From Octopus sinensis (lineage: Eukaryota), in NCBI RefSeq assembly GCF_006345805.1, contig NW_021836143.1, positions 62,001-126,000 of the forward strand: a stretch of 64,000 nt of DNA, read 5' to 3'. Below the pieces are notes generated by a model. That model did not search any database. It had not been told where the DNA came from and worked only from the letters and a program-made list of their open reading frames with translations. Shown here one piece after another: positions 1 through 64,000 of this stretch (positions are counted from its first letter, which is position 1; every line of letters starts with the position of its first letter). The position numbers and the translations under genes are program-made.

Positions 1-752
1 CAAACTTTCCGAGTCTAACCATATGCAGAGAGTGAATGTGTGCTCTTCTTTGCTGTCATATCTCATGAATGAACCTTTTTTTTTGGACCGCATAAAGACT
101 GGTGATGAAAAATAGGTTCTTTATATAAATGTCAAGTGCTGAAGACAGTGGGTAGGGAAAGGAGAAACACTGGCAATCCAGGCTAAAGAAGGTCTTCACA
201 CATGTAAGGTGTTATTATCTGTTTGGTAGGACATGAAGGTTTAGTCCACTTCAAACTTTTAAACCCCAACCAAGCAATAACAAAGGAGATCTACTGTGAG
301 TAGCTTGAGTGGCTTAAGTCAGCACTAGGAGGAAAATGGCCATCTTTGGTTTGTAGATGAAAAGTGTTTTTCCATCAGGATAATGCTCAGCCACATACAG
401 CAAGGATGACATCCCAAAGGCTGGATCAGTTTGAATGTGAAATGATGCCCACCCACTATATTTGCTGGGCATTGCTCCATCTGATTATCATTTATTCTGC
501 AGTCTCCAGCATCATCTGGACAGAAAAAAATATGAATTCTGTAGACGAGGTCAAAACAGTACTTGAGGAACATTTTTCATCACGGACAAGTGAATTTTGG
601 AAGACAGACCTTGCAAGTCTACCAGATAGATGGAAGAGTATTGTAGAAAATGAAGGAGAGTATATTTTAGATTAATAAAGAACTTTGTTTATCTTAATTT
701 TGAAAAATAGAAGAAGTATAAAAAAGACTGCATTATTTATGTTATGACCTAA
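1..752 (+). mobile_element. Decayed mariner (Tc1/mariner) transposon, 3' part with right TIR
   Basis: Conceptual translation through stops and frameshifts gives FLDRIKTGDEK, LHTCKVLLSVW, VFFHQDNAQPHTA and LPDRWKSIVENEGEY, which are mariner DD34D motifs. It ends in a TIR-like ...cattatttatgttatgacctaa followed by TA (753-754). Confidence 0.92.
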
Positions 753-3700
753 TACATAATTTGACCAAAATTGACCAAAATGCAGTTTCAGTTATCATTT
801 AAAGATCAAGGTTTTTCTTCCTCCACTATTTATTGATATTAAATGCTCAATCTCTGTATATTACTGTAATTCTTGTAAATCTTATTTGCTTCAAAATCCT
901 GGAAGTTATATGGTTAACTGATGCTACACATGGTTCACATATTTCTATTGATGTAAAGCAGAAATATTAATGTTCCTCCATCTGAATTGCAGCCCTTCAG
1001 CTATCAATGCACTGTATAACCAATTGATTGTTTCATCACAGCTACAAGGGGTATTTTTTTCTGTCAAACATCAGTCACTGTGCCAAATCAATACATCTAC
1101 TTCGTGTCCTTTTTGTTCTTATCTGTATCAGGCATTTAGTAAATCTCTTCACCTTCAAAAGTGCAACTTTCTGAAACTTCATTTTTTAATCAAAATATTT
1201 TTTTTGTTTATTTTCTATTCAAGTTAATTTCAAAAAATGTTTTCAATTATTCTTATTGCAGTAATGCTGGGCAACTAATCCCTTTGTTGTATATGAAGAA
1301 TAAAATACAAATTTAAAATTGCACAAAGCAACATTGAACCTTTGGTTAAGGTATTTTTTATTTTATATCCCCCAGTTGATTTTGTTCGGAAATAGTTTCC
1401 AAAAATGATTTCATAAGATCAGTTGTTATAAGGAAACAATAAATATATAATATACTTCTATTGATTCCATGCAGTTTTATAATTACATGGAGTCAATTGC
1501 TTGACTTTTTGTAGTCAAAGTTATCCAATGAGAGAGATTAGCAGCGACTTCAAAAGCTGCATGGAAGATGGGATTTGTAACATTAAAGTCTTATCTTTAT
1601 TCAAGAGCTGAAATGAGTAACTGAATTGAAATAGCAACAAATCAGAAAAACATGTGTCATAGACTCAACTCACTGCAAAGTTATCTCTTTCTCAAAATCA
1701 TTTGTCATTAGGAAAATATTATAAGTTACATAAGGAGAAACATAACTGTCTATAACAGCATGAAAATGTTCAAATTATTGAATCTACTACTAAAGCTAGC
1801 ATGGGAAAATATATTTAAAATAAGAGATATTCTACCAAACAATCTGCAATATAAATTTGAAAGAAGATTTTTCTAAGAAATCTATTTCTCTGACATTATG
1901 TATTCAAGGCTTATTTCTCGATGTAATTTGTATGCCAAATATGCAAGTATATAAAGAAATTTATTATAAAAATGCATTTAATTTTTATTCCTCCTAAATT
2001 TGTAATTCCTCTTTACAAACCACAATTTCCATTTAATATTTCAATAAACAGAATTCTAAAATAAATAATTGAATAGCTAAAACACACATATACTCACATC
2101 AGTATCTTAAATTGAATATTTACAAAGAACTGTATCTTTTTAGTATATATAAGTTATTTCTTACAAACAAAATAACATGTGATTATGTAATATATGCAAT
2201 AATAATAATGATAATAATATTTTTTACATTGTCAAAATGCCACACATTTCAGAGAAGGACATAGTCGACTGAATGAAACGCAGTTCATACAGGCATTCAT
2301 TTTATCAATCACAAATAGTAGAATGACAAAATTAGCTCTCATGTGAGTGGACTCAGAATGCTTAAAAAAGAGTAACCAAATGATGCAAGGTATTTTTTCC
2401 AGAGTTCTATAATGTTTACAACTCACTGCTCTTATAATAACAATAAGAATGGCTTATGACATTTGGACAGGGCAATTTCTGAATAGAAGATGGTTTATTT
2501 CAGCATTTGTACTTGAAAAGTACTTTTTGTCAACTCCAAAGGGTGAAAGCTGGTGCTGAGCTTGGCAAAATTAGAACATGGAACATTAAGAGGCATAAAA
2601 TACTGTAAGGAATTTTCTTTCAGTGCTCAATAATGTTGGCCACTCTACTTCTTATATAATATCCTGTAGAATGATGTCATTAATCCAGTCTTCTGAAATT
2701 ACACAGGTTATAGAATACCTGGCAACAATCCAGATGCCAAGCACCCATTCAAACTGAGTGTATTTAAATTTTTTACAATTTTTACAATGTTTAATTAAAA
2801 AAATCAGAACCTGTGTGCTATGGAAGGTCATACTTGCTCGTTGCCAACTAATCTTTGCAGATATCTTAATCTCAGACTCTGCACATTCAGACCATCTTTG
2901 ATGAGCTATTTGTAGCAGAGAGGCCAAGGCCTTCATTCTAAAGTGTACTTGATTTTCTATAAAAATTGGAATAGCAACTTTTCTATTTTACCCAGATATT
3001 TTTCAAGATATATGCAACATCCAGACAATAGCAGATCTTGGAGGGCAAAACATGTTTATAAACTTCTAGCTGAACTTTCAATGAATAGTGTTTGGAATTC
3101 ACAGATTGACTAATTCTATTTAGTAATGTCCGTTTGGAGGTCAAGTTAAACAAAGAGTGTATAAGATTTATTTTGCTTATGTATCAAACAGAAATGCATA
3201 AATGTACAAAATAACTATAGACATTTCAGAACAGCTTTGAAATTTTTCCTTGATTGATTTTTCAACCCTACAATATTTTCATTTTCTCTAATTTGATAAT
3301 CATCAAGACTGAATTTTGTTAGGTTTGTTACTATGATACACCAAAAATATAACTCACCCATAGTCATCCCTGACTGAACCAAGCTATGCAATATCCTGTC
3401 CAATTGCCTTATTCTTCATAATACTAATTTTAACCAATATAATTGACAATATATTTGAATCAGTGCCTTTCACCAGAATCATTGATCACAATGCTTAGTT
3501 GGGTTGTTAACCTAAAATATTTAATTATTTCCCCACCCTTTCTCAAAATCAAGACTTCGGTTGCTCTTCTATAAGTTACAGCATACAAGATTGAACCCAA
3601 TATATTGGGTAATTCTTTAAAAGCTATGTAAGGAAAACCTATGAGGAACGAAAGATTTTAGATTTTTTGCATTCTCTTTGATCTCTGAATGTACCTTATT

Positions 3701-4474
3701 GATTTGAATAAATCTATAACACAACTCCAAATCTCTAGCTGACATGACAAATGTAGTTATTTCCCTGATTCAGAACACCAATGACCAGATGTACTTTAGT
3801 AAGTTGTAACTATGCCATCAGTTTCTTAGACATAATGCAGTTCTATCTATATTATCCAGTTTATTCCTAAGATGGTATAGTTTGAGTGAGAGAGAGAGAG
3901 AGAGAAGAAGAATGAGAAGGAGAGAATTAACTAATATTTCTAGCGAACATGGTATCCCTTTAGGTTTGCCCCTGGCAGACACTAGTCCCCAAACACATTT
4001 ACAAAATGGTCTCTGAAATATTCAGGAATGTAAATCCTGGAAATATTGGATTGTAAATGTGTCTTGAGTCATTACAGACCTTTTGGGAGCGTTGCTGTCT
4101 CTGTGAATTTTTACTGCGCTAAGCAAGTGAACAGTAGCACAACTAATTATAACAACTTTAAACTCTAAACATACAACTTTCATGACTGACATCACATCAA
4201 AAACTAATTTTGCTGTTTTGCATCAAGCTTATTTTTTTCTCCTTTATTTTAAGCTCACTACTACTAATTAATATAAATACTCCCAATGAAATAACCTTAA
4301 TTTCACTAGTTACTACATCTTCAAAGATTTTCTATGTCAAGATGAAAACACTAAGCTTTCATTATACAATCTAAATTCTCCAATCAGGAATTTTAGTCAA
4401 AGTACACCATCATGTCAAGCTGTGGCTAGCTAACTAATTCATTGTTTCTTGACCTTAATAATAATAATGATAAG

Positions 4475-5290
4475 CCTTTCTACTATAGGTACAAGGCCTG
4501 AAATTTGGGGCAGGGGGATAGTTGATTACCTCAACTCCAGTGCTCAGCAGATACTTATTTTATTGACCTCGAAAGTATAAAAGGCAAAATCAACCTCAGT
4601 AAATGATTTCAAATTTTGGCACAAGGCCAGCAATTTCAGGGGAGGGGTTTACTCGATTACAAAGACCCTAGCACTCAACTGGTACATATTTTATTGACCC
4701 TGAAAGAATGAAAGGCAAAGTCAGCCTCACCACAATTTGAATTCAGAAACTAAAGATGGACAAAATGCCACTAAGCACTTTGCACAGTATGCTAATGATT
4801 CTGCCAGCCATTGCCTTGATAATAATAATAATAATAATAATCCTGTCTACTATAAGTACAAGGCATGACCTTTTGAGGGGCAGGGCTAGTCAATTACATG
4901 TATCCTAGTATGCAACTGTTTCATATAGACCCAGAAATGATGAAGGTAAAGTTGACCCTCATGGAATTTGAACTCTGAACATAAAACTGGAAGAAATGCC
5001 ACTAAGAATTTTGTGAAGCTAACATATTCTACCAGCTCACCACCTTGTTGTTGATGATTATGAGGATCATAATAATAATAATCCTTTCTACTATAGGCAC
5101 AAAGCTTGAAATTTTGGTGGAGGGGATAATCGATTACATCAACCCTAGAGTGTAACTCATACTTATTTCATTGACTCTGGAAAAATGAAAGGCAAAGTCA
5201 CCCTTGGTGGAATTTGAACTCAGAATGTAAAGATGGATTAAATGCTGCCAAGCATTTTGCCTGCTGTACTAATGATTCTGCCTATGGTGA
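4475..5290 (-). mobile_element. Head-to-tail array of 4 tRNA-derived SINEs (family C), mostly separated by (AAT)n
   Basis: Four related ~130-220 bp copies. The minus strand shows a B box (GAGTTCAAATTCC-like), a shared core resembling GCCTTTCATCCTTTCGGGGTCAATAAAATAAGTACC and an (ATT)n tail. Confidence 0.85.
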
Positions 5291-8200
5291 TGATGATGAT
5301 GATAATAATAAATAAGAAAAAGACAATTACAATAATTTACAAAAAAAAAAGGATCTAATTATTCCTAAATTTGTCTTACAATTGTTTTAATTATTATTAC
5401 TGAAGTCAGGAGAACCATTACTCATTGTCTTCTTGGATCCAAATGATGACCGGAAGAACATAAAGCTAATTTTGTCAAGCTGAAATTTTTCTTAAAGTTA
5501 AAGGTTATGGGGGTAAATGGGCATTCAATAAACTAAGGCTTTTGAAATGAAAAATTAATGCTGAGTTAGGCACAAGAAGCTGGGAATTAGTTGTGGGATG
5601 GTAAGCAGCAATTGTAAAATTAAGGCTAAGTAAAAACCAAATTCAGGATATAGTAGATGCAACAAAGCAATGATAAGAAACATAGTATATACCCACAGCT
5701 AGTGAGGATCCATCTAAACAATCATTTGACCTGCTAGAATTAGCAGCCAAATATTTTCAAATCATAACCCTAATCTCCTGGAAGAATACACTATACACAC
5801 TTTGAACACAGGTTGGCTCAGTCTGGGCTGGTCTAGGTTCAACAACAACAATCTCAATGAGGAAGAGGTCGATTAGGCAGACTGCCTTATTTTTGATAAA
5901 GTCTAAGATACCAGTAATAGATGTCAGCATGTTATGATAAATTTTTACGAATATATTGATCTTGTAGAAAATCACCTGATCAAGGCTGAAATATTTCTTG
6001 GTTTTGAAGTGATAAAAGATATTTTGTGACAGCCATGGATATAACCTATCCCTCAAGCCTAAACCACTTCAAAAGTAAAATAAAATATGAATTATCAAGA
6101 TAATCAAAGTTTTCCAGGCTATTAAGCTTATATTTTATGCTTTCATGTAGACAAAATTGCGATCTATCAGATCTTTGAGTCATCTTTGTTCAGACATATA
6201 TAATCAAATACCTAAATAATTTAATCAACAATTTTATGTTAAAGATCATGCACATTTCCAACATGTAAAGTATATCTTGTACAATTCTGGTTCAGGAACA
6301 TATTCACATTCTGCAACAAATGTGTTAAATTGTCAGGACAGATTATGATATGTATAGCATGTTGAACTGTGTTAAACATAAAACTCAGTCAAATGTTATT
6401 CACAGCTGAGTTTTGTTCACATATCTGGTATTGTACTGTTGCTACACAGCAGACACAAACATATTAGTGCTAAAAAACGATGTCAATATGCTGATTGGCA
6501 AAGACTGTCTTACAACAAACTGTAATGACAAGGCTAAACCAAGCTACAACTTCAGCTAGTTTGACCCTGAACACAAAAAAAAAAATTGCATACCATATCT
6601 AATCTAGTCCAGTCATGATTTCTTCTCCCAAGAATTGCTGCTGTCTGAAGTTCCTTCTCCAGCCTGTTTTCCAACTAGTACTGGTCTTTGGAATATAGAC
6701 TGCACTGAGCTCAATCTCAGAGGAACTATTAATTTATGGTAATGTTCTTTATCCAACTTATGATAAAGGAATGAGAAATATACTCATAGAATTTAGTAGT
6801 TCTTGTGGCACAAGTAAAAGTTGATCCAAGTAAATGATCAAAAGCTACAATTACTTGGAACCCATTACAAGGAATTTGTAATTGACTCACAATATTGCAA
6901 AGCAATGAAACAAATAGTTGTGACAAAGAGACTTAAAGCCAGAGGTAAATATATGGCAATATGTTATTAGTATATATTATACTATTAGCAATTTCAATTT
7001 CATTGAACGGCTATCAGGACTCAAGCTCACCACTGACTAGCATTATACTTAGCAATGTAATAAGATTAACATAAAGTATGTAGAATAAGGTACTGATAGC
7101 ATAATGTAGATTTAAATAAAGATTTACATAAATTACATAGATTTAAATAAAGATTTAGATAAAGTGCTTACATCATCATTGTAAAGAAAATAGTCTGAGT
7201 ATCAAGTTAGTAGAACCAAACCAGAACTGAATAAAGAACACTTCTGAAAATTCCCATTTATTTAGTTTCTATTGACATGTTCACTATGGCCATTGTTAAT
7301 GAGTGACATTGAATCTATCACTACTGATAGCCAACTAACATTATGCAGTGCTATCAATGACATTATATATTGTCACTGGCAAACTATTGCTACTGAAACT
7401 GAACATATTGTCATTAACAATCTATTGCAAATGGCAGTTCATTGCTAGAGTCTTTGAGTCTATTATCCTTAAATATCGATCTCAGTGGGAAGTCTATTGC
7501 TATTGGCACTGAGCCTAGTGATAGAGATAGTTCTTTGTCATCAAACAAGGAATCTTTAAGGTGGGAATATCAATATCTGGCATCTCCTAATGTTCTAAAT
7601 ATTGATTTTTAGCAGCGTCCTTTAGATACCTGGTAATAACAACTTTAAGAAGAAAATTCTGAAGATCTTATTAAAATTTTAACATCAGAGCAAGGTTATA
7701 GCAAATGCAAGACATGGAAATGAACGCAGGAAAGATTAACACATAATGAAAGCATGTTTAAAATAAAATCAAAATTAGTTTAAAAGCAAAAATGATTAAA
7801 ACATATTTATAAGAATAATTATCTGAATTAATAGTAATTTATTATTGGGAAAACTATATCACAGAAATAACAATTATAATTTTTAATAAATGTTAGATCT
7901 TTCAAAATATGAGGCACATCTGACTACATGCACATCTGACAAAAAGTTTGCACTTTAAGCCACCATAATTATATAACCTGGTGAGGCAGCTGACTCAATC
8001 TCAATATGTGTCTATCTCTGGGAAAACCTTGAATGCAATACTTGCTATTTACACTTCATCACAGACCAACCAGATGGCAGAATCAGTAGAGCAGTAGATA
8101 AAACACTTTGCAGTATTTAGTTATATTCCTTTACAAGCTGAACTCAAATCTCACTGAAGTTACTTTGCTTTCATCTGTTGAGATGAAATAATTACTAAAG

Positions 8201-9677
8201 TCAATATAATTACCTGCTCTTACTTAAGAGTTTCCTGACCTTGTGTCAATTTTAGAAACCATTAATAAACTTGCATCAACATATGTATGATTTCAGCAGT
8301 ACATGTAGATTTTGAATACATTTATAAAAGGTATTTAGTATCAAGAGTTTGTGTAATACAAAGCCAAGTATTGTGGTCGATATTAAAAATATATTACACA
8401 TGCACAAATGCTATGGGTCAAATGAGATATTACAAATAATCCCTTTTCATTTTAAGTTATCTTAGAAAATGATTATGCTTTACTTTTGATCAAGTACAGG
8501 ACAATACTGTTGCAAATTGTTTGCTTAGCTTATTAGTTGTCTCTGATATATACATAATTGTCTACTTTTATTTAGACAAATTGATATTAAAATATTATCA
8601 GTAAATTGTTTCATAATACTGAAGCGATTTCTATGCTCTGGATCATTAGCTGTATCTTATTATTATTAGACACTATTATTGCTAACATAGCCATGATATT
8701 CTTATTATTATTTCAGTGAGCTATGAAGTATGCTGATAAACGAATTTCCATTTGTAATCACTTCACATATCATTAATACTCATGGGAAATATACGAAAGT
8801 CTGAAATTTCCTTTTCCTTTTACCCATTTTAACTATCTCATTTTCTTTCCACTTATAAAGTGAATATTTCATGCCCACATGAATAATAATAATAATTATT
8901 ATAATTAAGTGTAGATTAGGGGTACAAGGCAAAAGTCTTTACAATCTCTTATTATTGCCATATTTAATGTATTTAACATTAAAAAAAAAATAATAAAACC
9001 AAGAAATATTTTTTTCATTTTCCAGGCAAATTTAACTTGAAACACATTTCCTTAGTAAAGAAAAGGTTTTTCCATCCTCACCCACGTAAATGACTGAACC
9101 TTTAAGTAAGAATGCAACACATTAGTCATTAATAAATATTGTTCATTTCTCACAGTGTGAGTATTCCTAGTCAATATAGTGCCTCATACTTTAATCTATT
9201 AACACTAAGTCAGTGTTTTTCTAGTGGAAGACATCTCATAATTATTAACCTTTTTTAGTTTGGCACCACGTTATTGAGATAAAATAAGTTAAGATGAATA
9301 CTATTACAGTATCACTACCATCATCATCATCATCACCAATAACAAACTAGAAGTCATTAAATGATAATTTGAAATGTTAAAAGCAACAACCAAATCTTAT
9401 TTAAATCGCATCCTACCATCTAAAAAGGGAGGAAGGAGATATTGGACGTTGAAATTGCTGATATGTAAATAATAAGAGAGCCAAAAAAATCAACATCAGC
9501 ATGGTCTGAAATCCACAAAAATGATCCAGACCTCTTTCTTTTATATTGCTCCATTACTGTTTACTTTTCTGACTTCTGCTTCTGGCTATCTTTTTTCTTT
9601 ACTTGACTTACTGCAACATACTGTCCCATTTTTTCACCCTTATTGGCGGAATGTAGTGCACCTAAATACTGTCCATT

Positions 9678-10032
9678 ATTAATACCTCTGCCTCAGGGAA
9701 GGTGGAGGTTTTGTTTTCAGTTGTATTTGTTTGTCTGAGGACAAGATATCTCAAGAACCGCTAGAGGGATTTGGATGAAACTTTTAGAGATGTATGGCAC
9801 AAACTGATAAGATTTAGGGATTGATTCAGTACCGGACAAGGATTCTGGATTATTTTTCTGTTTTTTTTTACTTAATTTTTGAGAGCGGTCAGGTTCATTT
9901 TTAGTATTCTCGTTTGTGAGAGCAATTGAGTTTATTTCAGACATTCTCATTTTAAAAATCATCTCTAGCTAATTATCAAGAGGACATTGGTATTGCTTTG
10001 GCGGAGGTTTGTGCTCTCTGAGTGCTCTTGTT
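9678..10032 (+). mobile_element. Helentron/DINE-1 (HINE)-like non-autonomous element
   Basis: 5' tattaatacctctgcc and 3' ttggcggaggtttgtgctctctgagtgctcttgtt. Subterminal inverted motifs cctctgcc/ggcggagg, internal gtttgtctg simple repeat, T-rich ends. Confidence 0.6.
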
Positions 10033-13000
10033 ACATTATTATTATTATTGAAACTTTTAAAGCACTTTTTTAATATTTATTTACATCCTGTAGAGTAAAA
10101 CAAGGCTGTAAACAGCAACAATTTATATCAATAATATTATTTAAAGCATTAGAATGCAAATTTTCTTTACATTGAACAAGGAATATAAACAAAAAATTAA
10201 TTTCAATTAATATTACAATATAATTAAACATACAATAATTTTGTTTCAGTTTTTATTGTTTTACTGTTAATTCAATTTACAGTTAGCAACATTATTTCCT
10301 CTTAAATAATTTATAACTGAGAAATAACAAGATCATTATTTTAGCTATTTATTATTTTTTCTACTCTTAGATGCAACATTCTTAATACATCCTAATACTA
10401 ATGCAATTCAACAGAACTCATATTCCTAATTTATACATTATGCATGTTGATACTGTATCACATTCTTTCCACCAAAGTGTATTTATTTAACATGTGACAT
10501 AAAATAAAGCATGAAATACCTATTTTAAGTGCTCCAGCCTATGGAACTATGAATATATAACATTGCACATAATTTTATTCCTACAGATTACTAAGGGAGA
10601 ATACCATAGGCAATAGTCCCAAAGAAGATATAGACTAATTTTACCATTTAGAGAAACATGGTAACTTTGTAGCATACTTCATTGTAATAAGTTTGTCAAT
10701 TCATACTTAAATGTTTATTTTTGCTTTTAAATCTACAGAACATAATCATTCTATGAAATTCTGAGTTTAAAAAAGTATACTGAAATATTCAGCTTGGTCA
10801 TTTTGAATATAGTAGAACCTTTCAAATAACTTATTTATCAAACTATAGTTCAGTTATCTAACACACCCTATATAGTTCAATGTACTACTATTTCTGCTTT
10901 TCCCTTGTCCAGCCAAACCAGAATAGGAATAATAAGGATTTGTTAATCAAGCATAAAATTTGATAATAAAGTAGCAGGAATTGGATCATTGTAATGTTCA
11001 TAATTTTCACACAAAGTACATTAGGGCAATAAGTAATACTGTTTTAGTAAAAACTTAAACCTAAAAAAATAGATTTCCTTTCAAATGAACATATTTCTGT
11101 ATCCTATGTCTACCACAATGGACCAAGTCTCATTTGGATTTATTGATTATAACAAAATTAATATACATTATATAATTGTATATGTAGTTTATCATTTATA
11201 TTTGCACTTAGTATATTACCTGTGTGGAGATTATATTTATATTACTTACAGATACAATGAGTACGATAAGCAACTATTCATTTAACTTTCCTTCTGTTCT
11301 TCTCTAATTTCATCTTAAACAATCATAAAACATTTCACTATTTTTCTTTATAGACATACTATTTTGCTATTTATTTACAATTATCAAATATGCATTTTAT
11401 CATGAATACCAGATAATTGCACAAATGTTTTTGTTTTGTATGTTATTGTCATTGTTGATTTCTTTTTCATTGTTTTCTTCAAAGTAATTAATAATATATA
11501 ATTTTTTTTTATTATGTTCTAAAATATTGTATAATTATTCCTATTCATTTATTTTTACCAAATCATTCTAAGACAAACACTCTCTCTTTCAACAAGAAAA
11601 TTTTTAATAAAAGGCATTCAATTCCAAATTAGGTATTTCTGAGCACTTGAATCAAATGCATGTTAAGAAAAGAAAGAAAAATAAATTGAAAGTTAGCAAT
11701 AAAACAGTATGTAAAAGAAAAGAATTATGGCATGATAAAGATAATTACTTTTATTATCTATTAATTATTCTTAGATAATTAATCCACATAATTTTCATGA
11801 GAGCTTTTACATTGGAGCTCTATTACAATGCTCTATTATTTTCTTATTTCTACCAAATGAAAGAAATATAACCATTAAACTGGAAGATCTTCTAAAACAT
11901 TCTAACCTCGGTAAGAAAAGAATGAAAACATATCAATAGAAATCCAACTCGGGTTTTAAAATCTCTCATCTCAAAACTAAAGCCGAATGAAATATGAGCA
12001 CTGGCACCAACAAAATCCAGATGTTCCATACTGTTCTCTGTTCAATAGTTCTATAGAAAGGTCTTGTTCCAACAATCATGTATTACATTTGTATACTATC
12101 CATCTCTGATCAATTTATTTTTCACACCGTAGAAAAGAAGAAATAAAATAACCCAAGAGGAAATAACACAACATCCAATGAATGGGAGCTCTCTAGGATA
12201 AGACAGGTAAATGAGTCAATGAGACTGCTAATTCTTTATTGAAAAACTGGTAATAGTGTATGAGTTACATTAGAGGATAATGGTAGTGCTTTCTGGAATT
12301 ACGCATTGTATGTTCCATGCTGATTTCAGAGAGTAAAATATATGAAGGGTACAACTTTGGGATGACATTGCTGCTAATTTCAAATAAGCACTGATAGAAT
12401 ACAGAAACTAAAGAAATAGATTTTTCAAGAGTTCATCAATGAGGGAAATGCTTTCTTTTGTACACAGTGACTGTTTTAGACATCAAAATTAATGTATTGT
12501 GAAAAGTATAGATTAAAGTCTAATCAAGAACACTCTTAAACAGTTTACTACAGGAAAGAAAACCAAATTTACTAGATGAACTTTTAACTTCTATCAAGAA
12601 TGTTGTATCACACATTCAACGTACAGCAGGATAATAATAATGTCCTTGCAAATTGTTCTACTCAAGATACTGGCAAAAACCCTCAACAATATGCAACTCA
12701 TGGCTTTACTCTGCTCCGAATGTTCTCTGCGTATGTCCATTTATATTGTGGCACAGTCTATTAGGAGCCAACCAATAGGGGTGTTCTACTTCCACACAAC
12801 AGGGAAGAAGGTCACAAAATTGGAAGGAGGGAGGGTATCATTGAATAAATCATCACTGGTACTGACTGCTATTTTATTTTATCAGCCAAGAAAAATTGAG
12901 AAAAAAAGTCACATTTAACATGATTTCAACTCAGAATGTGAAGGGATGTAAATGAATAACTACAAGGTGTTTGGGCAGGCATTTTAACCATCTTGTCAAT

Positions 13001-14149
13001 CAGCAGCCTATTTCCCGGTTAAAATTTTGATGACTTAAGAAAATAGGTTCCTAAAAAGGTCATAACTGATTCTTTACATGGGAAACTTTAAACTGAAATT
13101 ATTCTTTTTTACAATGTTAAGTTAACTTGGATAATTTCAGTTTGTAGTTGCCTAGAGTGCAGCAAGTGGGTCCAATATTATTTCCATGAAAGTCTTTGTT
13201 TTACTTCAATTTTGTTTAAAATTCATTAGGGGCTCACAGGTATAGCCAGAAATTCAAACTAAGTAAACTACGAAACAATGTCATACTGAGTATAACAACT
13301 CTTTGCTTTCATGGTTAAAAGATTTGTCCAAAATGCTGTGTTATGTTAAGGTATCAGCTACATAGAGTAAAATTAGGAAAACCAACATATTAGTTGGAGA
13401 TTACAGAAATGAATGCAAATATTTGGAGATTATGGAAACTAATAGAATATCAAATGCTTCTTTTTATTTGGCATCGATTTCTTTCTTTTATTTCTGAATC
13501 AAATTAAAAAGTTTAGTAGCATGATTTACCCTTGAAAATGTTATCAAATGGTTAAAGAGAATGAAAAACTATAATTCTATGTATTATGAAAATTTCATGG
13601 AAAATGAATCAATGTGTCGGTGCACTATGAGATGAAGCAGAGGGCAAGAAATTGGTTCCAGTCGTTTATCAGAGTTATACAAGTATAAAAGTAATGGAAG
13701 ACATTATTCATGGTAGTAAGTGTTAGTGTATATTTATAGGAGAACGAATAAAGCTACACTGACTAAATAGATAAACAAGAAGGAAAACATGGTCATATGG
13801 TACAGAAATATTGAAAAATTTTACCAATAATTTGGTCAATAAATGTTATTGTTAAGCGTTTGTGTACCTATAAGAAACAGAATGAAGATGTTCTGATGGG
13901 ATGACAAACAAAAACTAAAGTAAATATGTAAAATATAAAGATAAAATTATTTTAAAGTACTGAGCAACTTTTGGCTGAACCCAAAATAGAAATATATTTT
14001 AAAAACGTAGATTTGGTTCGTTTGCAGTGTAATTATTCAACAAATTTGTTGGGTCAGTTACAGCTATACATAAAGTGATAGCAGTATAATAATTATAAAA
14101 TGAAAACACTTATATAAATACATACATATATATATACACACACACACAT

Positions 14150-14680
14150 ATATATATTCCTCTAACGTCACCAAGTCACGAGCCATTGGTCATCCACCCA
14201 TCAAATCATACTGAATTTTTACAGATGCAGTCTGTCTTTCCATCCTCTCATCTCCTGCTTCGCATACACTCTTGCAATTCCAACAAACTTCTACACACCT
14301 TGTGCCATGAGGCACTGCATCCCTACTATCTCTTTGCAGCTCATATTCATCATTCTCTCCCTTTCCCACTAACTATAGTACCCATGCAGCAACTCTGCAA
14401 GAACCTGCTCTTTCCCCACTCTTCTCTCATAGTTTAACCTCTCATAAAGCTGCCTCCCTACTCAGGGCTTATTATCTTGCAAGCTGCCCGGTGACCTCAA
14501 TAGTGCTGGTGGAACAGTAAAAGCACCAAGTACATGCTGTAAAGTGGTTATCATTAGGAGGGCATCAAGCCATAGAAACCATACCAAAGCAGACACTGGA
14601 GCATGATGCAGTTCTTGGACCCAACAGATCCTGTCAAATCAACCAACCCATTCCAGTATGGAACATAGACAGTAAATGAA
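14150..14680. mobile_element. Degraded RTE-related LINE/SINE fragments
   Basis: The distal part resembles the family-B SINE tail (aggagggcatcaagccatagaaac...aacccattccagtatgga). The proximal part is a purine/pyrimidine-biased LINE-like relic. Confidence 0.45.
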
Positions 14681-14879
14681 ACTGAAACTCTGTGTGAGTG
14701 TGTATAAGGTTAGTAGAGTTAGAGGCTGGAATAACCATCTGAGGGATAAAAGCATCCGTTATACTACCGGTATAATTACCTATGTTAACCCCAGGCATAC
14801 ATATGCAAGCATATTATGCTCATAGATTATAGGTAATGACAAAGATAAACATGAGTTTATCAGGAATCATATTTAAAGT

Positions 14880-15488
14880 AAACAGAAAATAGAGAAATAT
14901 TGATCAACAACAATTGACTTACATCAATTATTATTTTTCAATTCAGTACGAATAGACAGTATCTTATCTAACAGCTGTTTCAATTTACAATGTTATATGG
15001 TATTGCCATTGATATTCTAATAATAATATTCATCATATTTGGTAATAAATCTGATCTGGGACATGGAGCGTCATCAGAGTGAAGAAAAATACATACATAA
15101 AAGATAGGAAAGAAGAGAATAGTCTCGAGAGGAAAAGGAACGGCTTAATATGTTTAAATCATATCATTTACTCAATGTCCCAAAGTGACACATAAACAAA
15201 ATGTTATGATTTAAACATATTAAGCCTTTCCTTTTCCTCTTGAGGCTCTTCTCTTCTTTCCTTTCTTTTATATATGTACTTTTCTTCACTCTGATGAAGT
15301 TCTGGGTTCCAGATCAGCTTCATTACCAAATATGATGAATATTATTTTTAGAATATCAATGGCAATACCATATAACACTGGAAGCAGAAACAGCTGTTAG
15401 ATGGGATACAGTCTATTTTTACTGAATTAAAAAATAATGATTAATGTAAGTCAATTGTTGTTGATCAATATTTCTCCATTTTCTGTTT
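14880..15488. repeat. Long palindromic element, ~290-bp arms, ~29-bp spacer
   Basis: 14880-15169 is the diverged reverse complement of 15199-15488. Each arm carries outward-reading CTGATGA and GAAACAGCTGT motifs. Confidence 0.9.
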
Positions 15489-15500
15489 ATATATATATAA

Positions 15501-15900
15501 TCTTTTATTTTATATTTTTTACTTGTTTCAGTCATTAGACTGCTGCCATACTGGGGTACCAGCTTGAAGAACTTTTAGCTGTATGAATCGATCCCAGCCC
15601 TTTTCCTCTTTTGTTAAACCTGATACTTATTCCATCGGTTTCTATTGTCAAAAGCTAAGTTATGGGGATGTGAACACACCAACACAGGTTCTCAAGCAGT
15701 GATGGAGGACAAACAGACAGACACACACATGCACACATACACAACGATCTTCTTTTAGTTTCCGTCTACCAAATCCTCTCACAAGGCTTTTGCTGGCCCA
15801 AGGCTATAGTAGAAGACACTTGCCCAAGGTGCCATGCAGTGGGACTGAACCTGGAACCATGTGGTTGGGAAGCAAGCTTCTTACCATACAGTTATGTGCA
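15501..15900 (-). mobile_element. tRNA-derived SINE, family A
   Basis: Reverse complement of the element at 51669-52075: tRNA-like head, central (CA)n, tail ending gtcaaatgactgaaacaag-like. Confidence 0.85.
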
Positions 15901-16479
15901 TTTGTGTGCGTTCACATGTGTATATGCATGTGCACATCATACACACAGTATTGTGCATACTGTTAGATGCATGTCTGGTACTGTTGAATATAGTATTCCA
16001 TGTAAAGCATCATTATCCAGTCTGGTTCCAGCATAGTGGTGTGGTTACTACTGTACTTAGTAATATGATTGGTTATGATATACAGAGCAAATGTAGAAGA
16101 AACAATGAGAAACAGAGATTAAATGCTCAAAAGTATTTGATCTCTGTAACATAATGCAATAAAGTCTTCCTCTCTTGATCTGTTTTTGGTTCAGCGTCCA
16201 ATTGCACATGGAACAACCAATGCAAAGGTTGCAAACGATCACAACAGAGAAACATACAAAAGGATATAAAGGATATAAACTTGTGTTTAACAGAATTTAT
16301 CATATATATATATATATTATATATATATATATATATATGTAATTGGGTAAAAAGCTGAGGAGTGTGTGTATTACATAAATAATAACCACGTGTTCTTTTG
16401 TATATGTTAGTATTTAGTATATGTTCATTTGTTTATTTGCTACGTTTTTTTTAACTATGTATGTATGTATGTATGTATG

Positions 16480-16524
<45 letters not shown>

Positions 16525-16681
16525 TATATATATATATAAAATGGAAAATTTGACATACCTATATATATATATAGAACCGTCCAACCCATGCTAGCATGGA
16601 GAACGGACGTTAAACGATGATGTTGATGATAGGTATGTCAAATTTTCCATTTTTTTGCCTTTTCATGACTATATATATATA

Positions 16682-16737
<56 letters not shown>

Positions 16738-18269
16738 CATATTCTGCATAAACACACTACCTGTATGACATGAAAATTACAGAAAGCATTAGAGCTAAAT
16801 CAATTAATAGAATAATTAAGTTGTATAAGATGCAGTTTGGTTTTGGGTCAAGAAGTACTACTGATACATTCTTGCTAGTATGGCAACACAGAACACAAGT
16901 GGAGAATTTAGCTGAAAGTAAGCTACTATACATACCATTTATCAACTAGGGGAAAAATTTTAAAACAGTCCTCCAATACAATGATACATGATAGAGAGAT
17001 GTGGACCCCGAAGGAAGAGGACTTGTGAAGATTATAAAGAAATGAAATTGCCATTCTCCAGTGGATGTATATTATGTATACTTTTAATTGTATTCTAATT
17101 TTCCTTACTCTTCCTATTTTATATAAAACCCCATATTAAGTATAACCTGTCTTTGTAATTTTCCCATCATATGACAGTTCTGTGGCAAATAAAAGAAACC
17201 ACCTCCACCACTGCTGAATAGTGCTATAGTCTTGGTAACAAGGTTACAGATGTATGGTGAAAGTCTTTTAACACTTTAGAATATATAATACTAAGACAAA
17301 ATAAAACAAAAGTGAATATAACAGTATGTATGTATTTTAAATGGCTATCATGATTATACTACAATGCCATTGTTTATTATTTTAGTTTTACAATAATTTT
17401 CCATTTAGCAGTCATAAGAATTATATGGCTCAGAATCATATTTAAAAAAGAAAAATCAAAAAATGTAAATAAGAATCAAAATATTTGTAAAAAGTTTCAT
17501 ATAGAAATCGAAATATATTGAATTCATGAAATATTATATATAGGTGCCAACTTATATTAGTCATCATATTTCGTTTTTAACTCCCCCATATTGTAAAAGT
17601 TATTTAATAAATCTTGTTTACATGGTATTGAGTTATTGGAATAAACTAGTCAGTTGTACTTCTTTTTCCCTCAATATTTAATAAATTTGAAATCATATAA
17701 CTATGATTATTAAAGTGAAAATTACTATAAAAGTTAAATAACAAAGTAAATGTGTGTCTGTGTGTGACTGCGTAGTAATAGAAAAACACAATTGTTGAAT
17801 TGCAGTAAAACTTTTAGCTATTTGAAAGTGAAAGGAATTAAACCCTGGTCAGGCCAACAAAGGTAGTCACAAAATGTGTCTCATACAGAAATATATTTTA
17901 TTCTATGAAATCTGAAATTGGCCTTAGTTTAACTCTAAATAAGAACTGACTCAGACTGTGACACCAGCATAGCCTATGCTAACATGGAAAATGAGTATAA
18001 AATGATGATGATAATGGTACATGTGGTTGTGTAGATGTATGTGTATGTACTTGTGTATGAATATGAAACTGCAAATTTGTCTGTGAACCAAAAAGAAAAA
18101 AAAAATAGCAAGTTAGTTATATATGACAGGTGAAACCTCCAACAATGCAAACAATAAACATAAAAGTCAATTAAAAAGAAACATTCCAACTAGTCAGGCA
18201 TGAGAAAATGTAGAATAGTGTGTCTGTAAGTCATACCTTCATGGAAAATATACACAGAACTTTGGTGAT

Positions 18270-19600
18270 AAGATCAGGTATGAGGGGTGGGCATTCCCCA
18301 CTGCAGTGCATTGTTGCAGCCACCATTTGTCAGTATTTACTTGGATCATGTGGGGCAACCCTCTGAGCAGTATCCCAGTCAATCCCAATCTCTGCAAGAT
18401 ATTTCCTCATCTGCTGTGACCATGCGGCATGTGGCTGACCAACAGGAGCTGTCACTCCAGCAAGATCCACAAAAATAGAGAACATGACATACGGAATCCA
18501 ACTTGGAAACCTGAACAAGATGACAAAACAATCTGAGCAGATGCTCCTGAATAATACAAGTAAAAGGATAAATCTCTGAGTCAGTTGATGGCTGGATATG
18601 AAATCTGACCAAGATTAACCCATAATCTGGTGAAACATCCTGGCACCAAAGGAGTTCAAGCTCCTATGGGCCCAGGGAGTGTCCAAATCTTTCAACTATA
18701 GAGCAAAACAGAAGGACCAGAGACCTAAAGATCCAAACCTTTGTTCTCCTGCTCAAATATCAGCAGTATCAAATACTCTTGTTCAGTGAGTCCACAATTA
18801 TACCAGCGTGCCCAAGTCATTTTAAGACTTTGGACTCACAGCTAATGCTGCTAAAGATAAAACTGCCAGATAAGTGGTCGACAACTTCTACATTCTCACC
18901 TACAATTGAGCCAGACCAGAAAGCCAATGAAAGAAACTCTAATGCGAAGTGATTCACCTCAGTCAAAATAGAGCATTCGTGAAAGCATCCAGAGACTCAA
19001 CAAGAATAAATGCATCATCAACAAAATTCTGGTCAGTAACCCTAATTTTCCCAGTGAGTACTCCACAACTCAATTGAGCAATCATCTGGCAAAGAATCAA
19101 GTCCAAGTAGGCATTGAACATTGTAGGAGCCAAAACAACCCTGCCAGACCCCAGATCTAACTGGGGAAAAAGTTAAATGTTGAACCTCCACTCCAAATTG
19201 CACTTACTGTTCTGGTATACAAGACCACTATTAGCCCAACTAGAAAGGGAGCTCCAGAACCCTCTAGAGCATATCCCTGTCTACTGAGTGAAATGCTTTG
19301 CACAGGTCAACAAAAGCTGCAAAAACTCTGCCTGCATTCAATGAGTACTCAGAGAGCAAGGACCCTGTCAGTAGTTGACTTCTTTTGCGTGAACCCTGAC
19401 TAATCTGGAAGATGAAAGGCAACCAGATGATTTCATACTCAGTTTAAAATAACCTGGTAAATACCTTACTGGACACTGAGAGGCGTGTAACAACCCTGTA
19501 GTTGTTGCAGTCGTGGCAACCATCTTTACCTTTCAAGAGAGGAATATTTATGCCTCTCTCCACTCAGATCATATGATGTCACTGCTCTGAATTGAGTAGA
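18270..19600 (-). mobile_element. RTE-clade LINE reverse-transcriptase relic, 5'-truncated
   Basis: Minus-strand translation with many stops includes KGKDG..DCNNYR, SGFTQKKSTTDRVLALRVL, DFVDDAFIL and the C-terminal GQPHAAWSQQMRKYL...MVAATMHCSGECP typical of RTE elements. Confidence 0.85.
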
Positions 19601-22600
19601 TCATCTGCCACAACTGTAAGATAATGATGATAAATTTATGTGAACTATACATACACACATATTTATATACCTAAGCATACATTCCTTTACTGGTTTTATC
19701 CACTATGCCATTGTTATATTGAGGGAGTGTTATAACACTGCTGAAGCTTTTATCTTTTCTTTGTATTTTGGTAAATAATAGGAATTTGATGTCGTTACTG
19801 ATATTTGCATCTTATGCTGTGATGAATGCTTATTCTACTCAATAGATTTTTCAGGTGTTCATTGAATATGTAAACATCTTCATGTAGAAGCCTTATGTTT
19901 TTCAATATGACATTGAAGAGCTCATTTGAAAGTAATATTATTACTATATACAGTCCTAATTCAGAAAAAATGGTAAAAAGGTTTTGCATACTGCCATAGC
20001 ACAGTCTGGTATTTTGTACAACTTTGAATGCCAAAGTTTGCTTCCAGGACTTTCCAATGTAAATTATTACTTCAAGAATAGAGACCTAATGCTTTCAAAC
20101 TCTCCCAGTGAACTGTCTGTTTCATAATTAGTAATCTCTCTTTCAATGGACCGTTTGATTGTTTCCAGTTCAGTAAGAAGTGTCACATTATGAAAGACCA
20201 ATAGCTGGAGTAAAAGTCCAGATGTCTAACAGATGTCTTCCACAAAATTAATTTTATCCCATCAGGATTTATCCCATTGTTGCCATATTAGTTAAGTGGA
20301 GAAATATGTATCATTATTCATTATAATCCCAATCCATACAGACATTCTGGTTGTGGGTTTGAAATTCAATTTCTCCTGGTCCTGTGTATTTTCAAATTGA
20401 CAGTAAAATATTTGAAACTTTCCAGCAATGAATTGAATATATTTTCATCAGCTTCCCTTGATAGGGTGAAGGCATATAGCCAAGTAGTCAGGTAGTTGGA
20501 TTCATGACTGTTAGATCATGGGTTCAGTTCTTGGACTTAGTGGTGTATTGTATTCTTGAGCAAGATGCTTCCTTTCATATTGTTCAGCTAAAAATGTCTA
20601 CCAATTGTAGTGGATGAGTACAAGAGTACATTCCAGTCAGGAGAAATCATTTACTCTTAACACTCTAAATGCCTCAGAAACATGGATAAATTCCAACCTC
20701 AAAAGCCTGTTAGCCTAAGACAGACAAAACAATTTTAAAATACCTCTGTAGGTTTTTCAGTATAATCGTGACATATGGTTACCTTTTATAGCTTTGTATC
20801 ACACTGTAGTTAACTGATGATGTGTCTGAGATATACGTGCGATATTTAGAGAGGTTGAAAGTCAAACAATACTTATTACTTGAAATCTCAATGTCATCAA
20901 TCTTTTTAATTCATTCAGCAATAATTTAAGAATTTGCTTCAGAAATTTGTTTTGAGCCCAAATACAACCAAAAGAGAAAATCTCTTTAAATTTTTAATTA
21001 ACAAAGAACCTAAATAATCATGCACAGTTGCAACTTGCTTTGACCAAAATTTAAATAAAAACAACACCCCATAAATATTCTTTGGAATCAGAACATGGAA
21101 TCCGATGTCAATAAAAATATTTTTTTTAATAACAACTGGATTTATAAACTAACAGCTTTTATTTGTCTTCAATTCAATTTAGTTTAGCGAACACAATGAA
21201 GAATTTTTTTTTTCTTATTTGCTTCTTTTGAAATGGTTAAATTTTGTTTTTTAAATTCATTTTGCTTGAAATGGAAATATTCATGAATTTAAGCCACTGC
21301 TGATGGTCCAAATAGAAACCTCTTGTCATAGAAAATGGCAATCAGATAAAGATACATAGAAATAAAAAAAACCTTTCCAATGAATAAACTATGAAAGTCT
21401 AATCATAAAGCAATTGACATTCTACTTCAGTATGTTTGTTAATTTCATTAAGAAATTTCTTAACAATGTAACACAACAGTAGCTGTTGCATCTAGCAATG
21501 AAGGAATTCCTTTCTCTTCGATTTAAAGTAAAGGATTTTTGTTAGTGCTTGCGGCTTATATAGTAATGTTATGTTTTATTCTATTTCCGTTATGGAAAGT
21601 GTGTTTCTGTAACAGATCATTATTAAGAAAGTTGTTGTTACTGAGAACAACCATAACAACAACTTACCACACCCTAGAGCAGAATTTTCAAAAATATTTA
21701 TATCTGCAAAGAATAATTTTGGAAAGATCAATATATTTTGGATAAATATATTGATTTCTCAGCAATTAGGGGAAGTGTTATACACTTCCTACATAGCTTT
21801 AGAAAGTCAATGTTATTAATTTATTTTATTTATCTATTTACTGTTGATTGTATGATGGTTAAGTTGGCTTTGATATTTCATGGAAGTTGCTTTTTACTTA
21901 TCATCTAATACTGCAATTATTCTTAGAAAAACTGTCTCTTTTTATTGCAGGATAAAAGGCACTTGCTTTCTATTTCCTTTATTAATTTTTACCATCAAAG
22001 CGGTATTTTGTGTCTATACCTTTGTAAGAAGGATAATTGCAGCCATATAGTTATGTGGATAGATTGCACTCAGTCACCGTATTATAGCGGTTTGTACTAA
22101 AACCTTCATAAAGAAAGCATGTACAAAGAAATACCAATATTTAAGGAGGAAAAAAAAACCAATTCCTATAATTCCATTCATGTCTGTACGAGAACATACA
22201 AAATTTATGGAAAACAAATCAGTTGTAAATAACTATATTCTAATTTGTCCTTATTACATTCACTGACAGCTTCATTTTTACACAGGCACTGTAGTTATTT
22301 GATGACATATTGGCACTGCCAGCATCAGCAGTCATGAAATAGTTAAAGAATTATATTGCTTAAAATGTGATACAATGATTAAATAATAATTTCATAATTC
22401 TCTACACCAATAAAGATTTATCAATTAACCATGAAAGCTCAGATATAATGGAAATGTGAGAAGACAATGTCAGTGATCATCTCTTTCTCAAGGTATTTGC
22501 GTAGTAAGTAATCAAATTCAAACAACTGATTCCATTTGCTTGGAAATTACATCCTTAAGAAATATTAACATAAACAATGATATTTTGATTAACAGAATTC

Positions 22601-23880
22601 TAACATTTATATAACATTCTCCTAATTTGTATAACATGGCTATGAATACACATCCAGTGGTAGCATGCAGAAGCAGTGCTTTTGTTATGACTAATTGCAC
22701 TTGAAAGTCTATGTAACTGAAGTCACAATGATGATGATGAGCTAACAAGCGACCCTTTGTGTTGTCACTTGACTAGCAAGAAATAGCCAAATTTCACACA
22801 CTATAAAGTATAGGATCTTGAAAAAGAAGACATTTGACAATATAGCCCAGGGTGTTAGGTGCTGGGAAAAAGAAAAAAAATGTGGGATCTGACTGGAATA
22901 ATTTTGATCATAGGTCCACTCAGTCAACAACAACAACAACAACAAAAAACTACTCAGCTGCTCATGATATTGTACTGTAATGGATAATACATATAAGGTT
23001 ATTTTTACACACATATATACACACAAACATGTTATTTTCTACACATTTATATGAAATATCTATGGCAACAATCTTAACCCTTAAGAGACAACAGGGCCGA
23101 TCTACCAGCCAAAAAGTCCAATGATGACAAAGAATGTATTAGTTCATTCAATTTCTTACAAATAATGCCTCAGTAAAACTTCCATGTTTTGTAAATTCTG
23201 ATGTAACTCTGGCCAATAAAATATAAACTATAATAGAAAAAAATGTAATAAAGCCATACGATGATGATACATTTACATGAATTCCACATAGGTGTGTAGG
23301 TCACAGAATTCATAAAACAGGGTTAGAGCATAAAGACTTCTAGCAGGAATCAAACCCATTATAAAACTTTAAAATTCAGCCCAACAGTCTACCACAATAT
23401 CTATTAGTGTGTTCTCATGTGAACTGCACTGTGAACTGTCTTGTGAAAGGATTATTCTTAGCAAAAGAGACTGTGTCAGGATAGCTACGAACTATGACCA
23501 TAGACACAATTCATTTTTAGTGACGTGAAACAGCAGCCAACTCTTCCCCTAACTTTGCACTATCATCTTATCAAAGAAACTACACACTATATAATATAGC
23601 TCTAAGATATTTGATGGCTGAAAAAAAGATGGTTTTATCTCAATTAACCAGTGTTTTAGTTATCTGTTTCTGTTAGCTTCAGTGGTTAGGGAGACTGGTT
23701 AAAAGTCATTTCAAAGCTAGGTTAGACGCAGTGTCACTTGTTAGAATAACTGACGTTAGTTTCAGTAGAGTAATTGTGGGATTCAGATGTGTAGCTTGGG
23801 ATTTTAATTTTTTTGTCATTTTCTGAGAAAATGCCTTCCAGAAAAAATACTTGTACCGTTCAAATTGCAACTATTTAATT

Positions 23881-24047
23881 CACGGCTGCGCAGTTGGAGT
23901 CAGAAACAATTAATGGGTAGCTGGAGTTGGAGTCGATAAAATAGACCACAATCACTTAATAACATAGAGGAGTAGGAGTTGGAGGTGCCAACAGTAAAGG
24001 AGTCGGAGTCAGAGTCAAAGTTTTTTTGTTTTGACTCCACAGCCCTG
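23881..24047. mobile_element. hAT-type MITE with 8-bp TSD
   Basis: TIRs cacggctgcgcagttggagtc / gactccacagccctg, internal ggagtc repeats, perfect flanking duplication ATTTAATT (23873-23880, 24048-24055). Confidence 0.9.
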
Positions 24048-24896
24048 ATTTAATTTGCAAACATAGGTAATGGCAATTCTTGGCAGATTTATAAGTTATT
24101 TTGCAAACAGTAGATATTAATATCAATAAACTATTGGTGGACGCAAACAAAATGAGCAAGCTTTATGCTATTGCGGGAAAAAAAACACAAGGAAAAAGGG
24201 AGGCAATTTGTAGGTTCCATCACAATATATGATCAGTGAATAGAGCATTAATATATAGCAGTAAATAAAAACTAATATTATTATCAAATCATTCAAGAAA
24301 TGTAGAATTATTAATGAATTTGATTGTGTAGAAGACAATTATCCATAGGATGATGTTGGTGAAGAAGTAGCAGAGATATACAACAGCAGGTGATAAAGAA
24401 TAGCAATCATGAAAGTGGATCTGTAAAATGATGCATTTCACTCAGATGACTGTGAAAGTTTATTTGGTGCTGAAAATGAAGAACAGCATGGTTTTGCATG
24501 ATTTTTGATGAACTTTTGAATTTGAAATGTATAAAATTTACCATGTAATTGTAATTTAAAGCCATATTAAATTTCTACTTCAGTTTGATATGCATAAATT
24601 AAAGATACGAATTTAAATTCACTCCCTATCAATTTCATTTTAATATTTATAGTCTTAAACTGTGCTGAAGTGCCAAGCCAGAAATAAAATTTCTGTAATG
24701 ATTTAGCCCTGCAATGAATGCATCCTTGACAAATGTAGTATTCAAATATGATGGAAACAAGCAAAACATCACATGCAAATATCTGTAAGAACTCTTGGGG
24801 GCCATATTTACTTAGTAAGACAAATATTTTGATGTGCATAATGGCTAATTATTGATATTACTCTAATTCCTTATTTTTTTCTTTATTCATCTACAA

Positions 24897-25115
24897 CAGT
24901 GCTTTTCAAACTTTTTGCTGGAGCGGAACCCCAAGGAAACATTCCACTGGCTTGGGGAACCCCTGTGCAATAATTTAATAGTCTTATGCACACATATCTG
25001 CACAGGAAAATTAAAAATTACTGCCAACTTTAGCAGTTTTGTAACTTCTTGCAGAACCCCTGGACTGTACTGGTGGAACCCTAAGGTTCTGCGGAACCCT
25101 GGTTGAAAACCACTG
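24897..25115. mobile_element. hAT/Charlie-type MITE with 8-bp TSD
   Basis: TIRs cagtgcttttcaaac / ggttgaaaaccactg, perfect TSD ATCTACAA (24889-24896, 25116-25123). Confidence 0.92.
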
Positions 25116-25597
25116 ATCTACAATATCATTTATAGGTGTACAGTACTTGCGTCCTGGATTTCAGTCCTTTAAAAGTAACATCTGTGTAATAGTAAAACCC
25201 AGAAATATATACCCTACAAGTCTAGTATAAAAATGTGTGTATTGAGAGAGAAAGAGAGAAGGGGGACAGACAGACAAACAGGGAGAAAAAACAGGCATTA
25301 TTAAAAACACAAATTTCCTGTACTACACTCCATCCAGTTGAAATCTAATTTGCATTATTTTGTTATTAACTATTCAGTTGCTAATTAATCAGCTGAAGAT
25401 TGAAAACAATTTAGTTGTTGATAGTTCAGTTATATCTACCATTTCCTTTCTCTATTTCCTCTCACAAGAAATAATACACATCAACTGCTAAAAATTAGAG
25501 TTAGTATTAAAGTTTCATAATATACATCAACATTCTTATTTACTAGCTGTAAAATGTTTCTCCTGAAGCCTTGTAGTTTACTATGATAGAAGAATAT

Positions 25598-25991
25598 TCT
25601 TTCTTTCTTTCTTTAACTTGTTTCAGTCATTTGACTGCAGCCATGCTGGAGCACCGCCTTTAGTCAAGCAAATCGACCCCGGGACTTATTCTTTGTAAGC
25701 CCAGTACTTATTCTATCGGTCTCTTTTGCCGAACCACTAAGTGACGGGGACGTAAGCCCACCAACATCGGTTGTCAAGCAATGCTAGGAGGACAAACACA
25801 TACACACACATATATATATACATATATACGACAGGCTTCTTTCAGTTTCCATCTACCAAATCCACTCACAAGGCATTGGTCGGCCCGGGGCTATAGCAGA
25901 AGACACTTGCCCAAGATGCCACGCAGTTGGACTAAACCTGGAACCATGTGGTTGGTTAGCAAGCTACTTACCACACAGCCACTCCTGTGCC
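25598..25991 (-). mobile_element. tRNA-derived SINE, family A
   Basis: Full-length match to the other family-A copies, about 300 bp downstream of the Ig exon. Confidence 0.9.
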
Positions 25992-26201
25992 AATATGTGA
26001 ATAAAAATAGAAAGTTTATACAGAAAAATTTAGAATGTTTGATAGAAGATCTGCTAATTATTTCTTTTTACTGCATTTTTAACTAAAAAGTATATATTTA
26101 TTGTTTTCATCACTTATGTGGCTTTATTAAGTTCTTTTGAGTAAAACTGAAAATAGACAAAAAAATGAGAGAAACAAAGAAAGCAAAACAGATAGGGAGA
26201 G

Positions 26202-26241
<40 letters not shown>

Positions 26242-26282
26242 TGTGTGTGAGAGAAAGAAAAGTAGTAAAAATAATTACTTAC

Positions 26283-26411
26283 AGAAAACCGTAACTTTGA
26301 TTACATGGCTGACTGCGTTAGCTACCCCGTTGTCTGCAACACACTCATAGAGGCCATTACAGTAACGGGAAATGTTGCGGATCATCAAAACTTCTCCAGT
26401 CATGCCTATCC
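26283..26411 (-). CDS. Exon of a lachesin/DIP/IgLON-like Ig-superfamily adhesion gene (C-terminal half of an Ig domain)
   Basis: 129 nt, phase 1-1, acceptor tgttgtgttccag and donor gtaagt. Encodes (R)IGMTGEVLMIRNISRYCNGLYECVADNGVANAVSHVIKVTVF, which has the Ig E-F-G strand pattern GE.L.I.N....G.YECVA.NGV. Confidence 0.92.
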
Positions 26412-26465
26412 CTGGAACACAACATAGAAGACATGTATTCAGGCCCTCTCCAGTCATGCCTATTC
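26412..26465 (-). CDS. Possible in-frame 54-nt 5' extension of the exon through a duplicated acceptor
   Basis: A second acceptor, ttgtattacag|GAATAGGCATGACTGGAGAG, lies 54 nt upstream, in frame and without stops. It adds 18 aa: RIGMTGEGLNTCLLCCVP then GIGMTGEV. Confidence 0.4.
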
Positions 26466-26989
26466 CTGTAATACAATATACAACACTTAGTCAGAAACAG
26501 AATCACCACAAACATCGATACACAAGACGATAACAAAAAAAAAAAATAACGACAAGGAAGAAACTTAAGATCAATAGAACGATATCCCCAGAACAATGTG
26601 AAGAAACTATTTGCTTGAAAACCTAGGAATATTTCCTAACAGTACATACACATCGTAAAATATCTGATACAATAATATTGTTAGGTTAATGATTCTATGT
26701 TTATTAAAGGAGACAACGCTGTCAATTTTACAGTAAATATTGGTAACTGAAGTCTTACTAAAATAGTGTGAAATTTATAATATAAGATGCTTATATTGTA
26801 TGCAATCTAACAGTGACAGTTGAAATATTACAGTTAATATTAATGATTTAAGTGTTGCTATTTGTGAATGCTGACGGAAAACCGTGGTGGATGAAGCTCC
26901 ACATTTATTACATAGAAAATGATGAACTGATATATATATATATATATGCTTTTATATACATATATATAAAAGCATGATGGATCACTAGC

Positions 26990-27158
26990 GACAACACATT
27001 CTTTATTTTCTCTCCTTGTTTCTCTCTGTGTTCCTTTCTGTGGAAGAGTGTAGGCTCGAAACATTAAAGACTTTTTCACTTCCCGAGCGTTAAACTAATA
27101 CATCTGTTTGTTGTCTACACCACCTGTCTTCATCTTTTGTTTTTTTAGTGAATTCTTC

Positions 27159-27162
<4 letters not shown>
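26990..27162 (+). mobile_element. Short interspersed repeat carrying a Penelope-type minimal hammerhead fold, ending in (TA)n/(TAGA)n
   Basis: cttt-CTGTGGA-a-gagt[gtag]gctc-GAA-ACAT-T-aaag at 27034-27069, followed by a CT-rich tail and microsatellite (27163-27252). Confidence 0.55.
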
Positions 27163-27237
<75 letters not shown>

Positions 27238-28167
27238 TAGATAGATAGATATATAAAGACATTGTTATTAAAAGAGCTTGTAAACACAGAAATGAACATT
27301 TATATAAGATCACTTATTGCTGCAATAATATGTGAACATTAAAAAAAAAAAAAAACCCACATTGATTGTGATTTCTTATAGAATTAATCCATTTCAGTAT
27401 TCATTGATAAATTGCTAACAGAACCTCACCTCATTAATATACAAGTGCCATGAATCTAAGTTCTATTAACTACAAACTTGCTAATCTTTATCATCTAAGA
27501 TCAATTTATTTCCACAAGATTCATTCCTATGCTGGTGCATTTCTCAAGATATTCATCATGTGTCTGAAGGTCTGTGAAAATTAATTGAGTTTTATCTACT
27601 TATTGCTTCCAAAGGCATAAAAAAATGTAAGAAACAAACTCTACTTCTTTTGATTATGACCTAAGCAATATTTGTATGATCATCTCTATTCCAAGTACAA
27701 TAGTTAACCTACTAGTTTACAATCCAATTTTATAACCCTGGCTGGTTTTACCCTTTAAGAATTCCATTACATCACTACAGATTACTTCAGATAACGGCAA
27801 TTCTGCATTATCACTACTATAGAATTAATACTTCAACAATCCTATTTTATCACCATAGCTGACTTAACAAACCACTAAACTTATTTTATCTCTATATAGT
27901 TGGATTTAAAATCTATCAAACCTATTTTAAGACTTATTAATATTCTTAATTCATGAAAATAGGAAACTACATTCTTAAAATCCTAACCTATTATTATAGT
28001 TGCATTTACAAATCTGACCATATACTCTCATCAAAGCCAACAGCTCAGTTAAACGATTCCAGAATATGAAAGCAATGAAAACAAATTCAATTTGAAAGGC
28101 ATATGATATTGGATATCATAATAATTATTCCTATATTGCAAAGACAATAAGATTGGATAGTTTAGAT

Positions 28168-28207
<40 letters not shown>

Positions 28208-28815
28208 ACTCTGCTGTTGAAGATGATGTATGAGCATTCAACTTTTGCCAAACGAACTGCACAAATGATTTGTTTATAATGGTCAAATGTCTGTGCAACA
28301 CATTAACTTACTCTCCCCATCAAGTTGGTGTTGTTTGAACAGGTGCATGGTGTACCACTCATCAGGAGTTGAAGTGATTGCAGAGCAATGTAAGATAAAA
28401 TGTTTTGTTCAAGAACATAAAGCATCACCTTGTCTAGAAATTGAAATCACAATCTAGCAATCATGAGTGCAACATATTAAATACGAAGCCATGCACCCTC
28501 ACCATATATATATTAGTATTTGTTTTTATGTTCACTTATGATAAAAACAATTTTACAATAATCTTAAGGGTGACTCCATGCCTTTGTAGAGTAAAAGTTT
28601 ATTAATCTTTAACAATAGTATTGACAGTGACTTCGAAGTATCAGCCAGCTAAACCTTCATTAGACTGTGATGCATTAAGTTAATCATGGGTTTATATAGC
28701 CTCTGCTGAGATAAATTTTTTTTGCAGATTTGTGGTGTTCGGTTGAATGGTGATTAAACTTCAAATTAAGCTGTGATGGTAAGGTGTTGTTGAGAAAATT
28801 TTATTGATTAAATTT

Positions 28816-29232
28816 GAGTTTATGCCGTTCAGAATTTATTCATGTGCTTAGAAATTTGTAAACAGGTGTGTATATTTAGATGTCTCAGCTTCAGGTCATG
28901 GATTAATTGGTAGTGGTTCACTAAAAAGAAGTGGGTAGGTAGAGGAAGTTTTTTGGTCAGTGGATGTGTCATAAGTTTGAATTATTATTGGTTTGATTGG
29001 ATTTAATTCCTTGCTTTGGCAACGTAAAGGTCAAAGTTCTAAGTTTAGTTCAGCACTTAAAAGTCTTAGTAATCTTGTAATGGAACGGCATAAACTCATC
29101 CACTGACCAAAAAACTTCCTCTACCTACCCACTTCTTTTTAGTGAACCACTACCAATTAATCCATGACCTGAAGCTGACACATCTAAATATACACACCTG
29201 CTTACAAATTTCTAAGCACATGAATAAATTCT
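28816..29232. repeat. Recent inverted duplication, 136-bp arms, with a permuted 15-bp block
   Basis: 28831-28966 versus 29097-29232: reverse complement with 2 mismatches seen. 28816-28830 is the exact reverse complement of 29083-29097. Confidence 0.95.
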
Positions 29233-29541
29233 GCAAGCTACTTTTCCATATGCCACTAATGTTATTCAGGAAAACATTCAGTCCTATAGGGCCTATATAG
29301 CTTGAGAGGAGTGTCATCTCATGTTCCATTTTCATGTTGCTAAGAGTTTGAATGGATATCAAATGATATCTTTCCAAATGCTCTGAGAGTTTCAAAATTT
29401 GGACTGGCCCCTTTTTATGAACCTTGAAAAATGAAAGACAAATGAAATCTTGGTGTGATTTGAACTTCAAGAACAGTGAGTTGGAATAAACACCATGAGG
29501 TAGTCTATCTAGCTTGCTACTAATATATGAATTAGTTTGTG

Positions 29542-29545
<4 letters not shown>

Positions 29546-29601
<56 letters not shown>
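29546..29601. repeat. (GA)n microsatellite
   Basis: Uninterrupted GA run. Confidence 0.95.
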
Positions 29602-29605
<4 letters not shown>

Positions 29606-29674
29606 CACGTAAATTTATTTACTCATGCATATATTTACATAATAAAATAAAAAAAATATAAACATATATATACA

Positions 29675-29910
29675 TCATCATCATCATTTAACGTCCGCTT
29701 TCCATGCTAGCATGGGTTGGACGATTTGACTGAGGTCTGGCGAACCAGACTCCAATCTGATCTGGCAGAGTTTCTACAGTTGGATGCCCTTCCAAATGCC
29801 AACCACTCCGATAGTGTAGTGGGTGCTTTTACATGCCAGTTTGGTGGTACTGGCAATGACCACATCCAAATGGTGCTTTTTACATACCACCTGCACAGGA
29901 GCCAAAACAT
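29675..29910 (-). mobile_element. SINE family B (RTE-type 3' end, (GAT)n tail)
   Basis: catcatcatttaacgtccgctttccatgctagcatgggttggacg...ggatgcccttccaaatgcc matches the other family-B copies. Confidence 0.85.
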
Positions 29911-29949
29911 GTGTGTGTATATATATATTTATATAAATATATATACATA

Positions 29950-30298
29950 TACTCTTTTACTTGTTTCAGTCATTTGACTGCAGCCATGCCGGACTACTGC
30001 CTTTAGTCAAACAAATCAACTCCAGGACATATTCTTTGTAAGCCTAATACTTATTCTATACGGGAATGCAAACACACCGACATCAGCTGTCAAGCGATGG
30101 TGGGGGGACAAACACACATACACATATATATCCAACAAGCTTCTTTCAGTTTCCGTCTACCAAATCCACACACAAGGCTTTGGTCAGCCTGATGCTATAG
30201 TGGAAGACAACTGTCCAACAAGGTGCCATGCAATGGAACTGAACCTGGAACCATGTGGCTGGTAAGCAAGCTTCTTACTGCACAGCCACTCTTGCACC
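29950..30298 (-). mobile_element. tRNA-derived SINE, family A (diverged)
   Basis: Similar to 51669-52075 along its length. Confidence 0.85.
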
Positions 30299-31683
30299 TA
30301 TATATATATATTGAGAAGAAGTGGGGGACTGCACACATATGATTGCTCTCTCTCTCTCTCATATGTACATAGAGAAAAAAAGGAGAGAGAAGCCTTGAAT
30401 ATGTGAGACAAATAGCAATAATTTAGTTAAGTGGAAGAGAAACATATAAATGAAAAATAGATGAGAGAATGAGAGATGGTGGGGTTGAGATGGAGAGTCA
30501 GAAATTTATCAAACTTCAGTAAAATATTTAGTTTTCATAAATGTATTTTTTTCTCCCTTTATTACAGGATGAATTTGATTTTTATACCTTATCTTTTAAT
30601 GCCAACGTATATGTATTATCATTGATTTTCAATAAACTTTGTATAAATGGGAAAATTTTTTGAATATATAGTTCAGTGTTATTTTTGGCTTGTCTGGTCT
30701 AATAAATTCTATTGAATAGTAGAAGAGACATATAAAAGAAACAGCAATGTAATAACCTTTTCACATAAGAATAAATATTACTAACCTAAAGAAAAGTAAA
30801 GAAAAATATACAGAAAATTTATTAACAAAAAACAAACAAACTATTAACTACCTAACTTTAATAAAATTATGTTAAGATAAAATATTTACAAAAACAAATG
30901 TCATTAAAAATAAAAAAACTAATGAGGAAATATTTTTTAAAAATATACTTTAAAGATCTTTAAATGAGGATTGTAAAAATATATTTAAGAAATTAGTCAA
31001 TAACAAAAGAAGTGTAAATAGTGAAAAATGCTGGAGATATCTTAAATTGAATGTAATAAATGAGATATGCCAAAGGTTTAGCAGGAAATTTTCTCCTTTG
31101 CAAGTTAAATATGGAAGAATTATTTTGATAAGAAGTGGGGAAAAAGAGGTGAAAATAGAAAAAAAAAGAGAAAGCCTAAATCCTTTATTTTTCTGATGCC
31201 ATCTATCTCCTTTTCCTCCAAATGTCTTTATTTCCTTTTCAATTCTTAAACATTTTTTTTTTAGCAGTTCCATTCTTTTAGCTTTGCAGATATTTCAGTG
31301 TTACTGACTACCACTGAGGTTGATGAAATCCCCTTCCTTGAAATTATTATACATATTTTATGGAAATAAAATGTAAAATATAATAGATTTCTTGTACAAC
31401 ATTTTAAAATGTAGTTTTAGATTGATTTATGATAATAGTTGTGAGCAAAGAAAGAAAACCATCACCTACAAATCTATTTTTCTGTAAAAGCTTCACTAGT
31501 CACTACTACTATATGTGGAGCTTTTCTTTTATATACTTAGTAATAAACCACTTCTAAGATAACAATTTCTCCAACATGTAGACTGTGTGAATTTTTGCTA
31601 GTATAGCTTTGTGTTATATCAGAAGAAGATTAGTAAAGAAACAGCAGTTCATATTTTAGATAGGCTTTATTTATATCTTTTTA

Positions 31684-32071
31684 CTAGCAGTATCGCCCAG
31701 TGTTGCTCGGGTTTGCTTCAACCCTTTAGAATTGGAATTTTTGAACAGTAAAAATTTTGCATTATGTAGCTTGTTATTCTCTTTAAATACATTTTTCTGG
31801 TTGAAATACACCGAAAAATGGCAACACAGAAGTAAAAAAATCATAAAAAATAGGGATTTTCATAGAAAAAAAGCACCTTTTTGATGTAAATAATTTTTTG
31901 TCTTAACATGGTCCAATTTGATTTTTCTCTTACGGAAGGAAGAGCAAGCCTTCTTCTATCATACTCTCAATTTTGGTCAACTTGTACCACAGGGACTCGG
32001 AGGAGATAGTGTTAGTTGAAGGCTAACAAACCTGCCATACACAGACAACTTCAGCTTTATATATAGAGAGA
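31684..32071 (-). mobile_element. Non-autonomous Helitron
   Basis: The minus strand begins A|TCTCTCTATATATAAAGCTGAAG and ends CAAACCCGAGCAACACTGGGCGATACTGCTAG|T: 5'-TC, 3'-CTAG, insertion between A and T. Confidence 0.8.
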
Positions 32072-33158
32072 TTATGGAAGGGCATGGGGTGTAGTGAGTA
32101 GAAGATACTTCAATATACGATTGAAAATTTTGGGGTCTGTGTAAAGGTTAAAGCAAACTTGATACCAGTAGGATTTTAACATAATGAGATTAAATCAAAT
32201 ATTAATTTAAAACATTAGCAGAAGGCCTCACACTTTTGAGGAGAGATAGTCCATTGTATCAACTACAATACTTGATTGGTACTTTATTTTAGCAGTTTAG
32301 AGGATAGTTAGTACTGATGAACTTGTAGGCCCTCCCAGAATGATGCAATAGATATTCAGCTAGTTCAGATGTAAGTCAATATTTTCAGGAAAAACATTGC
32401 TGAGAGAAAATTCTAAAGAGAATCGGTTTTGAGAGGAAGTGTCAAGGGCAGGATCTGGTAGTGATGATAATGAAAATAGAAACAAATGCATCTAGTGGGC
32501 TTGGTGGAAATGCTGCACAGTTATCAAGTTAGAGTAAGAGAAAAGTATGAACTAAAAGTTGAAAAGTTTGATGACATATATGAGACACTGGCTTTTTTCT
32601 TTTCTTTTTTTTGGGGGGGGGGCCCTATCAATACTAATCTGCCTGAAACTGTCCCTGTTTTTGATACAAAGCCTGTTTTAGAATGTTTATATTTAAATTA
32701 AAACATTCCATAATTTTATGTAAGACACTTTGTTAAATTATATTTTAAGCATGAAATTAATAACAACAAAGTTATTTTCTAAATGCTACCAAACTCTTGA
32801 TTATTTTAAAATTGAATTAAGAGTTATAGACAGTGCCATGTATTTCATTAAGAATATGGTCTTAAGTGAGTTGCCTTAGGGAAATACATAGATAAAATAT
32901 CATGTAGTGACAGACAGCAACATCTATGCATTTTGTTATTATATATGAACACTATGCTTTGTTATGCCATATTTCTGGAGTTTTATATTTACAATGGAAT
33001 TGTTCAACGACAAATCATACTTCTATTCCATTACTAAAAGCCAACATATTTTTATTTCTGCTTTTGAGAAAAATCTGAAATCCTTATAAATAAATCATTG
33101 GTTTGTATATGCACGTGAGAGCACATACACACACACACACTAAAGAGTAGAGCAGTAA

Positions 33159-33296
33159 TATAGTTGCATGCAGTTAAATTAGATGTATGGTCATAGAGTG
33201 ACCAAAGGTTTTGCATCCATAATGTCTAACGCTTTACGTATGTGAAACCACTGGTCACTCTATGGCCAGACACATATCTAACTGCATATAACTATA
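33159..33296. mobile_element. Foldback MITE flanked by TA
   Basis: ~46-bp imperfect TIRs tatagttgcatgcagtta..gtcatagagtgacca / tggtcactctatggcc..taactgcatataactata. Confidence 0.7.
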
Positions 33297-33407
33297 TATA
33301 TATATAATTGAAAAATAGGATCAAGTCTTTATAAGAATTTATCAAGTAGTTAGTGTGAAAAACCTCATAAGGGAAAAATCCATCAATTATTCCTCTTAAA
33401 TATATGT

Positions 33408-33581
33408 ATTTATATTAAGGGCATTACTATTCATAAATGCCTCATGCTAGGAGGGACTCAAAGTCAAAACTAGCATAATAAATAAACATTGTACAACTTG
33501 TTTATTTATTATGGTAGTTTTGACTTTAAGAGTCCCTCCTAGCATGAGGTATTTATGTATAGTAATGCCCTTAATATAAAT
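33408..33581. repeat. Near-perfect palindrome, ~81-bp arms, 10-nt loop
   Basis: 33408-33488 versus 33499-33581: reverse complement with a few mismatches and one small indel. Confidence 0.93.
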
Positions 33582-34158
33582 AAATGAATATACACACACA
33601 CACACACACCATGCCTAAGGTTCTTAACTTGGTGGTGTCATTAAGGGTGCAGATGTGACAAATAGCATGTCATACATATTTTTAAGCTTGGCAGAATCCA
33701 CCCCTCTCCACCTTTGACCTTAGTAGGGTTTTTTCTAGCTGAGTTAGAAAAGAGAATAGACCCAAGTATTTAACACATTTGTTATTAACTGTGAGAGGAT
33801 GAAAATCAAGGATTTACACACAGTACCTGTTTTAACATCTCTGCTAATTGGCTACTGATACATCCCCCCACACAGATACATATATAAATACACACATATA
33901 TACATAAACGCACACACACACAATATTATACAGCTATATCTATTTGCAAATTCAGAGAAATATATACATTACAAACATAAATGAATAAACACACACATAA
34001 TACATATAGACAAACATGTATTATACATATATAACAACTTAATGTGTAATCAGGATATAGCAAAAAATTTAATTGTAAGGTAAATTATACAAAGATATAA
34101 TATATATTGTAGATAATATTAAGTTATTAATACTTAAGAGACATCAAGAAAATCTTAC

Positions 34159-34308
34159 TTTCATTTTGCTTTTGGTCGCTTATAGACCTGCGATACCAGG
34201 TCACATTAGGATGCGGTGTTCCACTTACATTGCAGACAAGGCTTATTGTATCCCCCTCTTTTGCAGTTTTATCTCTACTTGACAAATCTGCGTTAAGTGT
34301 TGGCTGGA
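34159..34308 (-). CDS. Exon of the same Ig-superfamily gene (N-terminal half of the Ig domain)
   Basis: 150 nt, phase 1-1, acceptor tttaaatttcag and donor gtaaga. Encodes xQPTLNADLSSRDKTAKEGDTISLVCNVSGTPHPNVTWYRRSISDQKQNE, with the Ig B-strand Cys, the P.P.V.W motif and two N-glycosylation sequons. It joins in frame (A|GG = Arg) to 26411. Confidence 0.93.
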
Positions 34309-35314
34309 CTGAAATTTAAAAAAAACAAAAAAAAAACATTAAAATACTGAAGAAAAAAAAAAACAAAAAAAAGTAGCTTAAATTTTAGACAGCTGACCAA
34401 AGAATATAATTCCAAATCCAACATCATTATCATTTTTGTTTAATGTCTACCTTCCATGATAGCATGAGTTGGATGGTTTGATAGGAGCCAATCAGGTAGA
34501 AAACTACACCAGGCTATTTTATGGTTGGATGCCCTTCCTAACATCAACAACCCAGCAGAGTGGACTGAGTGGTTTCAAATCCAACAAAGCATATAAATTT
34601 GAATGCATCAGTTTACCTTAATGACAAATGACACAACTTGACCTTTAATTCTGAGTAACTTTTATTATTCATTTTTATTATATCAAATGAGACTGCTGTA
34701 TGACAGTTGTCACTTCTAGAATTTTCTATGTATTTATCAGCCTATATTAAATATACTTTGTTAATTTAAATAATAAAGGTGGAGTGACTAACAAATAAAC
34801 TTTATTAACAAAGAAATATTGGAGAAAAACTTTTGTCAGCAGTGTGAAATAAAAATTAAAACACTAATCTAAAATATTACTGCTATTGCAAAGTCTAAAC
34901 TGAGTTACTGACACCACATTTTGAGAAGAATACATTTGATTTATTGCTGTAAAACATGGGAATTCAAAGCGACATAAATCTCCACATTCAAAAATATGAA
35001 ATGCTTTATTTTGTATGCCACCAAACAAATTATATATGTCGGTCCAGGTGTTATCAGCTGGGAATATTTGATAAGACTATACAAAATAGGATATAATAAT
35101 CTATCTAAGAAGAGAGTGAGAATGAGCAAGAAAGAGAATGAACAATTGCAATGCGGCTTTCATTCAAATTTTTCATTTAAAATTCAAGTTTGAAAAAGTA
35201 ATTTAAAGTATGAATGACAGTCACAAGATCTAATGGGGGAACACATTACATCATAAAGTAAATAAAAGATGAGAAATAGTATAATCTTGCATTGTCATGA
35301 ATATATAAACGAAT

Positions 35315-35540
35315 ACATATATATATATATATATACACACACACTCACAAATATACATAAACATATTTAGATCATCATCAACATCATTTACTGTATACAT
35401 ATACATAACTATATATGTGTGTGTGTGTGCATGTGTATACATATATGCACACATATATATACATATGTATATATACATATATATACATACATATATATAC
35501 ATATGTATATATACATATATATATACATACATATATATAC

Positions 35541-35571
<31 letters not shown>

Positions 35572-35575
35572 CATA

Positions 35576-35645
<70 letters not shown>

Positions 35646-35647
35646 CA

Positions 35648-35685
<38 letters not shown>

Positions 35686-35713
35686 CATATATACATATAT
35701 ATATATTTACATA

Positions 35714-35749
<36 letters not shown>

Positions 35750-35787
35750 CATATATAATATATATATATATATATATAATACATACA

Positions 35788-35861
<74 letters not shown>

Positions 35862-36044
35862 CATACATATATATATACATACATACATATATATATATAC
35901 ATACATACATATACATATATATATATATACATACATACATATTATATATATATACATATATATTATATATATACATACATATACATATATATATATATAT
36001 ACATACATACATACATATATATATATATATAAATATATATATAT

Positions 36045-36091
<47 letters not shown>

Positions 36092-36169
36092 CATAACATA
36101 CATACATACATACATACATACATACTATATATATATATATATATTATATATATATATATATATACATAC

Positions 36170-36200
<31 letters not shown>

Positions 36201-36216
36201 AATATATATATATATA

Positions 36217-36249
<33 letters not shown>

Positions 36250-36272
36250 TATATATAATATATATATATATA

Positions 36273-36331
<59 letters not shown>

Positions 36332-36360
36332 TATATATACACACATACATGCACATACAC
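35315..36360. repeat. ~1-kb compound (TA)n/(TACA)n microsatellite
   Basis: Alternating TA and TACA units. It produces all the Y/I/H/T/M/C/V-rich ORFs in the track. Confidence 0.97.
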
Positions 36361-36814
36361 TCAAATAAACAATTCAAGAGATTTGTGACATGATTAATTA
36401 TATTTTAGCATCATAATAAAACATATATTTTTGACAGTTGATTGGGTTGCAATAATATATATCAGTAGTAGCAGTGAAGGGATTTTGGAGTCAGCTGAAT
36501 AGCTCAAATTCAAATACGATAGAATTTCATTTTTGTACAGACTTTGTAGAAAATATATTGGAAAATATGCATGAAGAATATTGCCAAGGTTTAGGAATGG
36601 GAAAAATGTCCCAATAAAAACAAACTGCTGCCGATGGGCTGAGGTATTGCATCATAATATAATGGACAGGATGGATGCCCTTTATTCCAAATCAGTTAAG
36701 AAAAAATGTTTCTTCTTATTGTTTATTATTTTTGTCATTAGTAGGTCAGGAGAAAGGGCTATGCCGTTAGACTTTGCACACTCAATGAGCTTGGTGAAAT
36801 AGTTATAGTTAATA

Positions 36815-36848
<34 letters not shown>

Positions 36849-36959
36849 GAGTGTCTTGCTCTTGGTCTGGGAATCGAACATGCTACCTCATGATTGTGAG
36901 CCTGGCACTGTAACCACAGAGCCATGCACCTTTACTATGATGATGTGTTGGAGATTTAT

Positions 36960-37735
36960 AACAGGTAGATGTATGGTGGATAGTTGTGATAAAGCAGTGA
37001 TAGGAATACCTCAGTTATGAAGATGGTTATAGTTTGCTACAGGTTGGATTTGTAGTGACAAAGAAGTGAAGCATGTCTGGAGTGTCAGTGCACTGTTTTG
37101 TATATGAGTAGGATATGAAACTAATAGGTGTAGTGAATTGAAGATTGTGAAAAATTCAATTTCGGTACTAGTGACATCAGTAGATGAAGGTGAGAGTCAA
37201 GAAGAGTTGATAGCATTGAAGTCACCAAGGGCAATTTGAGAGAAGTGACATGGATGTCATCACTGTATGCAAAGACATTCAAAAAGCTTTTCCAGAAAGC
37301 AGTTGAGGAAGCAAATGTATTTAGTAAAGTGGAGGGATATTTGAGAAAAAAGTATGGAAGTTTCCACAGCAAATATCCAGTTGAAAAAGATAAGTGGCAG
37401 AGAGATGGGGAGGATATAGACATGTAGACATCAACTTTCAGTGTGAGATTCAAACGTAACCTAGACAGTGCAGATGGACAGTGGGTAAACATTAAGAGTA
37501 TTAGTATAATGTCTTAGAGAGGAACTAGGATATGTGATTTCTGTTTGAGCGAGAGGCTATGTGCAGGTTGGATGAGGGTCCAGGGACATAAGAGAAGAGG
37601 GAGAACTATGCAGTCGGTTTAGCTTTTACCTAGTGAAATGTGAAAAGTGTTGATGCACTGAAATCTCTCAAAGTCGCCTATGAGCAAAAAGCAGTGATAA
37701 ACAGGAGGGGTGGAGGAGATGATGAGGCTACCTCT
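36960..37735 (-). mobile_element. Non-LTR retrotransposon AP-endonuclease relic (CR1/Jockey-like)
   Basis: Minus-strand ALGDFNA motif (GDFN at 37215-37226), preceded by DDIHVTSL and an LAQTEI-like motif. Many stops. Confidence 0.65.
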
Positions 37736-37931
37736 CATTAAAAATACATAAAGGGCTGTTTAAGGTATGTGCAATAAAGCAGCATTAAACAACAATCTCA
37801 TAAACACCTGTCTTTTTTTTTAAAAAAAAAGGATCTTTAGAAAAGAAAGGAGTGATCATAGAAACACCATAAAATCAGACATGTTAGCAAGCACACACAT
37901 ATATTAATATATGTACATATGTACACACACA

Positions 37932-37962
<31 letters not shown>

Positions 37963-40048
37963 TATACATTCAAATAAAAAAATTTTATCTCAGCTATTTC
38001 ACATAGTGATGGTAGTTGTTCTGTTGTACTGAATTATTTTATAGTTGTACCATGCTATTTTATGCTCTTCTTCCAAATGTTTGACATTAATTTATTTCCA
38101 CATCAGAGTTTTAATTAACTCGCTGAAAGATTTTGGTCAAGTGAGTTATTATACACTGATTAATGTGCTTGAAGAGCTGAGAAAAACCCAACTAACCTGT
38201 CACTCCCACTGCCAGCCAACTTCTCTGCAGAGAGAAAACAGGAAGTGTTTCTTTTCTATGTAGTTAAAATATTAGTTTTAAGGTCTAAAAGATCACAGAA
38301 CTTACAACCCATTTTATTTTTTTCACAAATTTATTTTCTATAGTTCAAGTTTATTTTTTTAACTTCTAGAGATTGTACAGACAGTGAAATATCATGTTAT
38401 AACTACTATATGTGTTTACTTGTGTTTCTATTGCATATCCTGTTGAAAAGTTGCTGAAGTTTTAATTCAGATTTTGGCCAAAAGAGTTACTCTACTAAAC
38501 TAATCCACTTGTTTGAAGAGTTGAATCCAAGTTCTTTTCTTCCATTCATATCTAGTAGCTTAGTGTTTCCCATTAAGTAACATTATATCTACTATGTCTC
38601 ATCCACCAAAACCCCTTGCTATTTACTTTGGTTCTTCCGATGAAGAACTGGTTTCTTTGGGAATTCTCTATCAACCGAGGAGGTCATATAAACAGCATGG
38701 AAAGCCCTCATCTCCTCCAACTAAATAGTAGTAATTCTCATACAGGTACAGCAAGTATAAACTCTTTCAACATCTCCTTTCATTAGAAGCTTGACTTGCA
38801 AGAATCAACAGCTAAATCTCACTTAAATTGACCCCATCAGAGGATGGGCACAACAAAAAGAATTCTGATCATAGGTTTGTTCAATCAGAATAGATCTAGG
38901 CCAAGCCACTATCGCCATCACCACCATCACCACCTTGCATATTTCACATTACATTTTATTAAAGTCTAGAGAAAACGTTTCTGCTGTATGCAGAGAAATG
39001 AAATAAAACTTCCTATTTAGATATAAACATAAATTTTAACAATGAAACTATTCATCTATCAATGCCTATAGTTTGGTAAGTAGTATTGAGAATGGTATAA
39101 TTGAAAAATAATTTGCTGTTTTGATATGCTATGATTTCTAGTATCCTACCTATTAATGATATTTAACATGTATTACAATAGAGAAGGAAATGACTAAGAT
39201 ATTGTTGCAGTTGTTGAATTCTAAAATACCTCCTTTAAATTCACATACGCGGTACTTAGGAACATGTGTGTGCCTCTTAACAAATGCTAGAAAATTTGAA
39301 AATAGATGATTCTGATGTGAACTTTAATGATTATTTAAAAACAAATAAAATAATTGCTATGTTTCATACTTCTAAATGCAAATTTCACAAAAGGAAATAC
39401 AGATTAGGTTCAAGATGAAAATCATAAATATGTGTGTGCATGTGTATTCGTATTAATTATTCTTACACAGTATTTCATAAATATAACTTAAGGCAAAATA
39501 AGGCAGCATAACTGTCATTAGAAGCCAAATATTCCAATTGTTGTATACAAGACAACTACGTTACAGTTACATCAAAGTGTTCCTGAATAACTTAAAATAT
39601 TAAATTAGTATTTAGCACTTATAAACAATTCGATGGCTAAACTAAAAGTATCTACCTACTTTTGTACTATAAGGGTATTGCAAATAATTATAAAGTCGCT
39701 CAAACTACCAGCAAACACTCTGCTCAAACACTGTGTTTAACACAGATTTGCACACACGCACACACACACAAAGTAATAGACATAAAAATTGCAGCCGAGA
39801 CTGAAAAAAATTCCTTTTAGAAAAAATTTTTTTTAGAAATTTTAGAAATAATTTATGAAAACAAAGTCGTAAAAAATAAAAACAAGGATGACTGAGTACC
39901 ATAAAACAAATAGATAAGGTTGCTATAACTGAAAGTGAGAGTTAAACATTAATATGTTATTTGCTACGTTAATACTTTGTATGTATGTATGTAAGTATGT
40001 ATATGTACATACATACATATATGTGTATATATATAAATATATATATAT

Positions 40049-40423
40049 TACTCTTTTACTCTTTTACTTGTTTCAGTCATTTGACTGTGGCCATGCTGGA
40101 GCACCACCTTTAATCGAGCAACTCGACCCGGGACTTATTCTTTGTAAGCCAAGTACTTATTCTATCGGTCTCTTTTGCCAAACCGCTAAGTGACGGGGAC
40201 ATAAACACACCAGCATCGGTTGTCAAGCAATGCTAGGGGGACAAACACAGACACACACGCGCATCATCATCATCGTCGTTTAACGTCCGTTCTCCATGCT
40301 AGCATGGGTTGGACGGTTCGACCGGGGTTCTGGGAAGCCAGAAGGCTGCACCAGGCTCCAGTCTAATCTGGCAATATTTCTACAGCTGGATGCCCTTCCT
40401 AACGCCAACCACTCCGTGAGCGC

Positions 40424-40454
<31 letters not shown>

Positions 40455-40620
40455 TACGACGGGCTTCTTTCAGTTTCCGTCTACCAAATCCACTCACAAG
40501 GCTTTGGTCGGCCCGAGGCTATAGTAGAAGACCCTTGCCCAAGATGCCACGCAGTGGGACTAAACCCGGAACCATGTGGTTGGTAAGCAAGCTACTTACC
40601 ACACAGCCACTCCTGCGCCT
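40049..40620 (-). mobile_element. Family-A SINE with a nested family-B SINE fragment
   Basis: A family-B 3' fragment (40262-40420) is inserted in the central microsatellite of the family-A copy, flanked by a GCGCAT duplication (40259-40264, 40420-40425). Confidence 0.88.
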
Positions 40621-41159
40621 ATATATATATATATATATGCATGCATACATACAAACATAATGCACTGGTTATAGTTTTGCATGGTACCTTTGAGAAGCGT
40701 CTTTTGCTATAGCTATGGGCCAACGAAAGCCTTGTGAGTGACTTTAGTAGATGGAAATTGAAAGAAGCACATCATGTGTGTGTGTGAGTTTGTGTCACCT
40801 TGCCTTGACATCATGTGATAGTTGTAACTGATTATCATTGTAATACAGGCAGTGTCGTTCGTTTCCAATATTCAGCAAGAACATGTCTAGCCACTGGCAA
40901 GTATTACCTTGGTTGGAAACAGGTAAGAGTAGGTGACAGGTAGGGCATCCAGCTGTAGAAAATCTGCTTCAATAAACTCCAGCCAACCCTTGCAAGCATG
41001 GAAAAGGGATTCGATGATGATAATGATGAAGATTACACACACACACATATATATATATATATTTATATATATACATACACTCGTGTATACACATACATAT
41101 ATATAGGATGGGGGTAGGAATGATTAGAAAGAGAAACCTGAAGAGGTTTTCTACTTTGT

Positions 41160-41665
41160 GTGGCATCATGAAAACAAAATCAAAGAAGAATATAATGATG
41201 AGGATAATCCTGTGGGATGCAATGATTCAGTGTGACCATCAGATTAGACATCGGAAACTTGACATTGTTGTGAGGAACAGAAAAAGAAAAAAAACCTTGC
41301 ATGATAATTGACATAGCATGTCCCGATGGCAACAGGATCAAAGAGAAAGAAGAAGAAAAACTGAATTACTATGACAATTTGAAGTGAGAAATATGCATGT
41401 TGTGGGCAATGAAGAGAGTGGACGTGATACCAGTAGTAATTGGCAAGCTTGGAAGTATCAGCACTCAATTACTGACACGACTCAAAAAAGATTGGTACAA
41501 ATGTAAAGATAAAACACCTACAAAAGTCATCATTGCTTGGAACTGCAAGAGTTTTACACAGGATTCTTAAAGCATGATGAGTAAACAAGTGACACCTTCG
41601 GCTGATGGCTGTGGACAGCTGACACTTTCCATCATACCCAGCAAAATAAACTGAGAGTTTTAATC
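41160..41665 (+). mobile_element. R4/Dong-like (restriction-like endonuclease) LINE, 3' relic
   Basis: Frameshifted translation ILWDAMIQCDHQIRHRKLDIVV...CMIIDIACPDGNRIKEKEEEKL...VIPVVIGKLG...LQKSSLLGTARVLHRILKA* is a PD..D-type RLE C-terminus. A short 3' UTR follows. Confidence 0.85.
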
Positions 41666-41687
41666 AAATAATAAAAATAATAATGAT

Positions 41688-41918
41688 AATCCTTTTATTA
41701 TAGGCACAAAGCCTGAAATTTGGGGGAGGGGGATAGTTGATTACATCGACCCCAGTACTCAACTGGTAATTAATTTATTGACCCTGAAAGGATGAAAGGT
41801 AAAGTTGACCTTAGCGCTATTTGAACTCAGAACGTAAAGACAGACGAACTGCCGCTAAGTATTTTGCCTGGCATGTTAACAATTCTGCCAAATAATAATA
41901 ATGATAATATTAATAATG

Positions 41919-41972
<54 letters not shown>

Positions 41973-43217
41973 TTGGTTTCAAATTCTAGCAAAAGTCCAG
42001 CAATTTTGTGGGAGGGGTAAGTTGATTACATCAACCCTACCGTTCAACTGGTACTTATTTTATTGATTCCAAAAGGATGAAAGGCAAAGCCGAAATTGGC
42101 TTTGAATTCAGAATGTAACATTGGATGAAATGCTGCTAAGCATTTTGCCTGTTATGCTAATCAGTTTGCCAGTTCATTGCTTTCATAATAATAATAATAA
42201 TAATAATAATAATCCTTTCTAAATTTCAGGCTTGAAATTTGGAGGAAGGGGGCTAGGTGATTTCATCAACCCCAGTGTTCTACTGGTACTTATTTCATCA
42301 ACCCCAGTGTCTCACTGGTACTTATTTCATTGACCCCGAAAGAATGAAAGGCAAAATCAACCTTGGCAGTATTTGAACTCAGAACATAGAGATGAATGAA
42401 ATACTGCAAAGCATTTTGCTCAGCTTGCTAATGATTCTGCCAGCTCACCACCTTAATCATAATAATAATAATGATACAGTTCTATACTTAAGAGATGAGG
42501 AATTATGTACATTATTTACATTATTTACAATTGATAGATATTTGTCCTCATCTTGTTTGTTCTAAAACCAAACTTTTCAGCTGATATACCCTCCAGCCTT
42601 CATCAGGTGTCTTGGGGAAATTTTGAACCTGGGTTCTCATTCCTAAAGTATTTTCCGATGTTATTATTATTATTATTCAGGTCACTGCATGGAATTGAAC
42701 TCGGAATCTTGGAGTTAGTAGGTAGTGCTCTTAACCACTATGCCATATGCCTGCGGGCATATGGCGTTGTGGTTAAGAGTGCAGGCTACTAATCTCAAGA
42801 TTCCGAGTTCGATTCCAGGCAGTGACCTGAATAATAATAATAACAACAACATCGACAAATACTTTAGGAATGAGAACTCAGGTTCGAAATTTCCCCAAGA
42901 CACCTGATGAAGGCTGGAGGGTATATCAGCCAAAATGTTGGGTTAACAACAAACAAGATGAGGACGAATATCTGTCAATTGTAAATAATGTAAATAATAA
43001 TGATCTGTTCTACTGTAGGCACAATGCCTGAAATTTGGGGGGTGGGGCTAATCGAATACATCAAACACCAGTGCATAACTGGTACTTATTTCACTGACCC
43101 TGAAAGAATGAAAAGCAAAGTCGACCTTGTTGGAATTTGAATTCAGAACGTGAAGACAGATGAAATACTGCTAAGCACTTTACCTGGGATGCTAGTGATT
43201 CAGCCAGCTTGCCGCCG
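41688..43217 (-). mobile_element. Second head-to-tail array of family-C SINEs (~41688-41890, 41971-42180, 42213-42455, 43005-43217)
   Basis: Same consensus as 4475-5290, separated by (AAT)n runs and interrupted by the 42511-42998 palindrome. Confidence 0.87.
42511..42998. mobile_element. Head-to-head palindromic dimer of a tRNA-headed, hammerhead-bearing unit
   Basis: ~240-bp arms around a 4-nt centre (42752-42755). Each arm reads outward as A box (TGGCRTWGTGG), B box (GAGTTCRATTCC), (AAT)n, then gacac-CTGATGA-a-ggctg..cagc(c/t)-(G/A)AA. Confidence 0.88.
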
Positions 43218-44697
43218 TAATAATAATGACGATGATGATGATGATAATAAACAGTAGCAACATAAAGTAAGGAGAAATGATTACATACATTATTTTGTTC
43301 AGTCTATTTTTCATATTTGATATCAATATTCTTTGAAAGAGTCCGCACTCTTTTGTCAAATATGTTGTTGTAATGTGAATCTATGAACCTGACTTGATAA
43401 ACAGCAGTGGATTTCCTACTTTTGTGTTCATTTCCTATGCAAAAGAGGTCACCAATGTCACCAAAGTTACACTTCCTATATTCTTAACCTTAACAAGCAA
43501 CAAGCTGCAAGTTAATACAAAAGCGACATAATCTATATGCACCACAAGTGCATCACGTAACCATTTAGTTAGATTCAAAGGTTGACTAAGTGCACTCTCA
43601 TTGCCATGGTAAACCTGCAGGAAATGATAGCTGTATCAGTGTAACACCAGTTCAAAAATAAAGCAGCAAGTATGAAACCTGAATACAAAAGCAACAACAT
43701 TATTGACAATGGCTTGTAGATTAGTATATAAACGTTTTATACTTAACGCAGTACTTTACTTCCTTCTAGCATTTGAATTTAAAAATTAGCTTGAATCAAA
43801 CTATATAACAATGAATCTAACATCAAGGAACAAACATTTGCTTTAAGAAATCATACATATGTCTGAGTTTGTAAAACTTCAAGCTAATTCTAGCAGGGGA
43901 AAAGTATGCACTATGGGAGAAAAATCACAGGAGGTATCTGGATATCATGACAAAGCTATCCCTCTTCAGAGATGATGATGTTGAAATACTGCAACCTTAT
44001 TCATTCCCAGTTGTCTTTCCTTTCATGTTCTCTAAAGAGAATCTGGGGTGTAGTTGAAAAAAAGTGTGTTCCCAAAATATACTCCATTCTAATAGTTCAA
44101 GAGATCAATTTTGTCAGAAGTCTGTATTCTTGTGATCTATTTTAGTTCACAACAGTAATATTGATTACAGTCAGTGCTACCTATAATAGTCAATAACATT
44201 GTTAATGTACTTTGGTCTCTTGAGGAATACTAGACTTAGGAGACTGGTGCAAGTAAGCACATGATTGCTTTTGCTTTTACTTGAAAGATTGCTACTGGTT
44301 CAATTGAAGAATATTTTCACTCATTACAGAAGAGGGAGACAGAGGGAAAATACGATAAAATGAAACAAAAATGGAAAAGGGAATGTTAAAAATAAAGAAA
44401 GAACATTGTTAAGTTGTAGACTTTCAGCTGTCACAAACTAGAAACTGACATTCTTGTAAAGATAGCATGTCCTCATTTTGACTCAGATAAACAGCAGAAT
44501 ATCAAAACACATGTTTTCAAAATATGTTAAAAATGAGTGTTTTCTGGAGATGGATCAAACAAACAATTGAGCGGAGATTTTATAGATCAAATATCAATAC
44601 CATAAAAAAAAAAACGAAAAAAACAAAAAACAAATAATTAAATAATCCAATGTAAGAGCTCCTAATAAGCCATTTGATTTGCTGAAATAGCAACTAA

Positions 44698-45092
44698 TCT
44701 TTATATATAAAAGTGAAATTGTGTGTCTGTCTCCTACGATTTAGATTCTTAACTACTCCCACATTTTGCGGTGCAGTTTAACCAAAAGCGGGTATCTTAT
44801 AGTCGTGATTCATATCGAGCCCTTCTGGGTATTAGTGCGCATCTACGATGAGTCTACGATTTAAAAAAAAATTTACCATAATTTTTTTTCCATTTTTAAT
44901 GCATTTTTTGCTATTATATAAGGGAAGTAACTCTCTAATAATGTATTATTAAATCTCAGAACGTAAATAGCTACAGTAACACCCCCCTTTGTGGTTAGCC
45001 ATATTGAGATGGCTATTATACTTTACATCTCTAAAAATGCTTATATAGTTATTTCCCTTACAAACCCGAGCAACGCCAGGCGATACTGCTAG
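44698..45092 (+). mobile_element. Non-autonomous Helitron
   Basis: A|TCTTTATATATAAAAGTGAAATTG ... CAAACCCGAGCAACGCCAGGCGATACTGCTAG|T, with a GC-rich subterminal hairpin region. Confidence 0.82.
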
Positions 45093-45409
45093 TTTTTTTT
45101 ACAAAAATCACAGTTCATTTCTTTAAAACAGAAGGGCATATTGGAATATGTAGTCCTGGATGTAATTTGTTGCACAATAAAAGGAGTTATCAAGTCTAAC
45201 ATATTATTGGTTAAAGCTTTTATTTGATTAAAGCTGAGTGGGCATTTTTTTCTATTTTGTGGTAGGGAAGACAACACCCAAAACTTGTTTTATTTTTATA
45301 GGGTGAAGGGGACTATTAAACTGATGAGTGGAACTTTGAGTTACCCTCAAATCAGACTGAGTTACCCTCAAACCTAACTGGAGTACTCCCAATAGTGAAC
45401 TTTCTAAAG

Positions 45410-45660
45410 CAGTGGTTCTCAACCAAGGTTCATATGGCCCAGGGGAGGGTTCCAAATAAGATTTTGCTGTTAAAATTTATGTGAAATAAATTGCTTATAC
45501 TTTTACAATACACAAAATATTCTAAATTTTTTAAATACATTTCCTAATAATATTTAAGTATAAGAATACAGTAGGATGGTTTTTTTTTCATACACATTGA
45601 ATGACTATAGAGGTCCAGTTGAGTAAAATAGGAACCAAAGAGGACCATACGCAAAAATGG
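45410..45660 (+). mobile_element. Truncated hAT/Charlie-type MITE
   Basis: Left TIR cagtggttctcaacc is present; the right TIR was not found. Confidence 0.5.
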
Positions 45661-46160
45661 CACCCAGCAATCAGGTAGTGAATTAAACTGGGAGACAGAT
45701 TAAGTCCATCATTTAAGGTATATGGTTAAACATAAATGTGAAAAAAATCATTCGAATATTAAAATAAAAATTCATTGATACTCATAGAAATAAAGTACAG
45801 ATAATTCAGGCATTCATGGAACAGAAAATAAATGGGTTATACATAGAGTACCAAATGAACCATTGAGAGGGTTTCTATAACTGTCTTTTGGGTCTCTAAA
45901 ACTTAAAATGTAAGGCATAGCAATGTGACCAGACAGTGGCTTAATAAACAGGAATTATGTTTATGGAACCATTCAGGACAATTGCTTTTATTGGCCTACA
46001 CTATATTGACCACTTTTTAAATACATATTGCCTGCAAGATACGCAACATTGCTTCTCCCAGATTTAAAATTTTAGAAATCTTTTTTCCTAAAGACAAATT
46101 AATACATTCATGACTTTCTGGTGAAACACATAGTTCTAGATCATTATTAGTTACATTTGA

Positions 46161-46881
46161 AAATTAGGCATTTCTTTAGAAGCGCATCTCTCGAAGGAAA
46201 TGATGCCTAATTTCTAAAAAAATTATGAAAATAGGAAATATATCCAAAATAAATGAAATATGCAAAAAATTAGGAAGATTCAACTATTTAAAAATATTTT
46301 ATACTAAAAAAATAAAACATAGAAAATGGGCACTCGCAAATATAAACAAACATATCGGACGATGTATCAGATATTATTAATGATACGAGGGGCCCAACAA
46401 TAACGTTTGCAAATTCTTGATAGGTTTTAATCAGATTTTTTACTGTGCACACTGGTTAGGGTTAGTGTTAGTTTTAGGGTTAGGGTTAGGTGGTGTGCAC
46501 TCACTTTACCTTTGCCCATTTTATGATGTGATATTTCCTGTTCAGACACAAAATCTGACATAATAGTATATATTAGTTATAAACTGACTTTTAGGAAATA
46601 AAAATTGGGAAACGATCTTCTTACAATTCGCAGACGATATTGTTTGGCCCCTTGTATCATTAGTAATATCTGACTGGTAAAAGTAAGTTATCGTCCGACA
46701 TGTTTTTTATATTCTTTTCCGCATTTTAGTTTTTAGTATAAAATATTTAAAAATAGATGAATCTTCTGAAGTTTTTTTGCATGCTTCATTTATTTTAGAT
46801 GTATTTCCCATTTTCATAACTTTTTAGCAAGTAAATATCATTTCCTTGGAGAGGTGTGCTTCTAAAGAAGCGCCGAAAATT
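46161..46881. mobile_element. Foldback element with ~255-bp TIRs and an internal TTAGGG-like tract
   Basis: 46161-46415 versus 46625-46881: diverged reverse complement. The spacer contains ttagggttagtgttagttttagggttagggttagg (about 46455-46490). Confidence 0.8.
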
Positions 46882-47397
46882 ATAAGAAATAAAACAAATA
46901 ATGTAATATTATATTTGATTGAGATAGTGATTGTTGTTGGTCAGCTCTGATTGAGCATACCTATGATAAAAGTATTCTAGTCGCAATCACCCTGCTTATT
47001 ATTTTCTGTGGTAGGTGAGATATCTAGGAGTGAATTATCTAATATGTGTCCTTTAATTTTAAAACTGAGTACTGATTATCTAAAAGTGATTGGTGTAGTT
47101 TTTTCTATCAGGTTGAGTGGTCTTATAAATGCTTCTATCAGGTTGAGTGGTCTTATAAATGCTTCTTGATTGATTTGAGTGGTGGTTATAATATTTAGAG
47201 GTGTAATTGAAGATAATGCATACAGCTTCAGCTGACTAAAGATTGGAATATATACAGTGTTTGATGGCTCAGCTGTGTTTTCCACATACCTGTATCAAGA
47301 AATTTACTACAATGGTGCCATGTAGAGTATTTGGTCATATTCCTGCAGAATAATCAATAATACTTGTAAAATACCCCAACTGAAGAAGCCTTTATGT

Positions 47398-47617
47398 AGT
47401 CATCTGACTGGCAAGAAATTGCAGCCAAATGCCCCCTCAGAATGGCTCAAACCATCTTAAATAAAAGGAATGAATAACACTGCTCTAAATACATTATGTC
47501 AATGTATAATGTTGTCCTAAATACCTTATTCCTGCAAAAAAGTGAAGATGATCATAACTGGAAAACCTTTGATCATGGCTATCTTTGATCAGAGTTGACC
47601 TGGGGCTAAACAACATC
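47398..47617 (+). mobile_element. Degraded SINE family E (related copies near 5720, 22745-22945, 38790-38900)
   Basis: Recurrent motif cat(t/c)tgac(c/t)(t/g)gc(t/a)agaa(a/t)t(a/g)gcagccaaat ... ctttgatcat ... ggggctaaacaacaac. Confidence 0.6.
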
Positions 47618-49098
47618 ACATAGATTCATCCACACCTGTGCTCTATGAAACAGATCTAAAGTCCTCTCTCCAATACATTATACACAGATTGCTTAGAATA
47701 ATCTAAGCAGGGGTAGTAGTAGCAGCAGGTAACTGAATTGAAATTGATTCAAGAAATTCATTAATATGATGGTAGAGTGAACAGAACAGTGTTCTGGTGA
47801 ACAAATGAATTCATCAGAATTTGGTTTGGTTAAATAAAAATAATTTTGTAGATTTATCAATATCTAGCTGTCATGATACAACTAGAAATATAAATCCAGA
47901 TCATGAGAATAAATATGATGATGATAATAATATTGCTTTTGATGATATATTTAGCATCTGAAAAAATTATAGTTGAGAAAGAAATTCAAAATTTTACATC
48001 TTTAATTAAAATGTCAGCTGTTTTGGTAGAGAGCAGATATTGAAGAAGAAACTAAAGAGATTGATGAAGGGGAATTCTTTCAAGAAATCTGTAAAAATTT
48101 GCATCTGCTGTAAAACCTGATTAAAATAGTAGGGTATTTCTTTCATATTAAGAAATAACATGTGATGTGATACAGGATAATTATTATCACCTTTACACAT
48201 GCCACTGTGCTAATAACAGTATAATTGAAGTTCTTTGATTGAGTCCAGTATTTTCAACATCAGAAATAACAATAACAGAGTTAAATATGGTGATTAGGGA
48301 AAATATTAGGAGTTAGTTAACATTGTTCTCAGACCGAGAAAGAAAGGAAGAGAACTCTAAAGTTTTTTGCTTCCTCACCTGTCATCAGCAGAAGTATAAC
48401 CATCCCTGGTACACTAGCAAAATGAGTCACTCCAAAAATGTGCAAACTTTTGGAAGTTGGGGAAAATAAATAATTTTCTATTTAACTATTATGATGTTAA
48501 TCAATTTTTCTTTATTATTTTTATTTAAAGTTTATTGTTTTTACTCAGAGTCACATTACATGTGAAATGGGCATTGTTATCATAAACAAAAGATAAATGA
48601 AAAAAGATAAAGAACAGAACTAAAATTTTGGACTTAAAGAATGCATCACTTTTACTTTTGGCTGAAACTTCAATTATTGATGGAATATTTTTTTTCTTTC
48701 ATTTTAGTTATAAAACCTGAAGAAAGAAGCCAAGTAAAGGTGAAAATAAGAAACTGCTACAACGGAAACTGCTTGGAGCTTAGCCATAGCTTTTAGTCCT
48801 ATGTACCTATTGTTTTTAACCTCTGACTAGAGCTAGAAGGCCAAGCATAAAAAAAGTTTGTGTGTGGGTGTTTATAGATATACATTCATACATATATATA
48901 TATATAAGACCTTATTGTATACAATGCTCAGGTACACATTTGTGTATATGAGTGCTCACACACAAACATCAAATACACTTATATGTGTTAATACAGATCT
49001 ATACATAGGAATGTGTGTGTGAGTGTGCATGCAAACAATATAGAAAAGTGGACAAACAATATAGAAAAGTGGACATAAAATGATGATGATGATATGTG

Positions 49099-49129
<31 letters not shown>

Positions 49130-50222
49130 ACTTGTGTGTGTGTCTGTGCATACATGTATGTAAGTATATGCATATACGACAATGGTAAAAAAATCTCATG
49201 TCCACTCAGATTACTAAGATATATATAAGTAAAGAAAGAAAAGGAAAAATAAGGGTTATGAGTTGTTTGTCTAAAACTGAAGGAATGCCAAATCATCAGT
49301 TCTTGGCTGAAGCCTTTGGATTTTGGTTGGGATACTTTGATGTATTTCGGAAGAAACTAATTACCTGAAGGCCTTCTTCCAATCAGCATTAACTTTATTC
49401 TTTATCTTGTTAAGTTCTTTGCATTTTGCATCGCATTTCTTTTTAAAGTTTGTTCTTTTTCAGTTTGTTACATTTTTGCTTATTTCATCTAGCTAGTTTT
49501 AGTAGTAGTATGGCAACAATGCATTGAAAATCCTGGACTTGTGACCCACAAGTCATAAGTTCTTAATCAGCTGTAGGCACCATACTTATCTAACTTCACT
49601 AAACATAGATACACTTGTGCTCTATGGGTGACCCTAAAAGCAGTTACAACTCTATGAAGACAAAAAAGTGTATGACATAATACATGATGTTTATATATTA
49701 ATTATTATCTTGTAATTTAATCTGGAGGAAAAAGGTAGTTTCAAACCTTTCCATGCTTTCATAGAAAAGGTGATAGAAATAAGTGATTTGAGTTAATATT
49801 CTTGGTGTTCAGCTCAGGTTCCTTATAAGAGAAAGCCTTGATGGAGAATTGGGTAAAAGGGAATTGTCTAGCATTTAGTGAGTCATGGTTGCAGTGATAG
49901 GATATGAGGCTGCTGAAATTATAAGGTTTGGGATGAGAAATCAGTAATCTCTCAGAACAGAAAATATTGTAGAAGCAATCAAGGTAAGACATGACAGAAA
50001 CAGCTTGATAATGAGGTAGTTAGCCTCTATTGAATAACGATCAGTTACATTTGCAGAGAGTTAGAAATTTAAAATGGAGTTGGGTTATAATTGATTAAAT
50101 CAACTCCTAATACAATACTAGTCTGCATTCTATCACTGAAAATGGATGGAAAACAAAGATGATAGAATTTGAACACAGAAGCTAAAGGGATGTTAGTAAA
50201 CACTGGAGAAGAATTGTAATTC

Positions 50223-50270
<48 letters not shown>

Positions 50271-50539
50271 CCAGCAGCTAAGCCCGATTTCACCTGGTCG
50301 GTTTGGAAGATGTGGCTGTAAAATCTGCTCTGTGTAAGCATTCAACTTGTTTTGGCATGCATATGTTAAAAAACAATTTTAGAAGGACTTTTTTTCTGTC
50401 AAAACGCTAAAAATAACTGACCAAAAAAAAAAAAAAAAAACAACCAAGATTCAACTAAATCAAAAAATAAACCCAAATACTAAGCCGAACAAAGATGAAC
50501 CATCCCACTTCCACACACAAGCACATAAATATATTTATC

Positions 50540-50750
50540 TAATGTAGGCACAAAGCCTGAAATTAGGGGATGGAGGGGGGGCTTGTTTATTACATCAACC
50601 CCATTGCATAACTGGTACTTATTTTACCAACCCCCACAAGGATGAAAGGCAAAGTCAACCCCGGCAGCATTTGAACTCAGAACATAAAGGCAGATGAAAT
50701 TCTGCTAAACATTTTGTTTGGCATAGTAACATTTCTGCCAGCTCACAATC
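50540..50750 (-). mobile_element. Family-C SINE, single copy
   Basis: Matches the copies in both arrays. Confidence 0.85.
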
Positions 50751-51249
50751 TTACACATGTGCATTAATACTATATGTATACACTTTGAACTGCATAGTAA
50801 AGTGCTTTTTACTTTTACTATAATTTGTAGTCTAGGTCAATACCACATGTCACATCGTATTTAAAGTAATTTTTTTTTTTAATAATTTCTATATATTTTT
50901 GGTGGTTTTCTGTATTATATTTTGATATGACTTTATTGAGACAGGTAGTCTTATTCCAGTATCACACAGTACTATAGACATGTGAATAGAACTTTGAAAT
51001 ATATGATACCATATTTGATAAGAACTTCCATTAAAACAGTTTCAGTGTTTCTATCTGTATATATAAATGTATGTACTGTACACACATATACATGCACACA
51101 CAGAACACTATAATGGTAATTATGGTCTACACAGGGACTGTAATACACAGAATGAAGAGTGTTCAAGACTACATAAGGACTATAATATAAATGACCAAAA
51201 GTTTTGCAAAATAAGCTTCAGGAAAGTAGAGGTCAAATCAACATAAATC

Positions 51250-53520
51250 AGAGATCAAATCAACTTCATATTCACCAAACAGTGAGATAGAGACAAACAG
51301 CTGTGAATATTCAGTTTCTTCCTCCAGGAGAAGAATATTCTCTTCAACATAGGCTTAAGATTAATGACAAGGTTAAGAACTACAGAAACCTGTAGACACA
51401 ATTTGGAGAAGGAGCATATGGAAGCTGAAAATACTCCAGCCAGATGTAGGCCCATAGAAATACATAGTTACAGATATGTTGTGAAGAAAGATGCAAAAGT
51501 GACCTATTACACAGAAGACAAATGAAAGTGTCTACAAGACAATTTGCTGCATGTTACAAACCAAATGTGTGGATGGAGCGGGTTCCATCCCATCATGAAG
51601 TGACCTGAAAGTGAAGAGACAAGCTACAAAATAATGCGAGTAGTAAGGAACAATGTAAGGTAACTAGAAGGCGCAGGAGTGGCTGTGTGGTAAGTAGCTT
51701 GTTTACCAACCACATGGTTCCGGGTTCAGTCCCACTGCATGGCACCTTGGGCAAGTGTCTTCTACTATAGCCTCGGGCCGACCAAAGCCTTGTGAGTGGT
51801 TTTGCTAGACGGAAACTGAAAGAAGCCCGTCGTATATATATGTATATATATATATATGCGTGTGTGTGTTTGTGTGTCTGTGTTTGTCCCCCTAGCATTG
51901 CTTGACAACCGATGCTGGTGTGTTTATGTCCCCGTTACTTAGCGGTTCGGCAAAAGAGACCGATAGGATAAGTACTGGGCTTACAAAAGAATAAGTCCCT
52001 GGGTCGAGTTGCTTGATTAAAGGCGGTGCTAAAGCATGGCCACAGTCAAATGACTGAAAAGAGTAAAAGAGTAAAGAGAGAAAGAGAAGGGCTCATAGAA
52101 AATTTACATCAGATGAGTTTAGTAAAGAGAAAAATATAAAGTAAAAGATTTGCCAATGAACTGTGAAGGGAAGATATATGCAAGGCATTCTGAATTACAA
52201 AGCAATGTGTTGGTATGAATCAGGACATTGTAGGTGCAAAACATATATGAAATTACATAGGACAATTGCCTTCATAGATGTTGAGAAGAAATGCTACTAA
52301 GAGTGAGAGGTGAAGAACAAGACGACTTGAAGTAGACCCAACATATGACTTAATACTGAAATTAGCAGCTATATGTTTGAAATGGGCATTAGGAACATAA
52401 AAGCTTGGAAAGCAGGTGTTCAATCTGGAATAGCCGTGGAGATGTTTAAAATATTTGCTGAAGTAGGACATGCACTAATCATTTGCTTATTCAACCAAAT
52501 AATACAGTAAAGAGGCATTCCCAATAACCAGTGTAATAGTATTATTAGAAGCTGCTATATCTATATAAGCGATGCTTTGCAAAGAGGAAGTACGGAAAAA
52601 TCAAACTGAACCATGCTGGTCCAGTTATAACATAAAGAGTTATAACACGTTTTGGAAGAAAATTAGTTGATATGTGATGCAATTAAAGTTTGTGTAAGGG
52701 AAGGATACCACTGCTTCTTTCTTTCCTAGTGAGACAGCCACAAATTTTCTCTGTAAAGATCAGACAATTAGTCCTAACTTGCCAGGCATACGGTGTACTC
52801 AGTGTAAACCAAGGGTGAACAACAAATACAGTGAGACCCAAGCAAACTTGCAGAAATGACTTTGTAATTAGTGGTTACACAAGAGTAGTTAACAGCAAGA
52901 GCACATATAAAAATAAAGCCTTTCAAATGCTTAGATAGCTCTCTAGAAATAGTTGATAGTGTCTGTTAATATAAAAAACATAATTAGCAGGGAAACAATG
53001 TGTTTTAGAAGCACAGATGCCAGAGTAAGAACAGGGTAGGAAAATTTCAAAGAAACAATACCTCTATTAGCTACAAATGTGATTTTCTCTCTCAAGGGAG
53101 GGTAGACAGTATGATGTGTTTGTATGGAGAGTAATACTGCACTGTAGAGAAACACTGGTATTGAATGAAGAAGTGTAAAGGAGTGAAATAAATGAAGCAG
53201 GTGTATATCACTAGTGTATAATGTTTGTGTGTGAGAATGATAGGTCAAGTGAGCTGTGAGAAAAATTGGGTATAAGAGCAATCAGTATGCAAGAAGGACA
53301 ACTGATTTAGTATAGATACCTGATGCATGTGGAGGATGACATTTAGGTACAGGAGTGCTAAGCAACTTAAATCACAGGAGCAAAGGAAGACAGGCAAAGA
53401 ACAGTGAAAGCTCACTGCAGGAAGTAAAGACTTACACAGGAGATAACAAAAGACCATAACAAGTGGCAAGAAGTTCTGCTATAGAAACAGCATACAACTG
53501 ATAGCAGCATGAAAGAACAG
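51250..53520 (+). mobile_element. Highly degraded RTE (BovB-like) LINE, interrupted by a family-A SINE
   Basis: Plus-strand remnants KAGVQSGIAVEMFKIFAEVGHALIICLFNQII..GIPN...DALQRG and LEIVDS...ARVRTG.ENFKETIPLLAT align with the RTE RT domain and its C-terminus. Confidence 0.7.
51669..52075 (+). mobile_element. tRNA-derived SINE, family A, full length
   Basis: Head ggcgcaggagtggctgtgtggtaag...ggttcagtccc (A/B boxes), internal (TA)/(TG) tract, tail gactgaaaagagtaaaagagtaaa. Confidence 0.92.
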
Positions 53521-53744
53521 ATAGGAAAGCTGGAAGAACAGAAGAAATACTCTAAAACAATAAAATTGAAAAGCACAATTCATCTCTCTCCCTCTACACA
53601 CACACACAGAGGTTTTGTCAGATTATGAGAATACTGTCACCTAAGAAAGTGAATACATAAAGAGAAGAATCGTATCAAAATTTAGAGTTAAGATTAATGA
53701 GTTTAAGAATTCTTCAAGCAATATTAGTAGTTCTTATATGTATA

Positions 53745-54150
53745 TACTCTTTACTCTTTCACTTGATTCAGTCATGTGACTGTGGCCATGCTGGAGCACC
53801 GCCTTTAGTTGATCAAATCTACCCCAGGACTTATTCTTTGTAAGCCTAGTACTTATTTTATTGGTCTCTTTTTGCCAAACCGCTAAGTTACGGGGACGTT
53901 ACGGGGACGTATACATATCAGAATCGGTTGTCAAGCGATGTTGGGGGGACAAACACAGACACACAAACACGCACATACACATATATACGACGAGCTTCTT
54001 TCAGTTTCCATCTACCAAATCCACTCACAAGTCTTTGGTCGGCCCGAGGCTATAGTAGAAGACACTTACCCAAGGTGCCATGCAGTGGGCCTGAACTCGG
54101 AACCATGTGGTTCGTAAGCAAGCTACTTACCACACAGCTACTCCTGCGCC
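53745..54150 (-). mobile_element. tRNA-derived SINE, family A
   Basis: Full-length copy with an internal 11-bp tandem duplication (gttacggggac x2). Confidence 0.9.
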
Positions 54151-54919
54151 TATGTATATGTATATAAACGTAAGTGTACATATTACTATTTGCAAGAATG
54201 TATGCATTTATAAGTGAAAATGCATTGGCGTACATTTATTGGTAAGATCATGTACAGATGCCTGTTTATAGTAGTAAGAATATCTGCATGTTATGTGTGT
54301 AAATATGCACCCAGCGGTAAGGGATTACGTAGTTTATGTAGACTGCAAATTATTTTCTCGAAAAGCTAAGATGACTGATTGGAAATCCATTATGAGTGAG
54401 TATTCACTCCAGTCTGATAACTGAAGTAGTTAGAAATGACCAAAATACTTCCATGCATTTAATCTGGCTTATAGGTTCTAATTACAGTGTTTAGCTTTTA
54501 ATAGGTGAGTTAGCTTACTGTCTTTTTGGCATCACTATGATTATCATCCAGTAATATTGGTAATATAACTCCCATTTTCTTGTATGGACTGAATAGTTTC
54601 TACTTATCGGCTATTCCATTAATTCTTGATAGTCTATTGCTATTTACATGCATATCATCATCATCATCATCATGTATCATTTGTTTAGTATTCATCTTTC
54701 AATAGTGACATGTTCGTACATATGCAAATTACAATATTTTTCTATATGCCTCAATCTTTAATCATCCTATTCATGAAACTCAGCATTCTGAGGCCCTATT
54801 TACGGAACATTCAGTTTTACTTGAATATACAAATTTATGAGAGAAAGAAATTAGAAATTTGAATTATATTCCTAAATGTGCTTATCATGAGTTGTTACAG
54901 AAAAGATAATTATTTATTC

Positions 54920-55137
54920 GATCGTGGCCGTCTGCCAGCCCCATCTGGCACCTGTGCCGGTGGCATGTAAAAAGCACCCACTACACTCACGGAGTGGTTG
55001 GCGTTAGGAAGGGCATCCAGCTGTAGAAACACTGCCAGATCAGACTGGGCTTGGTGCAGCCTTCTGGCTTCCCAGACCCCAGTGGAACCGTCCAACCCAT
55101 GCTAGCATGGAAAGCGGATGCTAAATGATGATGATGA
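54920..55137 (+). mobile_element. 5'-truncated family-B SINE
   Basis: aggaagggcatccagctgtagaaac...accgtccaacccatgctagcatggaaagcggatgctaaatgatgatgat. Confidence 0.88.
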
Positions 55138-58001
55138 TAAAAAAATATTAATACAGATATAATACACTTTTCTGATTTAACCTTGTCTTGTTTCTAAAAT
55201 ACTTATGAATGGGATGTTCTTTGCTGCAATCAGATACTTCAGCTTAAATTGAACTTATTCAGACATCTGAATTTACAAAGACACTTTACTGCACCATAGA
55301 ATCAACCACTATGATAATGAAGATGGTGACAGCATCTCTTATTTAATATTAGAGAAAAGGAAATGTGATGCTTCCATACCTTTCTTAAAATTACAAGATA
55401 ATGTAGATAACATTGATTGTTTCAAAACATTATCTGCCTGCCTACCTACATACCTATCTATCTAGCTACACACAGATGCAAATATACAAAGGAAGACAGG
55501 CAGACAGATACATATTTTGTATTAATAGCTCTGTTCAGAAGAAATAGGAGGAAAAAAAGTGACTTTCTGTTTACCTAGACATGAAATTGCATAACTAGTC
55601 CATATCTCATTGTATGCTAACTTCTTGATGCATAATTAATGATAGAATCAGAGTTGCAAGTTAGGTAAGCTAAGTCTTAAATATAATATATAATAATTGT
55701 AATAGTAATAGTCTATGGCAACTGTCTTGAGAGACAGTGGAGTTTTGCCTCACTGATTAATTAAGATTCAGGTTGTACCCCAACAGCTGATGGGCAAGTG
55801 ATTTCTCTATTCTTGTTGCCTCTTTCCCCAGTTGAATACAAGTGATACCTCTAAGGTGTGAACTTAGTCTCTTTGAAAGGCTTTCTTGAGTTACCCAGAA
55901 ATCAAAAACATTTTTTGAGGCTCATTAATGAACTCCTGATTAGCATGTTTGGTACCAATTTGGTTGCAGGAATTAATAAAGTATAAAGGAATCTACTCTT
56001 GGTTTATGATAAGGTTTACTACCTTACCCTTGTCTCACAAGGTGTAAGGCTTTTAGCTGGGTATCTAACCTGGGACAGTGTCTCATATATGGTACCCTCA
56101 GCAAAAGCCAGATAATCTCTGGACTTATTTCATGCAGGATTATCATGCATCAAAGAAGTGGCCGAGGTACTACCCACTCTTTTATAAAATAATTAGTGTA
56201 TGTTAGTAACATTTTTGTGACATATTACAAGTACTTATTTCATGAAAGTTAAAATCAACTTAAGATTTGAATAACATTGTAGGGAGATAGCATGCTACTG
56301 TTTCTGCCCTGTCTACTTAGCTGTCATTAATATTGGCAGTACTAATGATAAGAATAACAGCATTCTCATAATTAACTATAAGTCATTAGAAAGAGTGGGA
56401 GGACTATTTAAATTTATGGCATTCACTTTATATCAATCACTACAACTCCTAATTCTCAGTGGTACTAGTTCAAAAACAGCAATACCATAAATAGCAATAA
56501 AAATATTCGTATAGCCATACAGTCAGTGATTGTAATCATGAATGCAAACACATGTACACACACACGACTGCATATATATATATATATATACATGTGTGTG
56601 TGCTTATATATGTCTTATGTATATATAAAACACACACAAGTACATATATACTGATTTTCTTTAGTTGGACAGTTTTGAAGCTGTCGTTCCAAAAGTTTGG
56701 GTTATAAGGGGTGTCTTAAAAATTAATTGATTCCATTAGCTGGTAAGTGATGACTGACACACACTTTAGCACTTCAAAATATGGAAATAAATTTTCATTA
56801 GTCAATGATTTATTTACACCAAAGAAAAAAAAAATCCTTATTTAAATGTACTGAACCAAAATATCCTTTGAACAGTAGTAACATTTCAGAAAATTATGCC
56901 TGCTTTCAAGTAAAGATTGTGCATAAAAGTGATGACATTCAGTTTGCTAATGACTAGATAACATCAACACAAGCAAAGTAGATACATTTCTTGAAGGATG
57001 TGTCACGTCAAAGAACAACATCCATTATACATGTTGTTTTGTATTAGTACATTAAAAAAACTCAAATATAGATACATCCAAAGTGATTTAAAAAATGTTA
57101 CCATTTAAGTGCTTACATCTGTTTACGGCTATTGTAAAGAAATAGTTCTCTGGTAAAGAGATTCTTCCTGTCAAAGGGTCTCCTTTAGACAATTGCAGTG
57201 TCTTTACATTTCTTTTCTGCTTTGCTTCCTTTTATTTTGATACAGGTAGTAGAAAAGGACACACAAAACAAGGTACACAGTTTATGATATTAGTTTAAAG
57301 CTAGAAAGAAGTTTGGGGCAGTGGCTCTTCTTCAAAGAAAAGCAGAGAAGAAAATCAGAAATATAAGTAATGAAAAAACAGGAAGAGAAAAAATAATCCC
57401 ATTGAACGATATTACAGAATTAGTCAAAGAGGTATGGACATGTGTGTGTGTGTATTTATGTTTGTATGGGGATGGTGTGAGTTCAAATAGGTGTGTGGGT
57501 GTGCATGCATTGCTATATGGAATCAATGGTGAATGGAAGAAAGTGAAGAAATTAGATTTCACTAAAGAGAAGCTTAAAGGGAGACAATGGGTTGGAGTCA
57601 GTAGTTATTTGGTAAAGAGAAGTATATTTAAATGTGGATATAGAACTACAGAAACAGGCTTAATGTGTATGGTGTACACATTCATGTGCACATAGGGCTA
57701 TGTGTATGTGTAGGGTAGTGTACATATGTATGTGGGTAATGGAGGGTGTATTCATAAATGTTGTCTGTATATGTTTTTGTAGGTTTCCTTGTATGTTCCT
57801 TGTATGTTCTGGAAGTGCACTGCAGTGAGTGTGTGCATCTGTAGTGCAATTTGCGTATGCTGTATTTGTTCAAATAGGTGTGTATGTGTGCATATGTGTA
57901 AGTGCATGTAGTGTGTTGCTGTGCAGCAATATAGTGGATGGAAATGAGGTGGCGTTTATATGTAGGGAACAGAAATGTAATAGTGTGTATTTATTGCTGT
58001 T

Positions 58002-58390
58002 GGAGGCGCAATGGCCTAGTGGTTAGGGCAGCGGACTTGCGGTCGTAGGATTGCGGTTTCGATTCCCAGACCGGGCGTTGTGAGTTTTTATTGAGCGAAA
58101 ACACCTAAAGCTCCACGAGGCTCCGGCAGGGGATGGTGGTGATCCCTGCTGTACTCTTTCACCACAACTTTCTCTCACTCTTTCTTCCTGTTTCTGTTGT
58201 ACCTGTATTTCAAAGGGCCGGCCTTGTCACTCTCTGTGTCACGCTGAATATCCCCGAGAACTACGTTAAGGATACACGTGTCTGTGGAGTGCTCAGCCAC
58301 TTACACGTTAATTTCATGAGCAGGCTGTTCCGTTGGTCGGATCAACCGGAACCCTCATCGTCGTAACCGACGGAGTGCTTCCATTCCATT
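58002..58390 (+). mobile_element. Full-length young tRNA-derived SINE (family D) with 13-bp TSD
   Basis: A box tggcctagtgg, B box ggtttcgattcc, (CCATT) tail. ATTTATTGCTGTT flanks both sides (57989-58001, 58388-58400). CpG-rich. Confidence 0.93.
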
Positions 58391-58617
58391 TATTGCTGTT
58401 ATAAATGGAACATCTTGGCATGTGTATCTGTGTTGTGTAGAAGTATGAATATAGATAGATATAGCAAGAGGAAAGCGAAGCAGTTGTTTAGCCCATGTGA
58501 GGGAACTGTTTGAAAGGGAAAAATAAGTTTTACGGAGATGTACTCGCATAGCAAGTGATTTGATCTGAGATCGTGTGCTGGAACAAAAACAATTGCCGCG
58601 CGGAAGGTGTTTGTAAG

Positions 58618-58846
58618 CCATTTAAGAAACACACAAAAGCCGTTCGATTCACTTCAACATTTAAGTTTAATTTGTCAAAATATTTTCGTCGCTTTAAGAC
58701 TGCGACCTGTTCACTGACAAAAATCCGTGCTGCATCTTGGATTTTTGTCAGTGAACAGGTCGCGGATTTTAGCAACGAAAATATTTTGACAAATTAAACT
58801 TAAATGTTGAAGTGAATCGAACGGCTTTTGTGTGTTTCTTAAATGG
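58618..58846. mobile_element. Palindromic element, ~108-bp arms, 12-nt loop, each arm with a hammerhead-like fold
   Basis: 58618-58726 versus 58739-58846: near-perfect reverse complement. Confidence 0.93.
58671..58721 (-). ncRNA. Candidate minimal type-I hammerhead ribozyme, G3-C8 core variant
   Basis: UUUGUCA-GUGAACA-G-GUCGC[AGUCUUAAA]GCGAC-GAA-AAUAUU-U-UGACAAA: 7-bp stem I, 5-bp stem II, palindromic stem-III substitute. A mirror copy lies on + at 58744-58793 with one stem-II mismatch. Confidence 0.65.
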
Positions 58847-59049
58847 TTCGAAAAATAAGTTGTTAATGTTGTAAGCATGATAGGGGAAAATCATGGTTGT
58901 AGAGGAATACAAATGACAGAGAAGTACCAAGAGGTACAGTTAATGTGTGGAAGCGACAATCTACAGATGTTCCACCTTGAAGGTATCCTGAACCAATCAA
59001 TTCGTCTCCTTAAGTACCCGCACCTACATGCAGCAGGCCTCAACCAGAT

Positions 59050-59720
59050 TTGTAACAAAAGGTTGTAGCAAAATATACAGTCAGCTTCAGAACAAAAGAT
59101 AGTTGCACAGGTGAACTGATCTGTTATGTGGCAGAAGACATTGGGTCTTCTTTGGATGGTAGTATTTAGCATGAATGAATAAATGGATGGAAGCACTCCG
59201 TCTGAATAAATATGGCTGTAGAAATAGGAATAGACAAAGAATTCAGACTGAAAGTGTGGAAAACAGGAGGAATTGCAGACCAGTAAGCTGAGATGAAGCA
59301 TTCAGGTCAGAGATAAAAAGTAATGGGAGTCTAAATAGATGAGTTGGAGGTGCAGCTAGATGTTGAACTTGAAAGATAATATCAGTAGGAAAGAGAAATG
59401 AAATGAGAAGGCAATTGGTGGTGGGGCAGACATATGGTAACAAAGTCAGGTGTAATTTATAAAATATTGCAAGCATGGACTTAGGCATAATCTTCAAGAA
59501 TAATCAACAGACCAAGCATTAAGACAAGGCATCAAAATCAGAATTGTCGCTAATGGCTAAAGACGTGGAGGAATCAGTAGGGAATGGCAAATTTGGTGTG
59601 GTGCATAATTCCTGAAAAAATGGCTGGATGGTTATGACTTGAATGCCTTTGATGAGTCTAATCAATTAGGGATAATTTAAGAAAATGCGTGAGCACTGCA
59701 TGGAGAATTAAATAAATTAA
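59050..59720 (-). mobile_element. Probable CR1/Jockey-like LINE relic (endonuclease-RT linker region)
   Basis: Same strand composition as 36960-37735. Only weak motif remnants (IYSDG..., PNVF.HI). Confidence 0.35.
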
Positions 59721-60037
59721 TTATTAGCTAGTTAGATGAAATGATATTGCAAATAACCATGATCACAAAATAGGAAGAAATATGTAAATGATTTTATTTC
59801 TAACTGATTGATCAGAAAATGAAATTTATCTTCCAAGTCTGTTTAAATTATTTTGAAATTGATTGATTCTGTTCTCGCAATTTAATAAGTCTGTTATTGT
59901 AGGCGTACAATAAATGTGAATACATTAGACAGTAAAATTCGAACCCAAAGAATTTATTGAAATGATTACAACTACTAAAACATTTTGTTTGATTATTACG
60001 AATTAATATTTACCCTAAAAGAAAACATTTCAATGTA

Positions 60038-60103
60038 TTAGTATAGTGGTAAGAATCCCCGCCTGTCACGCGGGAGACCGGGGTTCAATTCCCCGCCGGG
60101 GAG
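60038..60103 (+). pseudogene. 5'-truncated tRNA-Asp(GTC) retrocopy
   Basis: ttagtatagtggtaagaatccccgcctGTCacgcgggagaccggggttcaattccccgccggggag matches eukaryotic tRNA-Asp. The 5' acceptor strand (TCCTCG) is missing and there is no poly-T terminator. Confidence 0.88.
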
Positions 60104-60116
60104 GCTAACAAATTAT

Positions 60117-60316
60117 CCGTGCCGGTGGCACGTAAAAAGCACCCACTACACTCATGGAGTGGTTGGCGTTAGGAAGGGCATCCAGCCGTAGAAACATTGC
60201 CAGATCAGACTGGGCCTGGTGCAGCCTTCAGGCTTCCCAGACCCCAGTTGCACCGTCCAACCCATGCCAGCATGGAAAGCGGACGCTAAACGATGATGAT
60301 GATGATGATGATGATG
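60117..60316 (+). mobile_element. 5'-truncated family-B SINE fused behind the tRNA-Asp copy
   Basis: Family-B body with a long (GAT)n tail. Confidence 0.9.
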
Positions 60317-61867
60317 TATTATGTGTTATAAAGCTAATTTTAGTGACTATTATATTATTTTGTGAAGCATTATCTTCAGCATGATTCTAGAATTCGATTA
60401 CCATGGCTTATATATTTATATAATGTTCATATCTCTATATAAGAAGTTGTTTCTTCATTAAAGAATTATTCCAAAGTCTTTAACCTCTTCCAATAACAAA
60501 TAAAAGGTAGATTACAGGACTGAATTCCTTAGAAATGAATGAATGGTTGACTTATAGACTTACTGTGCCTATATTTAACCTTATATAATAATGCAACTAA
60601 AGAATGAAATACAGGAAGAAGGTGAAATTGAGATCAGAGTATGAAGGATATGATCAGCAATTGTTCACTAGCAGATAAATTATAGATTATATTTATTGAG
60701 GGTAGGGAATAAGAGCAGGTCAAATCACTGCAGATGCAATAAATATAATTTTACAAGGTAAATAATTTACAAAGATGAGAATTTACATGTAATAATAGTT
60801 TAATAAGGAACGCTTACGCAACTAAGATATAACTATACAAAACTGAAGACTCGGTGTAGTGCATATTGAAGTAATCTTTTAACTATGGAATGTTAAAGGG
60901 CACTTCAACTTAATAAAGTTGTAGGGCATCTTGTCTCTATGACCACTTTCATCTAACTGCCTAGCAATATAACTTGCTCTACATCCATACATATATATAT
61001 ATATATATGCATGTGTGTGTATGCATGTATCATCATCATCTTTTAAACATCAATGTTCCTATTGGCATGGGTTGAACAGTATAGCAAGCTATAATGGGTT
61101 CAAGGACTGCATTGTGCTTCACTGTCTACTTTGGTATGATCTCTTTGTCTGGTTGCCATTCCTAATACCAACCACCTTACTATATGCACTGAGGGCTTTT
61201 CCAAAGAAGCAGCATTAGAGAGGTTGCCATGTAGCTTGCAGGAATATGAAATTCAAAATTGCCAGGAGATGAAGGGTTTAATTATGATAGAAGGAGCAAG
61301 ACTAGAACAAGTTTCTCGCAGTAGAAGTGCTACATGTCTTACTCGCATTTTAGAAAGGGGGGATTCTGACATGTAATTCTGAAAGAAAATTAGTTGCAAT
61401 ACCTGTTTAACAATCAAGGTTTTCCTATCAAGATTATGAAAATAAAAATACCATTATCACTCTGAGAAAGAATCCTCTGTAATAATAATAATAATCATCA
61501 TCATCATCATCATCACAATCATGATCATAATCATCATCATTATTTAGTTTCCCATACAGATGACATGATCTAGTGAGCTACAGGGTTGTATTAACACCCA
61601 ATGTCAGTATTGGCATGGTTTTTTACGGTTGGATACCCTTCCTAATGTCAAACCCTTTACAATGTGTACTGGGTACTTTTATCATGCATCTGGTACTAGA
61701 GAATTGACCAAGTAACTTGCAAGACAGAAAAAGAACAGGGCAAAAGCACCTTCTTGTCTAAGTTAGGGAAGCAACCAAATACATATTAACATCTACTGTT
61801 TCCATTAATTCGTAAATAACTTGTTCACATTAATACATGCAGCAATTATTTACAAAATACATGTGCT

Positions 61868-62102
61868 GGCACAGGTGCCAGATGAGGCTGGCAGATCGTG
61901 GCTGTCTGCCAGCCTCGTCTGGCACCTGTGCCGGTGGCACGTAAAAAGCACCCACTACACTCTCAGAGTGGTTGGCGTTAGGAAGGGCATCCAGCTGTAG
62001 AAACACTGCCAGATCAGACTGGGCCTGGTGCAGCCTTCTTGAACTGTCCAACCCATGCTAGCATGGAAAACGGACGTTAAATGATGATGATGATGATGAT
62101 GA
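61868..62102 (+). mobile_element. 5'-truncated family-B SINE with a 28-bp foldback at its 5' end
   Basis: 61868-61895 pairs with 61905-61932 (one mismatch). The body runs on to a (GAT)n tail. Confidence 0.88.
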
Positions 62103-64000
62103 CACTAATTATATTTTAGATATTGATATGGGCTTCAGTTCTAAAATGAAACATGTTTGTATATTTACAATGAGGAATCTTTCATTTCTACACTTAGACT
62201 TTTGAGAATAAACAATATCTGTTATATGTTTTATTCCAGGTATTGCATTGTGTGGCTCTTCAAGATTCATTGTGTCAAGTAAAACATAAATTATCTCCTT
62301 GAATGTAACAGCTTAGAGATAAGCTTTCTACCAATGAATTATTACGATTTATCCACTCAATTCTGCAAAATAACTAGAAATGTCTCAAAGAGTTAAAATG
62401 ATTAAAAAGGTGATTATTCAATCCATTTTACATGCACATTCATCTGGTAGTTAAACAAAAAAAAAAAAAAAAACCTTCTATGTGAAAAGTTACCATTTGG
62501 TATATCTGAGAGGCAAGTCCCATTAATCTAACATGTCTTAGCCTCCAAGTCTTTCAGTAAGTCAGTGTTTTGATTTATAATCACAGTGGCTGATGCATTT
62601 CAGTAGATTCAAATAGCAAAAGTAAACTTATATTAAAGCTACTGAGTAAATTAAATGATATTAACAGAGATACAATTATTTTTTGAACACTGTGAATTTA
62701 GAGTAAAGATTTTTGCCAGCATGACATGACAGTCCTGGTTTAGGACGAATGTTGCTGTAATTTAGCCCCAGGAGACATCGTCTCCAGCTGGCTATACGAC
62801 ACGATCTGTGTCCTTATATTTTCAAACAAGGGAATCTAGCACCCCCACTCAGTTTAAAACAATATTTGTGTATCGCGATTTCCAGGTTATTTCCTTTCAT
62901 CAGCACAGAATAATTGTTCGGCTAGAGGTGGCGCTGCCAAATTCGCATTCAAAATATATAGTTTTCAAAGTAATAACTAGTCACTAATCAATAAATTGAA
63001 TTGTGAATTTAGTCAAAAGCAGGTAATTTTGAAGTAAAAGACTTGAAGAATTATAGCATTAAAATAGCGATTTGTGTACCACTGGAAGGCATGATGTTGT
63101 GGTGTTAGTTTGAGTGATCTCTTCAAAGATATGGTGTGTTAAAGACACAATTTTATATCAAAGTGAGGCAGATATCATCTCAGCAAGTGACTCATGAAAA
63201 CACTAGATATGTTTCAGCCTTGTTGGGTCTTATCAATGACATGTACCTTGCTGTTATGTACCTAGTTGAAATGTGTCCTCTTTGATATTCAATGAACTGA
63301 ATATTCACTGATATTGTAGAAAGCTTGTCAGGCTGAATAAAATTGGTGAATATACACTATTGTTATATGTGATGTGGATTTTGTCTGAAATAAAAATCTG
63401 TTGATAGATGTATTGAAAGCACAATATATATTGAAATGAGTTGAACATTGTCCCAACAGTGATTCGCAAGAATGTCACATGTGTTTTGGCTTTCTTGAGC
63501 ATTGTAAATAATGTAAACTTATTTGTGCACCAAGTTTCATTCAGCCAAGCCAGTGTGTCATTGACAAGGCCAAAAAAGGTCACAATATGTCAAACATTCT
63601 TGTGAGTTACTGCTGGGGTAATGCTCACCTTGCTCCAATATATACTGTGTTTTTAACACAACGTGTACAAAGAGATCTTTCTCTTGGACAAAACCACAAA
63701 GTCATTTTAATGGTGAATATACATTAGGTACGGTACACAGATGACAGTCTTAATTTAATACAGTTTCAATTGTGTACACTGAGCATATCATTATACTAAC
63801 AGTTAACAATCAACTTAGATAAGATAAAATTTCTAGCTTTATCATATAAAAGTAATGAAAGCTATTTTCCTCTTTGGTAGTTTTGCATTGGGGAAATTGT
63901 AGCATCAAATCATTGCTCTGAAAAACGACCACTAAAGAGTTCAATGATTTGCCTACATAAGTGTTTGAAAGTCATAAGCATTATACGTTGTAAACAAGAT

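What the first reader, a model, noticed from the sequence alone, without database searches (positions are those of the whole stretch)
26392..26480. Tandem-duplicated splice acceptor creating an in-frame Cys-rich 18-aa insert inside the Ig domain
Seen: tatattgtattacag|GAATAGGCATGACTGGAGAG and tatgttgtgttccag|GGATAGGCATGACTGGAGAA are two copies of the intron end plus 20 exon nt, 54 nt apart. Both AG acceptors survive, both give Arg at the junction, and the interval has no stop. The upstream AG yields RIGMTGEGLNTCLLCCVPGIGMTGEVL, adding three Cys between the C and E strands. Inference: this is a way to create a new isoform by acceptor duplication, which could alter folding or allow disulfide-linked dimers of a recognition molecule.
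Basis: partly seen in the sequence, partly recalled or inferred. Interest (0 to 1): 0.7.

Follow-up and report, generated by a model that had tools for sequence, protein, structure and literature searches.

The report
Duplicated splice acceptor in octopus lachesin
An octopus nerve-cell adhesion gene (lachesin, IgLON/DIP family) has two copies of one intron-exon junction 54 bases apart, so splicing can add or omit an 18-residue cysteine-rich loop in its second Ig domain; the switch is real and older than the octopus-cuttlefish split, but both isoforms are already in public annotation and what the loop does is untested.

Summary
On the minus strand, a 40-nt block (intron end plus the first ~20 exon nt) occurs twice, 54 nt apart, at 34/40 identity. 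Both copies end in AG, both give Arg at the junction, and the 54 nt between them has no stop.

The gene is a cephalopod lachesin. The window's two exons match the Octopus sinensis RefSeq models exactly.
- Spliced mRNA contigs from a cuttlefish-like species carry either the long form (with the insert) or the short form.
- O. bimaculoides RefSeq isoforms X1 and X2 differ by exactly these 18 residues.
- An intronless Argonauta retrogene preserves a copy of the long mRNA.

The duplication therefore predates the octopus-decapod split. The 54-nt segment differs at only 4/54 nt between octopus and decapods, against 25% in the flanking exons. It also contains the branch-point-like motif and pyrimidine tract of the downstream acceptor, so it is probably constrained both as coding sequence and as a splice signal.

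AlphaFold places the insert as a low-confidence loop in the D-E hairpin of Ig2, with the rest of the fold intact. Its function, including any role for the cysteines, is untested.

This is an undescribed member of a known kind of event; interest is modest.

The parts
34159..34308 (-). Exon A: first half of Ig domain 2 (A-C strands, VQPTLNADLSSRDKTAKEGDTISLVCNVSGTPHPNVTWYRRSISDQKQNE). It ends in phase 1 (…GAAA|gtaaga) and is the shared donor for both acceptors.
   Evidence: tblastn of O. vulgaris lachesin P0273, 96% identity. Identical to O. sinensis XP_029657685.2 and XP_029657686.1.
26466..34158 (-). Intron (about 7.7 kb) when the upstream acceptor is used. When the downstream acceptor is used it extends to 26412.
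26490..26494 (-). Branch-point-like CTGAC (yUnAy), with its A at 26491, 26 nt before the upstream exon start. Candidate branch point for the long isoform.
   Evidence: Motif match only; function is inferred.
26447..26486 (-). Repeat copy A: 21 nt of intron end (gtgttgtatattgtattacag) plus the first 19-20 exon-like nt (GAATAGGCATGACTGGAGA).
   Evidence: (family D1).
26466..26467 (-). Upstream acceptor AG (ttacag|GA). The first exon nt of the long isoform is 26465.
   Evidence: Used in the O. sinensis, O. vulgaris and O. bimaculoides X1 models. The equivalent junction is seen in decapod mRNA contigs.
26412..26465 (-). Alternative 54-nt segment, which adds 18 residues (IGMTGEGLNTCLLCCVPG). It is coding in the long isoform and intronic in the short one. 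It differs at 4/54 nt between octopus and decapods and at 0/54 between two decapods.
26438..26442 (-). Branch-point-like CTGAA, with its A at 26439, 28 nt before the downstream exon start and inside the alternative segment. No AG lies between it and the downstream AG. It is identical in decapod mRNAs and lost in the Argonauta retrogene.
   Evidence: Function is inferred.
26393..26432 (-). Repeat copy B: intron end / pyrimidine tract (gtcttctatgttgtgttccag) plus the start of the constitutive exon (GGATAGGCATGACTGGAGA).
26412..26413 (-). Downstream acceptor AG (ttccag|GG). The first exon nt of the short isoform is 26411.
   Evidence: Used in O. bimaculoides X2, the Argonauta model and the cuttlefish-like short mRNA contigs.
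26283..26411 (-). Constitutive part of exon B: D-G strands of Ig2 (IGMTGEVLMIRNISRYCNGLYECVADNGVANAVSHVIKVTVF). Donor TTTTCT|gtaagt.
   Evidence: AlphaFold strand assignment.

Best explanation
The window holds the two exons of Ig domain 2 of an octopus lachesin, a three-Ig protein of the IgLON/DIP family. By exact amino-acid match the source is Octopus sinensis or a very close relative.

An old local duplication copied about 40 nt across the intron/exon-B boundary. The intron now ends in two complete 3' splice-site units 54 nt apart, each with a branch-point-like motif, a pyrimidine-rich tract and an AG.

Splicing from the same donor (34159) has two outcomes:
- To the upstream AG (first exon nt 26465): a long mRNA whose protein has 18 extra residues, IGMTGEGLNTCLLCCVPG. 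These are a second copy of the D-strand peptide followed by the translated pyrimidine tract of the downstream site.
- To the downstream AG (26411): the short form.

Both forms are made in coleoid cephalopods, and the arrangement predates the octopod-decapod split. The 54 nt serves as coding sequence in one isoform and as branch point plus pyrimidine tract for the other. That dual role is my explanation for its near-invariance even at synonymous positions.

In the protein the insert sits in the D-E hairpin at the edge of the Ig2 sandwich. It is predicted to be a flexible loop that leaves the fold intact.

Shown:
- the repeat, the frame and the two acceptor sequences;
- use of both junctions in relatives;
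- deep conservation of the segment;
- the position of the insert in the model.

Inferred:
- that isoform choice is made by choice of branch point and U2AF binding site;
- that the origin was a duplication;
- that the short form is also made in this species;
- any functional effect of the loop or its cysteines.
For: 1. Repeat. 34/40 identity at lag 54, about 1e-6 expected by chance, and no other copy in the window.

2. Gene identity. The window's exons are identical to O. sinensis XP_029657685.2 and XP_029657686.1, including MIRNIS. Named hits are lachesin, LSAMP and OBCAM homologues. The best PDB relatives are Drosophila DIPs and vertebrate IgLONs.

3. Upstream acceptor in use. Logan contigs of about 2 kb carry uninterrupted 438-476 aa ORFs that join exons lying 7.7 kb apart in the window, so they are spliced mRNA. 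They contain the insert. The O. vulgaris, O. sinensis, O. bimaculoides X1 and Acanthosepion pharaonis models also contain it.

4. Downstream acceptor in use. P0285 and P0293 are mRNA contigs of the same cuttlefish-like species without the insert. O. bimaculoides X2 equals X1 minus 18 aa. The Argonauta model also lacks it. Among the listed members of the cuttlefish cluster, 18 contigs are long and 4 short.

5. Retrogene. Argonauta GAB1600296.1 is 402 aa encoded in 1209 contiguous nt and keeps an 18-aa insert at this position. Its parent gene spans 265 kb.

6. Conservation. The insert differs at 4/54 nt between octopus and either decapod, against 69/276 in the flanks (p=0.004). Third codon positions differ at 2/18 against 45/92 (p=0.003). 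Two decapods differ at 0/54 although 24/276 flank sites differ.

7. Splice signals. The upstream site has CTGAC at -26. The downstream site has CTGAA at -28 inside the insert, 14/20 pyrimidines, and no AG between -36 and -2.

8. Structure.
- Short form: D strand ERIGMT and E strand VLMI, with pLDDT above 90.
- Long form: residues 185-202 have pLDDT below 50, between a 3-residue D strand and the E strand. The rest of Ig2 stays near or above 90.
Against: - No transcript data from the window's own species were available. The O. sinensis models are automated predictions and show only the long form.
- Contig counts are not expression levels.
- The repeat is not a clean 54-nt tandem: 13-14 nt do not align. 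Pyrimidine-rich intron ends also resemble one another somewhat for compositional reasons.
- I could not obtain orthologous genomic DNA. Whether the intronic half of copy A is also repeated in decapods is therefore unknown.
- Protein-level selection on the insert is not demonstrated. dN/dS is about 0.5 on only five changes.
- In the retrogene, where splicing constraint is gone, the insert evolves at dN/dS of about 0.9 and loses two of its three Cys. This suggests the peptide itself is only weakly constrained.
Confidence: 0.8

Rival explanations
1. Tolerated by-product. The downstream acceptor makes the functional protein. The upstream AG is used only because it is a competent, in-frame site, and the long protein has no function of its own. 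The segment is conserved only because it holds the branch point and pyrimidine tract of the downstream site.
For: - The insert is largely a translated pyrimidine tract.
- AlphaFold gives it pLDDT below 50.
- dN/dS within it is about 0.5 on five changes, and about 0.9 in the retrogene, where two Cys are lost.
- The CTGAA and the pyrimidine tract are exactly conserved.
Against: - The long form is the majority among assembled contigs in two decapods (18 long vs 4 short in one species; only long contigs listed in the other).
- It is the form modelled in O. sinensis and O. vulgaris.
- The upstream AG, the frame and the absence of stops are kept in both lineages.
- The 20 exon-like nt at the 5' end of the segment, which are not part of the downstream splice signal, are also conserved (17/20 between octopus and decapods).
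- The two differences between the copies in the window are both synonymous.
Confidence: 0.13
2. The extreme nucleotide conservation reflects a separate RNA-level element, such as a regulatory protein-binding site, a structure that controls acceptor choice, or a duplex partner for A-to-I editing. Coding plus ordinary splice signals would then not be the explanation.
For: - Synonymous sites in the insert are far more conserved than in the flanks.
- Exon B as a whole has lower pS (about 0.35) than exon A (0.8-0.97).
- Cuttlefish-like contigs differ only at A/G recoding-type sites in this gene. This fits the heavy editing known in coleoids (PMC8382921).
Against: - Folding the 181 nt around the two acceptors gives no unusual stability (z = +0.69).
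- No inverted repeat partner lies within about 500 nt.
- The repeats are direct, so they cannot pair with each other.
- No editing data were examined for this site.
Confidence: 0.15
3. The insert descends from an older, pan-molluscan Cys-bearing cassette micro-exon that fused to exon B by intron loss. The resemblance to the exon start would then be secondary, not a duplication.
For: Homologues in oysters, mussels and gastropods have alternative inserts at exactly this intron position. Nearly all carry a Cys: CxYT in bivalves, SEFCPG in gastropods, against LCCVPG here.
Against: - 18/20 identity of the insert's first 20 nt to the exon start, plus 16/21 in the preceding intron ends, in the same register, is what a duplication predicts and fusion does not.
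- The insert ends in a working acceptor, ttccag.
- Other cephalopod paralogues (OBCAM-like and LSAMP-like) have unrelated inserts or none.
Confidence: 0.06
4. Assembly artefact or chance similarity.
For: None beyond the short length of the repeat.
Against: - The same insert is present in proteins or mRNAs from O. sinensis, O. vulgaris, O. bimaculoides, Acanthosepion pharaonis and Logan contigs from several SRA runs, and in diverged form in the Argonauta retrogene.
- The chance expectation is about 1e-6.
Confidence: 0.01

Closest known systems
Alternative 3' splice sites at intermediate distance (3-100 nt), as analysed by Akerman & Mandel-Gutfreund 2007 (PMC2018619)
   Same: Two AGs share one donor and lie an in-frame distance apart. 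The segment between them is conserved. The pyrimidine tract of the downstream site lies within, and adjoins, the alternative segment.
   Different: Here the two sites are visibly copies of each other (34/40 nt). The upstream site therefore did not arise by point mutation of a cryptic AG. Conservation spans octopods and decapods.
NAGNAG / tandem acceptors (TassDB PMC1669710; PMC2279118)
   Same: Two acceptors close together give in-frame insertion or deletion isoforms.
   Different: NAGNAG sites are 3 nt apart (up to about 12-18 nt for 'adjacent' sites) and share one branch point and tract. Here the spacing is 54 nt and each site has its own candidate branch point. PMC2279118 reports selection against such events in structured protein regions; this event lies inside an Ig domain, although at an edge hairpin.
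Short intragenic tandem duplications that create usable splice sites (Rogers' model; Hellsten et al. 2011, PMC3265369). From my own memory, not retrieved here: human disease alleles such as a HEXB intron 13/exon 14 junction duplication that adds residues in frame.
   Same: A small duplication spanning or containing splice signals is recognised by the spliceosome. The duplicated sequence is then handled by splicing rather than disrupting the gene.
   Different: Hellsten et al. describe duplication of an exonic AGGT that creates a new intron and leaves the protein unchanged. Here an existing intron-exon junction was duplicated, and the result is a stable, anciently conserved pair of protein isoforms.
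Alternative cassette inserts at the same Ig2 intron in other molluscan IgLON homologues (RefSeq isoforms of Magallana gigas OBCAM homologue X1-X10, Mytilus, Haliotis, Aplysia)
   Same: The position in the protein is the same, between ...KE(R) and (I/V)G..GE.L.I.N. The inserts are in frame and usually contain Cys.
   Different: From the isoform combinations, those inserts look like separate micro-exons (25 and 23 aa in oyster, 8-10 aa in gastropods), but I did not see their genomic DNA. Here the insert is contiguous with exon B and is made by acceptor choice.
Mini-exon peptides in Ig domains of type IIa receptor tyrosine phosphatases, and splice inserts of neurexins, which set synaptic partner choice (from my own knowledge, not checked here)
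   Same: Short alternative peptides in or between Ig-type domains of neuronal adhesion receptors.
   Different: No binding data exist for the cephalopod insert. In solved IgLON and DIP complexes the trans interface is Ig1-Ig1 (my knowledge of 6DLD and 6EG0-type structures), whereas this insert is in Ig2.

Membership tests
IgLON / DIP ('Wirin') family of neuronal adhesion proteins (lachesin) | Three extracellular Ig (I-set/C2) domains | tested here: met
   This applies to the full-length orthologues only; the window holds just Ig2. Precomputed Pfam hits are I-set, Ig_3 and V-set. AlphaFold models show three beta-sandwich domains with pLDDT above 90.
IgLON / DIP ('Wirin') family of neuronal adhesion proteins (lachesin) | Closest relatives are named or solved IgLONs, DIPs or lachesins | tested here: met
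   The sources name the hits lachesin, LSAMP-like and OBCAM homologue. PDB phmmer gives DIP-theta 6EFZ at 2e-49, OPCML 5UV6, neurotrimin 6DLF, and IgLON5/NEGR1 6DLD.
IgLON / DIP ('Wirin') family of neuronal adhesion proteins (lachesin) | N-terminal signal peptide and C-terminal GPI-anchor signal | tested here: inconclusive
   Hydrophobic terminal helices are predicted at residues 2-14 and 421-437 of P0105. No signal-peptide or GPI predictor was available.
Alternative 3' splice-site event | Transcripts exist that join the same donor to each of the two AGs | tested here: met
   Met in relatives. The cuttlefish-like mRNA contigs P0282/P0287 (long) and P0285/P0293 (short) share an identical N-terminus. 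O. bimaculoides X1 and X2 are the same pair. This could not be tested for the window's own species because no RNA-seq was available.
Alternative 3' splice-site event | Each site has AG, a pyrimidine-rich tract and a plausible branch point; the segment is in frame | tested here: met
   CTGAC at -26 with 10/20 Y upstream; CTGAA at -28 with 14/20 Y downstream. The 54 nt equals 18 codons with no stop. These are motif matches only; branch-point use is not testable here.
Splice-junction duplication as origin | Two direct copies, each covering the intron end plus the exon start, in the same register | tested here: met
   26447-26486 vs 26393-26432, 34/40 identical. That splits into 16/21 intronic and 18/20 exonic.
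Splice-junction duplication as origin | Head-to-tail tandem structure over the whole period | tested here: inconclusive
   Only 37/54 identical at lag 54. The 13-14 nt at the 5' end of each period do not align without gaps, and TRF makes no call. This could be old divergence, or filler sequence at the duplication junction.
Splice-junction duplication as origin | Same duplicated structure in orthologous genomic DNA | not testable with these tools
   The exonic copy is present in decapod mRNAs (15-16/20 between copies). No orthologous genomic DNA was obtained. The gene ranges were too long to fetch, exon B is absent from L001, and two metagenome scans were empty.
NAGNAG / adjacent tandem acceptors | Acceptors 3 nt (at most about 18 nt) apart, sharing one branch point and tract | tested here: not met
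   The spacing is 54 nt and the candidate branch points are separate.
Cassette micro-exon | The alternative segment is flanked by introns on both sides | tested here: not met
   The 54 nt runs straight into exon B with no donor between them.

The most novel reading that the evidence does not exclude
The 54-nt segment may be more than an accident of duplication. It could be one instance of a conserved, mollusc-wide programme in which alternative Cys-bearing peptides are inserted into the D-E hairpin of IgLON Ig2 to change how these adhesion molecules pair or cluster. Examples would be cis-dimers through a free cysteine, or an altered Ig1-Ig2 geometry. In cephalopods the choice would be set by a near-invariant sequence that is both coding and splice signal, possibly open to regulation by RNA-binding proteins or A-to-I editing. 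That would amount to a splice 'code' for an IgLON/DIP-family receptor, which to my knowledge has not been described for this family.
Probability: 0.2. Interest if true: 0.55.

Novelty: new member of a known kind. Interest (0 to 1): 0.3.

Why it matters
This is a clean natural example of how copying a few dozen bases across an intron-exon boundary creates a second, self-sufficient acceptor and so a second protein isoform. The pair has been kept since before octopuses and cuttlefish diverged.

It also shows one stretch of DNA under two constraints at once: coding sequence in one isoform, and branch point plus pyrimidine tract for the other.

The gene belongs to the IgLON/DIP family of neuronal recognition molecules, in animals with very large nervous systems. 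The same site in Ig2 carries alternative, Cys-containing inserts across molluscs. That gives a concrete, testable hypothesis about isoform-specific adhesion.

Both isoforms are already present in automated annotation, and alternative 3' splice sites are commonplace, so the finding is an illustrative case and not a surprise.

Tried and rejected
- My first by-eye alignment suggested the repeat filled 51-54 nt of the period. The lag-54 profile showed 37/54, with a solid core of only 40-41 nt, so I dropped the claim of a clean 54-nt tandem.
- TRF at minimum score 30 does not report the repeat.
- The first homologue searches with the spliced 93-aa domain and with the exon-B ORF gave only 3 and 2 hits. 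The key orthologue P0105 came from the exhaustive HMMER search. A spliced window protein could not be submitted to that tool, so I used P0001.
- Orthologous genomic DNA was not obtainable:
  - L001, a cuttlefish-like ENA contig, has exon A but no exon B within 10 kb.
  - The Argonauta, A. pharaonis and O. bimaculoides genes are too long to fetch: 265, 116 and 193 kb.
  - P0158 is not on record.
  - Two exact-pattern scans of JGI metagenomes found nothing.
- RNA secondary structure as the reason for conservation: the 181-nt fold is no more stable than shuffles (z = +0.69), and no inverted partner lies nearby.
- The L007 flanks were read for a poly(A) remnant, and no clear one was seen.
- Literature searches for a description of this event or of cephalopod lachesin splicing found none. 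A search for the HEXB junction-duplication precedent found nothing usable, so I cite that from memory only.
- I considered and rejected NAGNAG-type wobble, a cassette micro-exon, mutually exclusive exon duplication and assembly artefact (see membership tests and rivals).

Full report
**Observation**

The gene is on the minus strand. Reading 26100-26900 shows ...ctgactaagtgttgtatattgtattacag|GAATAGGCATGACTGGAGAGggcctgaatacatgtcttctatgttgtgttccag|GGATAGGCATGACTGGAGAAGTTTTGATG..., ending at ...ACGGTTTTCT|gtaagt.

The repeat finder reports the two copies as 26447-26486 and 26393-26432: 40 nt, 85% identical, 54 nt apart. The 17-mer core occurs only twice in the window, against 0.15 expected. 34/40 identity at any lag of 20-200 is expected about 1e-6 times in the window.

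The repeat is not a clean 54-nt tandem. At lag 54 only 37/54 positions agree, the 5'-most 13-14 nt of each period do not align, and TRF does not call it.

The upstream exon ends at 34159 in phase 1. The first exon nucleotides are 26465 and 26411, and the exon ends at 26283. Both junction codons are Arg. The long reading is RIGMTGEGLNTCLLCCVPGIGMTGEVL, with three Cys and no stop. In frame and open is only mildly unlikely by chance, about 0.14.

**What the gene is**

The two exons together encode one I-set Ig domain. A first word-indexed search found P0001. It is 97% identical and spliced at the downstream acceptor, and its Ig2 region proved identical to O. bimaculoides lachesin.

An exhaustive HMMER search with P0001 found P0105, a 438-aa three-Ig protein that contains the insert. 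Searching with P0105 gave named relatives:
- lachesin from Octopus bimaculoides and Argonauta hians;
- LSAMP-like and OBCAM-homologue proteins across molluscs.

Cluster members show that the window's amino acids are identical to O. sinensis XP_029657685.2 and XP_029657686.1, including MIRNIS. O. vulgaris and O. bimaculoides have MIHNIS at that position. The window is therefore O. sinensis or something very close to it.

The closest solved structures are Drosophila DIPs and vertebrate IgLONs. A review groups this family as 'Wirins' (PMC10084454).

Only the two Ig2 exons lie in the window. The orthologous genes span 116-265 kb.

**Are both acceptors used?**

Yes, in relatives.

Logan contigs L004-L006 are about 2 kb long. 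They carry uninterrupted 438-467 aa ORFs that join exons separated by a 7.7-kb intron in the window, so they are spliced mRNA. All three contain ...KERVGMTGDGLNTCVLCCVPGIGMTGEVL....

The 90% cluster of the cuttlefish-like species also contains Acanthosepion pharaonis proteins. Within it, contig proteins with the same N-terminus come in two lengths:
- 476 aa with the insert (P0282, P0287, P0291);
- 458 aa without it (P0285, P0293: ...KERIGMTGEVL...).

Among the listed members, 18 contigs are long and 4 are short.

O. bimaculoides RefSeq X1 (351 aa) and X2 (333 aa) differ by exactly the 18 residues, as do the older models of 287 and 269 aa. O. sinensis and O. vulgaris models have the long form, and the Argonauta model has the short form.

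A further witness is Argonauta GAB1600296.1 (P0159). It is encoded by 1209 contiguous nt, so it is an intronless retrogene. It carries IGMTEEDQDTPNQYCVPE at the same place. It was therefore copied from a long-isoform mRNA.

An assembly artefact is excluded because the insert recurs in at least five species.

**Age and constraint**

Codon alignment of the window with the decapod mRNAs gives these figures.

| Comparison | Insert | Flanking exons | p |
|---|---|---|---|
| Octopus vs decapod L004, all sites | 4/54 | 69/276 | 0.004 |
| Octopus vs decapod L004, third codon positions | 2/18 | 45/92 | 0.003 |
| Decapod vs decapod, all sites | 0/54 | 24/276 | 0.019 |

Synonymous sites are near saturation in exon A (pS 0.8-0.97) and at about 0.35 in the rest of exon B.

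The duplication therefore predates the octopod-decapod split, which by my own recollection is of the order of 270 million years ago. The segment is constrained at the nucleotide level, not just the protein level.

dN/dS inside the insert is about 0.5, on five changes. In the retrogene, which is free of splicing, the insert evolves at about 0.9 and loses two Cys, while the flanks stay at 0.25.

My reading is dual constraint. The segment is coding in the long isoform. It also holds the branch-point-like CTGAA (A at 26439, -28), the pyrimidine tract (14/20 Y) and the AG of the downstream site. No other AG lies between -36 and -2.

The upstream site has its own CTGAC at -26. Each copy is thus a self-sufficient 3' splice-site unit, and isoform choice is probably a choice of branch point and U2AF site. 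This is an inference.

A local RNA structure is not supported (z = +0.69).

**Protein consequence**

AlphaFold2 was run with a 101-sequence alignment for each form.

- Short form (Argonauta P0157). The junction sits at the start of the D strand (ERIGMT), followed by a tight turn and the E strand (VLMI). All of this has pLDDT above 90.
- Long form (P0105). Only ERV remains as a short D strand. Residues 185-202, which are most of the insert plus the second IGM, have pLDDT below 50. The E, F and G strands and the other domains stay near or above 90.

The insert is therefore an enlarged D-E hairpin loop on an edge strand, preceded by a duplicated D-strand peptide. Nothing here tests folding in vivo, disulfide formation or dimerisation.

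**Family context**

The same mid-Ig2 phase-1 intron position carries alternative inserts in many molluscan homologues:
- the oyster OBCAM homologue uses two inserts of 25 and 23 aa in all combinations (isoforms X1, X4, X5, X6-10);
- mussels are similar;
- gastropods have 8-10 aa (SEFCPGTN, SELCPGND).

Almost all of these inserts contain a Cys. This raises a weak alternative origin, a fused ancestral cassette. It also suggests the more interesting possibility of a conserved isoform code at this site.

**Comparison with known kinds**

This is an alternative 3' splice-site event at intermediate distance (compare PMC2018619).

It is not:
- a NAGNAG site, because the spacing is 54 nt;
- a cassette exon, because the segment is contiguous with exon B;
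- a case of mutually exclusive duplicated exons.

Its origin fits the known ability of small intragenic duplications to supply working splice sites (PMC3265369). It also resembles junction-duplication disease alleles that I recall from memory but could not retrieve.

I found no paper describing this event, but both isoforms already exist in RefSeq.

**Verdict**

- Novelty: a new, undescribed member of a known kind.
- Interest is about 0.3.

Noticed in passing
L007 2001-3209 (Argonauta hians GCA_054771915.1, BAAFZT010000015.1:822216-827424): A 'lachesin-like' gene (GAB1600296.1, 402 aa) is intronless, whereas the parent gene spans 265 kb. It looks like an old retrogene made from the long-isoform mRNA. 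Its ORF is intact, and it lies inside the span of another gene called on the opposite strand. No clear poly(A) remnant was seen downstream.
   Followed up: partly
Logan mRNA contigs of the cuttlefish-like species (proteins P0156, P0282, P0285-P0288, P0291, P0293); window codon at MI[R]NIS in exon B (about 26380-26382): Contig proteins of one species differ only at D/G, K/R, I/V and N/S positions. All of these are A<->G changes, the signature expected of A-to-I RNA editing in coleoids. The window has genomic CGC (Arg) where the decapod mRNAs read CAC (His); O. vulgaris and O. bimaculoides also have His there.
   Followed up: no
Homologues P0160-P0272: The mid-Ig2 intron position is a hot spot for alternative inserts across Mollusca: two 25/23-aa inserts in oyster and mussel isoforms, and 8-10 aa SEFCPG-type inserts in gastropods. 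Nearly all of these inserts contain a cysteine.
   Followed up: partly
Window 26283-26411 vs 34159-34308 (codon alignment): Exon B has much lower synonymous divergence from decapods (pS about 0.35) than exon A of the same domain (pS 0.8-0.97). The nucleotide-level constraint therefore extends beyond the 54-nt insert.
   Followed up: no
L003 1-300 (ENA metagenome scaffold ZHAN22-2_SAMN18200486_METAG-scaffold_589574): This is a GC-rich animal contig carrying the homologous exon (…VGTGEVLVLRNVTRSLGGLYECVADNG…). It has a roughly 115-nt tandem repeat whose last unit runs into the acceptor of that exon, so junction-proximal repeats occur at this intron end in another lineage too. A second tandem repeat follows the exon.
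   Followed up: no
Window 34380-34470 (minus strand), just upstream of exon A: The O. bimaculoides-derived MetaClust protein P0001 starts with MEGDDNDVGFGIIFL, encoded about 100 nt upstream of exon A and joined through a small intron. In the window the corresponding ORF is interrupted (ATGGAAGGTAGACATTAA...). That upstream mini-exon is probably a prediction artefact or is not conserved.
   Followed up: no
Window 60039-60095 (+), with similar ORF-like repeats at 54913-55193, 60136-60386 and 61809-62104: There is a partial tRNA match (Rfam RF00005, 36.5 bits; ARAGORN finds no intact tRNA) next to a sequence repeated at least three times in the window. This is consistent with a tRNA-derived SINE family.
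   Followed up: partly
Window 361-672 (+): This ORF fragment resembles the C-terminal part of a mariner/Tc1-type transposase (…HQDNAQPHTA…), probably a decayed transposon in the lachesin intron. I recognised it by eye only.
   Followed up: no
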